Shown piece after piece: positions 1 to 64,000 of a DNA stretch of 64,000 nucleotides (its first letter is position 1; each line of letters opens with the position of its first letter). Both the position numbers and the translations under genes were made by a program. The stretch comes from Tetramitus jugosus (taxonomy: Eukaryota > Protista > Heterolobosea). Under the pieces are notes generated by a model, which saw only the letters and a program-made list of their open reading frames with translations, ran no database searches and was not told the DNA's origin. The stretch covers positions 186,001-250,000 of the forward strand of contig OW569366.1 in NCBI GenBank assembly GCA_937625935.1. Reading direction: 5' to 3'.

Positions 1-3000
1 TCACTATTGTTCTATGTATCGGTTAATTTGGATGTGGAGGAGTCGATGCAAATGCTCGAGCTTTGCAACTTCTTACTGGTTCCTAGGGATCATTTCGTGT
101 ATGAGAAATGCATATTGGTTCTAGAGCAGAATGTACGTGTTGAGAATGTACTTCAAATTGCCCAAAAACTATCAGACTTGCAAGAAGCGGATAGCTATGA
201 CAACACCAAAGAGATTCACAATGTGAGATTAATCGTCTCCTCAACTCTAAAAAACAAGGTGATTCAAGTCCTATCTGACAATTGGAAGGAGATTAGAAAC
301 TCGTATTCGAGCAATGAACTACTGGAGCACTTGTCCGTAGGCATTGTGTTTGATGTGACTGACAGATTAGCTGATCGTAGCATTGATCGCAACTCTTTCA
401 TCCGCTCGTACTCTTCTCCTCCAACTGACAGCCAAACATCCTGGCCGCAATTCGATGGTGAATGGGAGTGAGAAAGATTCAAGCGAAGTGAATTGAACTG
501 ACGTTGAAAGAAAATTGCTAAGGACATTATTGGATTCTGACGGTTCACTCCATGAAGAAGTGGTTGATATTACTAAGCTGTTGATTGGAGGAGTTATCAA
601 ACCATCTGCAGAGGTTACTTAGTGAGACAGGATACTTGATCATCAATGGTCCAAACGGCACATCCACCTCAAGATGTATTTCTCTTGAAAGCAACTTTTA
701 GTCATTGGTGAGGAATAAACGTGTATTGGCTGTAGATTTATCGATAGATTATTATTCCCTGACGGTGTTCGCCCTAACGCCTTGAATGGGTACTCATGAC
801 TTTGTTAGCGGTGAACAATTGTCGATGTTTACATTGTAGAGAAGGCATTGTCCATGTCCTTTACTTTTTTGACTTGCTTTCCGCCCAGAGATCAAATGAG
901 AGGACAACCTCGCTTGATATACAAGTAGTCTTAATACATCGGCGGTCGGATTACCGTGTATCTTCTGACACACTAGCGAAATAATCGATCCACCCTCATG
1001 TTAAGCATTTATCATGTTTTATAGATACCCTCTCCTTGATCAATAATAAGTATCGAAGTTCCACAACAAGTTTATCAAATTTACGAAGAAACTGAGGATC
1101 AAAGTAATGATCGTTACCATACCGTCCAGTTCTCAGGTCTGACTGTTTACTTCAATGAACTTTTTGAAAATATTGACGGTGTCATCTGATTTTGACCTGT
1201 TGTGGTTCCTCCTTTTCCATATGGAATTTTCTAGCCCGTCGCTACTGAGATGCAGACAGATATTTCCGGAGACGTGGTTGACAAAACAGACAATAGTTTG
1301 ACTCCACAAAGATATACTTGAGCAACCATGAATTCTTGTAGTTGAGATTTCGACTCTTCCTCTTCCAACTCACATATGAGTATGATCAATTGAACCATAT
1401 GTTCCGAGCAATGGATAACAGTTCACACACATAAAGTAAATCCAAAGGAAAAGGGTTGCCTTGAAACACCAAAGCAATTTCGTAATACCTTTTAAATCAC
1501 CTAAGACCATCAACAACCCATGACCGTAATTTACTCCTCTGGTTAATATATATCTTTCCTTGAAGTGGTCTACGACTTTTCAATGAAGAAGACTTTCATT
1601 GGAAGTAGTTTACAATAAAAAATTCTACATCATAATTCAACATAACAAAATCATACATTCTCCAAAGTACAGTTACATGGATAGTATTCAGAAGGGCCAA
1701 AAAAGTGTGGTTGACAACCCTGCAACAACTCAAAGAAAGAAAATAAAACAAGGGGGCAGTCATACAAGCCAAATGATCTCATTACAATGATTGAGTTTGT
1801 ACTGTCTCACCTCATACACAACATCGGCAAGTACATGAAGGATAAGAATCCCAAGTTCCCATCCGCTAGAACATCCGAAGACTATTCTCGAGCCCTCAGA
1901 TCTACGGTGAAGCAACCACTGAATTGATTATCCCGATATCGGACGGTGACAATTTGGAAATCATCATCGGGTTTGTAGTTTCATGGAATCATACCCAGCT
2001 TCTATCTAAGATGATAATGAGTTGAGTGCGGCCTTAAAATATATGGAGGATGATCATCTCGACATTAAGCACCGAGTGTTCACCATCAACGATTTCAGAA
2101 GCAAGTAAAACTCTTCAAGAGAATACGGAGACCATCTAACCAAAAATGTTCGATATACTAATAGTGTACTACACAATGCAAACATCAGGAACTGGATTAG
2201 CGATGGAAATCAAAGGGAGATGGCAGAAACAATCAAATGACCTATCATCGAAGGAGGTCTATGGCGAAAAAGAAAAGGTTGTGTTTATTTCACTACCTTC
2301 TTGTGAAATGCAATTTTGTGGAAGGAGAAGATCATACTTTGAACTGAGAGAAGTTCAGATCTCGTTGAAGAAAATAATGTTGCTCAATGGATGATACATC
2401 TATTATCCAGCAACTGCGATGTTTGATGGTACTAACATTGTTCGTAATTGCATATGTTTTTCGATCTGAGGATACACTCACTCGATTCCTCCTTTCTTTC
2501 CCTTAGTTCAAGAGCATAACAATCAGTAATTCCCTCGTTTGAATTGTCTGCTATCTCGAAGTCAATGATCTTGAAGACTTGAGTGACTCAAGTAAGTCGA
2601 TTTTTCGAACTTTGGCAACTCTCTCATCAAGTTTCAATGAATTGATTTTAATATATCTATCCTTATGACTATTCACTCTGCAATACTCACCATCTGGACA
2701 GCAATCAGACAAATTTTATGTACATTGTTGATTTACTCTCCCTCTTTTTCTGCACTTTCCTGTGGGGGATCCTGCACCCTTTCTTGTTTCATCCTTCTGT
2801 ATGGTCCGAGTATGTTGGATCTGTGTATTACCAGTTGTGACGATTCAGTCATATCTGACTGAGAATTCTTTACACCTTTCTGGGATTCCTTTGTATCATC
2901 TAAGTCTAGATGTTTCATCTAGACTAAGGTCGAATGAATCATTGCCAACTAGGTTACCTTCCCAATCACAGTCAGCAGTGGATCTTTGTTTAGAGCTTCA

Positions 3001-3319
3001 ATACCTCTCATTGGATCCACTTCATCCCATTTGAGAATAATTGGCTCATCATGCAATTTTTCTGGTACTGTTGTCATAAATTCATCTATTATTGAATCAC
3101 CGCACTTCCAAATAGGACTCTTTTTCTTCAAAGTGGTATTACTCGCAAAACCTATAGTTTTTAGAATAGAAACGACCTTTGTTTTATGATATTTCATTTA
3201 CAGCTGAAAGCAAAGTAATTGTTCATCGTCGTAGTGTCTATGTCCTGAAGAAGAGGTAGCGCCCATATTCTTGGACAGCTTCGATAGATGTAGGACTAAC
3301 AATGGCGCCATTCCGAGAC

Positions 3320-3560
3320 CTCACAGAACTTGGGTTCCAATCTTTACCTCATTTGCCTCGAGCATTTTCTGAATGAGAGAGATGATACTCTCTGGGAAAT
3401 TGAAGAAGCGGTATGCAGTAGTGATCGCGTTATGCACACTGTCGAAAGCAGCCCCTCCATCGGTTCTCTGGAATGAGCACTGTTTACATACAACTTCCCC
3501 GTGCTTCGATCAGTGCTCATCGTCACGATGTTATGATCGCCTCCAAGGATAAGCTCTCCC
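3320..3560 (-). pseudogene. Non-LTR retrotransposon ORF2 relic: APE endonuclease fragment joined by deletion to RT domain 3
   Basis: Minus-strand translation gives GELILGGDHNIVTMSTDRS (cf. L1 APE IIVGDFN...DRS). In another frame it gives TDGGAAFDSVHNAITTAYRFFNFPESIISLIQKML (non-LTR RT domain 3, D..AFDSV). Confidence 0.75.
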
Positions 3561-3598
3561 CTATATACTAACTATCTCAGAACTTCATTTATTACCAC

Positions 3599-3947
3599 AT
3601 GAAGACCCAAGGACCCAAGAGACTTGTTGCGTGGGTAACTGTTGTTGATGACAACATTTACCCAATTGTTGAATCTTTTAACCACAAGAAGATGAGTGAC
3701 TGCAAGGAAGCGCTCAAATACAACGTTGATTGTGTCAAGGAGTCGTCCTCCAAAAGGTCATGTTTGGCGCAACAAAGGTCAAGAATGTGCTCAAGAAGCA
3801 CAACCGCTTTTGTTGTGATGGAGACGGAAACGTATGCTGAAGCCTTGCTTCGGAACGTTAAATCCATGCCAGTGGAGATGGAAGCGCTTTATTCAACGCC
3901 CACGTGATCCTGTCAAGGCTGTCAGCAAGAGGCTGACCAAGATGTAG
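3599..3947 (+). pseudogene. Fragment of non-LTR ORF1 (RRM-like region), frameshifted and deleted
   Basis: TAFVVMETETYAEALLRNVKSMPVE is nearly identical to the ORF1 at 11148-11945(-). The nucleotide match continues through gatcctgtcaag.ctgtcagcaagaggctgaccaagatgta. Confidence 0.85.
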
Positions 3948-3974
3948 CCTGAGTCGACATGGTCCAGGACAATG

Positions 3975-4215
3975 AGGTTTGAGCTCATTCATCAGAGCCA
4001 CCAAATTGTCATGGACTCGAGTCCTACACCAGTTGTGCTTACCGAAATATCTCTGCCAAGTCTTCAGATCAATGCTTGACTGCTGCCGAAAGATCCTTCA
4101 AATGCTTGTCAGTGGTGTAGACTCTTCTTACAGGGTCCTCAAAGCAGAGCCCATATCTTATGTTGTGGTGTCGGAACCGACTTCAATGTATTGAGGGAAA
4201 TTCCAGTGTCACAGG
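3975..4215 (-). pseudogene. Fragment of DIRS-like RT (domains 6-7 and thumb), same family as 12444-13501
   Basis: Reads GISLNTLKS...VYTTDKHLKDL...DLKTWQRYFGKHNWCR...LVALMNE, matching VYTTDKHLMDL...ELKTWQRFIGKYNWCR...LVALMNE at 12444-12806. Confidence 0.8.
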
Positions 4216-4351
4216 ACTTCAGAATAAATGTCTTACTTCCACAGCAGGAGGTCTAGTTTCTAATTGGAACAAGGAATTTACCAAGTTGAAGTGGAATAAT
4301 AAAAGCAGTGATAATAAAGAACGAAAGTTCGTTTTCAGCGGAGGCACCAAA

Positions 4352-4424
4352 AGGCTCCTACGAGACTCGAACTCGTGACCTCTGTCTTACTAGGACAGCG
4401 CACTGCCACCTGTGCTAAGGAGCC
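4352..4424 (-). tRNA. tRNA-Thr (anticodon AGT)
   Basis: 73-nt cloverleaf: acceptor GGCTCCT/AGGAGCC, anticodon arm CTGTC-CTAGTAA-GACAG, T-loop GTTCGAG. A T-run follows (Pol III terminator). Confidence 0.92.
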
Positions 4425-4495
4425 TCGCATAAAGGATCATCAAAATGAGCCGTACATAGCCCTTGTCAAAAAAACGCAGAAAAAAACGGAATCAC

Positions 4496-5653
4496 ATGTC
4501 TGGTGATTCAACAAAATTGGTGAAGGAATACGGCAACAGCCGTTATGCAGTGTGGACCACTGCACGGAAAGGCTCTAGGCCAAGTGACAGAGAGGTGGTC
4601 ATTACTGGCAACGGTAATGGTGTCTCTCAGTCATCTTTGGCAAGAAAGATAGGAGAGGAGTTTGGTGACTGGCTCAACCGAGTCCAGGTCATCAAGAGGA
4701 AAGGCCAGCAACGCTTTGTTGAATGGGTGACGGTCAAGGGTGACCGCATCTATGACTTTGTTGAGTTGTTCAACAAAGAGAGGAGGATTGGCAACAGCAC
4801 TGCTGCACCCAAGCGCAGTGTTGATTGCACAAGAAAGGTGGTCGTCCATGGCATGAAGAACATGTCAGTGGACGACATCAAGAAGCTACTGGGACCTGAG
4901 AAGGTTGCCAGTGTGCTCAAGAAGCGTGACACTGCTTTCGTGGTCATGGGTGATGAAACCTATGCACGAGCAGTGCTCAGCGGAGAGCAAAAGGTCAAGG
5001 CCACGGTCACTCGATACGTCGAGAGACCACATGATCCTCTCAAGGCTGTCAACAAGAGATTGACGAAGATGTACGAGGAGCTGCTGACGGTGGTTGACGC
5101 ATTGCGTCGACAGGTCACAGAACTCACCAAGGAATTGGCAAAGACAAAGGGTCAAGAGGGCAACAAACCGGTTCCGATACCGGAACAAGAAGTTGTACAA
5201 AGAACTGCTCCTGGTCTAATGGAGACAGAAGAACAAAGGAGTGCAACACCACTACCAACAGTGCCTGTTGTACAGCTCAGCGCTGAAAATCGGCAAATTC
5301 TGGAGCAAGTGAATGCCACTTCTTCAGTGTTCGCAAGAGTGAAGAAGGAAATTACTGCATTGGCACTTGCTGATGCACGCAAAAGATATGGTTTGACTGA
5401 GGACGAACCAGTCATTGTGGATGTGGATGATGACTCCGAAAAGGAGATTCAGAGTCCACAACTCAATGACAACAAGAAGAGGAGTGCCAGGATCACACTG
5501 GGTGATCTGATGAGCAACGATTGCTCATTTATTGACTTGTTTTGTGGGTCGTCATTCACTCTTCTTCTCTTGTTGTCCCCGACGGTGCATCTACAGGTTG
5601 GAAGAATCACTCTGGTGAGTGTTTTGGTTGATGCCCTTCATCAAAGAGCGTAA
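4496..5653 (+). CDS. Retrotransposon ORF1-like protein (RRM-like domain plus coiled coil); C-terminus after about 5510 comes from a rearrangement
   Basis: KVVVHGMKNMSVDDIKKLLG...TAFVVMGDETYARAVL (RRM-like), heptad region LTKMYEELLTVVDALRRQVTELTKEL. Paralogs at 3599, 6407-7015 and 11148-12220. Confidence 0.75.
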   Translation: MSGDSTKLVKEYGNSRYAVWTTARKGSRPSDREVVITGNGNGVSQSSLARKIGEEFGDWLNRVQVIKRKGQQRFVEWVTVKGDRIYDFVELFNKERRIGNSTAAPKRSVDCTRKVVVHGMKNMSVDDIKKLLGPEKVASVLKKRDTAFVVMGDETYARAVLSGEQKVKATVTRYVERPHDPLKAVNKRLTKMYEELLTVVDALRRQVTELTKELAKTKGQEGNKPVPIPEQEVVQRTAPGLMETEEQRSATPLPTVPVVQLSAENRQILEQVNATSSVFARVKKEITALALADARKRYGLTEDEPVIVDVDDDSEKEIQSPQLNDNKKRSARITLGDLMSNDCSFIDLFCGSSFTLLLLLSPTVHLQVGRITLVSVLVDALHQRA

Positions 5654-5752
5654 CCTTGTAGTAGGACCGTCGATGGACACAGAGCCATCTGTTGTTGTTT
5701 TCTTGTTTTGGGCCTTGTTGTTCACAAAACAAGTCAATAAATGAGCAATCGT
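5517..5752. repeat. Perfect 30-bp inverted repeat flanking 176 bp
   Basis: 5517-5546 ACGATTGCTCATTTATTGACTTGTTTTGTG is the exact reverse complement of 5723-5752. Confidence 0.95.
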
Positions 5753-6406
5753 GTGCTTGCTGCGCTCTCTGTCTTTGTGTACCTCCTCTAAGGTTAGTGT
5801 GCAGACCAAGAGCACGGAAGACCTGTTTAGTGTTTCTTGCTCGTACCACTCGTATACCATCAACGGTCATTGGAGCAATCTTTCTCATATACAGTTCCAA
5901 CTTGTCGAGGTGCATCGTCATCCGTATCCACCCTAACACGGTAGACATTGCTTTGGCGGCTTTGGAGTTCCTGATTGTTATGTTTTTTTTGTTTTTTTTT
6001 TGTTCATACAACCATGTGTGCTTGCGTTGGTTCGTGTTCTCGATGGTCAATGGTAAGCAGGACACAGAAGCACGAAGACTGTTCCTTGACACGCTTGAGG
6101 ATATCAAGCATCATCAAACATTCCAACAAGAGTTGTGTATCAGTCAAGGATCAGACTACAGTGCGTAAAACACTCATACCATAAGTGGTGCCGACAGGAT
6201 GCATTGCCACGTCATTCATTTGACCTCAATCGCGACCAAACAGTGTGATGACTGTAGGCTCGCTAGGAACATTCCATCCACTGTGCTCAAGAAGCTCTAT
6301 ATTGTGGGAATAGTAAGTCATCAACTCGTGGTGGATGGTTCGACAACGTTAGACTCAAGAACGGAAAGACTGAAAAAGAAGAAATGATCATATCCAAGAA
6401 GAATTT

Positions 6407-7015
6407 CTAACAGGTATGATGGGCATCGAAACGAGGGGCGACTATTGTTTGGGTTCTGTCATAACTTTTTGCAGTGAAGTCGGTCAGCATAGTTTGACCT
6501 TTTTCTTTACCCACAACAGTGCGTCTCCCCTTAGTTTGTGCAACCGGGGTACTCAGTACTTGCTCGTCACTCTCTGAGTTCAGAGCCTCGACATCAACCA
6601 TTTCCGATACTGGATCTGGAATCAATTTCTCCTTCTTCTCACGGTCACTCAATTTCTCCTTACTCTCTCATTTTCATCATTTCGGCCTTAAGTGCACGAA
6701 TTTCTTCAACACTTCTCTCATAGTGATCCATGATATTGTTCAGCTAACTCTATAGTTGAGACACGTTTCTCTTCCATCGATTTCGAGCTCGATAGGATCT
6801 TGATTTCGGTGAACGAACTTTCTCGTTGTATTGTTCATCGGAGTTATGTCCAGCAATACCTCAGACTAGGTCCTAGGTGAATACTATCGCTGAATTGCCT
6901 CTCAGTTCGACTCCGAATACATTGTCACGTCCAGCCCATTTTAGAATCTCAACACGGGACTTACCGGCTCCCACTGAGCACCACATCATTTGTGGCCCTC
7001 ATACGGCAGTTCGGA
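6407..7015 (-). pseudogene. Diverged, decayed ORF1 paralog
   Basis: Minus frames give RMRATNDVVLSG / KSRVEILKWAGRDNVFGVELRGNSAIVF / RKFVHRNQDPI / LNNIMDHYERSVEEIRALKAEM, collinear with the ORF1 RRM, the R(Y/F)..RP.DP motif and the coiled coil. Contains stops and frameshifts. Confidence 0.55.
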
Positions 7016-7039
7016 ACAGCTTGCGCAACCATCTCTTCG

Positions 7040-7369
7040 CTTTCGTAGGGAAGGGTACGAGACAGAGTGATTCACTGTCACCCACTACCTACATCCTGGT
7101 ACACCAAGTGGTTTTGTTGTATGTGAAACATCAAGTGAAGGGATTTGGTGCAATGAGTCAGCTCAGAGACTGTGTAATGCAGCATACGTGGATGATTTCA
7201 ATCTGTTCGCTGAGTCCAGAGAGGACATATTCTTTGGGCTGGCTTCGAATGACAATGCATCCAGACAAATTGGAACTCTATGTCAGAAAAGTTGACAATA
7301 AGTCATCGTGCGCTGGGTCTGTACACGAATTCTAAGGGTGCAACAACCCAGAAACAGAGAGAACAAGCT
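7040..7369 (+). pseudogene. Non-LTR RT core fragment (domains 4-7)
   Basis: KGTRQSDSLSPTTYIL (G.rQG..LSP motif), AAYVDDFNLFAES (YVDD at 7185-7196), LGWLRMTMHPDKLELYV and RALGLYTN, across frameshifts. Confidence 0.85.
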
Positions 7370-7385
7370 CTTGAATTTGACCATA

Positions 7386-9120
7386 TTTTTTTTTTTTTTT
7401 TTAAATACAACCATTTCGGTTGCTCTTTTTATTGTCTTGCTTATTCACTTGCCTACGCTCGAAGAGAGTAGGCCCTGGTTAGTTACCAGTTGGTAGGCAA
7501 TGATTCTCGGAGAGCGTCATTGCCGTTGATTACATTTATCCTTCGTTGTAGTGAACAGGTGGTGGAGAGTCTTAAGACATCTCCTCTTGACACTATTCAC
7601 ATATGTTTTGGCTTTCTTCTGTGCCAGTGGCTGCTTCATTCCTCCAGACATAAGACCCTCAGCGACCTCCATGATGGCGTCCGTTTCTATGCCCATCATT
7701 CCTTGCAGCAGTTCACGGCTAGACTTTTTGATTGGTTGCCTCACAACCTTTCCTTCCTTCAGTCGCACCTCATCAAACCAAACATCGGCGTAGGCAGAGT
7801 CCGGAATTCCCATATTCTTGAGCTCATGCCCCACTTTCACAGCCAATTGCCTTCTAATCATAATGGCCCTTGGACACCTGATCAAACAATGTAGCACACT
7901 TTCGGGCTCTCTCTGACACCAGCTGCACATGATCTGTTCCTCACCAGTGTTGTATAGATATCGTACAACTTCTGCTGTGTGGAGTGTTCCACTGCGTACC
8001 TGTGCATGAAACCATTCCAACTTCCTGTCTATACCATGGGGGTATTTGAGGAAGCTAAAATCTGCACCACTGTTATTTGCTGCCCTCTGTAGCCAACATC
8101 GCTCGTCTTCATCAATTCTTGCACTTCTTTCTTGATCAAACAGCGACTGTAGATGCGATCTACTTTCCACATGCAGATTTCCTTTGTACAAGTCCGGTTC
8201 TGCACCTTCGATGGACCTCTTCCCTTCGCATCCACACCCACTCATTTGGGATATTAACACTTTCAGCACCTCAAACGACATTACTCCGACCTTGCAGGAG
8301 GGAAAAATATGTTTAAATTCCTTCAGACACAGTGGGTGATCGTCCACCATTAGTTGCTCACGGCTTGTGATACCTGCCTTGTAGAGCTTCTTGAGAATTG
8401 CACTTGGTACATACCTGGCCAACCAACAACTATCACAGTAGGGATTAGTTTTGGTGACACGTATTTCATGTTTGTGCATTCTGCATGCACACCACTTGAG
8501 GTAGGAGTGCTTGACAAATTCAAGCCTGTTTCTTGACTGGAATACATTCTCATTTTGGAATGTTTGTGTTTGCTTGATTTCCTCAAGCGTGCCAAGAAAC
8601 AGTTGTCTAGCCTCGGTGTCCCTCTTCCCAATTATCATCGAGTACACGAACCACGAAGTACGGGTCGTGATGGTCTCCTCGATGTCCCTCAAGCCCATCA
8701 ACCCCTTTTCGTCTCCTACTGAGAGAAGATCCACTGGAAATCGCGGCATAGCAGTAGATCCATGCCTCACTAGACTTCTGCCCAGCAAATTTACTTTATC
8801 AAACCATTCTGCTGACCAGTCTGTGAACTCAGAGGCATATGTGAATATCGGGTGAATGCAAGTGTTGACAACTCTGCTCACTTGTCTAGATGTCAGTTTC
8901 ATCAACTTCAGCCTGACAACCACCCTTTGAGACTTCTGCCAAGCTTGCTCACGCTGCTTCTTAGTATCACCCTGAAGATTGGTGAACAGACCTAGAGCTC
9001 TGAACACTTCTCTCCGATTTCGCGCTTTTACCAAATTATCATTCACCGCTATGTCATGACAATTGTCGTCTTCCGACTTTCTCACATACAGTTCCAGCTT
9101 GTCAGGATGCATGGTCATCC
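7386..9120 (-). mobile_element. 5'-truncated non-LTR (L1/Tx1-like) retrotransposon with poly(A) tail and 16-bp TSD
   Basis: T17 at 7386-7402; AATAAA on - at 7428-7433; CTTGAATTTGACCATA at both 7370-7385 and 9121-9136; uninterrupted ORF2 C-terminal half. Confidence 0.93.
7517..9120 (-). CDS. C-terminal part of non-LTR ORF2 (RT domains 6-7, thumb, CCHC zf-RVT); the annotated ATG at 9139 and first codons come from the TSD/flank, not the element
   Basis: MTMHPDKLELY, FRALGLFTN, VVNTCIHPIFTY, GLMGL and CSWCQREPESVLHCLIRCP. Confidence 0.85.
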
Positions 9121-10079
9121 CTTGAATTTGACCATACATTCTGCCTAAGCGAAACTGGCGGTCTTTGCTAATATCGGCACTCTTGTCCGAGCGGTCAAGG
9201 AGCCTGACTAGAAATCAGGTACGGGAAACCGTGCGTAGGTTCAAATCCTACAGAGTGCGACCTTTTGAGAGTATTGAGTTGAAAGGCTTTATTCATGTAG
9301 ACTACGAGACGTCCGTTCCTCAAGTCCCCCGATTGATTTCTCTGAATTTTTCCTTCACTGATTCTACTGTTGTGGCAATGATACCTGCGGCACTTGGTTC
9401 ACAAATGGAGAATATTGATCGAACAGGTACCATAGCATTAAAAAATACCCTTCCTTAATCAATAGTTGGAGATAGGTGGTCCACGCTCACTCAAAGAATC
9501 TTCCCACCAGGTCAGCTATGCACTGACGAGCCGACTCGTCGTTGTATTGGTGTTGATGGTGATCAAAAAAATCAGTAAAGTTCTTTCTTGTCAGATAGAA
9601 CTTCATTGTTTTGTTGTATTCGGTTATGCTGCACCAACCGTCGGTGTTGAAATGAGTGAAGAAATCAACGGTAACAACCAACATGAACAGAAAATCATCA
9701 GCCAGTCGATATGGGTGCTACACAGAGCTGCAACCCGATGGAAGGTACTACCGACCAAGACAATGAAGCAGTGGTGCTCGTACACGTAGTTCAAGTCCAG
9801 TAAGTCCCATTCCTTCTGCAAGAGTAGAACCTGAGCAGCAAGAGAGAACTGCAATTGAAACTCTAGCGGAACCAAGAAGATCATTCTTATGTGATTTGAA
9901 TGAAGAATCTCGCAGAAGGCCATCAACAACCCAGTGGACTTCGGATGAATCATACCATCGTAGTCTTTGAATACTTTGAAGGGCCTCTTATGTTTTGGCA
10001 GTTTGTGACGACAAGACTTCCCAAACAACACTACCGAGCTCTTTTTGAACTAAAGCCTTTCCTTCCTTCGACAACAAGG

Positions 10080-10280
10080 CACGAATGGCAATTCTCTGAT
10101 GTCAAGAAGGTTCTCGGTCTGTTTCAGTGGATATGGAAATTAGATCGGATGAAACTACTGGGATATGGTCCCCAAAACAAAGTTCGGGAGCATTTGACAA
10201 ATTGGTCGAGTTTGAGTGCAAACCTATCGTATTGCCAAACCGAAGAAGAGCCATCTCATCTCGTAGCAGTAGATATCCTC
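10080..10280 (+). pseudogene. Possible LTR (Ty3/gypsy-like) RT thumb/connection relic
   Basis: DVKKVLGLFQW, then in a shifted frame WSPKQSSGAFDKLVEFECKPIVLP, resembling 'flGl..y...W...q..AF..Lk..l...pvL'. Confidence 0.4.
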
Positions 10281-10872
10281 AATTGAAATCCTACTCATCT
10301 TCTTCGAGATTTTGCACAGAGTTGTGTGGAAAGAAGTGGAGTACAGAAGTATTTACAAAGATACTAACAAGCGATGCAATTCAAATGTTTTGTATCGTTT
10401 AGATGGCGACAGATTGGTGGGAATGTGCTCTACTGTCTACCAAGTGACTAGGGTTGGGTGTTGTGACGTGATAGCTATCACCTGATGGTTGGAAGGTGCG
10501 ATCACCATGAACCAGAAATGTCTCATACTCGTATTGTTCAAACTCTTCGTCGAGGGACATGCCCTCAACACTGCTCTTTAACAGATCAGCTTTTTTATGT
10601 GCAGGTTAGCTTAGATCGACTGGAAAAAGCTGTTTCTTTCTTGACGTGTTTTTGAAGAGGCAAAGAATTCACGGTTTTATTATAGATGGTGGGAATGTTC
10701 GTGCTTTGATTGAAAGGTATGGACAAGTACCCAAACTTGTTTGAAGCCATATCCAATTTTTCCGCTGATGTTGTTGATGTTGTGGAAATTGGTTCCTTGG
10801 ATGATATTTGTCTCGAAGTAAGGAACGGTCTGCGTCCCAATTTGTCGTGCTTCATTCCGTGCAATGAATTAA

Positions 10873-12221
10873 TTCTCGATTGCGTCCGCAGAGTGTCATT
10901 GTTGTTTCTCCTTTGTTGTGGTGAAGAGGTGAAGGAGAGTCGTGAGACAGCTCCGTTTCACCCCATTCACATAAATTCTTGCTTTTTTTGGCCACTGCTA
11001 CTTCGCCAATGGCACTCGTTTCGATGCCCATCATACCTGTTAGAAGTTCTTTGCTAGTCCACCGCAGTGGGCTTTCTTCCGTTTTTCCGTTCTTGAGTCT
11101 AACGTTGTCGAACCATATGTCGATACAACTTTCAGCCGACAGTCCCATTAGTTCCTTACTCGTGAGGCCGGGATCTTGTTGGCAGCAGTGTCACCAACGG
11201 TGACACGTGCTGATCGCTTCTTGTGTTCGTTGAGTTGGGGACTCTGTAACTCACAGTCGGGGTTACTGAGATCCAACTCAACTGGATCTTCATTGGTGGT
11301 TGTGCTTCTTGCACGATCCACCATGATTGCTCGGGCAGCAATCTCTTTCTTGACTTTCTTGAACACCTCGGAGGTGTTCAATACTAGCTCGAGGATTGCT
11401 CTGTTACGAGCATCCTCATCAATGTTGTTGTTGGTTGGCTCTTGGGTGACCGTAGTTGGAGTGGCGGGGTGGGACTCCGGCATGGTCGACTCCCAGTCAT
11501 CGGTCGTAGACGGAGTCGAAGGTTCGAATTCGGAGATTCGCTCCGGCGTCCTTGGAGACGGGGATGCGAGGGGAATCCGGTTGACGGAAGCCATATCTTT
11601 TAACACACTGACTTGGTGGCGCAGGTCGTCCACCACAGCCAGTAGCTCTTGGTACATCTTGGTCAGCCTCTTGCTGACAGTCTTGACAGGATCACGTGGG
11701 CGTGGAAGGAAGCGCTTTGCTTCCACCTCCACTGGCATGGATTGAACGTTCCGAAGCAAAGCTTCGGCATACGTTTCGGACTCCATCACAACAAAGGCGG
11801 TGTTGTGCTTCTTGAGCACGTTCTTGACCTTTGTTGTGCCAATCATGGCCTTGATGTCGTCCTCCGTCTTACGTTTGACACCGTGGAGGACAACCTTCTT
11901 GGCACAATCTACGTTGTGCTTGAGTGCTGCCTTGCAGCCACTCATCTTCTTGTTGCGGTTGAAGGATTCAACAAATGGGTAAATATTGTCATCACAACAA
12001 ACCTCTTGGGGCCCTTCTTGATGACTTGGACCCTGGTGAGCAAATCACCAAAATCCAAGCCAATCTTCTTGGCCAAGGCAGCCTTGAGAGTCATCACACT
12101 TTCCAGTGATGATGACCTCCTTGCTGCTTGGTGCAGTTCCTCTTGGTGCTGTGGTCCACACAGCATAGCGTGGATTCTCATACTCACGAACAACAGGGGT
12201 GTGTGTGCGTTTTTTCAGCGG
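10873..12221 (-). mobile_element. Internally deleted non-LTR copy 2 (ORF1 plus last ~85 codons of ORF2), head-to-head with tRNA-Lys
   Basis: ORF1 (REYENPRYAVWTTAPRG..., frameshifted) is joined directly to MGLSAESCIDIWFDNVRLKNGK...LLTGMMGIET...YVNGVKRSCLTTLLHLFTTTK*, homologous to the end of ORF 7517-9139. Confidence 0.88.
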
Positions 12222-12274
12222 CGTGTTCATCAATTAAGAGTGGTCACGACTTTCAAGGTTTCTTCAATATCCAA

Positions 12275-12347
12275 GCCCGTCTAGCTCAGTCGGTAGAGCG
12301 CAAGGCTCTTAACCTTGTGGTCGAGGGTTCGAGCCCCTCGGTGGGCG
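12275..12347 (+). tRNA. tRNA-Lys (anticodon CTT)
   Basis: GCCCGTCTAGCTCAGTCGGTAGAGCG-CAAGG-CTCTTAA-CCTTG-TGGTC-GAGGGTTCGAGCCCCTC-GGTGGGCG; TTTT at 12354-12357. Confidence 0.97.
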
Positions 12348-12443
12348 ATGTCCTTTTGCCTGCGACTGAGCCAATATGACGGATTTTTTTTATTTACAAC
12401 GAGTTTTACAATGTATTTACAATAAACACACTATAAAATACAA

Positions 12444-13501
12444 TCAAAAATCAAAAGAAAGAGAACATCTTGTCATTATATTGCTGAGCATTGCTCTGGC
12501 GATATGGTTGACGACAATTTTGTCAGTGCTGGTGTCTCGCTCATTCATCAGAGCAACCAACTTCGAATGCACCTTCTCATCCTCCTGTAGAGCCCTACAC
12601 CAATTATACTTACCAATGAACCTTTGCCAGGTCTTCAATTCAACACTCTCCTGCTTCAAAATCAGTTTGATCATCAATGATAGATCCATCAAGTGCTTAT
12701 CTGTGGTGTATACACCCTTGACTTCACCTCCAAAACAGAGCTTGTATCCGCTGAACTCTAACTCTTGCTGAGGAACCAGAATGGACTTGGTTACATTGAT
12801 GGGCAATCCTCATCCAATTTGATGTTGGTGTAACACGATTTGATATCAATCGATGCCGCATAGGAGTATCTTTCGACCAACAACACTAGATCTTTGCGTG
12901 TTGGTAGTTTGCAATCCGCCTCTAGAATGTACTTGTTGAGCTCAGTGAAATCCAAGATTTCTCTGGGTCGAGAAGGATCAGACTCTCTGGGTATGATTCT
13001 CATTGGAGCAATGAAATACGCTTCCTCCTTTGGTATCTCTATCAACACACCACTAGCCACATACTCGTTCACTCGAGAATCCATCACCTGGCACATTTCT
13101 CCTTTGATCTTGTTGATGATCATTCGAGACAACTTCTTACGGACAAAAGATTCTGGCTGATAGAATCTAACAGTCATCCCAGTCTTGAGAATCTCCTCGG
13201 CCGATTGCCAGAATGGTCTACTGATCATACCAGTCCTGTTCTTCCCCTTTCCCTTACCTTTCCTTGTTTCTCTCGCCTCAACCACATAGGTAGTGTCCTC
13301 GCCAACATTCATCTGATCATGCTTTGCAGCTTGCTCATTTCTTTGCAACATCTGGATGGTGGATGTTAAATCCGGGACACACTGTTGCTCCTGAGGTTGA
13401 TCATCACTTGATTCCCTAGAGGAGAGTCTCTGGGCATCAACTATTGCGTTAAGTGCTCCAATCAAGTATCCTACTGCTTCACGCCACTTATTGTTTTCCA
13501 T
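12444..13501 (-). pseudogene. DIRS/Ngaro-like reverse transcriptase with central (PFG/YxDD) deletion and frameshift
   Basis: FIAPMRIIPRESDPSRPREILDFTELNKYI...ASIDIKSCYTNIKL (domains 1-3) jumps at about 12805 to INVTKSILVPQQELEFSG (DIRS-type N..KS.L.P.Q..EFLG) and WQRFIGKYNW. Confidence 0.8.
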
Positions 13502-13708
13502 TACTATTGTTGTTATGTTTCAAAAGCAATTATCTTACATCACATCAACTCCTTAAATAAAACCAAACAAACTAAACAAACCAAAACAGTTCCTCATCTC
13601 CAACCCATCGAAACATCAACACATCAAGTCCTCTACATTCCTATTTAAACAAATTGTTGTTCCCCTGTCCAGTAAACCATCACAATTACTTGTTCTTTTG
13701 TTTTTTTT

Positions 13709-14395
13709 ATGTCTGCAGTTAATTGTTTGATAACGATCGATGGTGGGGTTGCACCAAGAAATGCTCTCAAATCAGTAAGAGAATGCATATATATCCTCTC
13801 ATCCACAGAGTGTGCAGGTGCTAAAATAGGCCAAAGTACAGATATGTACAACAGACTGAGGAAGTTGTTGACCAAGGTACTTGTCTTGGATGTGGTCTTG
13901 GATGTGTTTGTTGTAAATAATTGTGTTGCTTGGGAACGTTTTATCCACAGTTGGCTGCGTAACAGGCTTATTGCTGGGGAGGTGTTTGACACCAATAGAG
14001 AGGAGGCAATCTGGTGCTTGAAACATTGCTTTGGAATGCAATTGGATAGCAATGCTTTTGTACCTGTTCGATCGAGGTATTTCTCCATTTTCGTGAATCA
14101 AGTGCCACAGGTCTCATTGCCACAACATCCACATCTTATGGTTGTCTCGGTTCCTGGTCTTGAGAGAGTGTTGTTGTACTTTACCGAGTCTCCGCGATCG
14201 TGGTTCGAAGAGTTCCTCGCCAGCAGTCTCCACACTCATTGTATACTTGACGCATACAACGTGGGTCTTCTGTTGAAGGATACAACAGTAGAATCAGTGA
14301 AGGAGGATCTCGGAGCTACAACATTAACTGGTTGGGTCATCAATAAAACGAGGGCTCAGGTAGTTGACTTCCTTAACTCCATGATGTTGAGGTAG
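13709..14395 (+). CDS. T5orf172/MUG113-type GIY-YIG superfamily protein with C-terminal extension
   Basis: CIYILSS...AKIGQSTDMYNRLRKL...WERFIHSWLRNRLIAGEVF fits the family pattern YI...KIG....R...E..lH..l......GE.F. Intact 228-aa ORF. Confidence 0.75.
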   Translation: MSAVNCLITIDGGVAPRNALKSVRECIYILSSTECAGAKIGQSTDMYNRLRKLLTKVLVLDVVLDVFVVNNCVAWERFIHSWLRNRLIAGEVFDTNREEAIWCLKHCFGMQLDSNAFVPVRSRYFSIFVNQVPQVSLPQHPHLMVVSVPGLERVLLYFTESPRSWFEEFLASSLHTHCILDAYNVGLLLKDTTVESVKEDLGATTLTGWVINKTRAQVVDFLNSMMLR

Positions 14396-14614
14396 ACAGT
14401 ATACAATGAGTATACAACGAGATTGTTGCTTGTCGGATTGTCTCCAAAATATAGGAGGATATAGGATATACAATTACCACAAAAACCATTCAACAATCAT
14501 GAAAAGTTACAATTCTTTGAAGGAGTTGTACTAGAGATTTTTTTTCTCTAAAAAAAAAAAAAACACAATAGAAACTGTAATACAATTAACGCTTTATTTT
14601 GGCGGCAAAATAAA

Positions 14615-16172
14615 CCTCGGTGGGCGATGTTCTTTTGCTTTGGGCGAAATTCGTGTAAAATCCGTTTTTTTACAACGAGTTTTACAATGTATTTACAATA
14701 GGAATATTGGTCAGTGATTTCGACGAGATTCTTTCGGGTTGGCAACTTGCAGTCTGAATCAAGGATGAATTGATTCAGTTCAGAAAAGTCGAGACCTCTC
14801 TTCGACGGCTTGGATCTGATGTTCGTGGAACTACACCAATGGATGCAATGAACAATGGAATTTCTACTAGAATACCCTCCTTCGCGAGTTGAAGTATCAA
14901 TCAACTGAATATTCGAGCCTTTGACCCATTGAGGATCATTGGTTGACGAAACTTGCTGCGAATAATGGCTTCTGGCTTGTAAAATCGAATCGTCATTCCT
15001 TCCTGCAAGATTTCTTGTGGTGTCAGTATGGTCGACTCAGTTTCTCTACCTTCGCAGGAACCTTTTTGTTCTTTTCATTGCCCAGACTAGTAGGCACAGG
15101 ACCAGTAGTTAACTTGAAGCGCTTTGAGATCCTTGTCTAATCCAAAATGCTCCAGCCTTATTAATCCCATCTATCACCCATCAACTCATTTTAATCTATT
15201 ACAAACTATTACAATCCATCAACAGCCATCACACAAACAATAAATAGACACAAAAGAATCTCATGGCCGCACTCAGCGCATTCACTCAAACTTAACCACT
15301 TGTTTCTTTATTGTTTTTGTTTTATGATTAGTTGTGCTATTACTTTTAGATCTATTATAGAGAGAGTCAAATGCAATGTTCAAGCACAAGATTACCCCCT
15401 CTCTATTTGTGTCAAACATTTATCCAGCAATAAACCTGCTACACAGCCAACTGTGAATGAAACCACAATTGTATTCAAAAAACACATCTAGCACCTTGGT
15501 CAACAATCTCCTCAGTCTGTTGTACATATCTGTACTTTGACCTATTTAAGCACCTCGAACCTCGCGGGATGACAACATATAGATACATTGGTGGATAGTG
15601 ATGCTTTTAAACCTGTTAGATCGAGATACTTCTCCATTTTCGTGAATCAAGTGCCATAGGTCTCATTGCCACAACATCTTCATCTTATGGTTGTCTCAGT
15701 TCCTGGTCTAGAAAGTATTGTTGTACTTTGCTGAGTCTCCGCGATCAAGGTTCGAAGAGTGCCTGGCCAGTCAATCTCATTGTATACTTGAAGCATACAA
15801 CGTGGGTCTTCTGTTGAAGGCTACAACAGTAGAATCAGTGAAAGAGGACCTCGGAGCAACAACATTATCCGGTTGGGTCATCAATAAAACGATGGCTCAG
15901 GTAGTTGACTTCCTTAACTCCATAATGTTGAGGTAGACAGTATACAATGAGTATACAACGAGTTGGACCTACGGAACCATCTTGTTGCTTGTCGGATTGT
16001 CTCCAAAATATAGGAGGATATAGGATATACAATTACCACAAAAAACATACAAAATCATGAAAATTTACAATTCTTTGAAGGAGTTGTACTAGAGATTTAT
16101 TTCTAAAAAGAACAAAAAATAGAAACTGTAATGCAAGGAATGCTTTATCTTGGCGGCAAAATAAACCTTGGT
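14615..16172. mobile_element. Unit B: more decayed tandem paralog of unit A
   Basis: Same left end. RT relic EILQEGMTIRFYKPEAIIR / LDFSELNQFILDSDCKLPTRK on -. Nuclease 5' half inverted (about 15372-15590). 15593-16165 closely matches 14044-14614. Ends with hairpin plus CCTTGGT. Confidence 0.8.
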
Positions 16173-16425
16173 CCCATCGTTTGGCCTCTGATTGTTTTTG
16201 GTTACAATTGTGTGTATTTACAATATTGATCATGATGCACCAATGACCGGGAGCTGACTATATGCACACCGAGATGGCACTAGATAGGATCAAACAATGA
16301 CAGCACTGTTGATGCTACACGGGTGGACCTATTGAGTGTCAAAAAAGGCCGTGGATCCCACCGAAAAGCAATCAATAGATCTGATGACACCAAATTCTCT
16401 GTAGAATACAAGCTAGACACATTGT

Positions 16426-17853
16426 TTATTGAGTACCGCATGAAACGCCCTGTCCTCTGTGATCTTCCTCATCGTCAGAGTCGTAGGCTTGTCTTTGTTG
16501 ACCCTTGGATGATGAATCGAACACTGGTTCTTCCAAGTAATGCTCCTCCTGATCACTGTCAATCTCCATCTTGGTTGCGTTCGGATTGCCCAAAACAGCA
16601 GACAACTTTTGAATGGCATCCATTGGTATCTTCTCAGGGAACTCAACATCAAACTGGATCAACAACAATCCCTTGTCGAATGGATTACGGTATTGTGGCA
16701 TACCTTCATTCTTGATCTGCTTGATTTGGCCTGGTTTGATGACTTCACCCTTGGCCGACTTGATCAACAGCTTGCGCTTATCCAAATGATTCACCACAAA
16801 CTCGACACCAGTCAACGCCTCAGACAGACTAATCTTCTTCTTGATAATCAAATTTTGACCATCACGCTTAAACACTGCGTGTGACTTTTCTTGTAAAATG
16901 AATTGAATGTCTCCAGCAATGACACCTGGTCTCTCATCTGCCTCATTCTCAAACACAATCTTTTGTTCATTCTTCATTCCCTTGTCAATATCGACTTGGA
17001 TCGTCTTTGTCTCTGAAACAACCTTTTTTCCATTGCAACTCTTGCAAATAAACTTCTTGTCCATAGTCTTACCTGCTCCCTCACACTGGTTGCACTCTCT
17101 TCTGGATTGGGTGACAAAGCCAGGGGCGACTTGTCTCACCTCATTAATAATACCCACACCGTTGCATCTCTTGCACTCGACCACAGCTTCCTTCTTTGTA
17201 GCTCCAATACCGTCACATGGCTTACAGATGCGTGTTCGTGTAATACGGATTTTTCTTGTGGCGCCATTGTAAAGTTCTTCGAGAGTGACGGGCAATCCTT
17301 GACGCACGGTTTCACCCTTTTGAGGTCCACTGTGCTGATGTCTTCTGCCACTTGGACCACCACCACCACCACCACCAAATGGAAATCCAAAGAAGCTACC
17401 AAAGTCTTCAAATCCCATACCTCCTGATCCATTGTCCTTCATTCCCTCTTCACCAAACTTGTCAAACAATTCTCTCTTGTTGGCATCAGAGAGTGTCTCA
17501 TAGGCATCATTGATGTCTGTAAACTTTTCTGGTGGGGCATTTGGATTCAAGTCAGGATGAAACTAGAAAGCAAGAAAAAAAAACATGGGTGTGAGCATGT
17601 TGCGGTTGTTGCAGCAGTAGTGGCGCGATTTTTGGCGCCAAAAGCCTGTGTGTGATTTTTTTGTGTCCAGTGGAAACAAGAAAAAAAGAGAGACGGCTTT
17701 CTCTTCCAACACACACACAAGGAAATGTCTTTCCGGAGAGATTAGGGATCATGTGCCACATACCTTTCTTGCCAATTTTTTGTATGAAGTTCTAATTTCG
17801 TCGGCAGATGCATTCTTTTGCACTTCCAAAATCGCATAAAAATCTCTTCCCAT
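16426..17853 (-). CDS. dnaJ: Type I Hsp40/DnaJ (DNAJA/Ydj1-like), 2 exons (intron 17563-17763)
   Basis: MGRDFYAILEV...KKLARK|FHPD, G/F-rich region, four CxxCxGxG-type repeats, C-terminal CaaX CGTQ; GT-AG intron. Confidence 0.97.
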
Positions 17854-18168
17854 TATTGTTGTAGCTTTCACTTAGATGTGGTGGTGTGTGAGTGAGACGA
17901 CGTTGTCGTTGTTAGTTGTTGTTTTGTGACGATGCTCGTTGTTTTTTTTCGTGTTCAAGAGTGTTCAAGAAACTAGAACAAAGAAGTGCGTGGTGGGGAA
18001 TCTGAAGATCCCGTCAAGTGAATATTCCTGAGCGCCGCCAATTTTCCATTCCAAAATACAACGACAGTGCGCCTTTGCAGTTTTGCTCAAAGTTGTTGTA
18101 TCGATTCAATTGAAGCGTTGTGTTTATTATTAAATAAGGAACGTTGATAGGGAGTCAAATAGAAAATC

Positions 18169-19914
18169 TTAGTGGGCTTGAACTTTGTGTCCAGTTGGTT
18201 GGTAGTGCTCACTCTTTTGGAATGAGAGGATGCAGTTGTCGGCTGGCATCAAAGTTGGAGTGAAAATAATCTCATCGGATATTGGTGTTCTAGTACGAGT
18301 CCATGTGCTATTTCTGCAGAAGACAGCCAAGAAGCAAATTTGTTGATTGACAGCATATTGGCGGCCAAGACACATGTGAGGTCCAGTTCCGAATGGCAAA
18401 AAGTACTTTCCGTGCTTAATGTCTTCCGCTCTCTCACTACCCCATCGCTCTGGATCGAATTTGTGTGCATCAGTGAATCCTTGGAAGTGAGACTCATAGA
18501 TACTACCCATGAGAACAGATCCCTTTGGAACAGTGACATCCTTGGTCAACTTGTATTCTTCAGCGGCAACGTGAGGCATCATAGTGGTTGGCACTCTAAA
18601 TCTCAGATTTTCATGCACAACTTGTCTAGTGTACTCCATTTGTTCCAACAATTCTTGAGTCAATGGTTCGTCATTTGGTCTCAATCTCAATTGTTCTTCT
18701 TTAATCTTCTCAAACACTTCTGGATGTTGATCAACGAGAGCCAACAACCAAGTGAGAGCAGAAGTAGTAGCATCTTGACTAGCAAACAAAAAGTCCAAAA
18801 CAGTGCATGCAATCTTATTCGTATCCGTAAATTCAACTGTTTCTCCAGTCTTTTCCAATCTGCGCTGTTCTTCCATCCAAAAATCGAGCAAACATGTTGG
18901 AGCAGCATCATCGGCCATTCTGACCTTTGCCAACTCGACACATCTCTCCAAAATGGAAACAACCTTCTTTCTTGCTTGAATGGCCTTCCATTGAGTACCA
19001 CCTGGATAAGCAATTGGGATACACAACAAACCATCATTCATTTTCAAGTAAGCCTCAGCCATGTCAGCAGACTCTGCCTCAGTCAAGTATGTACCAACAA
19101 ACACTTCACATGAAGTCTCCAGAATCAAATCTCTCATCTCGGTTCTCACTTGTTCAGGTGCTGTTCTAGCCAAAAGCTTTTCAAGCTTTTCTCTCGTGTG
19201 TCTCTCTTGCATTGTCAAATAGGTGGACAATGCCTTGGTAGTAAACAAAGGAAGCAATTGCTTACGGAGAGCCACATGCTCTGGTCCATGCATGAAAGCA
19301 ATATTGTTGCTTCCCAAAATTTTTTCTGCGCCAAAAATCAAAAACAAGCGCAACTTTCCCTCTTGATTCATGAACACCTTACGAATCAGATCGTTATCTG
19401 TCAAATAGTAGACAAGCCTAAAATTAGCAACACACGAGAAATTATTTCGTGATCATCAGGATGATATCAATAGCAAGTGGGGATGATGACACCAATAGAT
19501 ACATGATGATCAACACAGTTGTAGTACAAATTCGTGTGTGACGTCACACATGATCAAGTAGTAATGATGATGATCAAGTTGCGTTTGAGATGAGATCACA
19601 ATAGCGAGATTGAAATAAAGAGAATCATATGATTGTTAGCAAATCTACAACAATCATCATCATACACAAAAAGAGAAATCAACATACTGTCCACCCAAGC
19701 TATTCCAACTGACTGGACCATATTGTCCTTGTTTTTCATAAAATTGCCAAGGTGTCCAAATCATGGATATCGTTTGACCAATGATTGGTAAGACCCATTT
19801 TGGACCAGGTATGGACTTTGTGTGCTTATAAACCCAAATCTGTTCCCATATCATGTAGAAAACAGCAGCAAAGAATAGGATTAATCCTACATCAAGTAAT
19901 GTAAAGTCTGCCAT
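18169..19914 (-). CDS. CYP710: Cytochrome P450 sterol C-22 desaturase (CYP710/ERG5 type), intron 19418-19687
   Basis: N-terminal TM plus IPGP, I-helix LDFLFASQDAT, ENLR, heme motif FGTGPHMCLG. Confidence 0.92.
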
Positions 19915-20668
19915 AGCTCTTAATCAAGTGTTGTTTTATCGAAGTATATAAATATAGCTATTGTTGTTTGTTTGTTTGTTTGTTTGTATTTGTGTTTTGT
20001 CAAATATAAAAATGTGTGTGCGATCGTTTTTTTGACTTGGCGATTTGCAGGATGCTGCAGGTGGACAATGGAGGAGGTGGAGGAATGCGTAGCTTTCTTT
20101 CTACCTCCAACTCATTAACAGAAGGGAGTGTGAATGAATCGGTCAGTGAGGACCATAGATAAGTCGCGGAAACCCCGGTTGTAACTGCGTTCGGGAGTGC
20201 GGGCAAACAGAAATGGGCCTTACTTCCGCCATTCTTAATGTTCCTGCTCGGACAATTGTTTGTAGCTCACATAAAGTTTCCGAAGCGAAGGAATTCAATG
20301 TTGAACGGCACCGAACACTACGAAACGATAAAAACCCCATCTTGGAGGTATCAACTAGACCCAGTAAAAAGAGCGATGATATCTTTACGGTTGTTGCTTT
20401 CAGAATGTTTGACAGTAAAATTCGAGCTCGAAGAGTCAAAGAGCTGAACTGGACCCAGAGATGCTGTGTCTAGGAGTCAAATCCAGACGTCCTTCTACAG
20501 TCAATGAAACGAAGAAAAACGTCAATTTTCGAATTCTTATGGTCAAAAAGATAGGCATGTCTAATTCTTTTCCTATCAGGGAATTCACTACCCGAATCTT
20601 AATTGTGACATTGACGAGATTCGTTAGGAGAAAAATGCAAGCATTTGGTGGAAACACGAAAGATCAAG

Positions 20669-22958
20669 CTACGATCTGGAGATGGAGTGTTCAGTGAACA
20701 CTTCCACAGATTGAGATGTTGTATTGTAAATGTGACTTTGGATGAAGCAAGATCCAACGGAACAAGTGGTCAGATAGACATGATCCAAAGATCCATACTT
20801 GTCCAAGTACCACATCTGGGGATCTTTCTTTCGAGGAGTCAATCCCCATGCACCTACAATATGCGCAAGAGAAAGGTGTTAGATGATTTTCTAGCAACAA
20901 AAGTGAAGAAAGAATGAACTTTGTCCATAGATTATACATACCCTGACCAAAGTACCGAATACCCTGACCCTCATCCACCACAAGATTATCGCGTATTGGT
21001 TGAGATTGGAAGAATACGTGGTAGTGATGCTCAAATGCAGCACTCAAATTGTACTTCTCGAACAGAGGCACCACTAAAGTTCGCAAGTCATACACAATAT
21101 CAGCAATCTCAGTCTGTACAACAGGATAGGCAGAAGCATGATAGAGAGCAATTCGGTTTGTTCTGTTTGCTGGAGTTCCGAGCATTGTATCGTTCAGCCA
21201 TTCTGTTTGTTGACCTCGAATAGGAGATATAATATGTGCATCTAGAATATAAAGGACCAAGTGCTGAGCAAACCAATGCTCGTGATATGTTGGAGCTTGT
21301 TGTAGGTTTTCAAGTCCAATCTCATGAGGAAAATAACGAAGATAGAATCCTACCTGAGAACGCTTCTTCCTGAATCCTCCTGCTTCATGATTTCCAATTG
21401 CAGTGAGCATGGGGGTTGATAGACCTGAATCTTGAATCGAATACTTTTCCCAGTTTTTAAACCACCTATCCATTACGAGGTAGCAACTAGGAATCCCGTT
21501 TTCATAGGCAATGTCACCTGCGATCACAGCAAATAAGGGTTGGCTCTTTGCGATCAATTTTGTCAGCTCGATTCCACTTTGACTCCATTCCATGTCTCCT
21601 CCACTGATAAAAGAGACGGAGGAGTTGGATGATAGACTCGGTGCAGTTTTAAACATTTTTGGTTCCGATTTCACCATACCAACACTTGGAAACACAGCGA
21701 CAGCAGTTACTGTATACACTGAATCCGGTTTCAAGTCAGTGAGATCAGCCCAGTATTGAAACCTTGATTGATCCTTAATCTCTGACATTCTAAAGAATTT
21801 TACATCAGCTGTCATCTCGATCGTATTGTTACCCACCAGCGAATAGATCACATAGGTGGCATTGGGTCGATGTGACTGCGTATGGAAATTCACAATCATT
21901 GATTGACTCATATCGCGAGGAACTGTGAAATATACTCTACAAATCTCGTTCATCTTACACACTTGACTCTCATATTTTCGACCTACAGCCGTGCTACTAT
22001 AGCCCTTAATCAGACAAACATGACAAGTAGGCATAATCAGTGCAATAGCCAATGCAATCGATGCAATCAACACCAACACAGCAACAATAAAATATTGTTT
22101 GATTCCAAGCAAGACATCCAACGGATAGTACATGATGTTTCGCATCTGTTCATGCCAAAATCCCAAACTCACATTGTTATTGTTGTTCTTACCCTCGACA
22201 TCATCCATCGTTGTCATTGTTGTGTGTATCACCATTACATCATGATGATCACCATTTCCATGATTCACAGTCACACGATCAAGCTCTACCATGTGACCAT
22301 TCCCATTTGCACCATCATTACAAGTGGTATTATGACTCGCAACATGATTCACCGTATTTTCATTCACTGCTTTTGGTTGTTCATTTGAATTTTTTTTCGT
22401 TTCATCCATTGATTTTGCAGCAGCACGTTGTTTCTTCTTGCGATAATTGACTCGAAAAACCTGAAGCGATCCAATAATGAAAAACAGTGAGGACACTGGT
22501 ATGGATGCTTGAATCGGTACCAATGAAAATAGGCTCAAAATCACAAATGGAAATCCAACCAAGAACCAACACCAAAACACAAAGAATCGATCCAAAATTT
22601 TCAACAATAATCGATGATCCAACCGTTGACCACACAATTTGATTGGAGCTTTCCGTTTTTTACCTTTTGTCAAAGTATCAGCATCAACATCAGCATCGCC
22701 ACCACTCAAATCATTTGTTTTGTTCGTTTGTGTGTTGTTGTTCGATAATGAGGATTGTTGTTGTTGTTGTCGCCGACGATGAAGAAGATAGGAGCATGTG
22801 AGACGCAGTGGTAAGAAAATGACGAGTGAAAGGACAAAGACAACAATGTAGATGGAGAATGCACCGAGGAGATACAGGTGATAATAAGTGATGATTTCTC
22901 TCGGTTTTCTTTGGTATTGACTGAGGTAGTATGATGCCTCAGAATCATGAATGTTCAT
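20669..22958 (-). CDS. Membrane-anchored purple-acid-phosphatase-like metallophosphoesterase, intron 20854-20941
   Basis: GGD, GDIAY, GNHE, LYH and EHHYH motifs after an FN3-like region and several TMs. Splicing restores YFGQGAWG. Confidence 0.85.
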
Positions 22959-23132
22959 TGTTTGATTGTTTTGTTTTCTTTCGTGCAATTAGCCTTGCGG
23001 AAACAGAAGGGTGACAATGGGTGAATGGAAGTGCCATGCGCGGGCTTTTGTGAAGCAAAAAGAATCTTTTTGAGGATAAGGAACGGCTTTGCGGATCAAA
23101 GGTGCCCTGATTAAAATTGTATCGTTTGTTTT

Positions 23133-26100
23133 TTACTTGGTTTTCACTGTTAGCTTTTTGTACACTTCAAAGTTTGCCATCTTCATGTCAATGAAGCTGC
23201 CATCCTTCCATTTCTGAATAAAGTTGTCATACAGTGGAGACAAAAAGTTGCCTGATTGACCCAATGGGATAATGAATTTGTCAGAGGCTGGAGCCTGACC
23301 ACCCTTGTAGTCATTGGCCATATCAATAATCTGTCTGTAGGAAACACCTTCTCTGGTGGTCAAGTATTGATCTTCAATGACACCAACATTGGCAGTTTCT
23401 GTACCACCAATGTTCATCATTGTCTTGGAGGCCAAGCATCCCATTGTTCTTCCCTTCAACAATTGATGAACAAAGTCAACTTGATGAATGTCTGATCCCC
23501 ATAATGGAACACTACCATAAGTCTTCTCCAAGCTCTCAATAGACTCTTCCAAAACAATTCCTGCAACTTGGAAGCAAGTCTTGTTGTAAGCGAGTGTGCA
23601 TCCAATGTCATTGTTGTTCAATGCATGAATCAAGTATGCTGGGTCTCTCCAGTTCTTGATCTTGTTGTTACTTTCCTTACTGATCATGTTACCCATGTTG
23701 TAGAACCACATTTCGAAGATGGATGCTTCTTGAGAATAGAGTTTCTCGTCAGCGTCCCACTTGACAAGCTTGTCTCTCCATGTATCAATTTCCTTTGACA
23801 CATTTCCGGCCAACTGCTTGAAGATGAAATGGAAATCTTCAAACAAGGCAGAGTGAACATCATATTGAATGTCTCTCATGTCCTTCCATGAAACAGTACC
23901 GTTGAAAGTCTTGTTAGCGAGCAAATAATCAATTCTTTGTGCTCTGTAAACCTCAAAGAAGTCTTGAGAAATGCTGTACTCGAAACCGCGTGGAGTCACA
24001 CGGTTGTTAGCAGAGGAAACAAATCCTCGTGCTGGATTCACGATTTGAGGCAACTTGTCAAATGGAATATAGTTGGTTGGTTCATCGAAATAATCGTATG
24101 TACCATTACCAGGAACAACATATCGACCACTGTGACCTTCAGATCTGATTGGAATCTTACCAGCCAAATGATAAGCAATGTTTCCTTGAGTGTCAGCATA
24201 GACAAAGTTTTGTGATGGCACAACGTACAATCTCATGGCGTTCAAGAAATCTTCGTGATTCTTGGCAAAGTTCAACTTCATGTAAGCAGAAACAGTGGTA
24301 TCAGCTTCATCTCTTCCAACCCAATGCATTGACAATGGAACACTCTGTTCAACACCCATCATATCATTGACCACTGGACCATAAACAGTCTCCAAAACAG
24401 TCAATGTGACATCGGCGCGACCCTTGACCTTGATAGTCTCAGTTCTCTTTTTGTAATCCTGAACAGCATTGTTGTGCACATAGCTCTCACCAGCCACCTT
24501 TTCATGAATGGCAAAAATGTCTTGAGCATCAGCAAAACTGTTCGTGACACCCCATGAAATATCCTTGTTACGTCCAATGATAACACCAGGAGAACCAGCA
24601 AAGGAAGCACCAATAACATCTAATCCATCAGCACTCTGGATGTGATTCAAGTACCAGATACCAGGAGCAGTCTGTTCCAAATGAGGATCATTGGCCAACA
24701 TTGGCTTACCACTCTTTGTCAACTTACCAGCAACAACCCAGTTGTTTGATGCTTTGGCCATCATTGGCTTCAAGAAGACACTATCAAAAGCACTGCTAAA
24801 CAACTTGGATTGCATTGGCTTATAGAATCCAGCAACTTCAGTCTTGGTGTTGTTGACCAAAGATGGTTGATAGAAACCATCATCATTGCTCAAAAGGGCT
24901 TCAAGCTCATCAATCTCCTTCTCAGACAGAGTAATGTTCAATTGAGCAGCACTCAAGACTGTGATCTTGTCCTTTGGATACAATGGCAACAATTGATCGA
25001 TACGACTCTTGGTCAAACCTTGTTGAAGCAGTCTGTAACGAATGATTTCTCTCTGATGGTTTGCAGAAAGTGAGAAGGCCATAACCTTTGACCAAGTGGT
25101 AACATCCAAAGGTTCCCACTTGCTTGGCTTAATCTTCAACAGAGAGAACTCTGGAGAGAGAGCAGGATTGGATTCATAGAATGCATTAATACCATCGCAG
25201 TATGCTTGGAGCATGTCCTTGATATCTTGAGAGAGAGCACTCAATGCACTAGTACCAGCAACACGGAAACCAATGGTACGAGATCCCTTATCAACATCGA
25301 TTGCGTCCGGTCCAGCAATCTCTGCCAAGGAGCCAGCACCAATACGCTTATGGAACTCCAGTTGCCACATTCTGTCTTGAGCGTGGACAACACCTTGAGC
25401 AAATAGGGCATCGTGAACGGTTTGTGCCTGAATGTGAACAATACCGTTGGCTTCACGAGTAATCACAGGTGGAGTAGATCCAGTGAGCTTACCGGATCCA
25501 AAGTTCAATGATCCAGATGTTTGAGGCAATGTGCTCTGTTGAATTGGAACAGCAACAACAGTGAACAAAAAGAGAACAATCATGGCAGCAACACTGACCA
25601 ACAATGAGACAGTCTTGAGAACAAAGATGAAAATCTTGGTAGTCCGTGATTCTTCACCATCATTGTCCTCATCGACGTCATCATCTTCATAGTCTTGATC
25701 ATACTCCTCATCTACATTGTTTGCTTCATAGTGACTGTTGTCATCAAATGTAGAAGGATCAGCAAACCAGGCAAATGGACCCTTGACCGGATTCTGTTGT
25801 GCTCGTTTCTTAAATAGTTGGAAAATGTGGAAAATGTGATAGAGGCAAAATGAGAGAACAATACCCTCCAATGCCACCAAAAAGATAAATTCTGCGTAAC
25901 CACAGACAAACAACAAGTGATAGTGCAACACTGCCACGACAGTGACACAGGCAATAGATCCAAAAACAATGACCCACAGCACTAGGAACAAAATCAAGTT
26001 CAACCACCTATTCTCAACAATCTTCTTCAGGAGGGATGGTTCAGGTTGATCTGCATAACCATGATCTTGTGTATCTTTTCTTAACAAACCGGTAGCACCA

Positions 26101-26150
26101 TTGGCTCCAGTGTTGGCATATTCATCAGAAACGGAACCGTACGATGCCAT
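23133..26150 (-). CDS. Penicillin acylase family Ntn-hydrolase with N-terminal multi-TM extension
   Basis: AQGVVHAQDRMWQ, ASNNWVV (catalytic Ser), LANDPHL, QNFVYAD and GQSGN. Confidence 0.95.
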   Translation of the reverse strand: MASYGSVSDEYANTGANGATGLLRKDTQDHGYADQPEPSLLKKIVENRWLNLILFLVLWVIVFGSIACVTVVAVLHYHLLFVCGYAEFIFLVALEGIVLSFCLYHIFHIFQLFKKRAQQNPVKGPFAWFADPSTFDDNSHYEANNVDEEYDQDYEDDDVDEDNDGEESRTTKIFIFVLKTVSLLVSVAAMIVLFLFTVVAVPIQQSTLPQTSGSLNFGSGKLTGSTPPVITREANGIVHIQAQTVHDALFAQGVVHAQDRMWQLEFHKRIGAGSLAEIAGPDAIDVDKGSRTIGFRVAGTSALSALSQDIKDMLQAYCDGINAFYESNPALSPEFSLLKIKPSKWEPLDVTTWSKVMAFSLSANHQREIIRYRLLQQGLTKSRIDQLLPLYPKDKITVLSAAQLNITLSEKEIDELEALLSNDDGFYQPSLVNNTKTEVAGFYKPMQSKLFSSAFDSVFLKPMMAKASNNWVVAGKLTKSGKPMLANDPHLEQTAPGIWYLNHIQSADGLDVIGASFAGSPGVIIGRNKDISWGVTNSFADAQDIFAIHEKVAGESYVHNNAVQDYKKRTETIKVKGRADVTLTVLETVYGPVVNDMMGVEQSVPLSMHWVGRDEADTTVSAYMKLNFAKNHEDFLNAMRLYVVPSQNFVYADTQGNIAYHLAGKIPIRSEGHSGRYVVPGNGTYDYFDEPTNYIPFDKLPQIVNPARGFVSSANNRVTPRGFEYSISQDFFEVYRAQRIDYLLANKTFNGTVSWKDMRDIQYDVHSALFEDFHFIFKQLAGNVSKEIDTWRDKLVKWDADEKLYSQEASIFEMWFYNMGNMISKESNNKIKNWRDPAYLIHALNNNDIGCTLAYNKTCFQVAGIVLEESIESLEKTYGSVPLWGSDIHQVDFVHQLLKGRTMGCLASKTMMNIGGTETANVGVIEDQYLTTREGVSYRQIIDMANDYKGGQAPASDKFIIPLGQSGNFLSPLYDNFIQKWKDGSFIDMKMANFEVYKKLTVKTK

Positions 26151-26693
26151 AACTACTACTACTATAGTGTATTGTTGTTATTAAAACTTCTTTTTTTTCA
26201 AACAAGTGTGTGTTGTTTGCGTGTGTGTAGTAGTTGTTGGTGGTGATGGTGGGTGATTTTGTTTTTTTTCTTGTGTTTTTGTGTGGAGCTTTTTACGAAG
26301 GCATTCGAATGTCGTGTGTGCGTCGCAAAGGCCACGAAATGGATAGCGGGGAAATAACTGATTTTGGCGCGATTGTCGTGTTTGTCCTTGCGTGTGAAAA
26401 CGCGAAAAATCCAAAGGTTGACCACACAAACTTTACCCGTGGATCGCACATCAAGAGAAAACCCTCATCAGATGTAGGAATGAGATCATGCGACCAGCTT
26501 TGAACATGTTTTGTTTCATGACTCAATTCCTTCACATGACATGCTGATTATTGTATTCAGAGGGAATGAAGGGACAAGTGAGAATCTTCGACCACGGAGC
26601 GTCGATCGGAAAAAAGGAATCGTGAAATGCGAAATTTAGCTCGGTCAAAGCAATGTCAAGTTGATTGGTCTAAGCAGGATAGTTTATGTTCAT

Positions 26694-27200
26694 TTATTTG
26701 TAGACGTCTCTGGACAATGGCTTTCCAATGAGTCCAGCAACAGCTTCGTCATCCTCATCCTTGACAAGCATGTCCAAGATTTGTTCTTGTTGTGCAGCAT
26801 CGTTAAAGTCCAATTGAGTGAATTCAAAGTTTGGATACAAGTTGGATTCCAAGAACAATTGAGGGATCTCTGGAGTAGTGAACATCCACAATTGAGTCAA
26901 GACAAACTTTGCCTTCTCACTTGGTCCATGAATGTAGCACGATCCGTAGGCAACCTTGCGCACACCATTGTCCATGTACTGTTCTTGCAAGTAACCACCA
27001 ACCAAGTTCTCATTCATAAAGAGGAGAGCATAGAGCTCATCAGGGTACTTGTACTTGGCCAACCAGATGGAGTGATTTTGAGCATTTGGGTAGTTCTCCT
27101 TGAACCATTGCTTGGATTCGTCCTTTGATCTGTTGGAGACGACGTCTTTCCAGGTGTTGAGCTTGAATTCAGGGACTGTGACTGGGGTTTCTTCTGCCAT
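26694..27200 (-). CDS. Stand-alone EF1-gamma C-terminal domain protein
   Basis: FKLNTWK...SN...WF.E......SIW...YKYPDEL...FMNENLVGGYLQ matches the EF1G domain; no GST domain. Confidence 0.8.
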   Translation of the reverse strand: MAEETPVTVPEFKLNTWKDVVSNRSKDESKQWFKENYPNAQNHSIWLAKYKYPDELYALLFMNENLVGGYLQEQYMDNGVRKVAYGSCYIHGPSEKAKFVLTQLWMFTTPEIPQLFLESNLYPNFEFTQLDFNDAAQQEQILDMLVKDEDDEAVAGLIGKPLSRDVYK

Positions 27201-28453
27201 TGCTTTGAGTTATTGTTGTTGTGTCTTGGTGAGAGAGATTGGTTCTTTTTTTTACAAGTATGCGAGCTTCAATTTGTGTGAAATGCACTGGCAACACGAC
27301 GATCGTGTATTTGGCGCATCGGCTATAATTCTCCGCATGGTTCAACAAGACGTGTTTCACTTCAATTCACCAACTGAAGAGTGCATGATTGTGATGACCA
27401 GCGGAAACGTTATGTAGTATGACAATGACCTATTGCAAGATCCTAGGTGTTATGGATTAAATAGGTTCAACTTGGCCTTAAGGTTGTTGTTTGCACGACT
27501 TTCTTGGTCCTACTTAAGAATTGCCGCTTCAGAAACCAATGACCGACTTCTCAACAAGACTCCAAATCAATCACCATTTGTTTATGAGTTCGTTGTTACA
27601 TCAAAGTGAGCTTTCCATCGAAATGGAAGGAAAGATAAATCATTTATACTCTACTAGAAGCCGTCAACCCAACCCCGCAATTACTTCTCTTTCACCACAA
27701 GCAACACCAAACAACATTTTGGTGGTAGGGCGCCTCTAATGTGCGATAAGTTGCTATTGACGAAGGAGAGGGTATTTGGCCGGACGTCATTGAAAAGTGA
27801 TGCATGAATGTTATAAGAGTGGTTTGCCTCTTTTCATATAGCTCTTGTTGAGTTCAATCGAACCCGAGACGTGTTCTCGTCCATCGAAGGGAGAGTCGAA
27901 GAGAAAATTGATGTATTGAGAGTTCCACAGCAACCTCAAAATTCGTTTTCGCTTGCAGTTGGGGTACAACTACCTGGCTACTTCTTGTTGTGGTACCAGC
28001 ATTGCGACAAAGTTCAGGGAAACTTAGTAACATCGTGGCATCTGCTTGCTAAACCAGAGAGTGTTGGTGCGCCTGCATTTACAAAGAAGACGTTGTGCGC
28101 GAATGGGTTATCTCCCGAATGCACCATTTGAGGAATCTGATCGCATAAAAATCTTGCGCCCTTATTTTTTGTCCTCAACGCATTGGAATCTCTCTTATCG
28201 GGACGAACACTTGACATGTTGTTGATGATGTGTGGGCCCAAAACAATACTACACACATCTTAGAGTTCGCAACTCTTGCCATGAGAGGTCATACCCTGAA
28301 ACAACAAGACCACTACAAGCCAACAAACAAACTCACACATAGTCTTGACTTGTAGCTAGAGACCAAAGATAGTTTCATCCCAACAACGACTACACAGAGA
28401 TTCCACAACAACAGACGTGTCTATCAGACTTCACAAAAAAGAAACAACTCAAA

Positions 28454-31400
28454 ATGAATGATAGATATCAGTCTTCATTGATCTCCATTTTGTTGTTACT
28501 GTTGTGTGTCATCACCACAACTCAAGTGGTCGAAGCAGGTTACTTGTTCACCGCGGGTAGCAACTCTAGTCAACAATTGGGTCACTCCGGATCGGAATTG
28601 GGCCGTGTTCAAGGTGACCTACTGTTTCAAAATGTGACGGCCGTGGATGCCGGAGAAAATTTTTCCTTGGCAATACTGAATGGAAAAGTTTACAGTTGGG
28701 GTACACACCCTAATGCCCTCGGTGTAAACTCAACATTCACAAGCACGAACGTTCCGACACTTCTCAAGGGATCTCTGACTGGTCGTGTAGCTACTGTTGT
28801 TCGTGCCTGTCAAAATCATGCCTTAGCAGTGGATTCACTGGGCAAGGTCCATGCTTGGGGGCTTAACGCTCACTATAGCTTGGGCACAGGCGATGTAACG
28901 ACAACTTATGCACCAACAATGGTGACTTTTTCTTCCAATGTCTCTGATGTATGCTGCGGAACTGATTATACGGTTGCTCTGACAACCGCTGGAGCTGTCT
29001 ATACTTGGGGTATTCGAATTGGAGGAGGGGCTGACATCATGACTCCAACAGCAAAGGGTCTAACTGGCATTACCAAAATTACTTGTGGAAGAGCACATGC
29101 TGCAGTCTTGAGTAGTTCTGGTGTCCTTTACAATTGGGGAATGAATACAAAGACTCAATTGGGTAAAGCTGATCTTCTTGGTCTCACTAGCGATTTCGCA
29201 CACAACGCACTATCAGTTGCTAGTAAAACTGTGGTTGATATCGCATCTGGTGGTGATAATGGCTATGCTGTGACTTCAGATGGAAGTTTGTACGCTTGGG
29301 GTGATGATTCGCAGGGTCAACTAGGAATAGGGGGAGTCATTCTATTAGGAGGTGCACCTGAGCTTGTTGTTTCTTCAGGTGTCACAAAGATTGTTGTTAG
29401 CAACTTTAAGCCGACGGCACTCATTACAACTACGCTCAATAATGTACTTTCCATAGGCTCAGGATTACTGGGACTGTTGGGGTTGGGTGGTGGATCCAAT
29501 TCACCAGTGGCACTGCCAAACCTCCTACCTCAATCAGCTTTCTCAAAAATTTCATTGGGAGCATCACACAGTCTATTCATTTTATCAGGAACTACTTGTA
29601 ATTTATTATTTAATGGTGAAGTTGGTGTTTGCAGTGGAAGAGGGAATTGCTCACAGATTGACTCTTGTGAGTGCCCTCTCGAACAATACACTGGATGGAA
29701 TTGCCACCTTCCAGTGTGCTTTGGATTGGCCTCCGATAGCCTCAGTGTATGCTCTCTCAATGGCAATTGCTCTGACCCAAATAGTTGCATTTGTGATGTT
29801 GGATTTACAGGAGCTAATTGTTCCATTCCTATGTGCTATGAACACTCTGCTCTTGATGTTTTAAACGTTTGTTCTGGTCATGGACTCTGCTTGGGCAAAG
29901 ATACATGTGAGTGCCTTCCACTGTGGACAGGAGCAAACTGCTCAATACCGGTACCACTATGTTTTGGACATTCTGCTCTCGACCTATTACATGTTTGTTC
30001 TGGAAATGGTCAATGCACCAGTGGAGATAACTGCATTTGCAACATTGGATTCACAGGTATTAATTGCTCTGTTCCACTGTGTTATGGACACTCTGCTCTT
30101 GATATTTTGAACGTTTGTTCCGGGCATGGTCTCTGCTTGGGTAAAGACGATTGCCTTTGCAATCCAATGTGGACAGGGCCAAACTGCTCAACACCGACAT
30201 GTTTCGGACATTCAGCTCTTGATCTGTTGCATGTTTGCTCTGGAAATGGTCAATGCACAAGTGGGGATAATTGTATTTGCGAGATTGGATTCACAGGTAT
30301 TAATTGTTCCATTCCTATGTGCTATGAACACTCTGCTCTTGATATTTTAAACGTTTGTTCAGGGCATGGTCTATGTTTGGGCAAAGATAATTGTCTTTGC
30401 AATCCATTGTGGGGTGGATCAAACTGTTCTCTACCTCTTTGTGGTGGTCTCCTCGGAGATGATCATTTGAATGTCTGCGGAGGGAGGGGAAACTGCTTGC
30501 TGCCAAACCTTTGTGATTGTTCGAGTGGCTTTGGTGGACTTCTTTGTGAATTAACAGATTGCTTTGGTTTTCTTAGTAACGATTCATTGAATGTATGCTC
30601 ATCACATGGGCAGTGTATAGCACCTAATCTTTGTCTTTGCAGTGATGAACACGAAGGACCACTGTGTGATATTCTCAAAACATTTACGATTGGGTTCCAC
30701 GGTTTGAATGAACTTGATAGTGTATGTGGAGGCTTGAATGTGACAGCTTCTATCTCTAGTGTATCACTATTTTCGTTGGTGTCAATCAGTTGGTCAATGA
30801 GACAAAATGGAATTTCTACGCCATTGACACAAACCTCGGGTTATAGTTTACATGTTTTGCCGGAGTTAGGAGCTGGTGAGTTTACACTTGTAGCGACTGC
30901 AACTGCTAACATATCAGGTCTGGTTCTTGAGAAAACTGCTGAATTGAAGTTACATTTTGATTGTGGTCTACCTCCTCTCTGCTTCCTACAGGAGTCAATA
31001 TCCAACTGCTCTTATCATATTGGTTTTGCAGACAATGGTAATTCTATTATCCCAGGTGTCAAGCATCTGTTTTCCAGACATAGACCATTAACATTAGTCC
31101 CCTCTATTGTTAATAATTTGGGACAACTAGTGCTTGATAAGCTAGGCTTCTCGTTCGATTGGGCTGTAGGTTCTTCGGCACTGAACTCAAACTTGTTAAC
31201 TATTAACGGTTTTAATCAATCTGAGTTAGTACTGAATCCTGTATCAGCCGTTGAGGGAATGGGAGATTTAACGGTGAATATTACACTAACTATCACTACT
31301 CCATTAGGAGGTGTGGCAACCATTCCCTTTATCCTTAAATCAAGACCATACATTCCAATGGTCACGGTGCCTAATAATTGTTTGACCGCCTCTCTCACAT

Positions 31401-34051
31401 CTCTGTCTGATTTCCGAATTTCAGCTAATAATTGGGGAAGTGGCCTGGTTTTCTATTACTTCTCCTATTACTACAATGCCACCAAGGTAACAGTCAAAAG
31501 TTCGACAAATAGTACAGTTTCAGCATCTCTACCTGCTGGACAACAACGTAATAGCACTCTGGGATTGATTGTTTCTGTTATAGAGAGCACTGCCAATGAA
31601 GATAGACTAGGCACTTGCTCTTTTAATTTGACAATCCCTGCTTTGTTACCAAACATAACAGCAATAACGAATGGTGTGAAGAACATACTGGACAAAGTGA
31701 CAAACTTGACCCAAGTTGTAGAAGGACCGATTTCAAATATTATTGCGAATATTTTAGATGACACAATTACTTCGATCAACCAAATTCAAGGTAATGTAAC
31801 TGTAGAGTTGTTGAAGGACTATCTTACTATTACAAATGTAATATTGAATCATCAGAGCGTTATGAACGAGACCAGTCTTCTGACTGCTCTCAAGATTGTA
31901 CATGCTGTCTTAAATGCTGCGACCTCAACCTCAACGATATCAACACCCATTTTCCACGAGCAGGAGGCACAGATGGTAGTTACTATACTTTCGAACGTGT
32001 CTACTCATGAGTATAGGACTAGTGAATCCTTAGGAGATGAGCTAATGGACACTGTGAAAGCTATGGTTACACTAATGCTATCAGGTATGTCCGTTGGCGA
32101 TGCACCCATGGTTTTGACATCTCAACTATTGGAGGTCATTATAGGACTGGATAATTGTTCGAACTTAGCATTAGCTCCTGTCGAACTTCCTCATAAGGGC
32201 AGCAGTTTTTTGATCCCCAGCTCATTCTCAGACAATGTCAACTCAGATGTGGTTGCTTATAGTATGGTTGTATTCAAGAACAATCCATATGCATGGGGAT
32301 CCGTAAATGACACAAACCGAATGTCATCACCTGTACTCGATTTGACTTTTAGATATCATGATGGTCCAGATATGCATGTAGCTGAGTTGAGTGAACCAAT
32401 CATTCTTCAGTTGCAATGCTCCTCTGGATCCTGTGAAGATAAAAGGTATGACTGTGGATATTGGGACGAGGTTCAAAAATTGTGGAAGACTGATGGTTGT
32501 TATATGCTGAAGAGTGATGCTCAATCTATCTATTGTGCTTGTAATCACACAACAAGCTTCTCAGCCTTCATACTTGAAACAGGAGACACAACAGTCAAGT
32601 ACATGGAGGTCAAAATAGCAGGCATAGCCATTAACACAGTGTATATTGTTATTTGTTCTGCAATATTAGTTGGATTGGTGCTCACATACAATACACAACC
32701 AGTCAGATCTCGTTTTATTGCTCCTCACTTGGGTATGACCGCGATCATTGTAGACAGTGTATTGCAAGGGTGGATAAGAAACTCGTTGTCTTTAGCTGGA
32801 AAGCATGTAGCGTCCGATGCTTTCTCATATGTCATAATGCTGTCAGCAAATCCTTTGACAGTGGTTATGTTGTTCGTTTTCCTGTGGCAACAAATACGAT
32901 TTATTTTACACCAGAATATTTATCACATCATGGGATCAACATCACCAAAACAGAGACAACATTTCATGAGAATATCCAAAATAATTGTTTCTAAGTGGGT
33001 ATTTTCTATTGTTGCACTGGTTGTTGGTCTGTGTGTTATGGCTGTGTTTGCAATACTAGTAGGATTAGCTGCTGGTCTTTACAACAAAGGGACCTCAACT
33101 ACAAATCGGACCAAGATAGTTACTGTTCAGGCCTTGGTGTATGCTGGTATGATGATACTCTTGGCCTTGGCTATTTTAGCCACGATGATTATTGACTATC
33201 TCGGATCCATGAAGAGAGCACTGATTAATGAACGAAACAGTAGGCTTGGTACGACGCAAGAACCGAATGCGTTTAAAAAGGAACGATCAATTCAAGGTCT
33301 TTTACAATTCCCAACCAAATTCTTCAGGGATGATGTTTTGTGGTTTAGAACGGAGGCATGCTTTATCTTTGTTGCTATCTGTCTATTGATTGCTACCTAT
33401 TCGGTTGGAATTGCTAGTCTCGTCGTAGAATCAAAGACATACTCTCCACTGGACATTGTTCGAACTGTGCTTGAATTCACTCACATATTTGTCAAGATTG
33501 CAGCCTTTGGTGGAGCAGTCCTTGTATTTTCGATTATTGGTGTGTTCAGGAGGGGAACATCTTGCATTTCTCCAACTGGATATAACACAAGCTCCACTGC
33601 ATCTGATAGTGATGCTATCATGGGAGAAATGTTGATTCTCTTGCGTCACGAGCATGGTTACTATGTTGCCTTTAGATACTTCCAACTGGAGAGTTCACTG
33701 GAGAACTTACTCTTGTGGAAAGATTTGGAACAGTTGAAGACCAACGGACCCATCATGTCAGCTTCTCAACGAAAGTCAGCCCTGGATGCCATTCACGATC
33801 TGTATCTCAAAAAGAATAGCGAGAGAGAGTTTAACATTAGCGGAGCTCGAAAAAAGTCTTTCATTCAGAAGATTGAACCTGCTGAGTTATCTCTTGAAGA
33901 GTTTGAGAAGGCAATTCGAATCTTGTACTCCATGGCTATGGACAATATTGGTGACACCTTCTCTCGATTCATTTCCACACGAGAATATGCCGGTTTCCTC
34001 GCAAGCAGACGCATAAGCAGAGAGCTTGCAGAAATTTCAACAACAAACTGA
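28454..34051 (+). CDS. Adhesion-GPCR-like receptor: signal peptide, RCC1 repeats, EGF repeats, GPS/GAIN, multi-TM, RGS
   Basis: RCC1 repeats (VYSWG, QLG), CSG.G.C EGF repeats, GPS CGYWD...W..DGC...CACNHTTSF, hydrophobic helices, RGS ESSLENLLLW...EFNIS...DTFSRF. Confidence 0.92.
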   Translation: MNDRYQSSLISILLLLLCVITTTQVVEAGYLFTAGSNSSQQLGHSGSELGRVQGDLLFQNVTAVDAGENFSLAILNGKVYSWGTHPNALGVNSTFTSTNVPTLLKGSLTGRVATVVRACQNHALAVDSLGKVHAWGLNAHYSLGTGDVTTTYAPTMVTFSSNVSDVCCGTDYTVALTTAGAVYTWGIRIGGGADIMTPTAKGLTGITKITCGRAHAAVLSSSGVLYNWGMNTKTQLGKADLLGLTSDFAHNALSVASKTVVDIASGGDNGYAVTSDGSLYAWGDDSQGQLGIGGVILLGGAPELVVSSGVTKIVVSNFKPTALITTTLNNVLSIGSGLLGLLGLGGGSNSPVALPNLLPQSAFSKISLGASHSLFILSGTTCNLLFNGEVGVCSGRGNCSQIDSCECPLEQYTGWNCHLPVCFGLASDSLSVCSLNGNCSDPNSCICDVGFTGANCSIPMCYEHSALDVLNVCSGHGLCLGKDTCECLPLWTGANCSIPVPLCFGHSALDLLHVCSGNGQCTSGDNCICNIGFTGINCSVPLCYGHSALDILNVCSGHGLCLGKDDCLCNPMWTGPNCSTPTCFGHSALDLLHVCSGNGQCTSGDNCICEIGFTGINCSIPMCYEHSALDILNVCSGHGLCLGKDNCLCNPLWGGSNCSLPLCGGLLGDDHLNVCGGRGNCLLPNLCDCSSGFGGLLCELTDCFGFLSNDSLNVCSSHGQCIAPNLCLCSDEHEGPLCDILKTFTIGFHGLNELDSVCGGLNVTASISSVSLFSLVSISWSMRQNGISTPLTQTSGYSLHVLPELGAGEFTLVATATANISGLVLEKTAELKLHFDCGLPPLCFLQESISNCSYHIGFADNGNSIIPGVKHLFSRHRPLTLVPSIVNNLGQLVLDKLGFSFDWAVGSSALNSNLLTINGFNQSELVLNPVSAVEGMGDLTVNITLTITTPLGGVATIPFILKSRPYIPMVTVPNNCLTASLTSLSDFRISANNWGSGLVFYYFSYYYNATKVTVKSSTNSTVSASLPAGQQRNSTLGLIVSVIESTANEDRLGTCSFNLTIPALLPNITAITNGVKNILDKVTNLTQVVEGPISNIIANILDDTITSINQIQGNVTVELLKDYLTITNVILNHQSVMNETSLLTALKIVHAVLNAATSTSTISTPIFHEQEAQMVVTILSNVSTHEYRTSESLGDELMDTVKAMVTLMLSGMSVGDAPMVLTSQLLEVIIGLDNCSNLALAPVELPHKGSSFLIPSSFSDNVNSDVVAYSMVVFKNNPYAWGSVNDTNRMSSPVLDLTFRYHDGPDMHVAELSEPIILQLQCSSGSCEDKRYDCGYWDEVQKLWKTDGCYMLKSDAQSIYCACNHTTSFSAFILETGDTTVKYMEVKIAGIAINTVYIVICSAILVGLVLTYNTQPVRSRFIAPHLGMTAIIVDSVLQGWIRNSLSLAGKHVASDAFSYVIMLSANPLTVVMLFVFLWQQIRFILHQNIYHIMGSTSPKQRQHFMRISKIIVSKWVFSIVALVVGLCVMAVFAILVGLAAGLYNKGTSTTNRTKIVTVQALVYAGMMILLALAILATMIIDYLGSMKRALINERNSRLGTTQEPNAFKKERSIQGLLQFPTKFFRDDVLWFRTEACFIFVAICLLIATYSVGIASLVVESKTYSPLDIVRTVLEFTHIFVKIAAFGGAVLVFSIIGVFRRGTSCISPTGYNTSSTASDSDAIMGEMLILLRHEHGYYVAFRYFQLESSLENLLLWKDLEQLKTNGPIMSASQRKSALDAIHDLYLKKNSEREFNISGARKKSFIQKIEPAELSLEEFEKAIRILYSMAMDNIGDTFSRFISTREYAGFLASRRISRELAEISTTN
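29770..30430 (+). repeat. Coding tandem repeat of alternating EGF units (period about 240 bp)
   Basis: CY(E/G)HSALD(V/I)LNVCSGHGLCLGKD occurs 3 times, alternating with CFGHSALDLLHVCSGNGQCTSGDNCIC twice; high nucleotide identity. Confidence 0.9.
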
Positions 34052-34255
34052 ATGCCAACAGCACAGTGAACCCTGGATCATCGTTATCATTACATAAACT
34101 TTTTGTTTTTCCACTCCTTTGTCTTGTGATCTTAATTCCCTCTCAAAAGATATCCGAACCAAAAAAGACGTCCACAAACAACAAGACACCGAATCTCATT
34201 CCGGACAAACAGAAACAACAGAATCACACAATCGCACAATCACAGTCAACAAGGA

Positions 34256-35374
34256 ATGGGAAACACTGTGAACAATGCCACAACAGCCGTGTCAGACACA
34301 ATGAACACCACTGCCACAACCATTAAGCACTCGTTCAATAATGTGTCCACTACGATCACAGGCACGTTGTTGAGTCCTTTTGGTCAGACGACCACAGCTG
34401 AACAAGTCATGACATCTTCCATGGAGCTTCAAGGCAAAGTTGTGCTCATTACGGGTGCCACGAGTGGGATTGGTCTAGAAACCGCCAAGATATTGTTCCG
34501 ACATGGCGCGTATGTTGTGATTGCCGCCCGTAGTCAGGAAAAAGTGGAGCGAACGGTTCAACGGCTCATACTTGAAAATTTGGAATGGTTCGCGCGAAAT
34601 GAACCAAACAAGGTGCATACGGGTCAACTGACGGGAATGGTGTGCGATTTGAGCTCTTTGGAGTCGATTGAGCGCTTTGTAGCCGAGTTTGAGCACAAGT
34701 TCCAATCGTTGAACACTCTCATTCTCAATAGCTCTAAAATGATTCCTCCACTGAGCTACACGAAAGATGGGTTCGAAATGCAATACGGAGTCAATCATTT
34801 GGGCCATTTTGCATTGACGATGCGATTACTAAATCTAATGAAGTCCACGACTGAGAACGAGCTGAACAAGGGTAGGATTTTAGTGCTGACGAGCTTTGCG
34901 CACGAGTATGCTCAGTCCATTAATTTTGATGATCTGTATTGGAAGAAGAGACCCTATGCAACAGGTTGGAACGCTTTTGCCGAGACGGGTCTTGCCAATA
35001 TTTTGTTTGCAGAGCATTTGAGTCGATTGTTGGAGCGAAACGGAGTGGATATTAATGTTTTTGCTGTAGATCCTGGTATTGTGAAGTCTAGTCTTATTAT
35101 TGATGAGCACACGTTGTCTAGGTTCGGTATATGGTTAACGCATCCGTTTATCAAAACAATGGAGCAGGGCGCAGCAACTTCAGTGTTTTGTGCAACAAAC
35201 GCACAATTGGATGAGAAAAAGTTTGGTTTCTTTTCAGATTGTAACTGTGTGGAACTATACCAGACTACAACCTCCAGAATGCTTAAAGATGTCAAGCTAT
35301 CAAATATGATGTGGACTTTAAGTGAGAAGCTCACACATCAACAGTATCCGTTTTCATCCAGTACTGGCCTCTAA
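34256..35374 (+). CDS. Short-chain dehydrogenase (RDH11/WWOX-like), probably catalytically altered
   Basis: TGATSGIG, DLSSLES, DGFEMQYGVNHLGHF and QGAAT present; the YxxxK position reads FAETG. Confidence 0.9.
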   Translation: MGNTVNNATTAVSDTMNTTATTIKHSFNNVSTTITGTLLSPFGQTTTAEQVMTSSMELQGKVVLITGATSGIGLETAKILFRHGAYVVIAARSQEKVERTVQRLILENLEWFARNEPNKVHTGQLTGMVCDLSSLESIERFVAEFEHKFQSLNTLILNSSKMIPPLSYTKDGFEMQYGVNHLGHFALTMRLLNLMKSTTENELNKGRILVLTSFAHEYAQSINFDDLYWKKRPYATGWNAFAETGLANILFAEHLSRLLERNGVDINVFAVDPGIVKSSLIIDEHTLSRFGIWLTHPFIKTMEQGAATSVFCATNAQLDEKKFGFFSDCNCVELYQTTTSRMLKDVKLSNMMWTLSEKLTHQQYPFSSSTGL

Positions 35375-35456
35375 CAAGGTCTCCAGTTTTATAATTGTAA
35401 TTTTCGAGCCGTTTGGGAATAAAATTATTTATTTCAACCATGACACTCCTTCAATA

Positions 35457-38400
35457 CTACATGTCCACATAAAACTTTCTGCCATGAGATTTGGCTCGTG
35501 AATATCTTCGGATGGGCACCTTGCTAATCTCGATCAGAAAAGAGTGGATAACACATCCAATGATCACTTTGAACCAGTCCCAGTGATCGAGCGGAACAAA
35601 ATCGAGAAGAGTGTTAAGTTTAGGAGTATAGATTCCCAATACAACCAATGCAAATGATAATAATGTAGCCCAGACAAGCCATTTGTTGCCAAGTAGATTC
35701 ATCGAGAAGATGGACTTCGTGATGGAGCGGGAATGAAATGCGTGTACCAATTGCACAGATATCAATAGAACAAAAGTGAATGATCTACAGTGCATGAGTG
35801 TGTATCTCTCCACATAATACGATACTACAAAACCGGAGAGCGCGATCACAGTCATCACAACTGATTGGTACAACATGATGATCCAACCTTTGTACGTGAA
35901 AAGCCCTTGCTTTGGACTTCGAGGCAATCTTTGCAAGGCGTGCTTGTCCACCGGTTCTACTCCAAGACTGAGAGCGGGAGGAGTATCAGCAATCAAGTTA
36001 GCCCACAAGATTTGAATAGGAGAGAATGGTATGGGTGTATAAGAAGCAATGGCAAAGAACATGATCATTAGTTCTCCCAAATTACATGACAACAAATAGA
36101 GCACAAAGATCTTAATGTTGTCAAAGGTATGCCTACCCTCTCTAATCGCTTCAACAATGCTTGAGAAGTTATTATCCGCAAGAACAATAGTGGCTGCCTC
36201 CTTGGCAACATCTGTAGAATTCATTCCCATCGCTACTCCCACATCCGATCTTTTGATCGATCCAGCATCATTAATGCCATCTCCAATCATAGCTACGACT
36301 TCTCCTTGCTTTTGTAACGCCTCAACGATTTGAATCTTGTTCTCTGGTGATACTCTGGCGAACACCTGGGGAAATGGATCTAAAGTATGGAGAGTATTGG
36401 TCGCTACAAGACGGTCAATATCTTTTCCCTCTAAAACAGCATTCTCCGCTCCAGGAGCAATGATATGAAGCGCTTCGGCGACATATCTTCCCGTGGATGC
36501 GTGATCTCCCGTAATCATAAACACTCTTATACCAGCTCGGCGACATATCTTTATCGATTTGGCTACTGATGCTCTTGGAGGATCCAACAGGGCAACAAAT
36601 CCTAAGAAGGTCAAATCCTTCTCACAATCCGCAATATTTAACTCTTCGTCAAACTTTTCATCTCTCTGCGCAAAAGCTAGTACTCTCAATCCGCGCTTAG
36701 CCATTTGTAGACTCTTGTCATGCAGCGAAGATCTCGTCTTCTTGTCTAATTCTCTGCATTCTCCATTTTTATCCATGATAGACGAACATAGCATCAGAAC
36801 ACTCTCAGGTGCTCCCTTGGTTAGTATAAGCGTTCTATTCTTTGATTGTTGAGAGCCTTCTCTTTGTGAATAGATAACAGTCATAGTTTTCCTTTCACTA
36901 TCAAAGGCAATTTCTTCCTCGAAGTGACAATGTTTCTCCTCTATCCAAACACGCTTTCCATAACCAGTTTTAAAAGCAACAACCATAATAGCAGTTTCAG
37001 TTGGGTCTCCAGTCACCTCATATCTCTCATTAAACTTCTTCTTTCTAGGATCTTTCTCTTCAATTACCGCATTGTTACATAGAGCTGCCACTCTCATCAT
37101 ACAACGCACAAGGGGCTCAGAATTTGGATCAACTTTGGTTTCCGTTCCTTGCAAAACTAAAGAACCATCCGAATTCACTTTGATTGTCTCATTACCAGGG
37201 CATAGATGTGTCATTTCCATTTTTCCCTCAGTTACCGTTCCTGTCTTATCACAACAAATACAAGTCACACTACCCAAGGTCTCAACACTTGGCATTTTTC
37301 GTACAATCACATGCTTCTTAGCCATTCTCTGTACAGAGAGAGCCATAGTAAATGTCGTAACGGCGACCAATCCTTCAGGGATCACAGACACTGCCAAACT
37401 CACTCCAGTTTTCACCATCTCCAAATAATCAAACTTTCTAGCGAATCCAATAGCTGTGACAATGACACAAACCAGCACACTGATACCAACTAGAATCAAA
37501 CCCAAATGCTTGAGATGTTGTTGCAACCTTGTGGGTTTTGTCTTCGTATTGACCAAGGACTCTGATATCTTTCCAATCTCTGTCTGCTTTCCAGTTGCAA
37601 CCACAACTCCTTTTCCTCTACCCTTGGCCACATAGGTACTCATGAACACCATGTTAGTTTTATCTCCGACAGCGATCGATTTCTTGTTGATTGTATTCGT
37701 ATTTTTCTCAACAGGAAGTGATTCTCCTGTCAATAGAGACTCGATCGCAGAGAGATCATGTGCTTCCACAAGATGAATATCGGCTGGAATTTGTATTCCT
37801 TCTTCTAGCGATACGATATCACCAGGAACAAGCTCGGTGGCCTTAATCTCCATTGTCTTGCCATCTCTGACCACTGTTGCTTTTTGTACGGTAATACTCA
37901 ATAGCGAAGACAGTGCTCTCTCAGCTTTCCAATCCTGAGTGAATCCAACTAAAACATTAAATGCTACCACAATCAAAAGAACCACTCCAGCGGCATAGTC
38001 ACGTAGGCCAATTGAAACAATTGCGGCAGCAATCAGTAGCAAAACCATGAAATCAATAATCTGATGCACCAACATGAGAATAACAGATCTTCGCTTCGGT
38101 TTTGGTAACTCATTGGTACCGTAGACATATCTCCTGTGTTCAATTTCTGCTGAGCTGAGTCCATCACTGATACTTGTTTTGAAGATGACTGGTATCACAT
38201 GAGAACTCACATTATGATAACTACCTGATGGAGGCAGGTGATCAGTGTCAAAAAAGTTCTTCGTCAAATCTACAATATTCTCCAACTGATTAATCTGTAT
38301 CTCCATTTCTTCGTGTCCCTCTTCGGAAACAAACTCTTTCCAGTCACCCAATCGATGAAAGTGAGTCGATAGGAACTTGACCAACTTGCTACAAATTTTC

Positions 38401-39134
38401 TTGTGCTCATCCGTTCCTTGTTGAATATGTCTCCTCAGCTTTAATCTCCGGATAGCCTCAATGTTCAGATGTTCGACATTGTATTGAAACTCCTTGTCAT
38501 TCACTGTCAAGAAACAAAAAATTTCTAGTGCAATAATGGCTCTCTCCTCTAACACCTTATGATCTCTGTTTGATCCCTCGTCGTCATCATTCACTATCAG
38601 ATGAACCTTTGGTTGAACAATTTTTGTGCTACCACAGTAGTTGATCAATATGGAGAGAAGGGCCTTTGATTGACTAGGAGACAACTGGGCTTCATACACT
38701 GGTGGAGTAAAAGCATTTGTTGTTGTTGTCGGTTGACTTTGAGACAACTGACGAAGTGAATCGTCCATCGTGCGATATCCCTTTTGGCTTGGCATCGAAG
38801 AACGACGAGAGGCTTGAGTGGGAACCGTTAGACTTGTTCTCTCGTTCTTGTTTTCTGTTTCATCTTCTAGCCCAACAGCAAATGAGATCAAGTCTTGATT
38901 TCTCTCTGGATTGTTGTGCTCATAATACAGTGTATCCAAGCTGAGAGTGCTATCAGCAGCACTTGCGGGAATCTGGTAATGGTTTCTGTGGTGGTGGCGA
39001 TGCGAAGAAGACAAGGAAGATTTACGTTTGTAAAGGAACTGGTGAAATTTTTTGAAACTTTCCAGGGACTGATCATTCATGAGTCTTGCGACGTGACGAT
39101 CGAGTTTTGATTGTATTTCGGCGAAAGAAGACAT
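35457..39134 (-). CDS. P-type II cation ATPase (likely ENA/type IID-like)
   Basis: LTGES, IPEGL, DKTGT, KGAPE, DPPR, TGD, GDGIND and NLIADTPPALSLGVE. Start taken at MSSFAEIQ. Confidence 0.93.
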   Translation of the reverse strand: MSSFAEIQSKLDRHVARLMNDQSLESFKKFHQFLYKRKSSLSSSHRHHHRNHYQIPASAADSTLSLDTLYYEHNNPERNQDLISFAVGLEDETENKNERTSLTVPTQASRRSSMPSQKGYRTMDDSLRQLSQSQPTTTTNAFTPPVYEAQLSPSQSKALLSILINYCGSTKIVQPKVHLIVNDDDEGSNRDHKVLEERAIIALEIFCFLTVNDKEFQYNVEHLNIEAIRRLKLRRHIQQGTDEHKKICSKLVKFLSTHFHRLGDWKEFVSEEGHEEMEIQINQLENIVDLTKNFFDTDHLPPSGSYHNVSSHVIPVIFKTSISDGLSSAEIEHRRYVYGTNELPKPKRRSVILMLVHQIIDFMVLLLIAAAIVSIGLRDYAAGVVLLIVVAFNVLVGFTQDWKAERALSSLLSITVQKATVVRDGKTMEIKATELVPGDIVSLEEGIQIPADIHLVEAHDLSAIESLLTGESLPVEKNTNTINKKSIAVGDKTNMVFMSTYVAKGRGKGVVVATGKQTEIGKISESLVNTKTKPTRLQQHLKHLGLILVGISVLVCVIVTAIGFARKFDYLEMVKTGVSLAVSVIPEGLVAVTTFTMALSVQRMAKKHVIVRKMPSVETLGSVTCICCDKTGTVTEGKMEMTHLCPGNETIKVNSDGSLVLQGTETKVDPNSEPLVRCMMRVAALCNNAVIEEKDPRKKKFNERYEVTGDPTETAIMVVAFKTGYGKRVWIEEKHCHFEEEIAFDSERKTMTVIYSQREGSQQSKNRTLILTKGAPESVLMLCSSIMDKNGECRELDKKTRSSLHDKSLQMAKRGLRVLAFAQRDEKFDEELNIADCEKDLTFLGFVALLDPPRASVAKSIKICRRAGIRVFMITGDHASTGRYVAEALHIIAPGAENAVLEGKDIDRLVATNTLHTLDPFPQVFARVSPENKIQIVEALQKQGEVVAMIGDGINDAGSIKRSDVGVAMGMNSTDVAKEAATIVLADNNFSSIVEAIREGRHTFDNIKIFVLYLLSCNLGELMIMFFAIASYTPIPFSPIQILWANLIADTPPALSLGVEPVDKHALQRLPRSPKQGLFTYKGWIIMLYQSVVMTVIALSGFVVSYYVERYTLMHCRSFTFVLLISVQLVHAFHSRSITKSIFSMNLLGNKWLVWATLLSFALVVLGIYTPKLNTLLDFVPLDHWDWFKVIIGCVIHSFLIEISKVPIRRYSRAKSHGRKFYVDM

Positions 39135-39520
39135 TTTCGATCGTGTATTTGTGATTTGGTTTGTAAAACGTACCTGCCGGCAACACATACATTCTTGGGG
39201 ATCCTTCAGCATGCTCGAATACCACCGTGCTACATTTTGTCTAAGTTTATCGCGATCATTTTTTTCATAAATACATTCCCAACTTTATTTAAGATGGAGA
39301 TCCTTCCATTTTTTCAAGGAGTTGACACCTTACCGCACACTACCATTTGGACTTTCAGATCGAGCACTTGATTCTGCGAGGGAAGAGTTTGTTTTTCCGC
39401 TGTTGATTGGGTATCGCTTTGTGTTATAAAAAATCGCGTGTTGTCAGTTTCCCGCCAAGCAGAAACAAAATCTTCATCCTCAAATTTTTTTTCAATCGTT
39501 CGTGATAAAGTATAAGAAGA

Positions 39521-39766
39521 ATGGGCAAGGGCAACGTGAACAAGGCCGCACAAAAGCGTGAGAGAAACGCAAAGAAGCAAGTAGCAAAGAAGGGTGAAAC
39601 TTCCCAGTTGGCTGCCAATCAAAAAGCAATGACTTATGTGTGTTCCTTCTGCAAGCAAACCTTCATGAACACAACTACTGAACAAGTTTTGAAGGATCAC
39701 GCTGATAAGCACTCAAAGTCTGGCAAGACATTCCAAGAATTGTTCCCAGCTTTCATCGCTGAGTGA
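39521..39766 (+). CDS. Small SERF/ZNF706-like C2H2 zinc-finger protein
   Basis: MGKGN..KAAQKRERN...SQL...CSFCKQTF...HADKH. Confidence 0.88.
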   Translation: MGKGNVNKAAQKRERNAKKQVAKKGETSQLAANQKAMTYVCSFCKQTFMNTTTEQVLKDHADKHSKSGKTFQELFPAFIAE

Positions 39767-40034
39767 AGCATTTTCTCTCTTTTCTCTTTATGTTTTCTGT
39801 TTGGTGACAACCAACCAACACTGGAAGAAGAATTGATGGTTTTTACAAGTTGTACAAACCTAAATCGTGTAATAAATAAGCTTTAATCAATAGAGGGCAA
39901 GTGAGTTTATTGTGACAATTGAGGACCTATTGTGGTTTCGGGGAAGCTCGCTCCGTTCTCCATCGCAGTGTTAAGTGTTTTAATAGTGGCGATTCACGGT
40001 CGATCTGTTTTATTGTGGTTAACCATCACTTTGA

Positions 40035-40805
40035 TTACTCCTCATCCTCATTCTCATCGTCCAGTGAAGCCTTCATTCTCTCTCTCATCTGTTTCACCAT
40101 CAAGAACTCATTGTAATGTTGCTTTCGTTTCCGCGCGAATTCTTCACTTTCATTTTGGTTACTAGATACTTCATCCATACCGACAGTGATCATTTCAGGC
40201 TCAGGTTCAGGTGATGAAGGCGACTCCCAATCATCAATCAATCGCCTAGGACGTGCCTCATCATGACTTGACTCATTGGTTGTATTTGCAGCGAACGCTA
40301 ATTGCAAGCGTGACATTTGCTCAGTAGGAGAAATGATCTTGCTATCGACTTCGCGTGGAAGGACTTTATGAGCTTCTGATGCCTCAACATCTTCCATCCA
40401 ACTCACATCATGATCATCAGTGTGTACTGGACTCATCGTAGTCGTGTGAGATTTGGCGCCATTTTCGGAGTTTTCATTTCCCGCCACAACCTCTTCATCG
40501 TCGGGCAAAACGTAGCTTACATAGGGCGTTTTGGGTTCATCAATACGCTTATTCGTTTTTTTACAATGTTCAATGATCGCTTGTTGGATCTGTTCATTCT
40601 CGGCCAAGTTTTGCTCATCCCAAACAATTTTGGCAGACTTTTTGCCTGAAGCAGAAGAGTGCTTCTTTTTGCTGATTTTGTCGTCTGATGATCTCTTTAG
40701 AATTCCAAATGATGATGTAGTTGTTGATGCTGATGATGATGAGTTGGTGTTGCTGCTGTCCTTGTCTCCAGCAGTGCATGTTTTGTCGTTTGTGCTTGTC
40801 TTCAT
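40035..40805 (-). CDS. Protein phosphatase 1 inhibitor-2 (IPP-2)
   Basis: GILK, WDE.NL, IDEPKTPY and F..KRK.HYNE motifs. Confidence 0.92.
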   Translation of the reverse strand: MKTSTNDKTCTAGDKDSSNTNSSSSASTTTSSFGILKRSSDDKISKKKHSSASGKKSAKIVWDEQNLAENEQIQQAIIEHCKKTNKRIDEPKTPYVSYVLPDDEEVVAGNENSENGAKSHTTTMSPVHTDDHDVSWMEDVEASEAHKVLPREVDSKIISPTEQMSRLQLAFAANTTNESSHDEARPRRLIDDWESPSSPEPEPEMITVGMDEVSSNQNESEEFARKRKQHYNEFLMVKQMRERMKASLDDENEDEE

Positions 40806-40908
40806 TTTTTTGGTCTTGTCATTCTCCGCTGATCAGCGGAGCATCTAAGGTTGGGTTTTTGAACATGCAGTGAGTTCGAGTCTTCCCAGAAAACAAAGCA
40901 ATAAAGAT

Positions 40909-41871
40909 ATGAACGACCAAGAAGAGAGGATTCAGTCCACATTGAAACAAATTGAGAAGGAAAAGAATGTCAAAGTTCTGTATGCAGTCGAATCTGGTAG
41001 CAGAGCAGTTAACATGCACGGTGAACAATCAGATTATGACGTTCGATTCATCTATGTGAAATTGCCAGTTCTCGAACAATACTTGAGCTTGTTTGTTGAT
41101 CAGAAAGACACAATAGAAGGATTTAGAGGTAAAGATGGTGATAGGCAACTTGATTTTAATGGGTGGGATCTCAGGAAGGCATTGATATTGCTTGGGAAGT
41201 CCAATATTGACATTTTGGAATGGTTACAGTCGCCTGTTGTTTACACGAATATTTCTGAAGTGGATACCAGTCTTGGCAATACTGATTTTCACTTGGATGT
41301 CATTTCACAAATGAAACAATTGGCCAATATGTACTATTCCCGCAAGGAATTGTGCTTTAGCTATTTGGGTATGGCCAAGAAGCGATATCACGAAGCAACC
41401 AAAACAAAAGAGCTTAAAAAATACTTGTATGTGGTGAGATCAATCTTGGCCATTTATTACATCGATGCACTGGGACACAAGGGACTACCACCAATGAACA
41501 TTGATGCTTTGTTGAGTGAGACCCTGGGAAGGGACGATAGCAAACTCACTATTCAAAACATTATCGTGCAACTATTGGAGATGAAGAGGCAAGGAAAGGA
41601 TTCTCACATCGTAATATCCGACCAAGATCAGAAAGAACTCTTCACATGGATCGATGAAAGTATGCAACACTGTCAAACGATCGCCAAGCAATCTGCTAAT
41701 AAGAAACAGACCCGAGGCCAAGCTGAATCTTTGAAGGACTCTACTACTGATGAGACTTCTCAAAGTCTAGATAGCAACAAGCAACAACTGGACGATCTAT
41801 TCCTTCATACAATCAGAACTATCCATTGCAAGACAAGCAACAGTCGGGATTTTCTCTCGAACGGAGTTTAG
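40909..41871 (+). CDS. RlaP/YcgL-like Pol-beta superfamily nucleotidyltransferase
   Basis: LYAVESGSRA...SDYDVRFIY, GWDLRKAL.L..KSN..ILEWLQSP.VY and KKYLYVVR. Confidence 0.88.
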   Translation: MNDQEERIQSTLKQIEKEKNVKVLYAVESGSRAVNMHGEQSDYDVRFIYVKLPVLEQYLSLFVDQKDTIEGFRGKDGDRQLDFNGWDLRKALILLGKSNIDILEWLQSPVVYTNISEVDTSLGNTDFHLDVISQMKQLANMYYSRKELCFSYLGMAKKRYHEATKTKELKKYLYVVRSILAIYYIDALGHKGLPPMNIDALLSETLGRDDSKLTIQNIIVQLLEMKRQGKDSHIVISDQDQKELFTWIDESMQHCQTIAKQSANKKQTRGQAESLKDSTTDETSQSLDSNKQQLDDLFLHTIRTIHCKTSNSRDFLSNGV

Positions 41872-42077
41872 CCAAAAAAAGCTTCAAGCTCAAAAACTCT
41901 TCAAACAACAACACCATAAGCACACGACGAGGTTACTCCTTGAAGTACAGTATTAATTGGTTGGGGCTTAGCATCTTTGATTTTCTGCCAACAACACTCG
42001 ATTCTTCTCATAAAGTGAAAGAACTAGTTGTCTCACTTTTTTAATAACAACTCAATCATTTATCAAGTGATTCAATC

Positions 42078-43661
42078 ATGAACGATCTAGATCAACGTCT
42101 CGATCCTGCCATCTACAAACACCTGCCCGTTGTTTACTCTGTTTTTACAGCGGTTTGGTTTTTGGCGCTCTTAATTTGGCCGCTTCATTTGTGGTTTTAT
42201 CGGAAACAACCACTTCCGCTGCGATTCCATTCCTGGTTGACCTTGATTCCCCTGTGCAAGCTCTGTGGCATGATTGGTCATCTAGTCACGAGCTATCTCT
42301 GTCTCTATCACAACGCAAGCAAATGTAAGCTCTATGTTGTGATGCCATTGACTAGCTTGGACATTGTGAGTGAAGTTGTCGTGTTTGCTTCACTCATGTT
42401 CATGGCAAAGGGTTACATGGTGACTCGCACAGACATGGAAAATCAAGAAAAGAAGGCCATTATTTGGAATGCGTTTTGTTTGGGCATTTGTCAAGTGGCA
42501 AAGCAAATGAACTCATTCTTCTCCTTTCCGTTGTATGTCATGTACATTATACTGCTGTATCATGTTCTTTTGAGCATATCGATGAACGTGCGACTATTGG
42601 AGCGACACAAGTCATTCTATGAGGAGAATTATGATCAGACATTGGTGTCTTCAATGACTGCTGCTCAACAACAACTCTTTCTGCAGAGAAGAAGAGGTGA
42701 AGATGTGGAGGAAGAGGACGAAGACTCCACAATCACAGAGTCTGATGATGGAGATGTGTCTAATGATGATGCAACAGAGAGTGAAATCGATCATCATCAT
42801 CATGGTGAAGAGATGAGGAACAGAAATGTGCGTGCAAGTGATGCTGCAGAAGCTATTGTTTATGGAGAGGATCATGATGAAGAAACATCAATGACAGAGT
42901 TGGAAGGGAGACGACTCAATCGATCGCAACAACATGGTGAAGACAGTGATGATCATACGATTGATGTGGATGATATTGGTGGCCGTCAACCGGCATCTCA
43001 TGTCTCATTGACAGTGAATCGAGGTGGAAATAGAAGCAATGATGCTATTGCACAACCGTCATCCAACGAGCAGAATAGTGGAGAACCTGATTTAATCCGA
43101 ATACCACCCGTTCAAAAACTAGCTCTATTCAAGCACATGAAACAGATTATCATGGCATTTTTGGTGGTGAATCTAATTGTGAGTATTGCGTTCCTTGTCA
43201 CGAGTATCAAGGCAGATTCGAAAGAAGACTTGAGAAAATTTTCCTGGTTGGAGCAGACGATGCGGGAAGTAGTATATTCAATGAGTTTGCTAGTGCTTGG
43301 GTTTCTATGGCGCGTGAGAGATTTTAGCTACTATTATCAAACATTTGCGACCGAGGCGGTGGAATTACAACTGGCACTGTCAGGGATCTTGGATCGATTT
43401 GATCAAACCTTTGACACTGAGAATCATCCATCAGAAGAAGAGTCAGTTCCAGAGAGAAGTATTGAAGAAGAAATGAGAGAATTGCACTTGGCAAAGCCTC
43501 CCAGATTTACAAGAAGGCACGCAAATGAAGAAGAGGAAGTGGATCCTTCTAGCGTGCCAGTACTCGTGATTCAGAATCCATGCCGGTATCATGGTCAACA
43601 GCACTTGTGCTCTGCTTTGGCCCTCAGTTCCGTACAGGAGCCACCGCTGGACACTGAATAG
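42078..43661 (+). CDS. GOST/lung-7TM-like membrane protein with long acidic loop
   Basis: About 7 hydrophobic helices, LMFMAKGY.VTR and LWR motifs, D/E-rich insert. Confidence 0.6.
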   Translation: MNDLDQRLDPAIYKHLPVVYSVFTAVWFLALLIWPLHLWFYRKQPLPLRFHSWLTLIPLCKLCGMIGHLVTSYLCLYHNASKCKLYVVMPLTSLDIVSEVVVFASLMFMAKGYMVTRTDMENQEKKAIIWNAFCLGICQVAKQMNSFFSFPLYVMYIILLYHVLLSISMNVRLLERHKSFYEENYDQTLVSSMTAAQQQLFLQRRRGEDVEEEDEDSTITESDDGDVSNDDATESEIDHHHHGEEMRNRNVRASDAAEAIVYGEDHDEETSMTELEGRRLNRSQQHGEDSDDHTIDVDDIGGRQPASHVSLTVNRGGNRSNDAIAQPSSNEQNSGEPDLIRIPPVQKLALFKHMKQIIMAFLVVNLIVSIAFLVTSIKADSKEDLRKFSWLEQTMREVVYSMSLLVLGFLWRVRDFSYYYQTFATEAVELQLALSGILDRFDQTFDTENHPSEEESVPERSIEEEMRELHLAKPPRFTRRHANEEEEVDPSSVPVLVIQNPCRYHGQQHLCSALALSSVQEPPLDTE

Positions 43662-43782
43662 AACGAACAACAACACGTCGATCTGTTATAAAATAATACC
43701 ACTAATTTATTCAAAGGGTGCATTTTTCAAATTTGATGATCATCTGTGGTGGTGCAGTTCATTTTAGTCTATCGAAACAACC

Positions 43783-44928
43783 TTATCCCAGTCTGTACAA
43801 GCAATCAGACAATTGGAACTTGAGAGCGATCCAACCAGCTGGAGTAGCCAACTCAAATCTCTCATCCTCTGGTGTCAATGATTCAAAAGTAATGGCTGCT
43901 CGTTCCTCCCATTGTTCATTAGTCACAGAGTTTGCATCCTCCTTCATCATCTCCATGTATCGATCATAGAGAACCTTCTTCTTCTTTGAAACAGCCAACA
44001 ATTTCTCCTGTTCCTTCAACATGTCCATCTCTGCTTCAAAGACCAGAGGAACATGATACTTTTCGAGGAATTCACGGTGTTGATCTCTTGGAGTGCTCAA
44101 CGCTTCTTGCATGTGCTCCTCATAGACACGTCTGTTGCCAGTCTTGTGCGCTTCGAGGAAGATATTGATGGCCACTCTGTCAGGAATGACTGGCTTCTCT
44201 GGCAAATCTACATTGAAGATTTGTTTGGCCAATTGAGAGTACAATTGACTCAAATCCTTCAACATGCCTGGATCCATCAACGAAAACTTGCCAATAATTG
44301 TCCGAATGGCCTCTGTTTTTTGAATTTCATCCTTGCCAGAGTTGGCCACAACGGGTAGTTGATTGGCAACAGCGGTTCTTGCGTCCATCATGAATCGAAG
44401 GTACTTTTGGAATTTTGGAAACAATTGTGTTTCATTGGCTATTGTTGTTGTGGTTGTTGTTGTGGTTGTTGTGATTGATTGATCGAGAAAAATATGTAAG
44501 TAAAGAGTTTTTTGGCGCCAAATGATCGAGAAAAAAAAACACATACACATGGCAGCAATTTCATTGGCTTTTTGAATGTAAGGCTCACTGTTCAATGTGG
44601 AAATGAGAATTGCAAGTGCCTTTTTCGCTTCTTCATGAGGCAACAACATTCTATTGATTCTCTCTTCATCAATTGGGAAGACAAATGGCTTCTTTTCTTC
44701 TTCTGATGTTTCTGATGTTGTTGTTGTTGATGATGATTCTGGTTGTTCTTGTTGTTCAGTGACTGTGGATGATTGAAGTCTCCATTGTTGTTGTTGTTGG
44801 AAGAGTCTCAGTGTGTTCGTGTTGGTGGAGGATGAGAAGAGATGGGTGGTGGATGAAGTTCTAGACAGTTGTTGGAAGCAGTGGCGATAGTTCTTTTGAA
44901 CCAATTGTCTCACGAGTGTCGACGACAT
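43783..44928 (-). CDS. Hypothetical protein with probable mitochondrial presequence; intron 44439-44546
   Basis: R/S/L/Q-rich N-terminus MSSTLVRQLVQKNYR; 108-nt GTATGT...TAG low-complexity in-frame intron. Confidence 0.7.
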   Translation of the reverse strand: MSSTLVRQLVQKNYRHCFQQLSRTSSTTHLFSSSTNTNTLRLFQQQQQWRLQSSTVTEQQEQPESSSTTTTSETSEEEKKPFVFPIDEERINRMLLPHEEAKKALAILISTLNSEPYIQKANEIAAMCMCFFFSIIWRQKTLYLHIFLDQSITTTTTTTTTTIANETQLFPKFQKYLRFMMDARTAVANQLPVVANSGKDEIQKTEAIRTIIGKFSLMDPGMLKDLSQLYSQLAKQIFNVDLPEKPVIPDRVAINIFLEAHKTGNRRVYEEHMQEALSTPRDQHREFLEKYHVPLVFEAEMDMLKEQEKLLAVSKKKKVLYDRYMEMMKEDANSVTNEQWEERAAITFESLTPEDERFELATPAGWIALKFQLSDCLYRLG

Positions 44929-45065
44929 GATTTTTTGTTTGTTACTCTTGTTGTTGGGGTGATTTTTTGTTTTTGTCTTTGTGTGTGGAAAAAGTTTTTT
45001 TTTGCGCGGAGATGAGAAACAAAAAAGGCCGCCGAAAACATTTTGCATTTTTTTTATGTGTTAGT

Positions 45066-45671
45066 TCAAAGATATCCATATTCGCTGCATAGTCTAGGGA
45101 ACAGTCTAGGAAGATCTTCGTCCTCCCAAGGTTCAGTCACAGTGTCTTGTGCCCACGTAGGATATTGATCTTCTGAATTCTCCGATGGCAGTTCATTCTC
45201 ACTCAACGCGTACAGTGATTTTCCCGTTTTTTCCTCATAAATCTCCTCTGGCAACGTCAATAGCTCTTCGAGCTCACTGACAAATCGACCATCTTTTTGA
45301 AATTGTTCCAAGCTTTCCACGTTGCGCATCGTTGTCTCATACATTTGTCTTCCCTGTGATATCAACCAAGCTCTCGTATAATCAAATGCATCATCAGACA
45401 TACCACCACTGATAATGTGAAGCACAGCCCACAAATCATATCTCCATGCAATAGAGTCTAGGCGTGTCAAATGATAACGGAACCACAAAATGTTCTCTGG
45501 TGTCAATTGCTTGAGTTGTTGTGAGACATAATGGAGAAAACATTCGTTTTTGGCATGTTCGGTACTATCCAGTTGATTGGAGTGTGTTTGGACTTGTGCT
45601 TGACAGTGGTCAATCAGTCTCCAAAAGTCATTCAAGCTCAGTCTTTGTTGAACAGTGGTGTTGGTGGCCAT
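45066..45671 (-). CDS. DUF4240-family protein
   Basis: FWRLID, DLWAV..I.GG.SDDAFDY.RAWLISQGR and C-terminal LPRLFPRL. Confidence 0.85.
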   Translation of the reverse strand: MATNTTVQQRLSLNDFWRLIDHCQAQVQTHSNQLDSTEHAKNECFLHYVSQQLKQLTPENILWFRYHLTRLDSIAWRYDLWAVLHIISGGMSDDAFDYTRAWLISQGRQMYETTMRNVESLEQFQKDGRFVSELEELLTLPEEIYEEKTGKSLYALSENELPSENSEDQYPTWAQDTVTEPWEDEDLPRLFPRLCSEYGYL

Positions 45672-45819
45672 TATTATGATTGGGGTTTTTTTTATTGCTG
45701 TGTGTGGTTCAACAAGGAATGGAATGATAGAACTTTTCATCAACCAAATTTTCCGCGAATCGACAATGTCCGGAGCTTGTGCTATTTGGAGAGGCCGTGC
45801 ATTCCGAACAGAGCATAGG

Positions 45820-46623
45820 ATGTCACAAGAATCTGAGCTCACAACAACAAATCGACCAGAAAATCACAGTATGGATGCATTGATGAACGACGCACTTCAG
45901 GAAATATTCCTTTTTCTTGAGCCAGCAGATGTGTACAACGCCTCACATGTATGTCAGCAATGGCAAAGGGCAGTCATTGGAGATGGAAATGAATTGAGTG
46001 AAGTCAACATTCTTTGGTACAGAATGTTGCTTCGTGACCAGCACCTATCAGAAGAAACAATGTGCAAGTATATTCAAGATTCCAGAAGGTTGTCACAATT
46101 AAACAAGGGGCAATTGCAAAGAATGAGAAGGAGCAAGAGGCATAAGAAGAAGAGGGATCAAAGTTCTAAATCGTTTCAACATCAATTCAGGGAGAATGAA
46201 TCAGTGAGATACTGGGAAAGGATATACTGGTATCATTTAGAAAAAATCGACAGATGTGCGGATCTTAACCAGAAACTCAGAGATCTACACAAGGCGGTTT
46301 GCTACTTGTATCCCTGTTGGATTCCAACATGGTACAGGATTACACCGGAACTGTGTACCTGGAAAAGAGATAGAACAGGAAGTGCAAGATGCAACTTACA
46401 GTTTGAAGAAACAGTCGAGGAGGGTGTTGTTAAACACACCATTCATTGTACCAAGTGCAAAGTTGCCATTTCAACAACTGATTTGAAGGTATCCAAGAAG
46501 AAGTACTCTGATTGCTATGGTCCACATAGAGCAAAGTTCTACCCCCTGAAACTCCATCCCATTTCAGTTTTCAATTATGATACACTAGAAGGAGAGATTA
46601 TTCAACAATTCGTCAGAACATAG
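45820..46623 (+). CDS. F-box protein
   Basis: LMNDALQEIFLFLEPADVYNASHVCQQW. Confidence 0.8.
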   Translation: MSQESELTTTNRPENHSMDALMNDALQEIFLFLEPADVYNASHVCQQWQRAVIGDGNELSEVNILWYRMLLRDQHLSEETMCKYIQDSRRLSQLNKGQLQRMRRSKRHKKKRDQSSKSFQHQFRENESVRYWERIYWYHLEKIDRCADLNQKLRDLHKAVCYLYPCWIPTWYRITPELCTWKRDRTGSARCNLQFEETVEEGVVKHTIHCTKCKVAISTTDLKVSKKKYSDCYGPHRAKFYPLKLHPISVFNYDTLEGEIIQQFVRT

Positions 46624-46835
46624 ATCAAATTAATGAACAGAGATTTATTGGGAGTGTGAAATCACCATCCAATAATAAAGCACAAAATAAATTTCCCAAT
46701 CTAAGTCTTCTAACCTTCTCTCAAATTCTATCCTGATACCTGAATTCGTGTTCTCCGCCAATTACCTTTCTGTCTCATGTTGTGCAGATATAGTTGTGTG
46801 AGAAATCAAGAGGTTGAAAGTCGTAGAAATTGCTT

Positions 46836-47372
46836 TCATAGCTTGATACTCAATGGCCGAGCGTTTGATCCCTCTAGGGCTCGCATGTGACCGGGAGACG
46901 AACTCGACATCCATGTATTGTTCCTTCTTTCTCTTCGAACTTGAACCACTGTGCTCACAAATTGAAGAAGCCACTTTGCAAAATAGCTATCACCAATGAT
47001 TTTGAACAAAAAATTGGTGTTTCTTTGTGTTGTCGAACGAGGTGCAGATCTTAATGCGACACTCAACTGCTGAGGATTGGGAACGAGCATCAATTGTTGT
47101 TGATTGTTCAATATTGTTGTTGTTGTTGTTGATGACGGTGCATGAGTAAGCATCAGTGGTGGAGTCCTGTCGTTTGAACCTCCAAACGTAATGGACAGAG
47201 GATGATGTTCATCTTGACTGTTCAATCTTTGTCTCTCACTCTTCACATGTTGGATGTGAGACAATGGATCCTTGTTGCCAATTTGTTTCAATTGTTGAGA
47301 GTTTTTGTTCCATGGGGTGATACCCAGGGCTACCGTTCCACAAATGACCAACGCAATGGCCAAGTCTAACAT
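46836..47372 (-). CDS. Hypothetical small protein with N-terminal hydrophobic segment
   Basis: ATG ORF of 178 aa with host-like Q/T low complexity, divergent from U2A'. Confidence 0.5.
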   Translation of the reverse strand: MLDLAIALVICGTVALGITPWNKNSQQLKQIGNKDPLSHIQHVKSERQRLNSQDEHHPLSITFGGSNDRTPPLMLTHAPSSTTTTTILNNQQQLMLVPNPQQLSVALRSAPRSTTQRNTNFLFKIIGDSYFAKWLLQFVSTVVQVRRERRNNTWMSSSSPGHMRALEGSNARPLSIKL

Positions 47373-47502
47373 GTTCTCATGTGTGTGTATTCACAAGAAA
47401 AGATCTGTTTGTTCTTCTTTCTTCGTTGATCGTGGTAATGTATTTTCGCGCCAAAAATTGATCAAGCAGTTGGTTGAACAATGCACACAAACACAAAAAA
47501 CA

Positions 47503-48292
47503 ATGAGACTCACACCGGAACTGATCCAACATGCTCCTCAATTTTTGAATCCTGTGAATGACAGAGAACTTGATCTCAGGGGTCACAAGATTGAACTCAT
47601 TGAGAATTTGGGTGTAACGAGAGACACGTTTGACACGATTGATCTATCAGACAATATCATTCGAAGAGTGGAAAATTTTCCTCAGATGAATCGATTGAGG
47701 CATCTACTATTGTCGAATAATCGAATAGAAACGATTGATGCGAGTGTGGCACTGCGATTACCGAATCTGGAGTCACTCGTGTTATCAAACAATGATCTCA
47801 AGGATCTGGATACTCTCATTCCATTAAAGAACTTTAAGAGATTGCATAGCTTGAGTCTGTTGGACAATTTGGTGACAAAAAGAGACAATTATCGACTATT
47901 TGTCATCTATCATGTGCCTTCATTGAAGTTTTTGGATTTTGTAAAAGTAAAGCTAACGGAGCGACAACAGGCGAAAAAAGTGTTTGAGGAGTCACGTGGA
48001 GCTGTGACTGCTGCAGTGTCAGAGTCAAAGACATTTACTGTAGGAAGTGTTCAAGAAGAAGAAAAACAGCCAATACCGCATATTGTATCTGGTTTAACAC
48101 AGGAGGAGAAAACAAAGTTAAAGGTAAGTCAAGTTTTTCTTGTTGCTTGTGTGAGCTGACTTTTATGTGACTTACTCTTTTGTTTTTACTATTGCATAGA
48201 TTGCGATAACGAACGCCAAGACGTATGAAGAGATGAAATATTACGAACAATGCTTGCTTACGAATACGATGCCAAAGGAATTGAACCAATAA
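47503..48292 (+). CDS. SNRPA1: U2 snRNP A' (LRR), intron 48124-48199
   Basis: MRLTPELI..APQFLNP..DRELDLRG.KI..IENLG, YRLFVI, LDF.KVK..ER; exon 2 IAITNAKTYEE. Confidence 0.95.
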
Positions 48293-48463
48293 ATGACATC
48301 GGACTTTTCAACTATCCCGACCGTAATAGGTTTTGGCGGTATCTTTCCATCCGTTACACGATGTACTACTTTTGTCAAAGTGTCTCGAAAATTTCATCTA
48401 ACACCACTTAACACTTCTGAAAAGAGATAGAGTCATATCTAGCATCAATATTGTGTTACTAAC

Positions 48464-51400
48464 ATGTTCAATAGTTTACCAACTAGCTCTGATCTACAGG
48501 GATATAGCACTTTAAACCTGTTGGAGGATTTGGAGCGAAATGTCGAGAATATTACTAATATTTACAACTTGCATGATGCTATCAAGACTCAGTCCCGTAA
48601 GTACCATTGTCATCCTATGTGTTGTTCAACACCAGCAGCTCTAATCTTTCCTATTCTCAGCTGAAAATAAGGAGAATATATCGTCTGCTGTTGCAAGTTC
48701 GAACAAAGTTCTCTCACCCACTTTGGTAAGGAAGGGTTCATCATTGACAGAGTCTAAACCACTCCCTCTCAAGGAAAGGGTTGAATCGAAAAAGTTGCGG
48801 AGATTAAGTTTCAAAAACAGTCCGATCATACATCTGTATGAGAGCACAGCCAATAGTTTTGATTTGAATTCCTCAATTGACTCTTCCGATATTGTCTCTG
48901 AGTTTCTTTCATCGAAGACTGCTCCATCCTTCCAACAGTTTGAAGTTCAAGTGGATCAGAGAACTGAAGGAGATAACCAGACAAAGGTATCAATGACAGA
49001 ATCTGAGGCCATTTTACGCAAAAAGGAACGCTCTCTTCAATTGAAAGAAAAGATCAAGCAGCTGAAGATAGAGCAGGAGAAGCTCATTAAGCAACACGAG
49101 ACAGTCCAAAAGTTATTCATTACTGATGATGAAGTCGAGGATGCTGATACGGACATCGAAATACTAGAGATAGAGGAAGTGCCCGCAACTCCATCAACAC
49201 CAAAACAAAAGGTATGAACATATTTCACCCTAAGAGTCAAATTCTCTGTGCTAACAATTTCTCTAGAGTGCTGGCTTGTTTGACAGATTACGGTCGCCCT
49301 CGTCGTTAATTATTCGCAGTGTATTAAACACAAAGTTGGATCCAGTTGAACAAGCAGACCCAATCGTTGTTGTTAATGAACAAAACAGGGTACATAACAA
49401 TTCCATTTTAGATCAAGAAGAATCTTCGGTTGGATCGAGCCCTTGTTCAAATGAGACTATTATGCAATACCTTCCATATCTTGTCGTCTCAGATCCTCAG
49501 AAGAAGCTTGAGGCGCTAAGAAATATAGTGAGAGTTCTTGATACAAAGCAACACCTACCAATGATTCAAAAGAGGAGCTTAGTGGATTCACTCGTAATAT
49601 GCTTGGAAGGATTTGACAACCAAGAAGATCATTTCAATCGCTTGGTGATTATTGCATTTTCGAAGCTAGGGAAATATGCCAATCCAGCCGCAAAACTACT
49701 TCTCGGTCTCCTGAAGGATCCTATGAGAAGACAGTATTTTGAGTTAGCAATCGAGTCACTGTTATGTATCGGTGTCATAGGTCTGAAGAGTTTGCTGTCT
49801 TTATGTTCAGAAGCGACTTCTGACTTTGACAGTTATATCTTGAGTCACATTGCCAACCATCAAATGATCCAGCAACATGTCATTATACCAACATTAATAT
49901 ATGAATGTGATTCCGTTGAGGGTGACAAAAGAACTGCGGCTGTAGGGGCTCTATTGAAGATGCAAGAGAGAGCGGTTGGAGCACTTTCCACTTTATTGAA
50001 CATGTTGATCGCTGGATCAGTTAGTCGTAAGTTGGTTGTTAGAGCAATTAAGAATTGTGGTGAAGAAGGTGAGAGAATGCTACTCTATCTCAGTCAAAAT
50101 AGAAACCATAGAGTAAGGGCATGTATAGCCTATATTCTTGGACGGAAGAGAGTTGAGACTAGTTCACTCAAAGTTATCGTCAGTACGGATTATTCATCAA
50201 TGTTGACTCAACCAAAGATTGTTTTCCAGAGAGGAGATGATGGTAATTGTTGTTATTCTTTTGATGTATTCGAAGAGAACCCAAGCTAACTTTTCTTTCA
50301 TAGAATCAGGCGATTATTTACTACTTGATGCTCGAGAGTTGATATCATCAATCAATCGTGGCTTAGCAGAAAATGCTTTTGACTCAATGCACGAAGTGGG
50401 GTATCGATTGGACTCCTCGATAACCCACATTTTAGTTAATTCTCTGAAGGTGAAATCTCAAAGTCTTGCATTTGGCACACCATTTGTTGTTGACAAGTCG
50501 TTGGATATAATCAAAACTAACTTACCTCTGGTGTGCAATAGTGATCATGATCACACTGATGAGACAGTTTCTCAAGATTCGGTGAACATATTGTCTCGCG
50601 AATGTTCGAAAACGTTAGCTACCATGCTTTCAGATCCTGAAGAGAGTGTGAAAGTGTCTGCTGCCATATCGATAGCAAATATAGGTCTTCCTGACGCTGA
50701 GCCAGCTATTGATGCACTTATAGATGGTCTTTCCGATCAAAATAATAAGATACGTGCTGAGATTCTACAATCATTCAGTCGTATTGGTACTCAATTGATC
50801 AATAGTCAAGCCTCCAAACTACCAAACATAATGAGAACTATAGCACCATTATTAAAGGATTCTCATTGGAACGTGAGAGCAGCTGCTGTATCTGCACTTA
50901 CAAGTTTTGGTACAGAGGTCAGCACAGACAAAGGTGTAGAGAAATTGTGTATACCTCTATTACTTAAGCTATTGAAAGACGGTTCAGTGAATCGAAATGA
51001 GGTTGCGAAATGTTTAATATCGATAGGTGACAAGGGTGTTTTGCAGGTGATGACATTAATGAGACAAGAAACTCAAACGACAGCCCAAGTTAGGAAGAGT
51101 ACTGCGTATGGCTTGAGTTTAGTTGATATCAAAGCACCATACATTGACAAAGTTATCGAATGTCTATTTCTATCAGCCAGAGATCGGGTGCCTCCCGTTA
51201 GAAGAACAGTTCTCGCGGCCCTAGGCACACTATCACAGAAGGATAACAACTTCATCACTTATCTACGACCTCGATCTCTGCTACCCTTCTTATACAGTTT
51301 TCTGAAGGATCGGGAAAGCTGTGTACGAGAGATAGCTGCCGAGGTCATCGCTTTATCAGGACCTCATGGAGAGTTGTTACTGATTGAGGGATTACTTAAA

Positions 51401-51712
51401 GATTCCAATAATGTTATTCGAGCCAGCGCCGCTTATGGATTGAAGTTTGTGGGACCAAGGGCCATCCGAACCTTACTACTGGCCCTAGATGACAAAGATC
51501 CAAAAGTATCTGAAGCTGTTTGTAGTGCCATCGAGTCTATGGAACCAGTTTCAATTGCAGAGGTTCTAAAGACACGACCCATTCAGCAATGCCAGTCGGT
51601 GATCCAATCTGCCAAAGAAATCATCACCGAATCGATACCCATATCTATCGCTTTGAACACAATGTTATCAAAACTTGTTCAGGAGTTGGAGAAGATTGTT
51701 CAACAGCAGTGA
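48464..51712 (+). CDS. HEAT/PBS-lyase-like repeat protein, about 3 introns (~48597-48660, 49212-49266, 50242-50303)
   Basis: Consecutive ORFs joined by GT..CTAA(C/T)..AG introns; repeats such as LKDSHWNVRAAAVSAL. Confidence 0.8.
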
Positions 51713-51870
51713 AGCACATAATACTAAGTATCTAGGAGGTTCTTGGAGGTTTTCAGAATAAAGAATAGACTCATCAACAGTCCACAAAAGTTGTATTTAC
51801 AAGAGCTGTACTAAACGTAAAAAGCAACAGCCAATCCTAATTATATTCATCAGACTCCGGAGTCAATCAC

Positions 51871-52299
51871 TCAATGCCCTATTCGGTTGTTAGGTATGCT
51901 CTCAATGGCAGGATCATTGAAATCGTCGCGGTTGGAAGACCTTGGGCGTTGATGATTATTCATCAACATTGGAGATGGTTGGTGTGCAGAAGGAGCATTC
52001 GAAGGCAAAGCCAATAAATTACCTCTCACACCCGTCGCAGAGCCTCGGTTGTTACTGTCATTCCCATAATATCCAATACTTTGTAACTGAGGAGAGTTCA
52101 ATCTCCGTTGTTCAATCACCCGATTGACATGCTGTAATTCGGCGGAGAAACGATCAACCGTGTCAAAAACAGTGTGCACGAGAGCTTCTGTAAAGGAAAC
52201 CTTGTAATTCTTTTGTGCTTGCAATTTCCTCCTTGTTTGAACAATTTTCATGCTAGAGAACAGAGACGCCACTGCACCCAAGAAAACATATAGAACCAT
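51871..52299 (-). CDS. Hypothetical small protein with N-terminal hydrophobic segment
   Basis: ATG ORF MVLYVFLGAVASLFSS..., preceded by a CAA/A-rich leader. Confidence 0.5.
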   Translation of the reverse strand: MVLYVFLGAVASLFSSMKIVQTRRKLQAQKNYKVSFTEALVHTVFDTVDRFSAELQHVNRVIEQRRLNSPQLQSIGYYGNDSNNRGSATGVRGNLLALPSNAPSAHQPSPMLMNNHQRPRSSNRDDFNDPAIESIPNNRIGH

Positions 52300-52396
52300 T
52301 CTGCTCTGATCACAAGTTGCTTTTGTTTTTTGATGTGGAACAATCTCCGATTGAAGGTTCAAGGGAAGAAAAATCGAAGTATTGGAACTGTAGTCT

Positions 52397-53953
52397 TTAT
52401 GGCCACATTCCCAATTCTTCATAAGATAGAACAATTTTGTCAATAGCATTGATATATGCTGCTGTTCTGAAATTAACCTTCAACTCTTTGGATGTCTGGA
52501 GGATTTGATCCCAAGAATGAGTCATGGTTCCCTCCAATCCAGAATACACGAAATCTCGTTCATGAGATCCGTGAGTCACTAAGTCATACTCCGAATCTGT
52601 CAACTCCTTACATGCCAATGATTCGATGGCATTCACCATCTTCATCTTTCCCTCAATTTCCACCGCTCTGGTCAATCTTCCAAATTGAACATGACCCAAG
52701 TTCTTTAGCCATTCGAAATAGGATACAGTGACACCTCCAGCATTGCAGAACAAGTCTGGAATGATGATAACTCCTTGACTCTCTAAGATTTCAGCAGCAG
52801 CTGGTGTTGTTGGACCATTGGCAGCCTCTGCAATTATCTTTGCCTTGATGTTATGAGCATTCTTGAGTGAGATGACTCCTTCGAGTGCAGCAGGAACAAG
52901 AACATCGCACTCTAGCTCGAGAACATCAGCAGGATTCGTAAATTCTTTTTCTGCGTGGGGATATCCTAAAACAGTACCCTTGTTCTGCATGTAGGCCAAT
53001 ACGGAATCCACTTGCAATCCTTGGTCACTATACAAGCCGCCAGTTTTTTCGCCAATACCTATGATGATGGCACCAGATTCCTCCAAGAACTTTGCAGTAT
53101 GATATCCGACATTACCCAATCCCTGAACGACTGCTCTCTTCCCTCTGAGACCAGCTCTCATTCCCAATCTACTAGAGAGTTCTGGATCTTCAACAACGGA
53201 TCGGATAGCGTAGAACACACCCAATCCAGTTGCCTCATTTCTTCCTCGGATACCGTTTTGAGTAATTGGCTTACCGGTAACAGTTGCAAGAGCATTGATA
53301 TCGTTGGGGAAGAATCTCTGGTAGGTATCAACGATCCAACTCATCTCTCTTGGGCCACTCCCATAATCAGGAGCAGGAACATCAATAGAAGGACCAATAA
53401 TCTTCTTCTTCAACAACTCTGCCGTGAATCGACGTGTAATTTTCTCCAATTCATTGACCGTGTGTTGTGATGGATCAATCTGGATACCTCCCTTGGCTCC
53501 ACCGAATGGAACATCGACACACGCACACTTGAAGGTCATTAGAGTGGCCAACGCCTTCACCTCGTTGGCATTCACGTCCATTGCATAACGAATACCTCCC
53601 TTAGTGGGGAGTCTGTGATGCGAGTGTTGTGCCCTGTATGCACGAATCACCTTGGTAGTGGTTCTATTGTCCGTGGTAGTCACTTGAAGTGGGATCACAA
53701 ACTCATACATGCAGTCAACTTGCTTCATGTATTGCAACAGGGAAAGGTTGTAAGGCTTGGCAACCGATGCCTTATCAAAGTACATTTCAACTTGTTCGAG
53801 AAACTTGGGTTCCTTGATTGGCTCTCCCGCGGCCTGTTGTTTTGGTGTGGAGTGAACCTGTCTTGTCATGGCAGCTGGGTCAAATGGAGAAGAATACAGA
53901 TGGTTCGGTTGACGAGATGATAAGAGACGCTTGGCAATCTTTCGATGATTCAT
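52397..53953 (-). CDS. gdh: Glutamate dehydrogenase NAD(P)+, mitochondrial type
   Basis: PTKGGIRY, PFGGAKGG, DVPAPD, VTGKP, GRNEATG, EAANGP and NAGGVTVSYFEW. Confidence 0.97.
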   Translation of the reverse strand: MNHRKIAKRLLSSRQPNHLYSSPFDPAAMTRQVHSTPKQQAAGEPIKEPKFLEQVEMYFDKASVAKPYNLSLLQYMKQVDCMYEFVIPLQVTTTDNRTTTKVIRAYRAQHSHHRLPTKGGIRYAMDVNANEVKALATLMTFKCACVDVPFGGAKGGIQIDPSQHTVNELEKITRRFTAELLKKKIIGPSIDVPAPDYGSGPREMSWIVDTYQRFFPNDINALATVTGKPITQNGIRGRNEATGLGVFYAIRSVVEDPELSSRLGMRAGLRGKRAVVQGLGNVGYHTAKFLEESGAIIIGIGEKTGGLYSDQGLQVDSVLAYMQNKGTVLGYPHAEKEFTNPADVLELECDVLVPAALEGVISLKNAHNIKAKIIAEAANGPTTPAAAEILESQGVIIIPDLFCNAGGVTVSYFEWLKNLGHVQFGRLTRAVEIEGKMKMVNAIESLACKELTDSEYDLVTHGSHERDFVYSGLEGTMTHSWDQILQTSKELKVNFRTAAYINAIDKIVLSYEELGMWP

Positions 53954-54590
53954 GATTCGAAACTAAGAGTGAATATGGTAGTGATCTATGGTACAAAGGA
54001 GAATATGAGTGTTTTCTTTTTTCAGAGATCACAGACACCTCTGTTTTGTAACATCTGTTATCTTGCGTTCGTCGTCGACCGACCATTATTTTTAGACGAA
54101 CGGATACGGACTTTTGCGACGAGTCAACTGCGGCAAGTACTAAGATTTGAGCTTTACCACCAGCAAGAAAAGAACCAATAACTCATGGTTCGTTAAACAT
54201 GAGAGCTAAGGACCTCCGATTTAAAATTGCTTCGGAATTGATTCACAGCTGATCGGAGAATCATTCCTTGACAAGAACAAAATCGGAAGAAGAACACAAC
54301 ACTGTGAAATACATGATTTTAGAATGCTGATCGAACAGTTGTTGAATTTTAGTTACTACTTCACAATTCTCTCTAATGTGAGTATATACATGATTTTCAC
54401 CATTGCGCAGAGACGAAAGCTAAAGCTCACCACTTTTTCTTGTTTCTCTTTCTTGTCATGACACAAAAAGATGCTGGGTCATTTCATGATCCACACAGAT
54501 AATCATTCGCAAAATGTTCGTCTGTTCCACACTCTTTCTGTCCTACTGTTCTGCATTCTTGTTTATTGGATTGATTATTGTCAGAATGAG

Positions 54591-55466
54591 ATGTCTTCTT
54601 CTCGCTACTATCATCAACAGCAACAGCAGTTGAGAAGAAGAGGAAACAACATGAACATTCCTGGTGATGATTATAATGAGGTTGATGACAACAATCATGA
54701 CTCCAGGTCATTGATGGATCATGTGCCTCGCATTCACTTTTCAGAGCATAAGCTTCGATGCTTCAAATTTTTAATCTTGTTTGTGTCGTTTATGTTGCGA
54801 TACCAACAATTGTTTTATATTGGTACGTGTGTACATAGTTGTTTTCTTTTCATTTTTTTGTAATGTTGTTCTTCTTTTGAATGACGATAAGGAAGATCGA
54901 TCATGGTTGTGTATTGACTTTATTTTGTGGATCTTACAGTGTGCAGAAGGTGTGCAACGGATCGTTTGCTAGAGAGAACCTATGTCATTCAAACACAGAC
55001 CTGTCCCAAAGATTCCTTTACAAAGTTTCAGCATTGGAGCAATGGACATGACCCAAGAACGTACTCGCCGATGAGAACAGTGTACATTAAGCATGATCGT
55101 GTCCACAAACTAGTGTTTATCACTGCAGAGGATGCTGTGAAATCATTGGAGGATCAAATGATAAAGCACAGCAAGGGTATCGTTGTTGACAAGGGATACA
55201 ACAAGGAATTAGGTCGGAGAGAGGATGTACCGTGCAAGGACCTGCATACTCTTGGATCCATACCTGAGACACGAATGAAACAAAAGGAGAAGGAAGAAGA
55301 GAGTTGGCTGTTTGCTTTTGCTTCGAAATTTGCTCAGGCATCGCAGGATTTCACCGCGTACATGTTCGATTGCGAGAAGAACGGATTTGATGAAAACTAC
55401 ACTGCGAGCACTCATGATTTATTCTGCGTGTTCCTATTGTTGGCTCTTGCCATGTTTGTCATTTAG
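54591..55466 (+). CDS. Hypothetical membrane protein; exon structure uncertain
   Basis: Two coding-like ORFs with hydrophobic segments; probable donor GTACGT near 54823. Confidence 0.4.
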
Positions 55467-55506
55467 TGATGATATTCGATTGGTGCATGTGCATTTCCCT
55501 CCAGGT

Positions 55507-57177
55507 TTATTTGAAGAGCAAGTGCGGCTTCGCTTCAGCAAGTGTCAGGATGAGCTCGCCAAAGAGGCTGTTAGCCCAGGCGAACCAGTCTCTGGAGTAT
55601 CTGGTTACATCGTCCTTGTCAAAGCTCTCGTGCATAAAATAGGTCTTGCTACCGACAGCAGATTTCTTTAGAGCTTCCAAACAGTAAATAATTTCGTCGT
55701 CATTGTTACTTGTGAGTGCTTGTTGAATCAAAGCAATTGGCCAGATCCATCCTTTATATGTGTGAGCTGAAAATGAATGGTGCTTAGTTAGTCGGTTTTT
55801 GTAAAACAGTCAAAGAGCAACATAAACTTACGTGAGCCAATGCCTCTTGCCTCGGAACCAACATAGTAGAATGGATTCTCTGGACTCAACAAGACTTCTC
55901 TGGTCGTCTGATACAATGGATCTGAACTATCAATGTATCCCAGATATGGAAGAGACAACAGCGATGGTACATTGGCATCATCCATGATAGTGAAGTTACC
56001 AAATCCATCCACTTCATATCCAAATATGATCTGATCTTTGGCATTCCTTACCAACGAATTCTTTCTAATACCTATATCGATCGTGTTTGCCAAATCGTCG
56101 GCAATCTTGGCAGTTGATTCTTGTTGAAGCACTGTTCGATGGATATGTGCAAGCTTCTTCAACTCCACAACTGCCATGGCATTCTCTGCAACATTGAAAA
56201 GATAGGTTGTGTGATCATCAGAAGCTCGGAAGTAACTCTTGGACATTCCTGTTCTTGCATTCGGTTTCACTTCGAATGGTTCACCTTTTCTCAGGAAGGA
56301 ATAGGCAGGAGGATTGTCTTCCTCTGTTGATTTCTGTTGTACTCGTATCGTGTTCAATACTTTCAGAATGGCCTGTTGATAAATGTCCGTACGGAACACG
56401 GAGTCATCAGATGTAACTGCATAGAATTCATTGGAGAGTTTCAGAGAGTACAAGAGTGAATCGAGCTCGAATTTTCCTTCCCATACACCAGCTCTCATCT
56501 TTGGAACTCGTACATCGGACTTTGCCCATGGTGAAGGTTCAGACCCATCGTACATGAAAGCATTGGCGTATGAGTCGAGTAGAATGCTCGTAAACTGTCG
56601 AAACACAACTCCCTTGACCATCTCCTTGAGTTTTTTGTCCTTGGACAAGTATTTCATATAGGGCCACAATTGACACGTACTATCTCTCAACCACATGGCA
56701 GGAATATCACCAGTAATGACAAAAGTGTCAGGAAAGCCAGACTCTTGATAATTGATTGAAAAATTACGAATTGTTGTGTCCAAAGTATTTGGGAAGCAAC
56801 TAGGATAGACACAGCAAACATACAAACACATTGTGCATGTTGATATCAAGTACAAGCATGAGTGTCAGTGTTTATGCAGCATAGAAATAAATTTGCTGGA
56901 CAACCAACAGTCCTGCGTCAACAACCTCAGTTCAACAAGACAAAAAATAGTCATACTTGTAGAATACAGATGCCAGGTCAGCATCCTTCATTTGTGAAGT
57001 CACATTGGCAATCACAGATTCAATCACAGGAGACGAAAATGTTCTCTGTGACACTGGTGGACGCTTGTCCACAAGGGAAGATAGTGGTACGGTCTCAGAG
57101 AATCGAACCTGTGACATGAGCAGTACACTCACAAAAAACATACACTGCACAAGGAACAGTGCGGTTGGTTTCATCAT
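55507..57177 (-). CDS. Glycoside hydrolase family 125 (exo-alpha-1,6-mannosidase-like), introns 56800-56956 and 55767-55831
   Basis: Signal peptide, NCFPNTLDTT, TGDIPAMWLRDS, WEGKFELDSL, MDDANVPSLL, GSPHT, MHESF and WFAWANSLF. Confidence 0.93.
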
Positions 57178-57344
57178 CTGTGCCTTGATATTCCTCGTTT
57201 GCTTTCAGTTTTCGATGTTTTCGACAACGAACGTTATCCCGACAAGACGAAACCCAACAAACGTTTTATTTTTATTCCAGCACCAAACTTGATCCTTCTT
57301 TTTGAGAGCAGGGACCCAAAGAAACAAAAGAAAACGAAACAAAA

Positions 57345-58166
57345 ATGAGCACAACAACTGATCTCTCTCAATTCACATGGCATCAATTTCAAGAGTACCA
57401 AGTCAAAGAACTCTATGAGGCTTTTCAAATGTTCTCCAACAAGAATCAACAACAACAAAAATCAAAGCTCACTTCTGATCAACAACAACAAAAATCAAAA
57501 GTTGTACCATCATCACCATCACCCTCATCACCCTCATCACCATCTTCTCAACAAGAAACCATCTCTATTCGAGAAATGAGATCACTGATTGAGACATTTG
57601 TTGGACTTGAATTCACAGATGAACAAATGATTGAATTTGTGACGAAATTTGATCCCAAATTGATTGAAGAACAACAAAAAGTAGTCGAACAACAACAGCA
57701 ACAACAACAAGAAGCGAACAATCAAGTCACTTCACCACCATCATCTTCTGGCGATGATCAACAACAACAAGAAGCAGAATCCACTAAATCTACTAGCACT
57801 AACACTAGTAGCAGCAGCAGCAGCAGCAGCAATGCAACAAAGAGTCTATTGGACGTGCAAGTCAATTTCCAAATGCTTCTCAACATTTTAAATGATCGAT
57901 TCAGACCGAATAGCAACACCAAGAATAATAATTCAGATGATCCATATGAACATTTGCAAGAATTGTTCAACATGTTTGACATGAACGAGAATGGAGTGAT
58001 TGGTGTGGCAGAGTTGGGACACTTTTTCAAACATGTTCTCGGAGAACAGTTGAGTGACACTGAATTGACGGAGATGATGAAGGATGTAAAGACCAAGAAT
58101 CCAGGTGTAATTACATTGGATGAATTTAGAGAGTTGGTCAAGGAGTTGGATATTGATTCAAGTTGA
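57345..58166 (+). CDS. Calmodulin/centrin-like EF-hand protein with poly-Q/S inserts
   Basis: ELYEAFQMF, LQELFNMFDMNENGVIGVAEL, LGEQLSDTELTEMM and GVITLDEF. Confidence 0.85.
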   Translation: MSTTTDLSQFTWHQFQEYQVKELYEAFQMFSNKNQQQQKSKLTSDQQQQKSKVVPSSPSPSSPSSPSSQQETISIREMRSLIETFVGLEFTDEQMIEFVTKFDPKLIEEQQKVVEQQQQQQQEANNQVTSPPSSSGDDQQQQEAESTKSTSTNTSSSSSSSSNATKSLLDVQVNFQMLLNILNDRFRPNSNTKNNNSDDPYEHLQELFNMFDMNENGVIGVAELGHFFKHVLGEQLSDTELTEMMKDVKTKNPGVITLDEFRELVKELDIDSS

Positions 58167-58234
58167 AATTGTTTTTAATTGTAAATTTTCATGGATTAGT
58201 AGTGATCACTTCTTGATGTCGTTGATTCACAATT

Positions 58235-61200
58235 TTAATCTAATTGACACAGGAGAGCACATCCTCTCTTGACCCAATGCTTCTCATCTTGATCACTTGG
58301 CAGTTTGATTGTCATGACAAAGTTCGTGGAATGACCAGTTGTACTCAACGTACCTCTTCTTTCTGATGTCTTGTATACTGGGCATGGATAATGTGGTGAA
58401 TGATCAGTCAAGTGAGCTTCTCTTGGCTTGAGCCACAAGACTGGCAGTTCATCATACAGTTTCTTTGGTTGTGAATCACCCAGAACTTGCGACTGTGGAT
58501 CCCATCTGGCACCTTCCAAGAACAAACCGTCCACATAGCAACCAATAGTTGAAGGTTCTATTGGCACGGTTTTCATAACCTCGAAATCGAATTCAATTGT
58601 ATCAATCTCAATTTTCTTCTGTCGTGCATAATTCTGTTTCACACCGGTGAGGAATGATTGAGTGAAGAAGAAACCAGATATCCAAAAGACTGTAGGAGGT
58701 CCAGAGTCGATCCACTTTTGGAAAAATTCTAATCTTCTCAACAAATCGATGATATAGCCACCAAGCGACTTACAAGAGGGATATGACTTCTTCCTCCAGA
58801 GTTCAGGTATTTTGTTGTCGAAGAGGCTGTTAGATAGAGATTCTAGCTGTTCAGACATGACTACCTCTCCCTTGATTGCTTTTTGAACATTTCTTGTTGT
58901 TTCTCGGATTTCTTTGATTAATTTGTTATATCTGATCAATTCTTGAATTAAGACAGTGTTCATACTATCGTTGTATGAGATCGGATACTTAGTTTTGACA
59001 GCTTCTATATTGTATGGTTGTGGCATCTTGGATAAGATTTCTTCTGCTTGTTGATAAACTATTTGATCAATGGCGTCTCCACCACCACTAGATCCTCTCT
59101 CTTGAGTGAGAGAAAATGAATTGAATATCGCCATAGCCTCGGCTTGATTCTTAGTAATGCTGGCATTGTCATTCAAACCAAATACTTCTGGCTGTTCCTC
59201 TAACGGTAGAGTATTGATATAATCTAGGTAACTAACATGATCTCCGTCCTTGGGTGCGTAATAGAGTCCAGAGAGTGAGAATCGATATGAATCACTTAGA
59301 ATGTCTTGGTTGTAGTAGTCTCCGAGGATTGCCATCAGAGTTCTCCTGTCATGATCATCTGTGACTCTACCACCATAGTTGCACTCTCCGGTTAAATATG
59401 AAAGAGCTTTAAATGGAATGTAAGGGTGATTCAGGAACATTCTCAACTGCTCGGTCGATATACGTAAGTCGGATTCATTAAATTCATAGGGTATATTCCA
59501 ACCTAGTGGACCAAATTGTCTTCTCTCTTGGACTAGTGCGTGGAAGAAGCAAAGACCAAAGAGAAGTTTCTTCAATTCACGTGGCCTTCTGCTCGAAGAG
59601 AAGAAAGTTGGTTCAGATATGAGATCAGATGTCCATGACTTCATCAAGTTAGCTCTCAGCCCTTTGGGAGGTTCATCTGTAATCTTAATACTGTTCTGCA
59701 AAATGGATACAGGGAATTTGCTTGATGGCATACTTGTTAGCCACAAACGGAAGGTTTCGGCAGTTTTTCCTGCATCGAATTCTTCAACAATTTTCTCAAG
59801 GGTCGGCAACCAATTTACGTCCAAGTGACAATTCTGCAGTACCACCCAATTTCCTCTGACTAGTGCTTTTGAGATCATATCAACTGCCTTTGGACCTTGA
59901 TTCTGTCCTAACGATAATGTGTCAAGTGTTCTGCCCTCCGAATCAGCGAACTTTCTTAGTCGTTCCATCGGGTCAACACCGGGTGAGAGCACAAAAACTA
60001 AGGGTTTTGTGCAACTTGAATCATTGTACGATAATCTTAAGTTGAAGGTTGGGGGTTTGATGAATCTTTCGTCCATGTTAGATGTGATAAAGTGAGCAAT
60101 TGCTGGAACAAGGCGATCAGGGCGCAGAATTCTAATAATTAACATCTTCTGGAGGAGCGTTTGCCATTTTCCTGGGAAGTGTTCCAAATGTGGTTGATTA
60201 TTGTTTGCTAAATTCTTCCATCGAGCAATGTCCTTGACAAATGAATCTCTGAAGTCTTCAAAACCCTTTAGAGCTGTCAAGTTGTTAATCTCAGTCCAAG
60301 CCTTCTCAGATATCCAATCTCTCGTAGGATTCGGATATGATGAAGAGTCTACCAGAGTTCCGCCAGTTAGTAAGAACCGAAGTTCATTTCTATCAATCGA
60401 TCCATTCTGTTGCATTAAGCTTATGCACATCAGAAGACTCAATAATAGCTTATCTTTTTCAAAGAGAGCACGACAAATCTTTTGATACAGCGAGTAGGTA
60501 AAGTGGTCCTTTAAGTTATGAATCCTGTCGCCGTCTTGCTTTGTCTCTGTGATACAATTTGTAAATAGTTCTTTGAACCACTTTAGAGAAAACTGGTACA
60601 TTGGATCTACATTCGGCAGTTCCATCACACAGAAAAAGAGCACTGATCCATTCAGGGCAACAGGATTGAAATGGTTTCTCTTTTCATCAATTTTGACCTC
60701 CATTTTAGTTGCTTCTGCTTGTCTAGCACTGGTCTTTTTGGCAACTTGTTTCGAGTTTGAAAGTGTATTGAGAACTTTTGTACCGCCGAGAACCTCTTCT
60801 TTCGGTGTGGTGACCAGAAGCTCGAGAATATCATTGTCAATCTTTTTCAGTTGGATTAACGATTCAGCATTTTCTTTGACTAGTCTGTTCTTCTCATCTT
60901 CTAATTTTCTTTCTTCGTTCATCACCACAATTTGTAGTAATTGATCTTGTAGACCTGTTGGAGTGATCATAAAGTTAACTATAGTGACTTTTGTAGAAAC
61001 TTCAGGAAGATAGTGTGGATTTGAAATGTTTGTGATAAGGTATAATCTGAATGACTCTTTGTAGATTACAGGCTTGTCACTCAATTGCATCAACACTTGT
61101 CCAGCAACCTTTTTGGTTTGTTTCAATAAGAGCGGCTCTAAAGCTGGATCAATTTCTTCTCCTACATTTTCTATGATAGCAGCAGTACCAAGTTCTATTG

Positions 61201-64000
61201 CCTGTTCCAAACTTCGAACAAGATTAGGATCAGACATCTTTATACTTAAATAACTTCCTTTTTCTTCCTCGTATTTCTTAATCCAATTTCTTGCTTGTCC
61301 TTGTGGATCTATGAATAGTGGCCATCTTCTTGTATTCTCGACAATGATGGCATTATCAATTGAAAAGTTATCCGCAGGAAGACCTTGAATATTCCACTGT
61401 CTTATTTTCAGCACGTCACCAGAAATTTTAGCGAGACTGTAACTTGGACTATATAAGATTCTCAACTCCTTCAATTGGTTCTTCCATTTCAAAATAATAT
61501 CATCTCTAAATTGTCCTGTGAATGCTCCTAGATAAGAGATAACACCTGAAGAAAGAAGCATATCACCTACTAAATATGTACGCTTTTCATCAAGCTTCCG
61601 TGATGTGTTCGACCATCTTTCTTTCTCACCAGATAATAGTCCAATGAGCTGTTGTGCTCTTTCTAATTTTGTTGAGACATCCTCATACTCGTTTTGCAGT
61701 CTATTTTTCTTCTCAATACATTCTCTCAACTGCTCAGCAAGCTGATCGAGTTTATCTTCAAGGGCTCGAATCATTGCTTTCTTTTCTTCCAACTTTCTCA
61801 TTGACTCCGTATACTCAGCCTCAGCTTTTTCAAGAGCAGCTTTACGAGGTTTAACGACCTTGTTTGATTCATGATACTCTACCATAGCAGCAAGCCAAGC
61901 ACGAATATTTTGAGCAGCTTTGTTGGCATTCTTAATTTTTTCCTCAGAGAAATCAGACGAGTTAATAACAGGAAGAAGTTTTGCAATATTTTCATCCTTG
62001 ATAGATTCAGCATCAAAGTTACGGATTGATCCTAAGAAACCTTTCTCTCCCATCATCTTCTTCGATGGTGTCCACCAATCATCTTCTTTTCGACCAAAAT
62101 CATCCGATTTCTTTGCTGGGGGTATTCCCTTCAATATACAAACCACTTTCATCACAGTTTTGACACCCTCTGGAGGATTTTGAAGAGCTCTCACTTCAAC
62201 AATATCCTGATCCTTCAAATTTTTGATGGCTTCTTGAGCTCGAACCAAGGCAGGAAGCGCTTTTGCAAGCTGTTCTGCGCAGTATTCTCTAACTTTCTGA
62301 TTTTCTTCGTTTTGCTGTTGCATAATCACTTCTTCTGCTTCAACGATTTTTCTTTGATCGTTAGCTTCCTCGGATTCTTGTTTGATATGTAAACTCAATT
62401 GTTCATTTTGCTCGGATAATGTAACAAGTTCTGGCTGAAGCTTTTCTAATTCAAGTTGCATTTCAGCCACCTCTTTCTCAGTTTGTGCAATTCGCTCCAG
62501 GCCAGTATCATATTTTAGTTTTTCTTGAGTTAGTTCTTCTTCACGAATGGTTGATAGTTTCTCAAAGTTTCCAAGCATATCCAAGTATGTGGTGGGTGTG
62601 ACATAATTATGTCTTTTGGTCTTGTACAAAAATTCTTTCGATAACTCAGTTACAGAATTATGGAAGTATACACACACATCTACACATTGTTGTTCCTTTC
62701 CTTCAAGAAGGCTAATATTTTTGAAGGAATTTAGAGCTACTGAGTGGAGAGCTTCAGAAGGCCATTCCGAAAACCAATCAATTGTGCAGCAGTTAACCAA
62801 GGAAGGAAACATTCTTAGGTAGTTTCTCAAAGAATCTCCGATTGGGCTCATGCACACAACAATATGCAGATTGTTTCTACATCTTTCAACGAACAAATTG
62901 TACAAACCAGCAGAAGACTGATCTTTTCCATTCTTTCTCGCTATTGGTCTCAGAATCTCAAAAATTTCCTTCAGTTCGTCAAGTGCAAACAGATTTGGAA
63001 TTTCTCCCGTGTTCAATAGGTTGCTGATATCCTCAAGGAAACCAACATCTTTAATCTGTGTATCAGAAAACAAGAAAACCGTACTCACACCATCTATACC
63101 TGTTTGTCTCAATAAAGCTTTCATTCTATCTTTCCATTCTACTAATCCGAATTTCTTTGTGAGGGTAATCTGATAAAGGCGTAAATCAGCAAGGAAAGTT
63201 GCAAGTTTAGTTAAACTTTGACGGCCACTACCACCTACACCAATCAATAACGCGTTTCCATATGGCTGTGATATAATTCTGCTAATCCTAGAGATGTGAT
63301 CAATTGCAAATTTAAATAGTACCAGATCCATTTTCTGATGTGATGGATTATCGTTATATTCATCGAGAGATCGATTGATCACATAAGTAAGATGATCGAT
63401 ATTATTCACTTCCACATAACTATCATCATTATCTTTGTCCATAAAGCTTGCATACACCAGTACCTTGTTCGGAATCAAGTCTCGGATATCAACATTAAAT
63501 TGAGAGTGTACTATCTGCTTCAATAAAGTGTTGAATTCCGCTCGATCATCACTACTTACTAGACGATCTTGGAACACTCGCATTGATTCGTGACACCACA
63601 ATCGAAGTAATTTGCTCTTCTCACCGATGTGTTTAATGTTCGCTTGACACATTCCCTGGAAAATTTTCGAAAGATCTCTCAAGTTAAAGGTGTAATGAGA
63701 TTTAGCTGGGGTGGGTAGGAATATATTGGCAACAGAATTATACATGTCCAATGAAGCCGCCACAACTTGTTTTCCAAAGCTCATGAGGGTACTTCCACTC
63801 AAGAACCAATTGATAATTTCAGAGAATATTGTTTTAAGTGTTGTGTTGTCGAAAGGAGTGAGACCAATAATATTGAAATGGCGAGTGTAACGTGCGGTCA
63901 CAGGATTTCTTCCACCCCCAGGGGGGCCCATGGCACAAACAAACTGAACATCTACAATATTGGTAAACCCACCTTGTTTGTCGTGTCTATCATACCAACC
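58235..64000 (-). CDS. Axonemal dynein heavy chain (inner-arm type), 5' part outside the window
   Basis: MGPPGGGRN, GVGGSGRQSL, stalk coiled coil, RWPLFIDPQGQ, GECNYGGRVTD and RRGTLSTTGHSTNFV. Confidence 0.97.
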   Translation of the reverse strand, partial: GWYDRHDKQGGFTNIVDVQFVCAMGPPGGGRNPVTARYTRHFNIIGLTPFDNTTLKTIFSEIINWFLSGSTLMSFGKQVVAASLDMYNSVANIFLPTPAKSHYTFNLRDLSKIFQGMCQANIKHIGEKSKLLRLWCHESMRVFQDRLVSSDDRAEFNTLLKQIVHSQFNVDIRDLIPNKVLVYASFMDKDNDDSYVEVNNIDHLTYVINRSLDEYNDNPSHQKMDLVLFKFAIDHISRISRIISQPYGNALLIGVGGSGRQSLTKLATFLADLRLYQITLTKKFGLVEWKDRMKALLRQTGIDGVSTVFLFSDTQIKDVGFLEDISNLLNTGEIPNLFALDELKEIFEILRPIARKNGKDQSSAGLYNLFVERCRNNLHIVVCMSPIGDSLRNYLRMFPSLVNCCTIDWFSEWPSEALHSVALNSFKNISLLEGKEQQCVDVCVYFHNSVTELSKEFLYKTKRHNYVTPTTYLDMLGNFEKLSTIREEELTQEKLKYDTGLERIAQTEKEVAEMQLELEKLQPELVTLSEQNEQLSLHIKQESEEANDQRKIVEAEEVIMQQQNEENQKVREYCAEQLAKALPALVRAQEAIKNLKDQDIVEVRALQNPPEGVKTVMKVVCILKGIPPAKKSDDFGRKEDDWWTPSKKMMGEKGFLGSIRNFDAESIKDENIAKLLPVINSSDFSEEKIKNANKAAQNIRAWLAAMVEYHESNKVVKPRKAALEKAEAEYTESMRKLEEKKAMIRALEDKLDQLAEQLRECIEKKNRLQNEYEDVSTKLERAQQLIGLLSGEKERWSNTSRKLDEKRTYLVGDMLLSSGVISYLGAFTGQFRDDIILKWKNQLKELRILYSPSYSLAKISGDVLKIRQWNIQGLPADNFSIDNAIIVENTRRWPLFIDPQGQARNWIKKYEEEKGSYLSIKMSDPNLVRSLEQAIELGTAAIIENVGEEIDPALEPLLLKQTKKVAGQVLMQLSDKPVIYKESFRLYLITNISNPHYLPEVSTKVTIVNFMITPTGLQDQLLQIVVMNEERKLEDEKNRLVKENAESLIQLKKIDNDILELLVTTPKEEVLGGTKVLNTLSNSKQVAKKTSARQAEATKMEVKIDEKRNHFNPVALNGSVLFFCVMELPNVDPMYQFSLKWFKELFTNCITETKQDGDRIHNLKDHFTYSLYQKICRALFEKDKLLLSLLMCISLMQQNGSIDRNELRFLLTGGTLVDSSSYPNPTRDWISEKAWTEINNLTALKGFEDFRDSFVKDIARWKNLANNNQPHLEHFPGKWQTLLQKMLIIRILRPDRLVPAIAHFITSNMDERFIKPPTFNLRLSYNDSSCTKPLVFVLSPGVDPMERLRKFADSEGRTLDTLSLGQNQGPKAVDMISKALVRGNWVVLQNCHLDVNWLPTLEKIVEEFDAGKTAETFRLWLTSMPSSKFPVSILQNSIKITDEPPKGLRANLMKSWTSDLISEPTFFSSSRRPRELKKLLFGLCFFHALVQERRQFGPLGWNIPYEFNESDLRISTEQLRMFLNHPYIPFKALSYLTGECNYGGRVTDDHDRRTLMAILGDYYNQDILSDSYRFSLSGLYYAPKDGDHVSYLDYINTLPLEEQPEVFGLNDNASITKNQAEAMAIFNSFSLTQERGSSGGGDAIDQIVYQQAEEILSKMPQPYNIEAVKTKYPISYNDSMNTVLIQELIRYNKLIKEIRETTRNVQKAIKGEVVMSEQLESLSNSLFDNKIPELWRKKSYPSCKSLGGYIIDLLRRLEFFQKWIDSGPPTVFWISGFFFTQSFLTGVKQNYARQKKIEIDTIEFDFEVMKTVPIEPSTIGCYVDGLFLEGARWDPQSQVLGDSQPKKLYDELPVLWLKPREAHLTDHSPHYPCPVYKTSERRGTLSTTGHSTNFVMTIKLPSDQDEKHWVKRGCALLCQLD

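Follow-up and report, generated by a model that had tools for sequence, protein, structure and literature searches.

Beside a tRNA-Lys gene in the window (the whole 64-kb stretch of DNA that was analysed) lies what is, with little doubt, a tRNA-Lys-specific element of two genes, one for a reverse transcriptase (RT) and one for a T5orf172 protein, a predicted nuclease. At least three insertions, made separately, appear to be stacked beside this one gene, and we give the whole explanation, including the priming mechanism proposed below, a probability of about 0.45.

The tRNA-Lys locus in the window

The locus is composed of the following features:

12275..12347, + strand: tRNA-Lys(CTT) gene, the target (ARAGORN; own-genome search)
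12336..12347, + strand: 12-nt repeat, copy 1, CCTCGGTGGGCG, equal to tRNA positions 62-73
12348..12443, + strand: unit A left end: element-borne trailer and Pol III-type T-run, ATGTCCTTTTG; short hairpin; motif TTTACAACGAGTTTTACAATGTATTTACAAT
12444..13501, - strand: unit A reverse transcriptase gene, subfamily 1, broken by a deletion (ORFs 12444-12806 and 12791-13501)
13502..13708, no strand: unit A spacer of ~210 bp, separating the two diverging genes
13709..14395, + strand: unit A T5orf172 (GIY-YIG superfamily) gene, 228 aa, intact
14396..14614, + strand: unit A right end, with a T-run/A-run hairpin and the terminal hairpin TTTATTTTGGCGGCAAAATAAA
14615..14626, + strand: 12-nt repeat, copy 2, at the A/B junction
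14627..16165, + strand: unit B, an older insertion, subfamily 2
14627-14700: unit B, own trailer and left end
14698-15343, - strand: unit B, RT remnant
15367-15590: unit B, first part of the nuclease gene, inverted
15592-15936: unit B, remaining nuclease gene, with stops, followed by the right end up to 16165
16166..16236, + strand: decayed repeat copy 3 (CCTTGGTCCCAT...) and ~60-bp left-end remnant of a third unit

The tRNA-Lys(CTT) gene is 100% identical to 24 further full-length copies found by own-genome search. The 24-mer at 12336-12359, consisting of the 12-nt end of the tRNA and an 11-12-nt trailer, recurs at 14615-14638 with 23/24 nt conserved, and no such match is expected by chance (none in 100 shuffles). 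This agrees with an earlier note on this DNA, which had reported the recurrence with one mismatch. The third repeat point of that note, 16166-16172, reads CCTTGGT and is weak as a 7-mer taken alone, but it lies directly 3' of a conserved right-end motif, GGCGGC(A/T)AAATAAA, and is followed by the remnant of a third left end at 16189-16225 (local alignment score 39 vs 20 ± 3.7 for shuffled sequence, ~5 sd). The gene ends of the tRNA-Thr and tRNA-Ser in the 64-kb window are not repeated. Predicted folds of the junctions were no better than those of shuffles (z -0.2 to -1.8).

In the RT gene of unit A, a 220-bp deletion near 12808-12811 (reference positions 534-752) has taken out residues ~243-314 including the YLDD motif, and an intact ORF found elsewhere in the genome, 436 aa long, is matched by the two remaining ORFs over residues 315-436 and 6-242. 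The T5orf172 ORF is intact, with dN/dS of 0.09-0.10 against the intact copies at sites C30 and C15. Both units had been called defective, which is true of the unit A RT but not of its nuclease gene; the absence of RNase H and recombinase, also taken as a defect, is shared by the intact copies.

Units A and B have a common layout, as had been noted, but B is not a copy of A: it is of another subfamily, and the first part of its nuclease gene is inverted. Its RT part is 87% identical to subfamily C40/C35 over 14698-15126, and its RT protein is only 38-59% identical to the unit A type. Both unit B breakpoints are spanned by contigs from four DNA runs of the source organism, in pieces that are short and noisy; among RNA runs, none containing the region was found. 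Contigs from the DNA runs also place the source organism in groundwater and soil metagenomes. As the two units belong to different subfamilies, they represent independent insertions, and the uniform A/B divergence that the earlier note had named as the mark of a one-off duplication was not found.

The intact element and its insertion sites

The full element measures 2507 bp, with intact copies at C30 and C15. These two copies are 99% identical, which indicates recent activity of the element. In both, two genes diverge from a central spacer on opposite strands and no other ORF is present. One encodes an RT of 426-436 aa with YLDD present (C30 copy: Pfam RVT_1, PF00078, 5.3e-19, 69 bits, cut-off 29.6), which extends only 87 residues beyond the RVT_1 match; the other encodes the T5orf172 protein of 228 aa. 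Searches of the two ORFs of the intact copies against Pfam gave no match to RNase H, methyltransferase (Dam), integrase or recombinase, nor were rve, APE or RLE domains matched in these copies. Apart from the tRNA repeat of 12-24 nt, a repeat search returned a subterminal inverted repeat of 9-10 nt and nothing else; LTRs, inverted or split terminal repeats and an internal complementary region were not found by it. The layout with its spacer, presumably a two-way promoter, is kept in all subfamilies and in the metagenomic contig L031.

Linkage of RT and T5orf172 genes, which the earlier note had proposed to look for elsewhere, was found at every site in the genome and in an independent metagenomic relative. 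The nuclease gene has dN/dS of 0.08-0.31 and the RT gene has dN of 0.32 with dS saturated; these values indicate that both genes have been kept under purifying selection. A non-autonomous derivative of ~640 bp, with both ends preserved, occurs at two tRNA-Lys genes, and we count it toward mobilisation in trans. At C40, the nuclease protein is ~89-90% identical to the subfamily-1 copies and the RT only ~60%.

All 10 loci that bear a left end begin directly after tRNA-Lys position 73, involving 8/26 CTT and 2/6 TTT genes; the divergent subfamilies at C14, C16, C28 and C24 fall outside this count. The 10 occupied genes lie on 8 contigs with unrelated flanks, and the upstream flanks have nothing in common save for a different retroelement family; the tRNA genes neighbouring C30 and C15 also differ. 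The element has therefore inserted repeatedly and independently at tRNA-Lys genes, in line with the earlier proposal that a eukaryotic mobile element with an RT targets the 3' end of tRNA-Lys.

At the other side of the element, the right-end motif precedes the 12-mer at 7/7 intact right ends elsewhere and at the A/B junction (the count is of right ends whose 12-mer is intact and does not extend to those of the TTT-gene copies). At C30, C35 and C8, the right end is followed by CCTCGGTGGGCG and then by the native trailer. Downstream of the tRNA, every occupied CTT gene has the element's left-end sequence, which the empty CTT genes share over the first 11-12 nt only. The genuine duplication consists of the 12 tRNA bases 62-73, repeated at the far end before the native trailer; the trailer next to the gene belongs to the element and, contrary to what had been assumed, is not part of the duplication. 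The element thus supplies its own trailer and T-run, so that the tRNA gene survives, and the claim of a restored gene end with a new terminator holds at all occupied CTT genes. Where the element sits in a tRNA-Lys(TTT) gene, the TTT-type 3' end is unchanged.

Tandem stacking, also claimed before, is seen in the window (units A and B and the third remnant) and in arrays at C30 and C15. The tRNA-adjacent unit is the best preserved in 3/3 of these arrays, and every junction between units holds exactly one tRNA segment between right and left end. Copies truncated on the far side (C7, C18 and C37) retain the tRNA-side end; among truncated copies, none carrying a duplication was found, and no 12-mer follows them.

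Two other roles for parts of the element were considered. The 12-mer was rejected as a primer-binding site, being a plain duplicate of positions 62-73 in tRNA sense without a CCA complement. An A-tract at the right end, 14 nt long in unit A and 9-28 nt elsewhere, was not taken as a retro-copied poly(A) tail: it is set back 45 nt from the right end and can pair with a T-run, and slippage would explain its variation equally well.

Relationships of the two proteins

The nuclease-type domain is N-terminal (residues 26-105) and matches Pfam PF10544 (T5orf172) with 25 bits against a cut-off of 20; PF01541 was not matched. Among language-model neighbours, 26/30 are T5orf172/MUG113 proteins. When the core motifs of T5orf172/GIY-YIG enzymes (IY..., KIG, R, E..H and E.F) were compared, Y28, K39-I40-G41, R49, E76, H80 and E91-V92-F93 did not vary among 5 homologues with identities as low as 52%. 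The C-terminal domain, ~125 aa long and conserved, belongs to no known family. An AlphaFold model from the 5-sequence alignment (pLDDT 40.5) was too poor for fold comparison, and a profile search of solved structures with the nuclease gave nothing meaningful.

For the RT, the best solved-structure matches were a caulimovirus-type 'Enzymatic polyprotein' chain, foamy virus and Ty3. A DIRS-type RNase H/methyltransferase region is borne by 37/143 neighbouring RTs, and the family falls on the methyltransferase-bearing side of a split from the rve-bearing (Ty3/gypsy-type) set (SH-aLRT 100%), in a tree without Bel/Pao, copia, retrovirus, caulimovirus and hepadnavirus references. The DIRS-like nature of the RT, stated in the earlier note, is supported in part by this split; a diagnostic domain is absent from the 12 nearest rows of the tree. 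The element shares with DIRS, Ngaro and PAT elements its nearest identifiable RT relatives, the absence of LTRs and a possible life cycle with a circular intermediate. Unlike them, it is far smaller (2.5 kb), has no long terminal repeats or internal complementary region, carries an opposite-strand T5orf172 gene and inserts strictly at the end of a tRNA gene. As the intact copies are without the RNase H, methyltransferase and tyrosine recombinase of that group, the element is, to judge by its coding content, not a DIRS element.

The tRNA-integrating elements of bacteria and archaea are DNA-based and encode integrases of the tyrosine or serine type. In these as in our element, the tRNA 3' end is directly repeated at both junctions, the gene is restored and copies stack in tandem; our element differs in being eukaryotic, in having an RT but no integrase and in adding a Pol III terminator. 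TRE and Ty3 elements insert away from the tRNA gene and not within it. They (TRE5/TRE3/Ty3) and the Dada transposons likewise use multicopy tRNA genes as a safe target, but none rebuilds the tRNA gene end. Dada elements are DNA transposons with a DDE transposase, of which each family is tied to one tRNA species, and they interrupt the tRNA gene with 6-7-bp duplications (PMC3706591).

Penelope-like elements have a telomerase-like RT with a Uri-type GIY-YIG nuclease fused in one ORF (PMC8557442). They resemble our element in that an RT lacking RNase H goes together with a GIY-YIG superfamily nuclease, and in their common (partial) tandem copies (PMC8557442); the RT of our element is of the LTR/DIRS class, and its T5orf172 nuclease has its own gene on the other strand. 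We know of no GIY-YIG/T5orf172 homing genes in eukaryotic nuclear tRNA genes. Those of phages and organelles share the nuclease family and the arrangement of an N-terminal catalytic and a C-terminal, possibly DNA-binding domain, but spread by DNA repair without an RT (PMC10448857). Full-text literature searches found no published description of an RT and T5orf172 element with such a layout, in line with the earlier note, which knew of none.

The metagenomic relative is 48% identical, has the same gene pair and behaves in the same way at tRNA-Asn. In contigs L031 and L102, the gene pair adjoins tRNA-Asn(GTT), with a 23-nt repeat that likewise ends at position 73, and the same head-to-tail junction is present in the Asn family in contig L095. 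The orientation of the element relative to the tRNA differs between the Lys and Asn families. RTs with intact catalytic motifs are conserved across subfamilies and organisms.

Mode of integration and its implications

Tentatively, and at somewhat less than even odds, we favour an autonomous site-specific retroelement that integrates by a nuclease cut and target priming. The nuclease would recognise the T-arm and acceptor end, cutting at the last base (73) and, on the other strand, 12 bases upstream. In the manner of target-primed reverse transcription, the RT would start from the cut DNA end and copy the element RNA, and repair would leave bases 62-73 flanking the insert on both sides. The element-borne trailer and T-run would keep the tRNA gene whole, terminated and still targetable, and new copies would insert beside the tRNA, displacing older ones outward. 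Cutting by the nuclease, an RNA intermediate and priming at the target are the inferred parts of this cycle. The lack of RNase H, integrase and recombinase, together with the far-side-truncated copies that keep their tRNA-side end, is consistent with target priming. The classic mark of that process would be a 5'-truncated copy that carries a duplication, and it is missing here, since the truncated copies have no 12-mer. Because the genes diverge, neither transcript could span the whole element unless the template is tandem or circular. Also against this reading are the grouping of the RT with enzymes of DIRS-type elements, which use circular DNA, and the length of the duplications, 12 or 23 bp being long for a GIY-YIG enzyme.

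Integration as DNA is a rather unlikely reading. A circular DNA with one 12-mer, comparable to attP, would be reverse-transcribed from a longer-than-unit RNA of a tandem or circular copy; the nuclease would cut the 12-mer in the circle and in the tRNA gene, and host repair would join the two through the shared 12 bases. It would amount to a DIRS-like life cycle with the nuclease replacing the tyrosine recombinase. The single tRNA segment at every right/left-end junction, the head-to-tail junction in L095 and the DIRS-type side of the RT in the tree fit this reading, as does the need of a circular or tandem template for full-length RNA of diverging genes. The repeat, 12 or 23 nt by family and always ending at 73 as if carried by the element, the family-dependent orientation and the internal-deletion derivatives that retain both ends also point this way. 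However, no circle was seen, L095 may be a mere tandem junction, no recombinase is encoded, and the unchanged TTT-type 3' ends would need a TTT-specific sub-lineage with its own 12-mer. The word 'recombines' in the earlier note, with its att-type mechanism, accordingly stands as one of two readings that the data allow.

Improbable, but not negligibly so, is homing, in which the nuclease would make a double-strand break at empty tRNA-Lys genes, to be repaired from an occupied paralogue, and the RT would serve some other function or act only as a helper. Homology would be provided by the 73-bp tRNA on one side and by the 12-mer and a similar trailer on the other: the 25 full-length tRNA-Lys(CTT) genes are identical, and many have the trailer A(T/C)GTNCTTTTG, giving homology on both sides. 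T5orf172/GIY-YIG proteins are typical homing nucleases (PMC10448857), and the chimeric copy at C40 points to recombination between copies. Yet an RT that had no share in the spread would hardly be expected to stay conserved with intact catalytic motifs; the right-side homology is only 12-23 bp, and tRNA-Lys(TTT) genes, and tRNA-Asn in the relative, are occupied too. A one-off segmental duplication begun inside the tRNA, or a chance repeat, with no mobile element at all, would account for the shared ends and layout of the two units in the window, but is virtually dismissed by their different subfamilies, by the 10 occupied genes with unrelated flanks on 8 contigs and by a 24-mer match not expected by chance.

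The recognised orders of retrotransposons (LTR, DIRS, Penelope-like, LINE and SINE) each pair an RT lineage with one integration mode. The combination of a DIRS-side RT and a T5orf172 nuclease fits none of them, and the element probably represents an undescribed order-level class of eukaryotic retrotransposon, in which a stripped RT of the DIRS lineage is joined by an opposite-strand, phage-type T5orf172 homing nuclease, integration is at the last base of a specific tRNA gene, the gene end and its Pol III terminator are rebuilt, and sister lineages have been retargeted to other tRNAs. To our knowledge, no other eukaryotic retroelement lands inside a tRNA gene yet preserves its function with a replacement end and terminator. 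If true, the bacterial attL/attR strategy would have been reinvented by a retroelement, its targeting being convergent with that of prokaryotic integrative elements, and RT and nuclease modules would have been recombined more freely than classifications assume. As a 2.5-kb two-protein system with one multicopy safe site, seemingly retargeted between tRNAs, the element is a candidate site-specific insertion tool, and the intact natural copies in the genome make laboratory testing feasible.

Anatomy of the element and its array

The array adjoins a tRNA-Lys(CTT) gene. The 24-mer at window 12336-12359 comprises the final 12 bases of this gene followed by ATGTCCTTTTGC, and a second copy with a single mismatch was found at 14615-14638. 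No match was expected by chance, which confirmed the repetition of the tRNA 3' end described in an earlier note. The third point proposed there, CCTTGGT at 16166, is weak by itself; it was backed by the right-end motif GGCGGC(A/T)AAATAAA directly ahead of it, which stands before the 12-mer at the genome's other right ends, and by a decayed left-end (tRNA-side) remnant after it. Together, these observations reveal an array of unit A beside the tRNA gene, unit B further out, and the stub of a third unit.

When the window's own assembly (26.35 Mb) was searched, element-related DNA was recovered at about 15 sites, including two full-length copies (contigs C30 and C15; 99% mutual identity) with a unit of 2507 bp. 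Only natural copies were compared.

Features of the window array, the full-length unit and a short derivative
Window 12275-12347: tRNA-Lys(CTT) (ARAGORN)
12-mer CCTCGGTGGGCG: tRNA positions 62-73, numbered from the tRNA start
Element's own trailer ATGTCCTTTTG: right after the 12-mer
RT gene: minus strand, 426 aa from ATG; YLDD; Pfam RVT_1 at 5e-19
Spacer: 213 bp between the RT and T5orf172 genes
T5orf172 gene: plus strand, 228 aa; PF10544, 25 bits against a cut-off of 20
Right end: about 220 bp, T/A hairpin and terminal hairpin, then the second 12-mer
Subterminal inverted repeat: e.g. window 12406-12415 and 14575-14584; locus L002:1450-1590
640-bp derivative: G000 C8:418086-418773 (L014/L025/L057)
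640-bp derivative: G000 C8:474780-475257 (L028/L056)

The T5orf172 assignment agrees with the language-model neighbours of the nuclease protein. No third ORF, RNase H, integrase or recombinase was found in the intact 2507-bp unit. YxDD had escaped the first reading because a 220-bp deletion in unit A removed RT residues about 243-314. Folding predictions pair the subterminal inverted repeats of 9-10 nt (GTTTTACAAT close to the left end, ACTGTAAAAC close to the right) across unit junctions, but these folds were no better than shuffles.

All T5orf172 matches in the genome adjoin an RT match in diverging orientation, even in subfamilies at only 53-65% protein identity, so the linkage of the two genes seen in the window holds elsewhere. 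For the nuclease gene, comparison of unit A with the intact copies gave a dN/dS of 0.09-0.10; against the C16 subfamily it was 0.08-0.14. Small fragments of divergent family members, one from the RT C-terminus and one from the nuclease gene, also lie at window 3981-4115 (-) and 9368-9439 (-), near tRNA-Thr(AGT) and tRNA-Ser(AGA); no repeat of these gene ends was found nearby in the window.

Insertion at tRNA-Lys genes

For tRNA-Lys(CTT), the genome carries 25 full-length genes of identical sequence and one gene with a truncated 5' end; a further six genes encode tRNA-Lys(TTT). The element's left end starts at the base after position 73 in eight CTT and two TTT genes; the remaining genes continue into unrelated sequence past a short trailer. 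Where arrays end on C30, C35 and C8, a native trailer, distinct from the element's, comes after the right-end 12-mer. The duplicated part is the 12 tRNA bases only, and the first trailer with its T-run is the element's own. The tRNA genes with an insertion still equal the consensus. Many empty CTT genes (e.g. L039, L042, L038, L047, L052 and L054) have a trailer closely resembling that of the element, A[TC]GTNCTTTTG, and L039, L050 and L055 show faint motifs resembling its left end as well. Such resemblance could reflect footprints left by lost elements or mimicry of native trailers by the element.

Sequence comparison identifies the array units as independent insertions. The RT part of unit B shares 87% identity with the C40/C35 subfamily (subfamily 2), in which C40 retains an intact RT of 410 aa, and is only distantly related to the RT of unit A (subfamily 1). 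The flanks of occupied genes are unrelated, save for another retroelement family upstream of the tRNA genes. The one-off duplication weighed in the earlier note is contradicted by both results. In three arrays (C30, C15 and the window), the tRNA-adjoining unit is more complete than all units farther out, which are deleted or rearranged; this agrees with the whole tRNA gene being the entry point of new copies. This other retroelement family, located just ahead of tRNA genes, accounts for shared stretches (72-94% similar) within the 400 bp that precede several tRNA-Lys genes; examples are window about 10858-12237 and the corresponding flanks on C30 and C8b.

A derivative of about 640 bp with both ends was found at two tRNA-Lys(CTT) genes on C8. 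Between the left 125 nt and the right 330 nt of the element, its two copies share about 200 bp that do not resemble the full element, and their internal sequences are nearly identical. This suggests a non-autonomous derivative moved by proteins of other copies. The C40 copy (G000 C40:275028-277549; L005/L021/L022/L040) is chimeric: relative to subfamily 1, its RT has only ~60% protein identity and its nuclease protein ~89-90%, and its right end is partly inverted. Its composition points to recombination between subfamilies.

Relatives and affinity of the RT

Only four RT matches were found among 5.8 billion clustered proteins, and only eight at 1e-30 among 1.8 billion representatives. On metagenomic scaffold L031, an RT 48% identical to that of the window family and a likewise diverging T5orf172 gene lie between 23-nt direct repeats of a tRNA-Asn(GTT) 3' end. 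In a second sample (L102), the element adjoins a complete tRNA-Asn, and in a third (L095) a head-to-tail junction holds a single 23-mer. The repeated tRNA segment spans positions 62-73 in the Lys family and 51-73 in the Asn family, with a common endpoint; in the Asn family, the two genes have the opposite orientation with respect to the tRNA.

On Logan contig L034 (1877 bp), an RT related at the family level (45% identity, E 8e-58) is preceded by a same-strand 277-aa ORF with a GRF zinc finger in place of the diverging T5orf172 gene. The eukaryotic JGI contig L101 (10 kb) carries an RT (P0009, 409 aa, 43% identity) beside an IML1/DEPDC5 gene, with neither a T5orf172 neighbour nor a tRNA within reach. 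The nuclease protein encoded on ENA metagenome contig L096 matches that of the window at 100% identity, and 28-40% of the region's sampled words were present in groundwater and soil metagenomes (runs X4-X8), which indicates that these habitats harbor the host or a close strain.

In a maximum-likelihood tree, the element-family RTs form one clade (99). A 100%-supported split separates the Ty3/gypsy set from the methyltransferase-bearing side, and the clade falls on the latter. Among 143 neighbouring RT domains outside the family, 37 have a DIRS-type RNase H/methyltransferase region and 17 an rve integrase. The 12 rows nearest to the family bear no diagnostic domain. Within this limited sampling, the label "DIRS-like" of the earlier note is thus the best available reading. 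By the defining tests of each group, the element is not a DIRS, Penelope-like, LTR or LINE element, nor an integrase-based tRNA island. Dada transposons, which likewise target sites inside tRNA genes, differ in relying on a DDE transposase and in interrupting the gene (PMC3706591). Our literature search found no described element with such a layout.

Candidate mechanisms

The anatomy is compatible with two models. In target priming, the nuclease would make staggered cuts at 73/74 and 61/62, and the target would then prime cDNA synthesis. The lack of RNase H and integrase in the element, the analogy with Penelope-like elements and the retention of the tRNA-side end in truncated copies favor this model. 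Alternatively, a circle or tandem-derived DNA with one 12-mer could join the cut tRNA gene via the shared bases, which fits the diverging genes, the single segment at junctions, a repeat length particular to each family, and the lineage of the RT. Between these, we lean slightly towards target priming.
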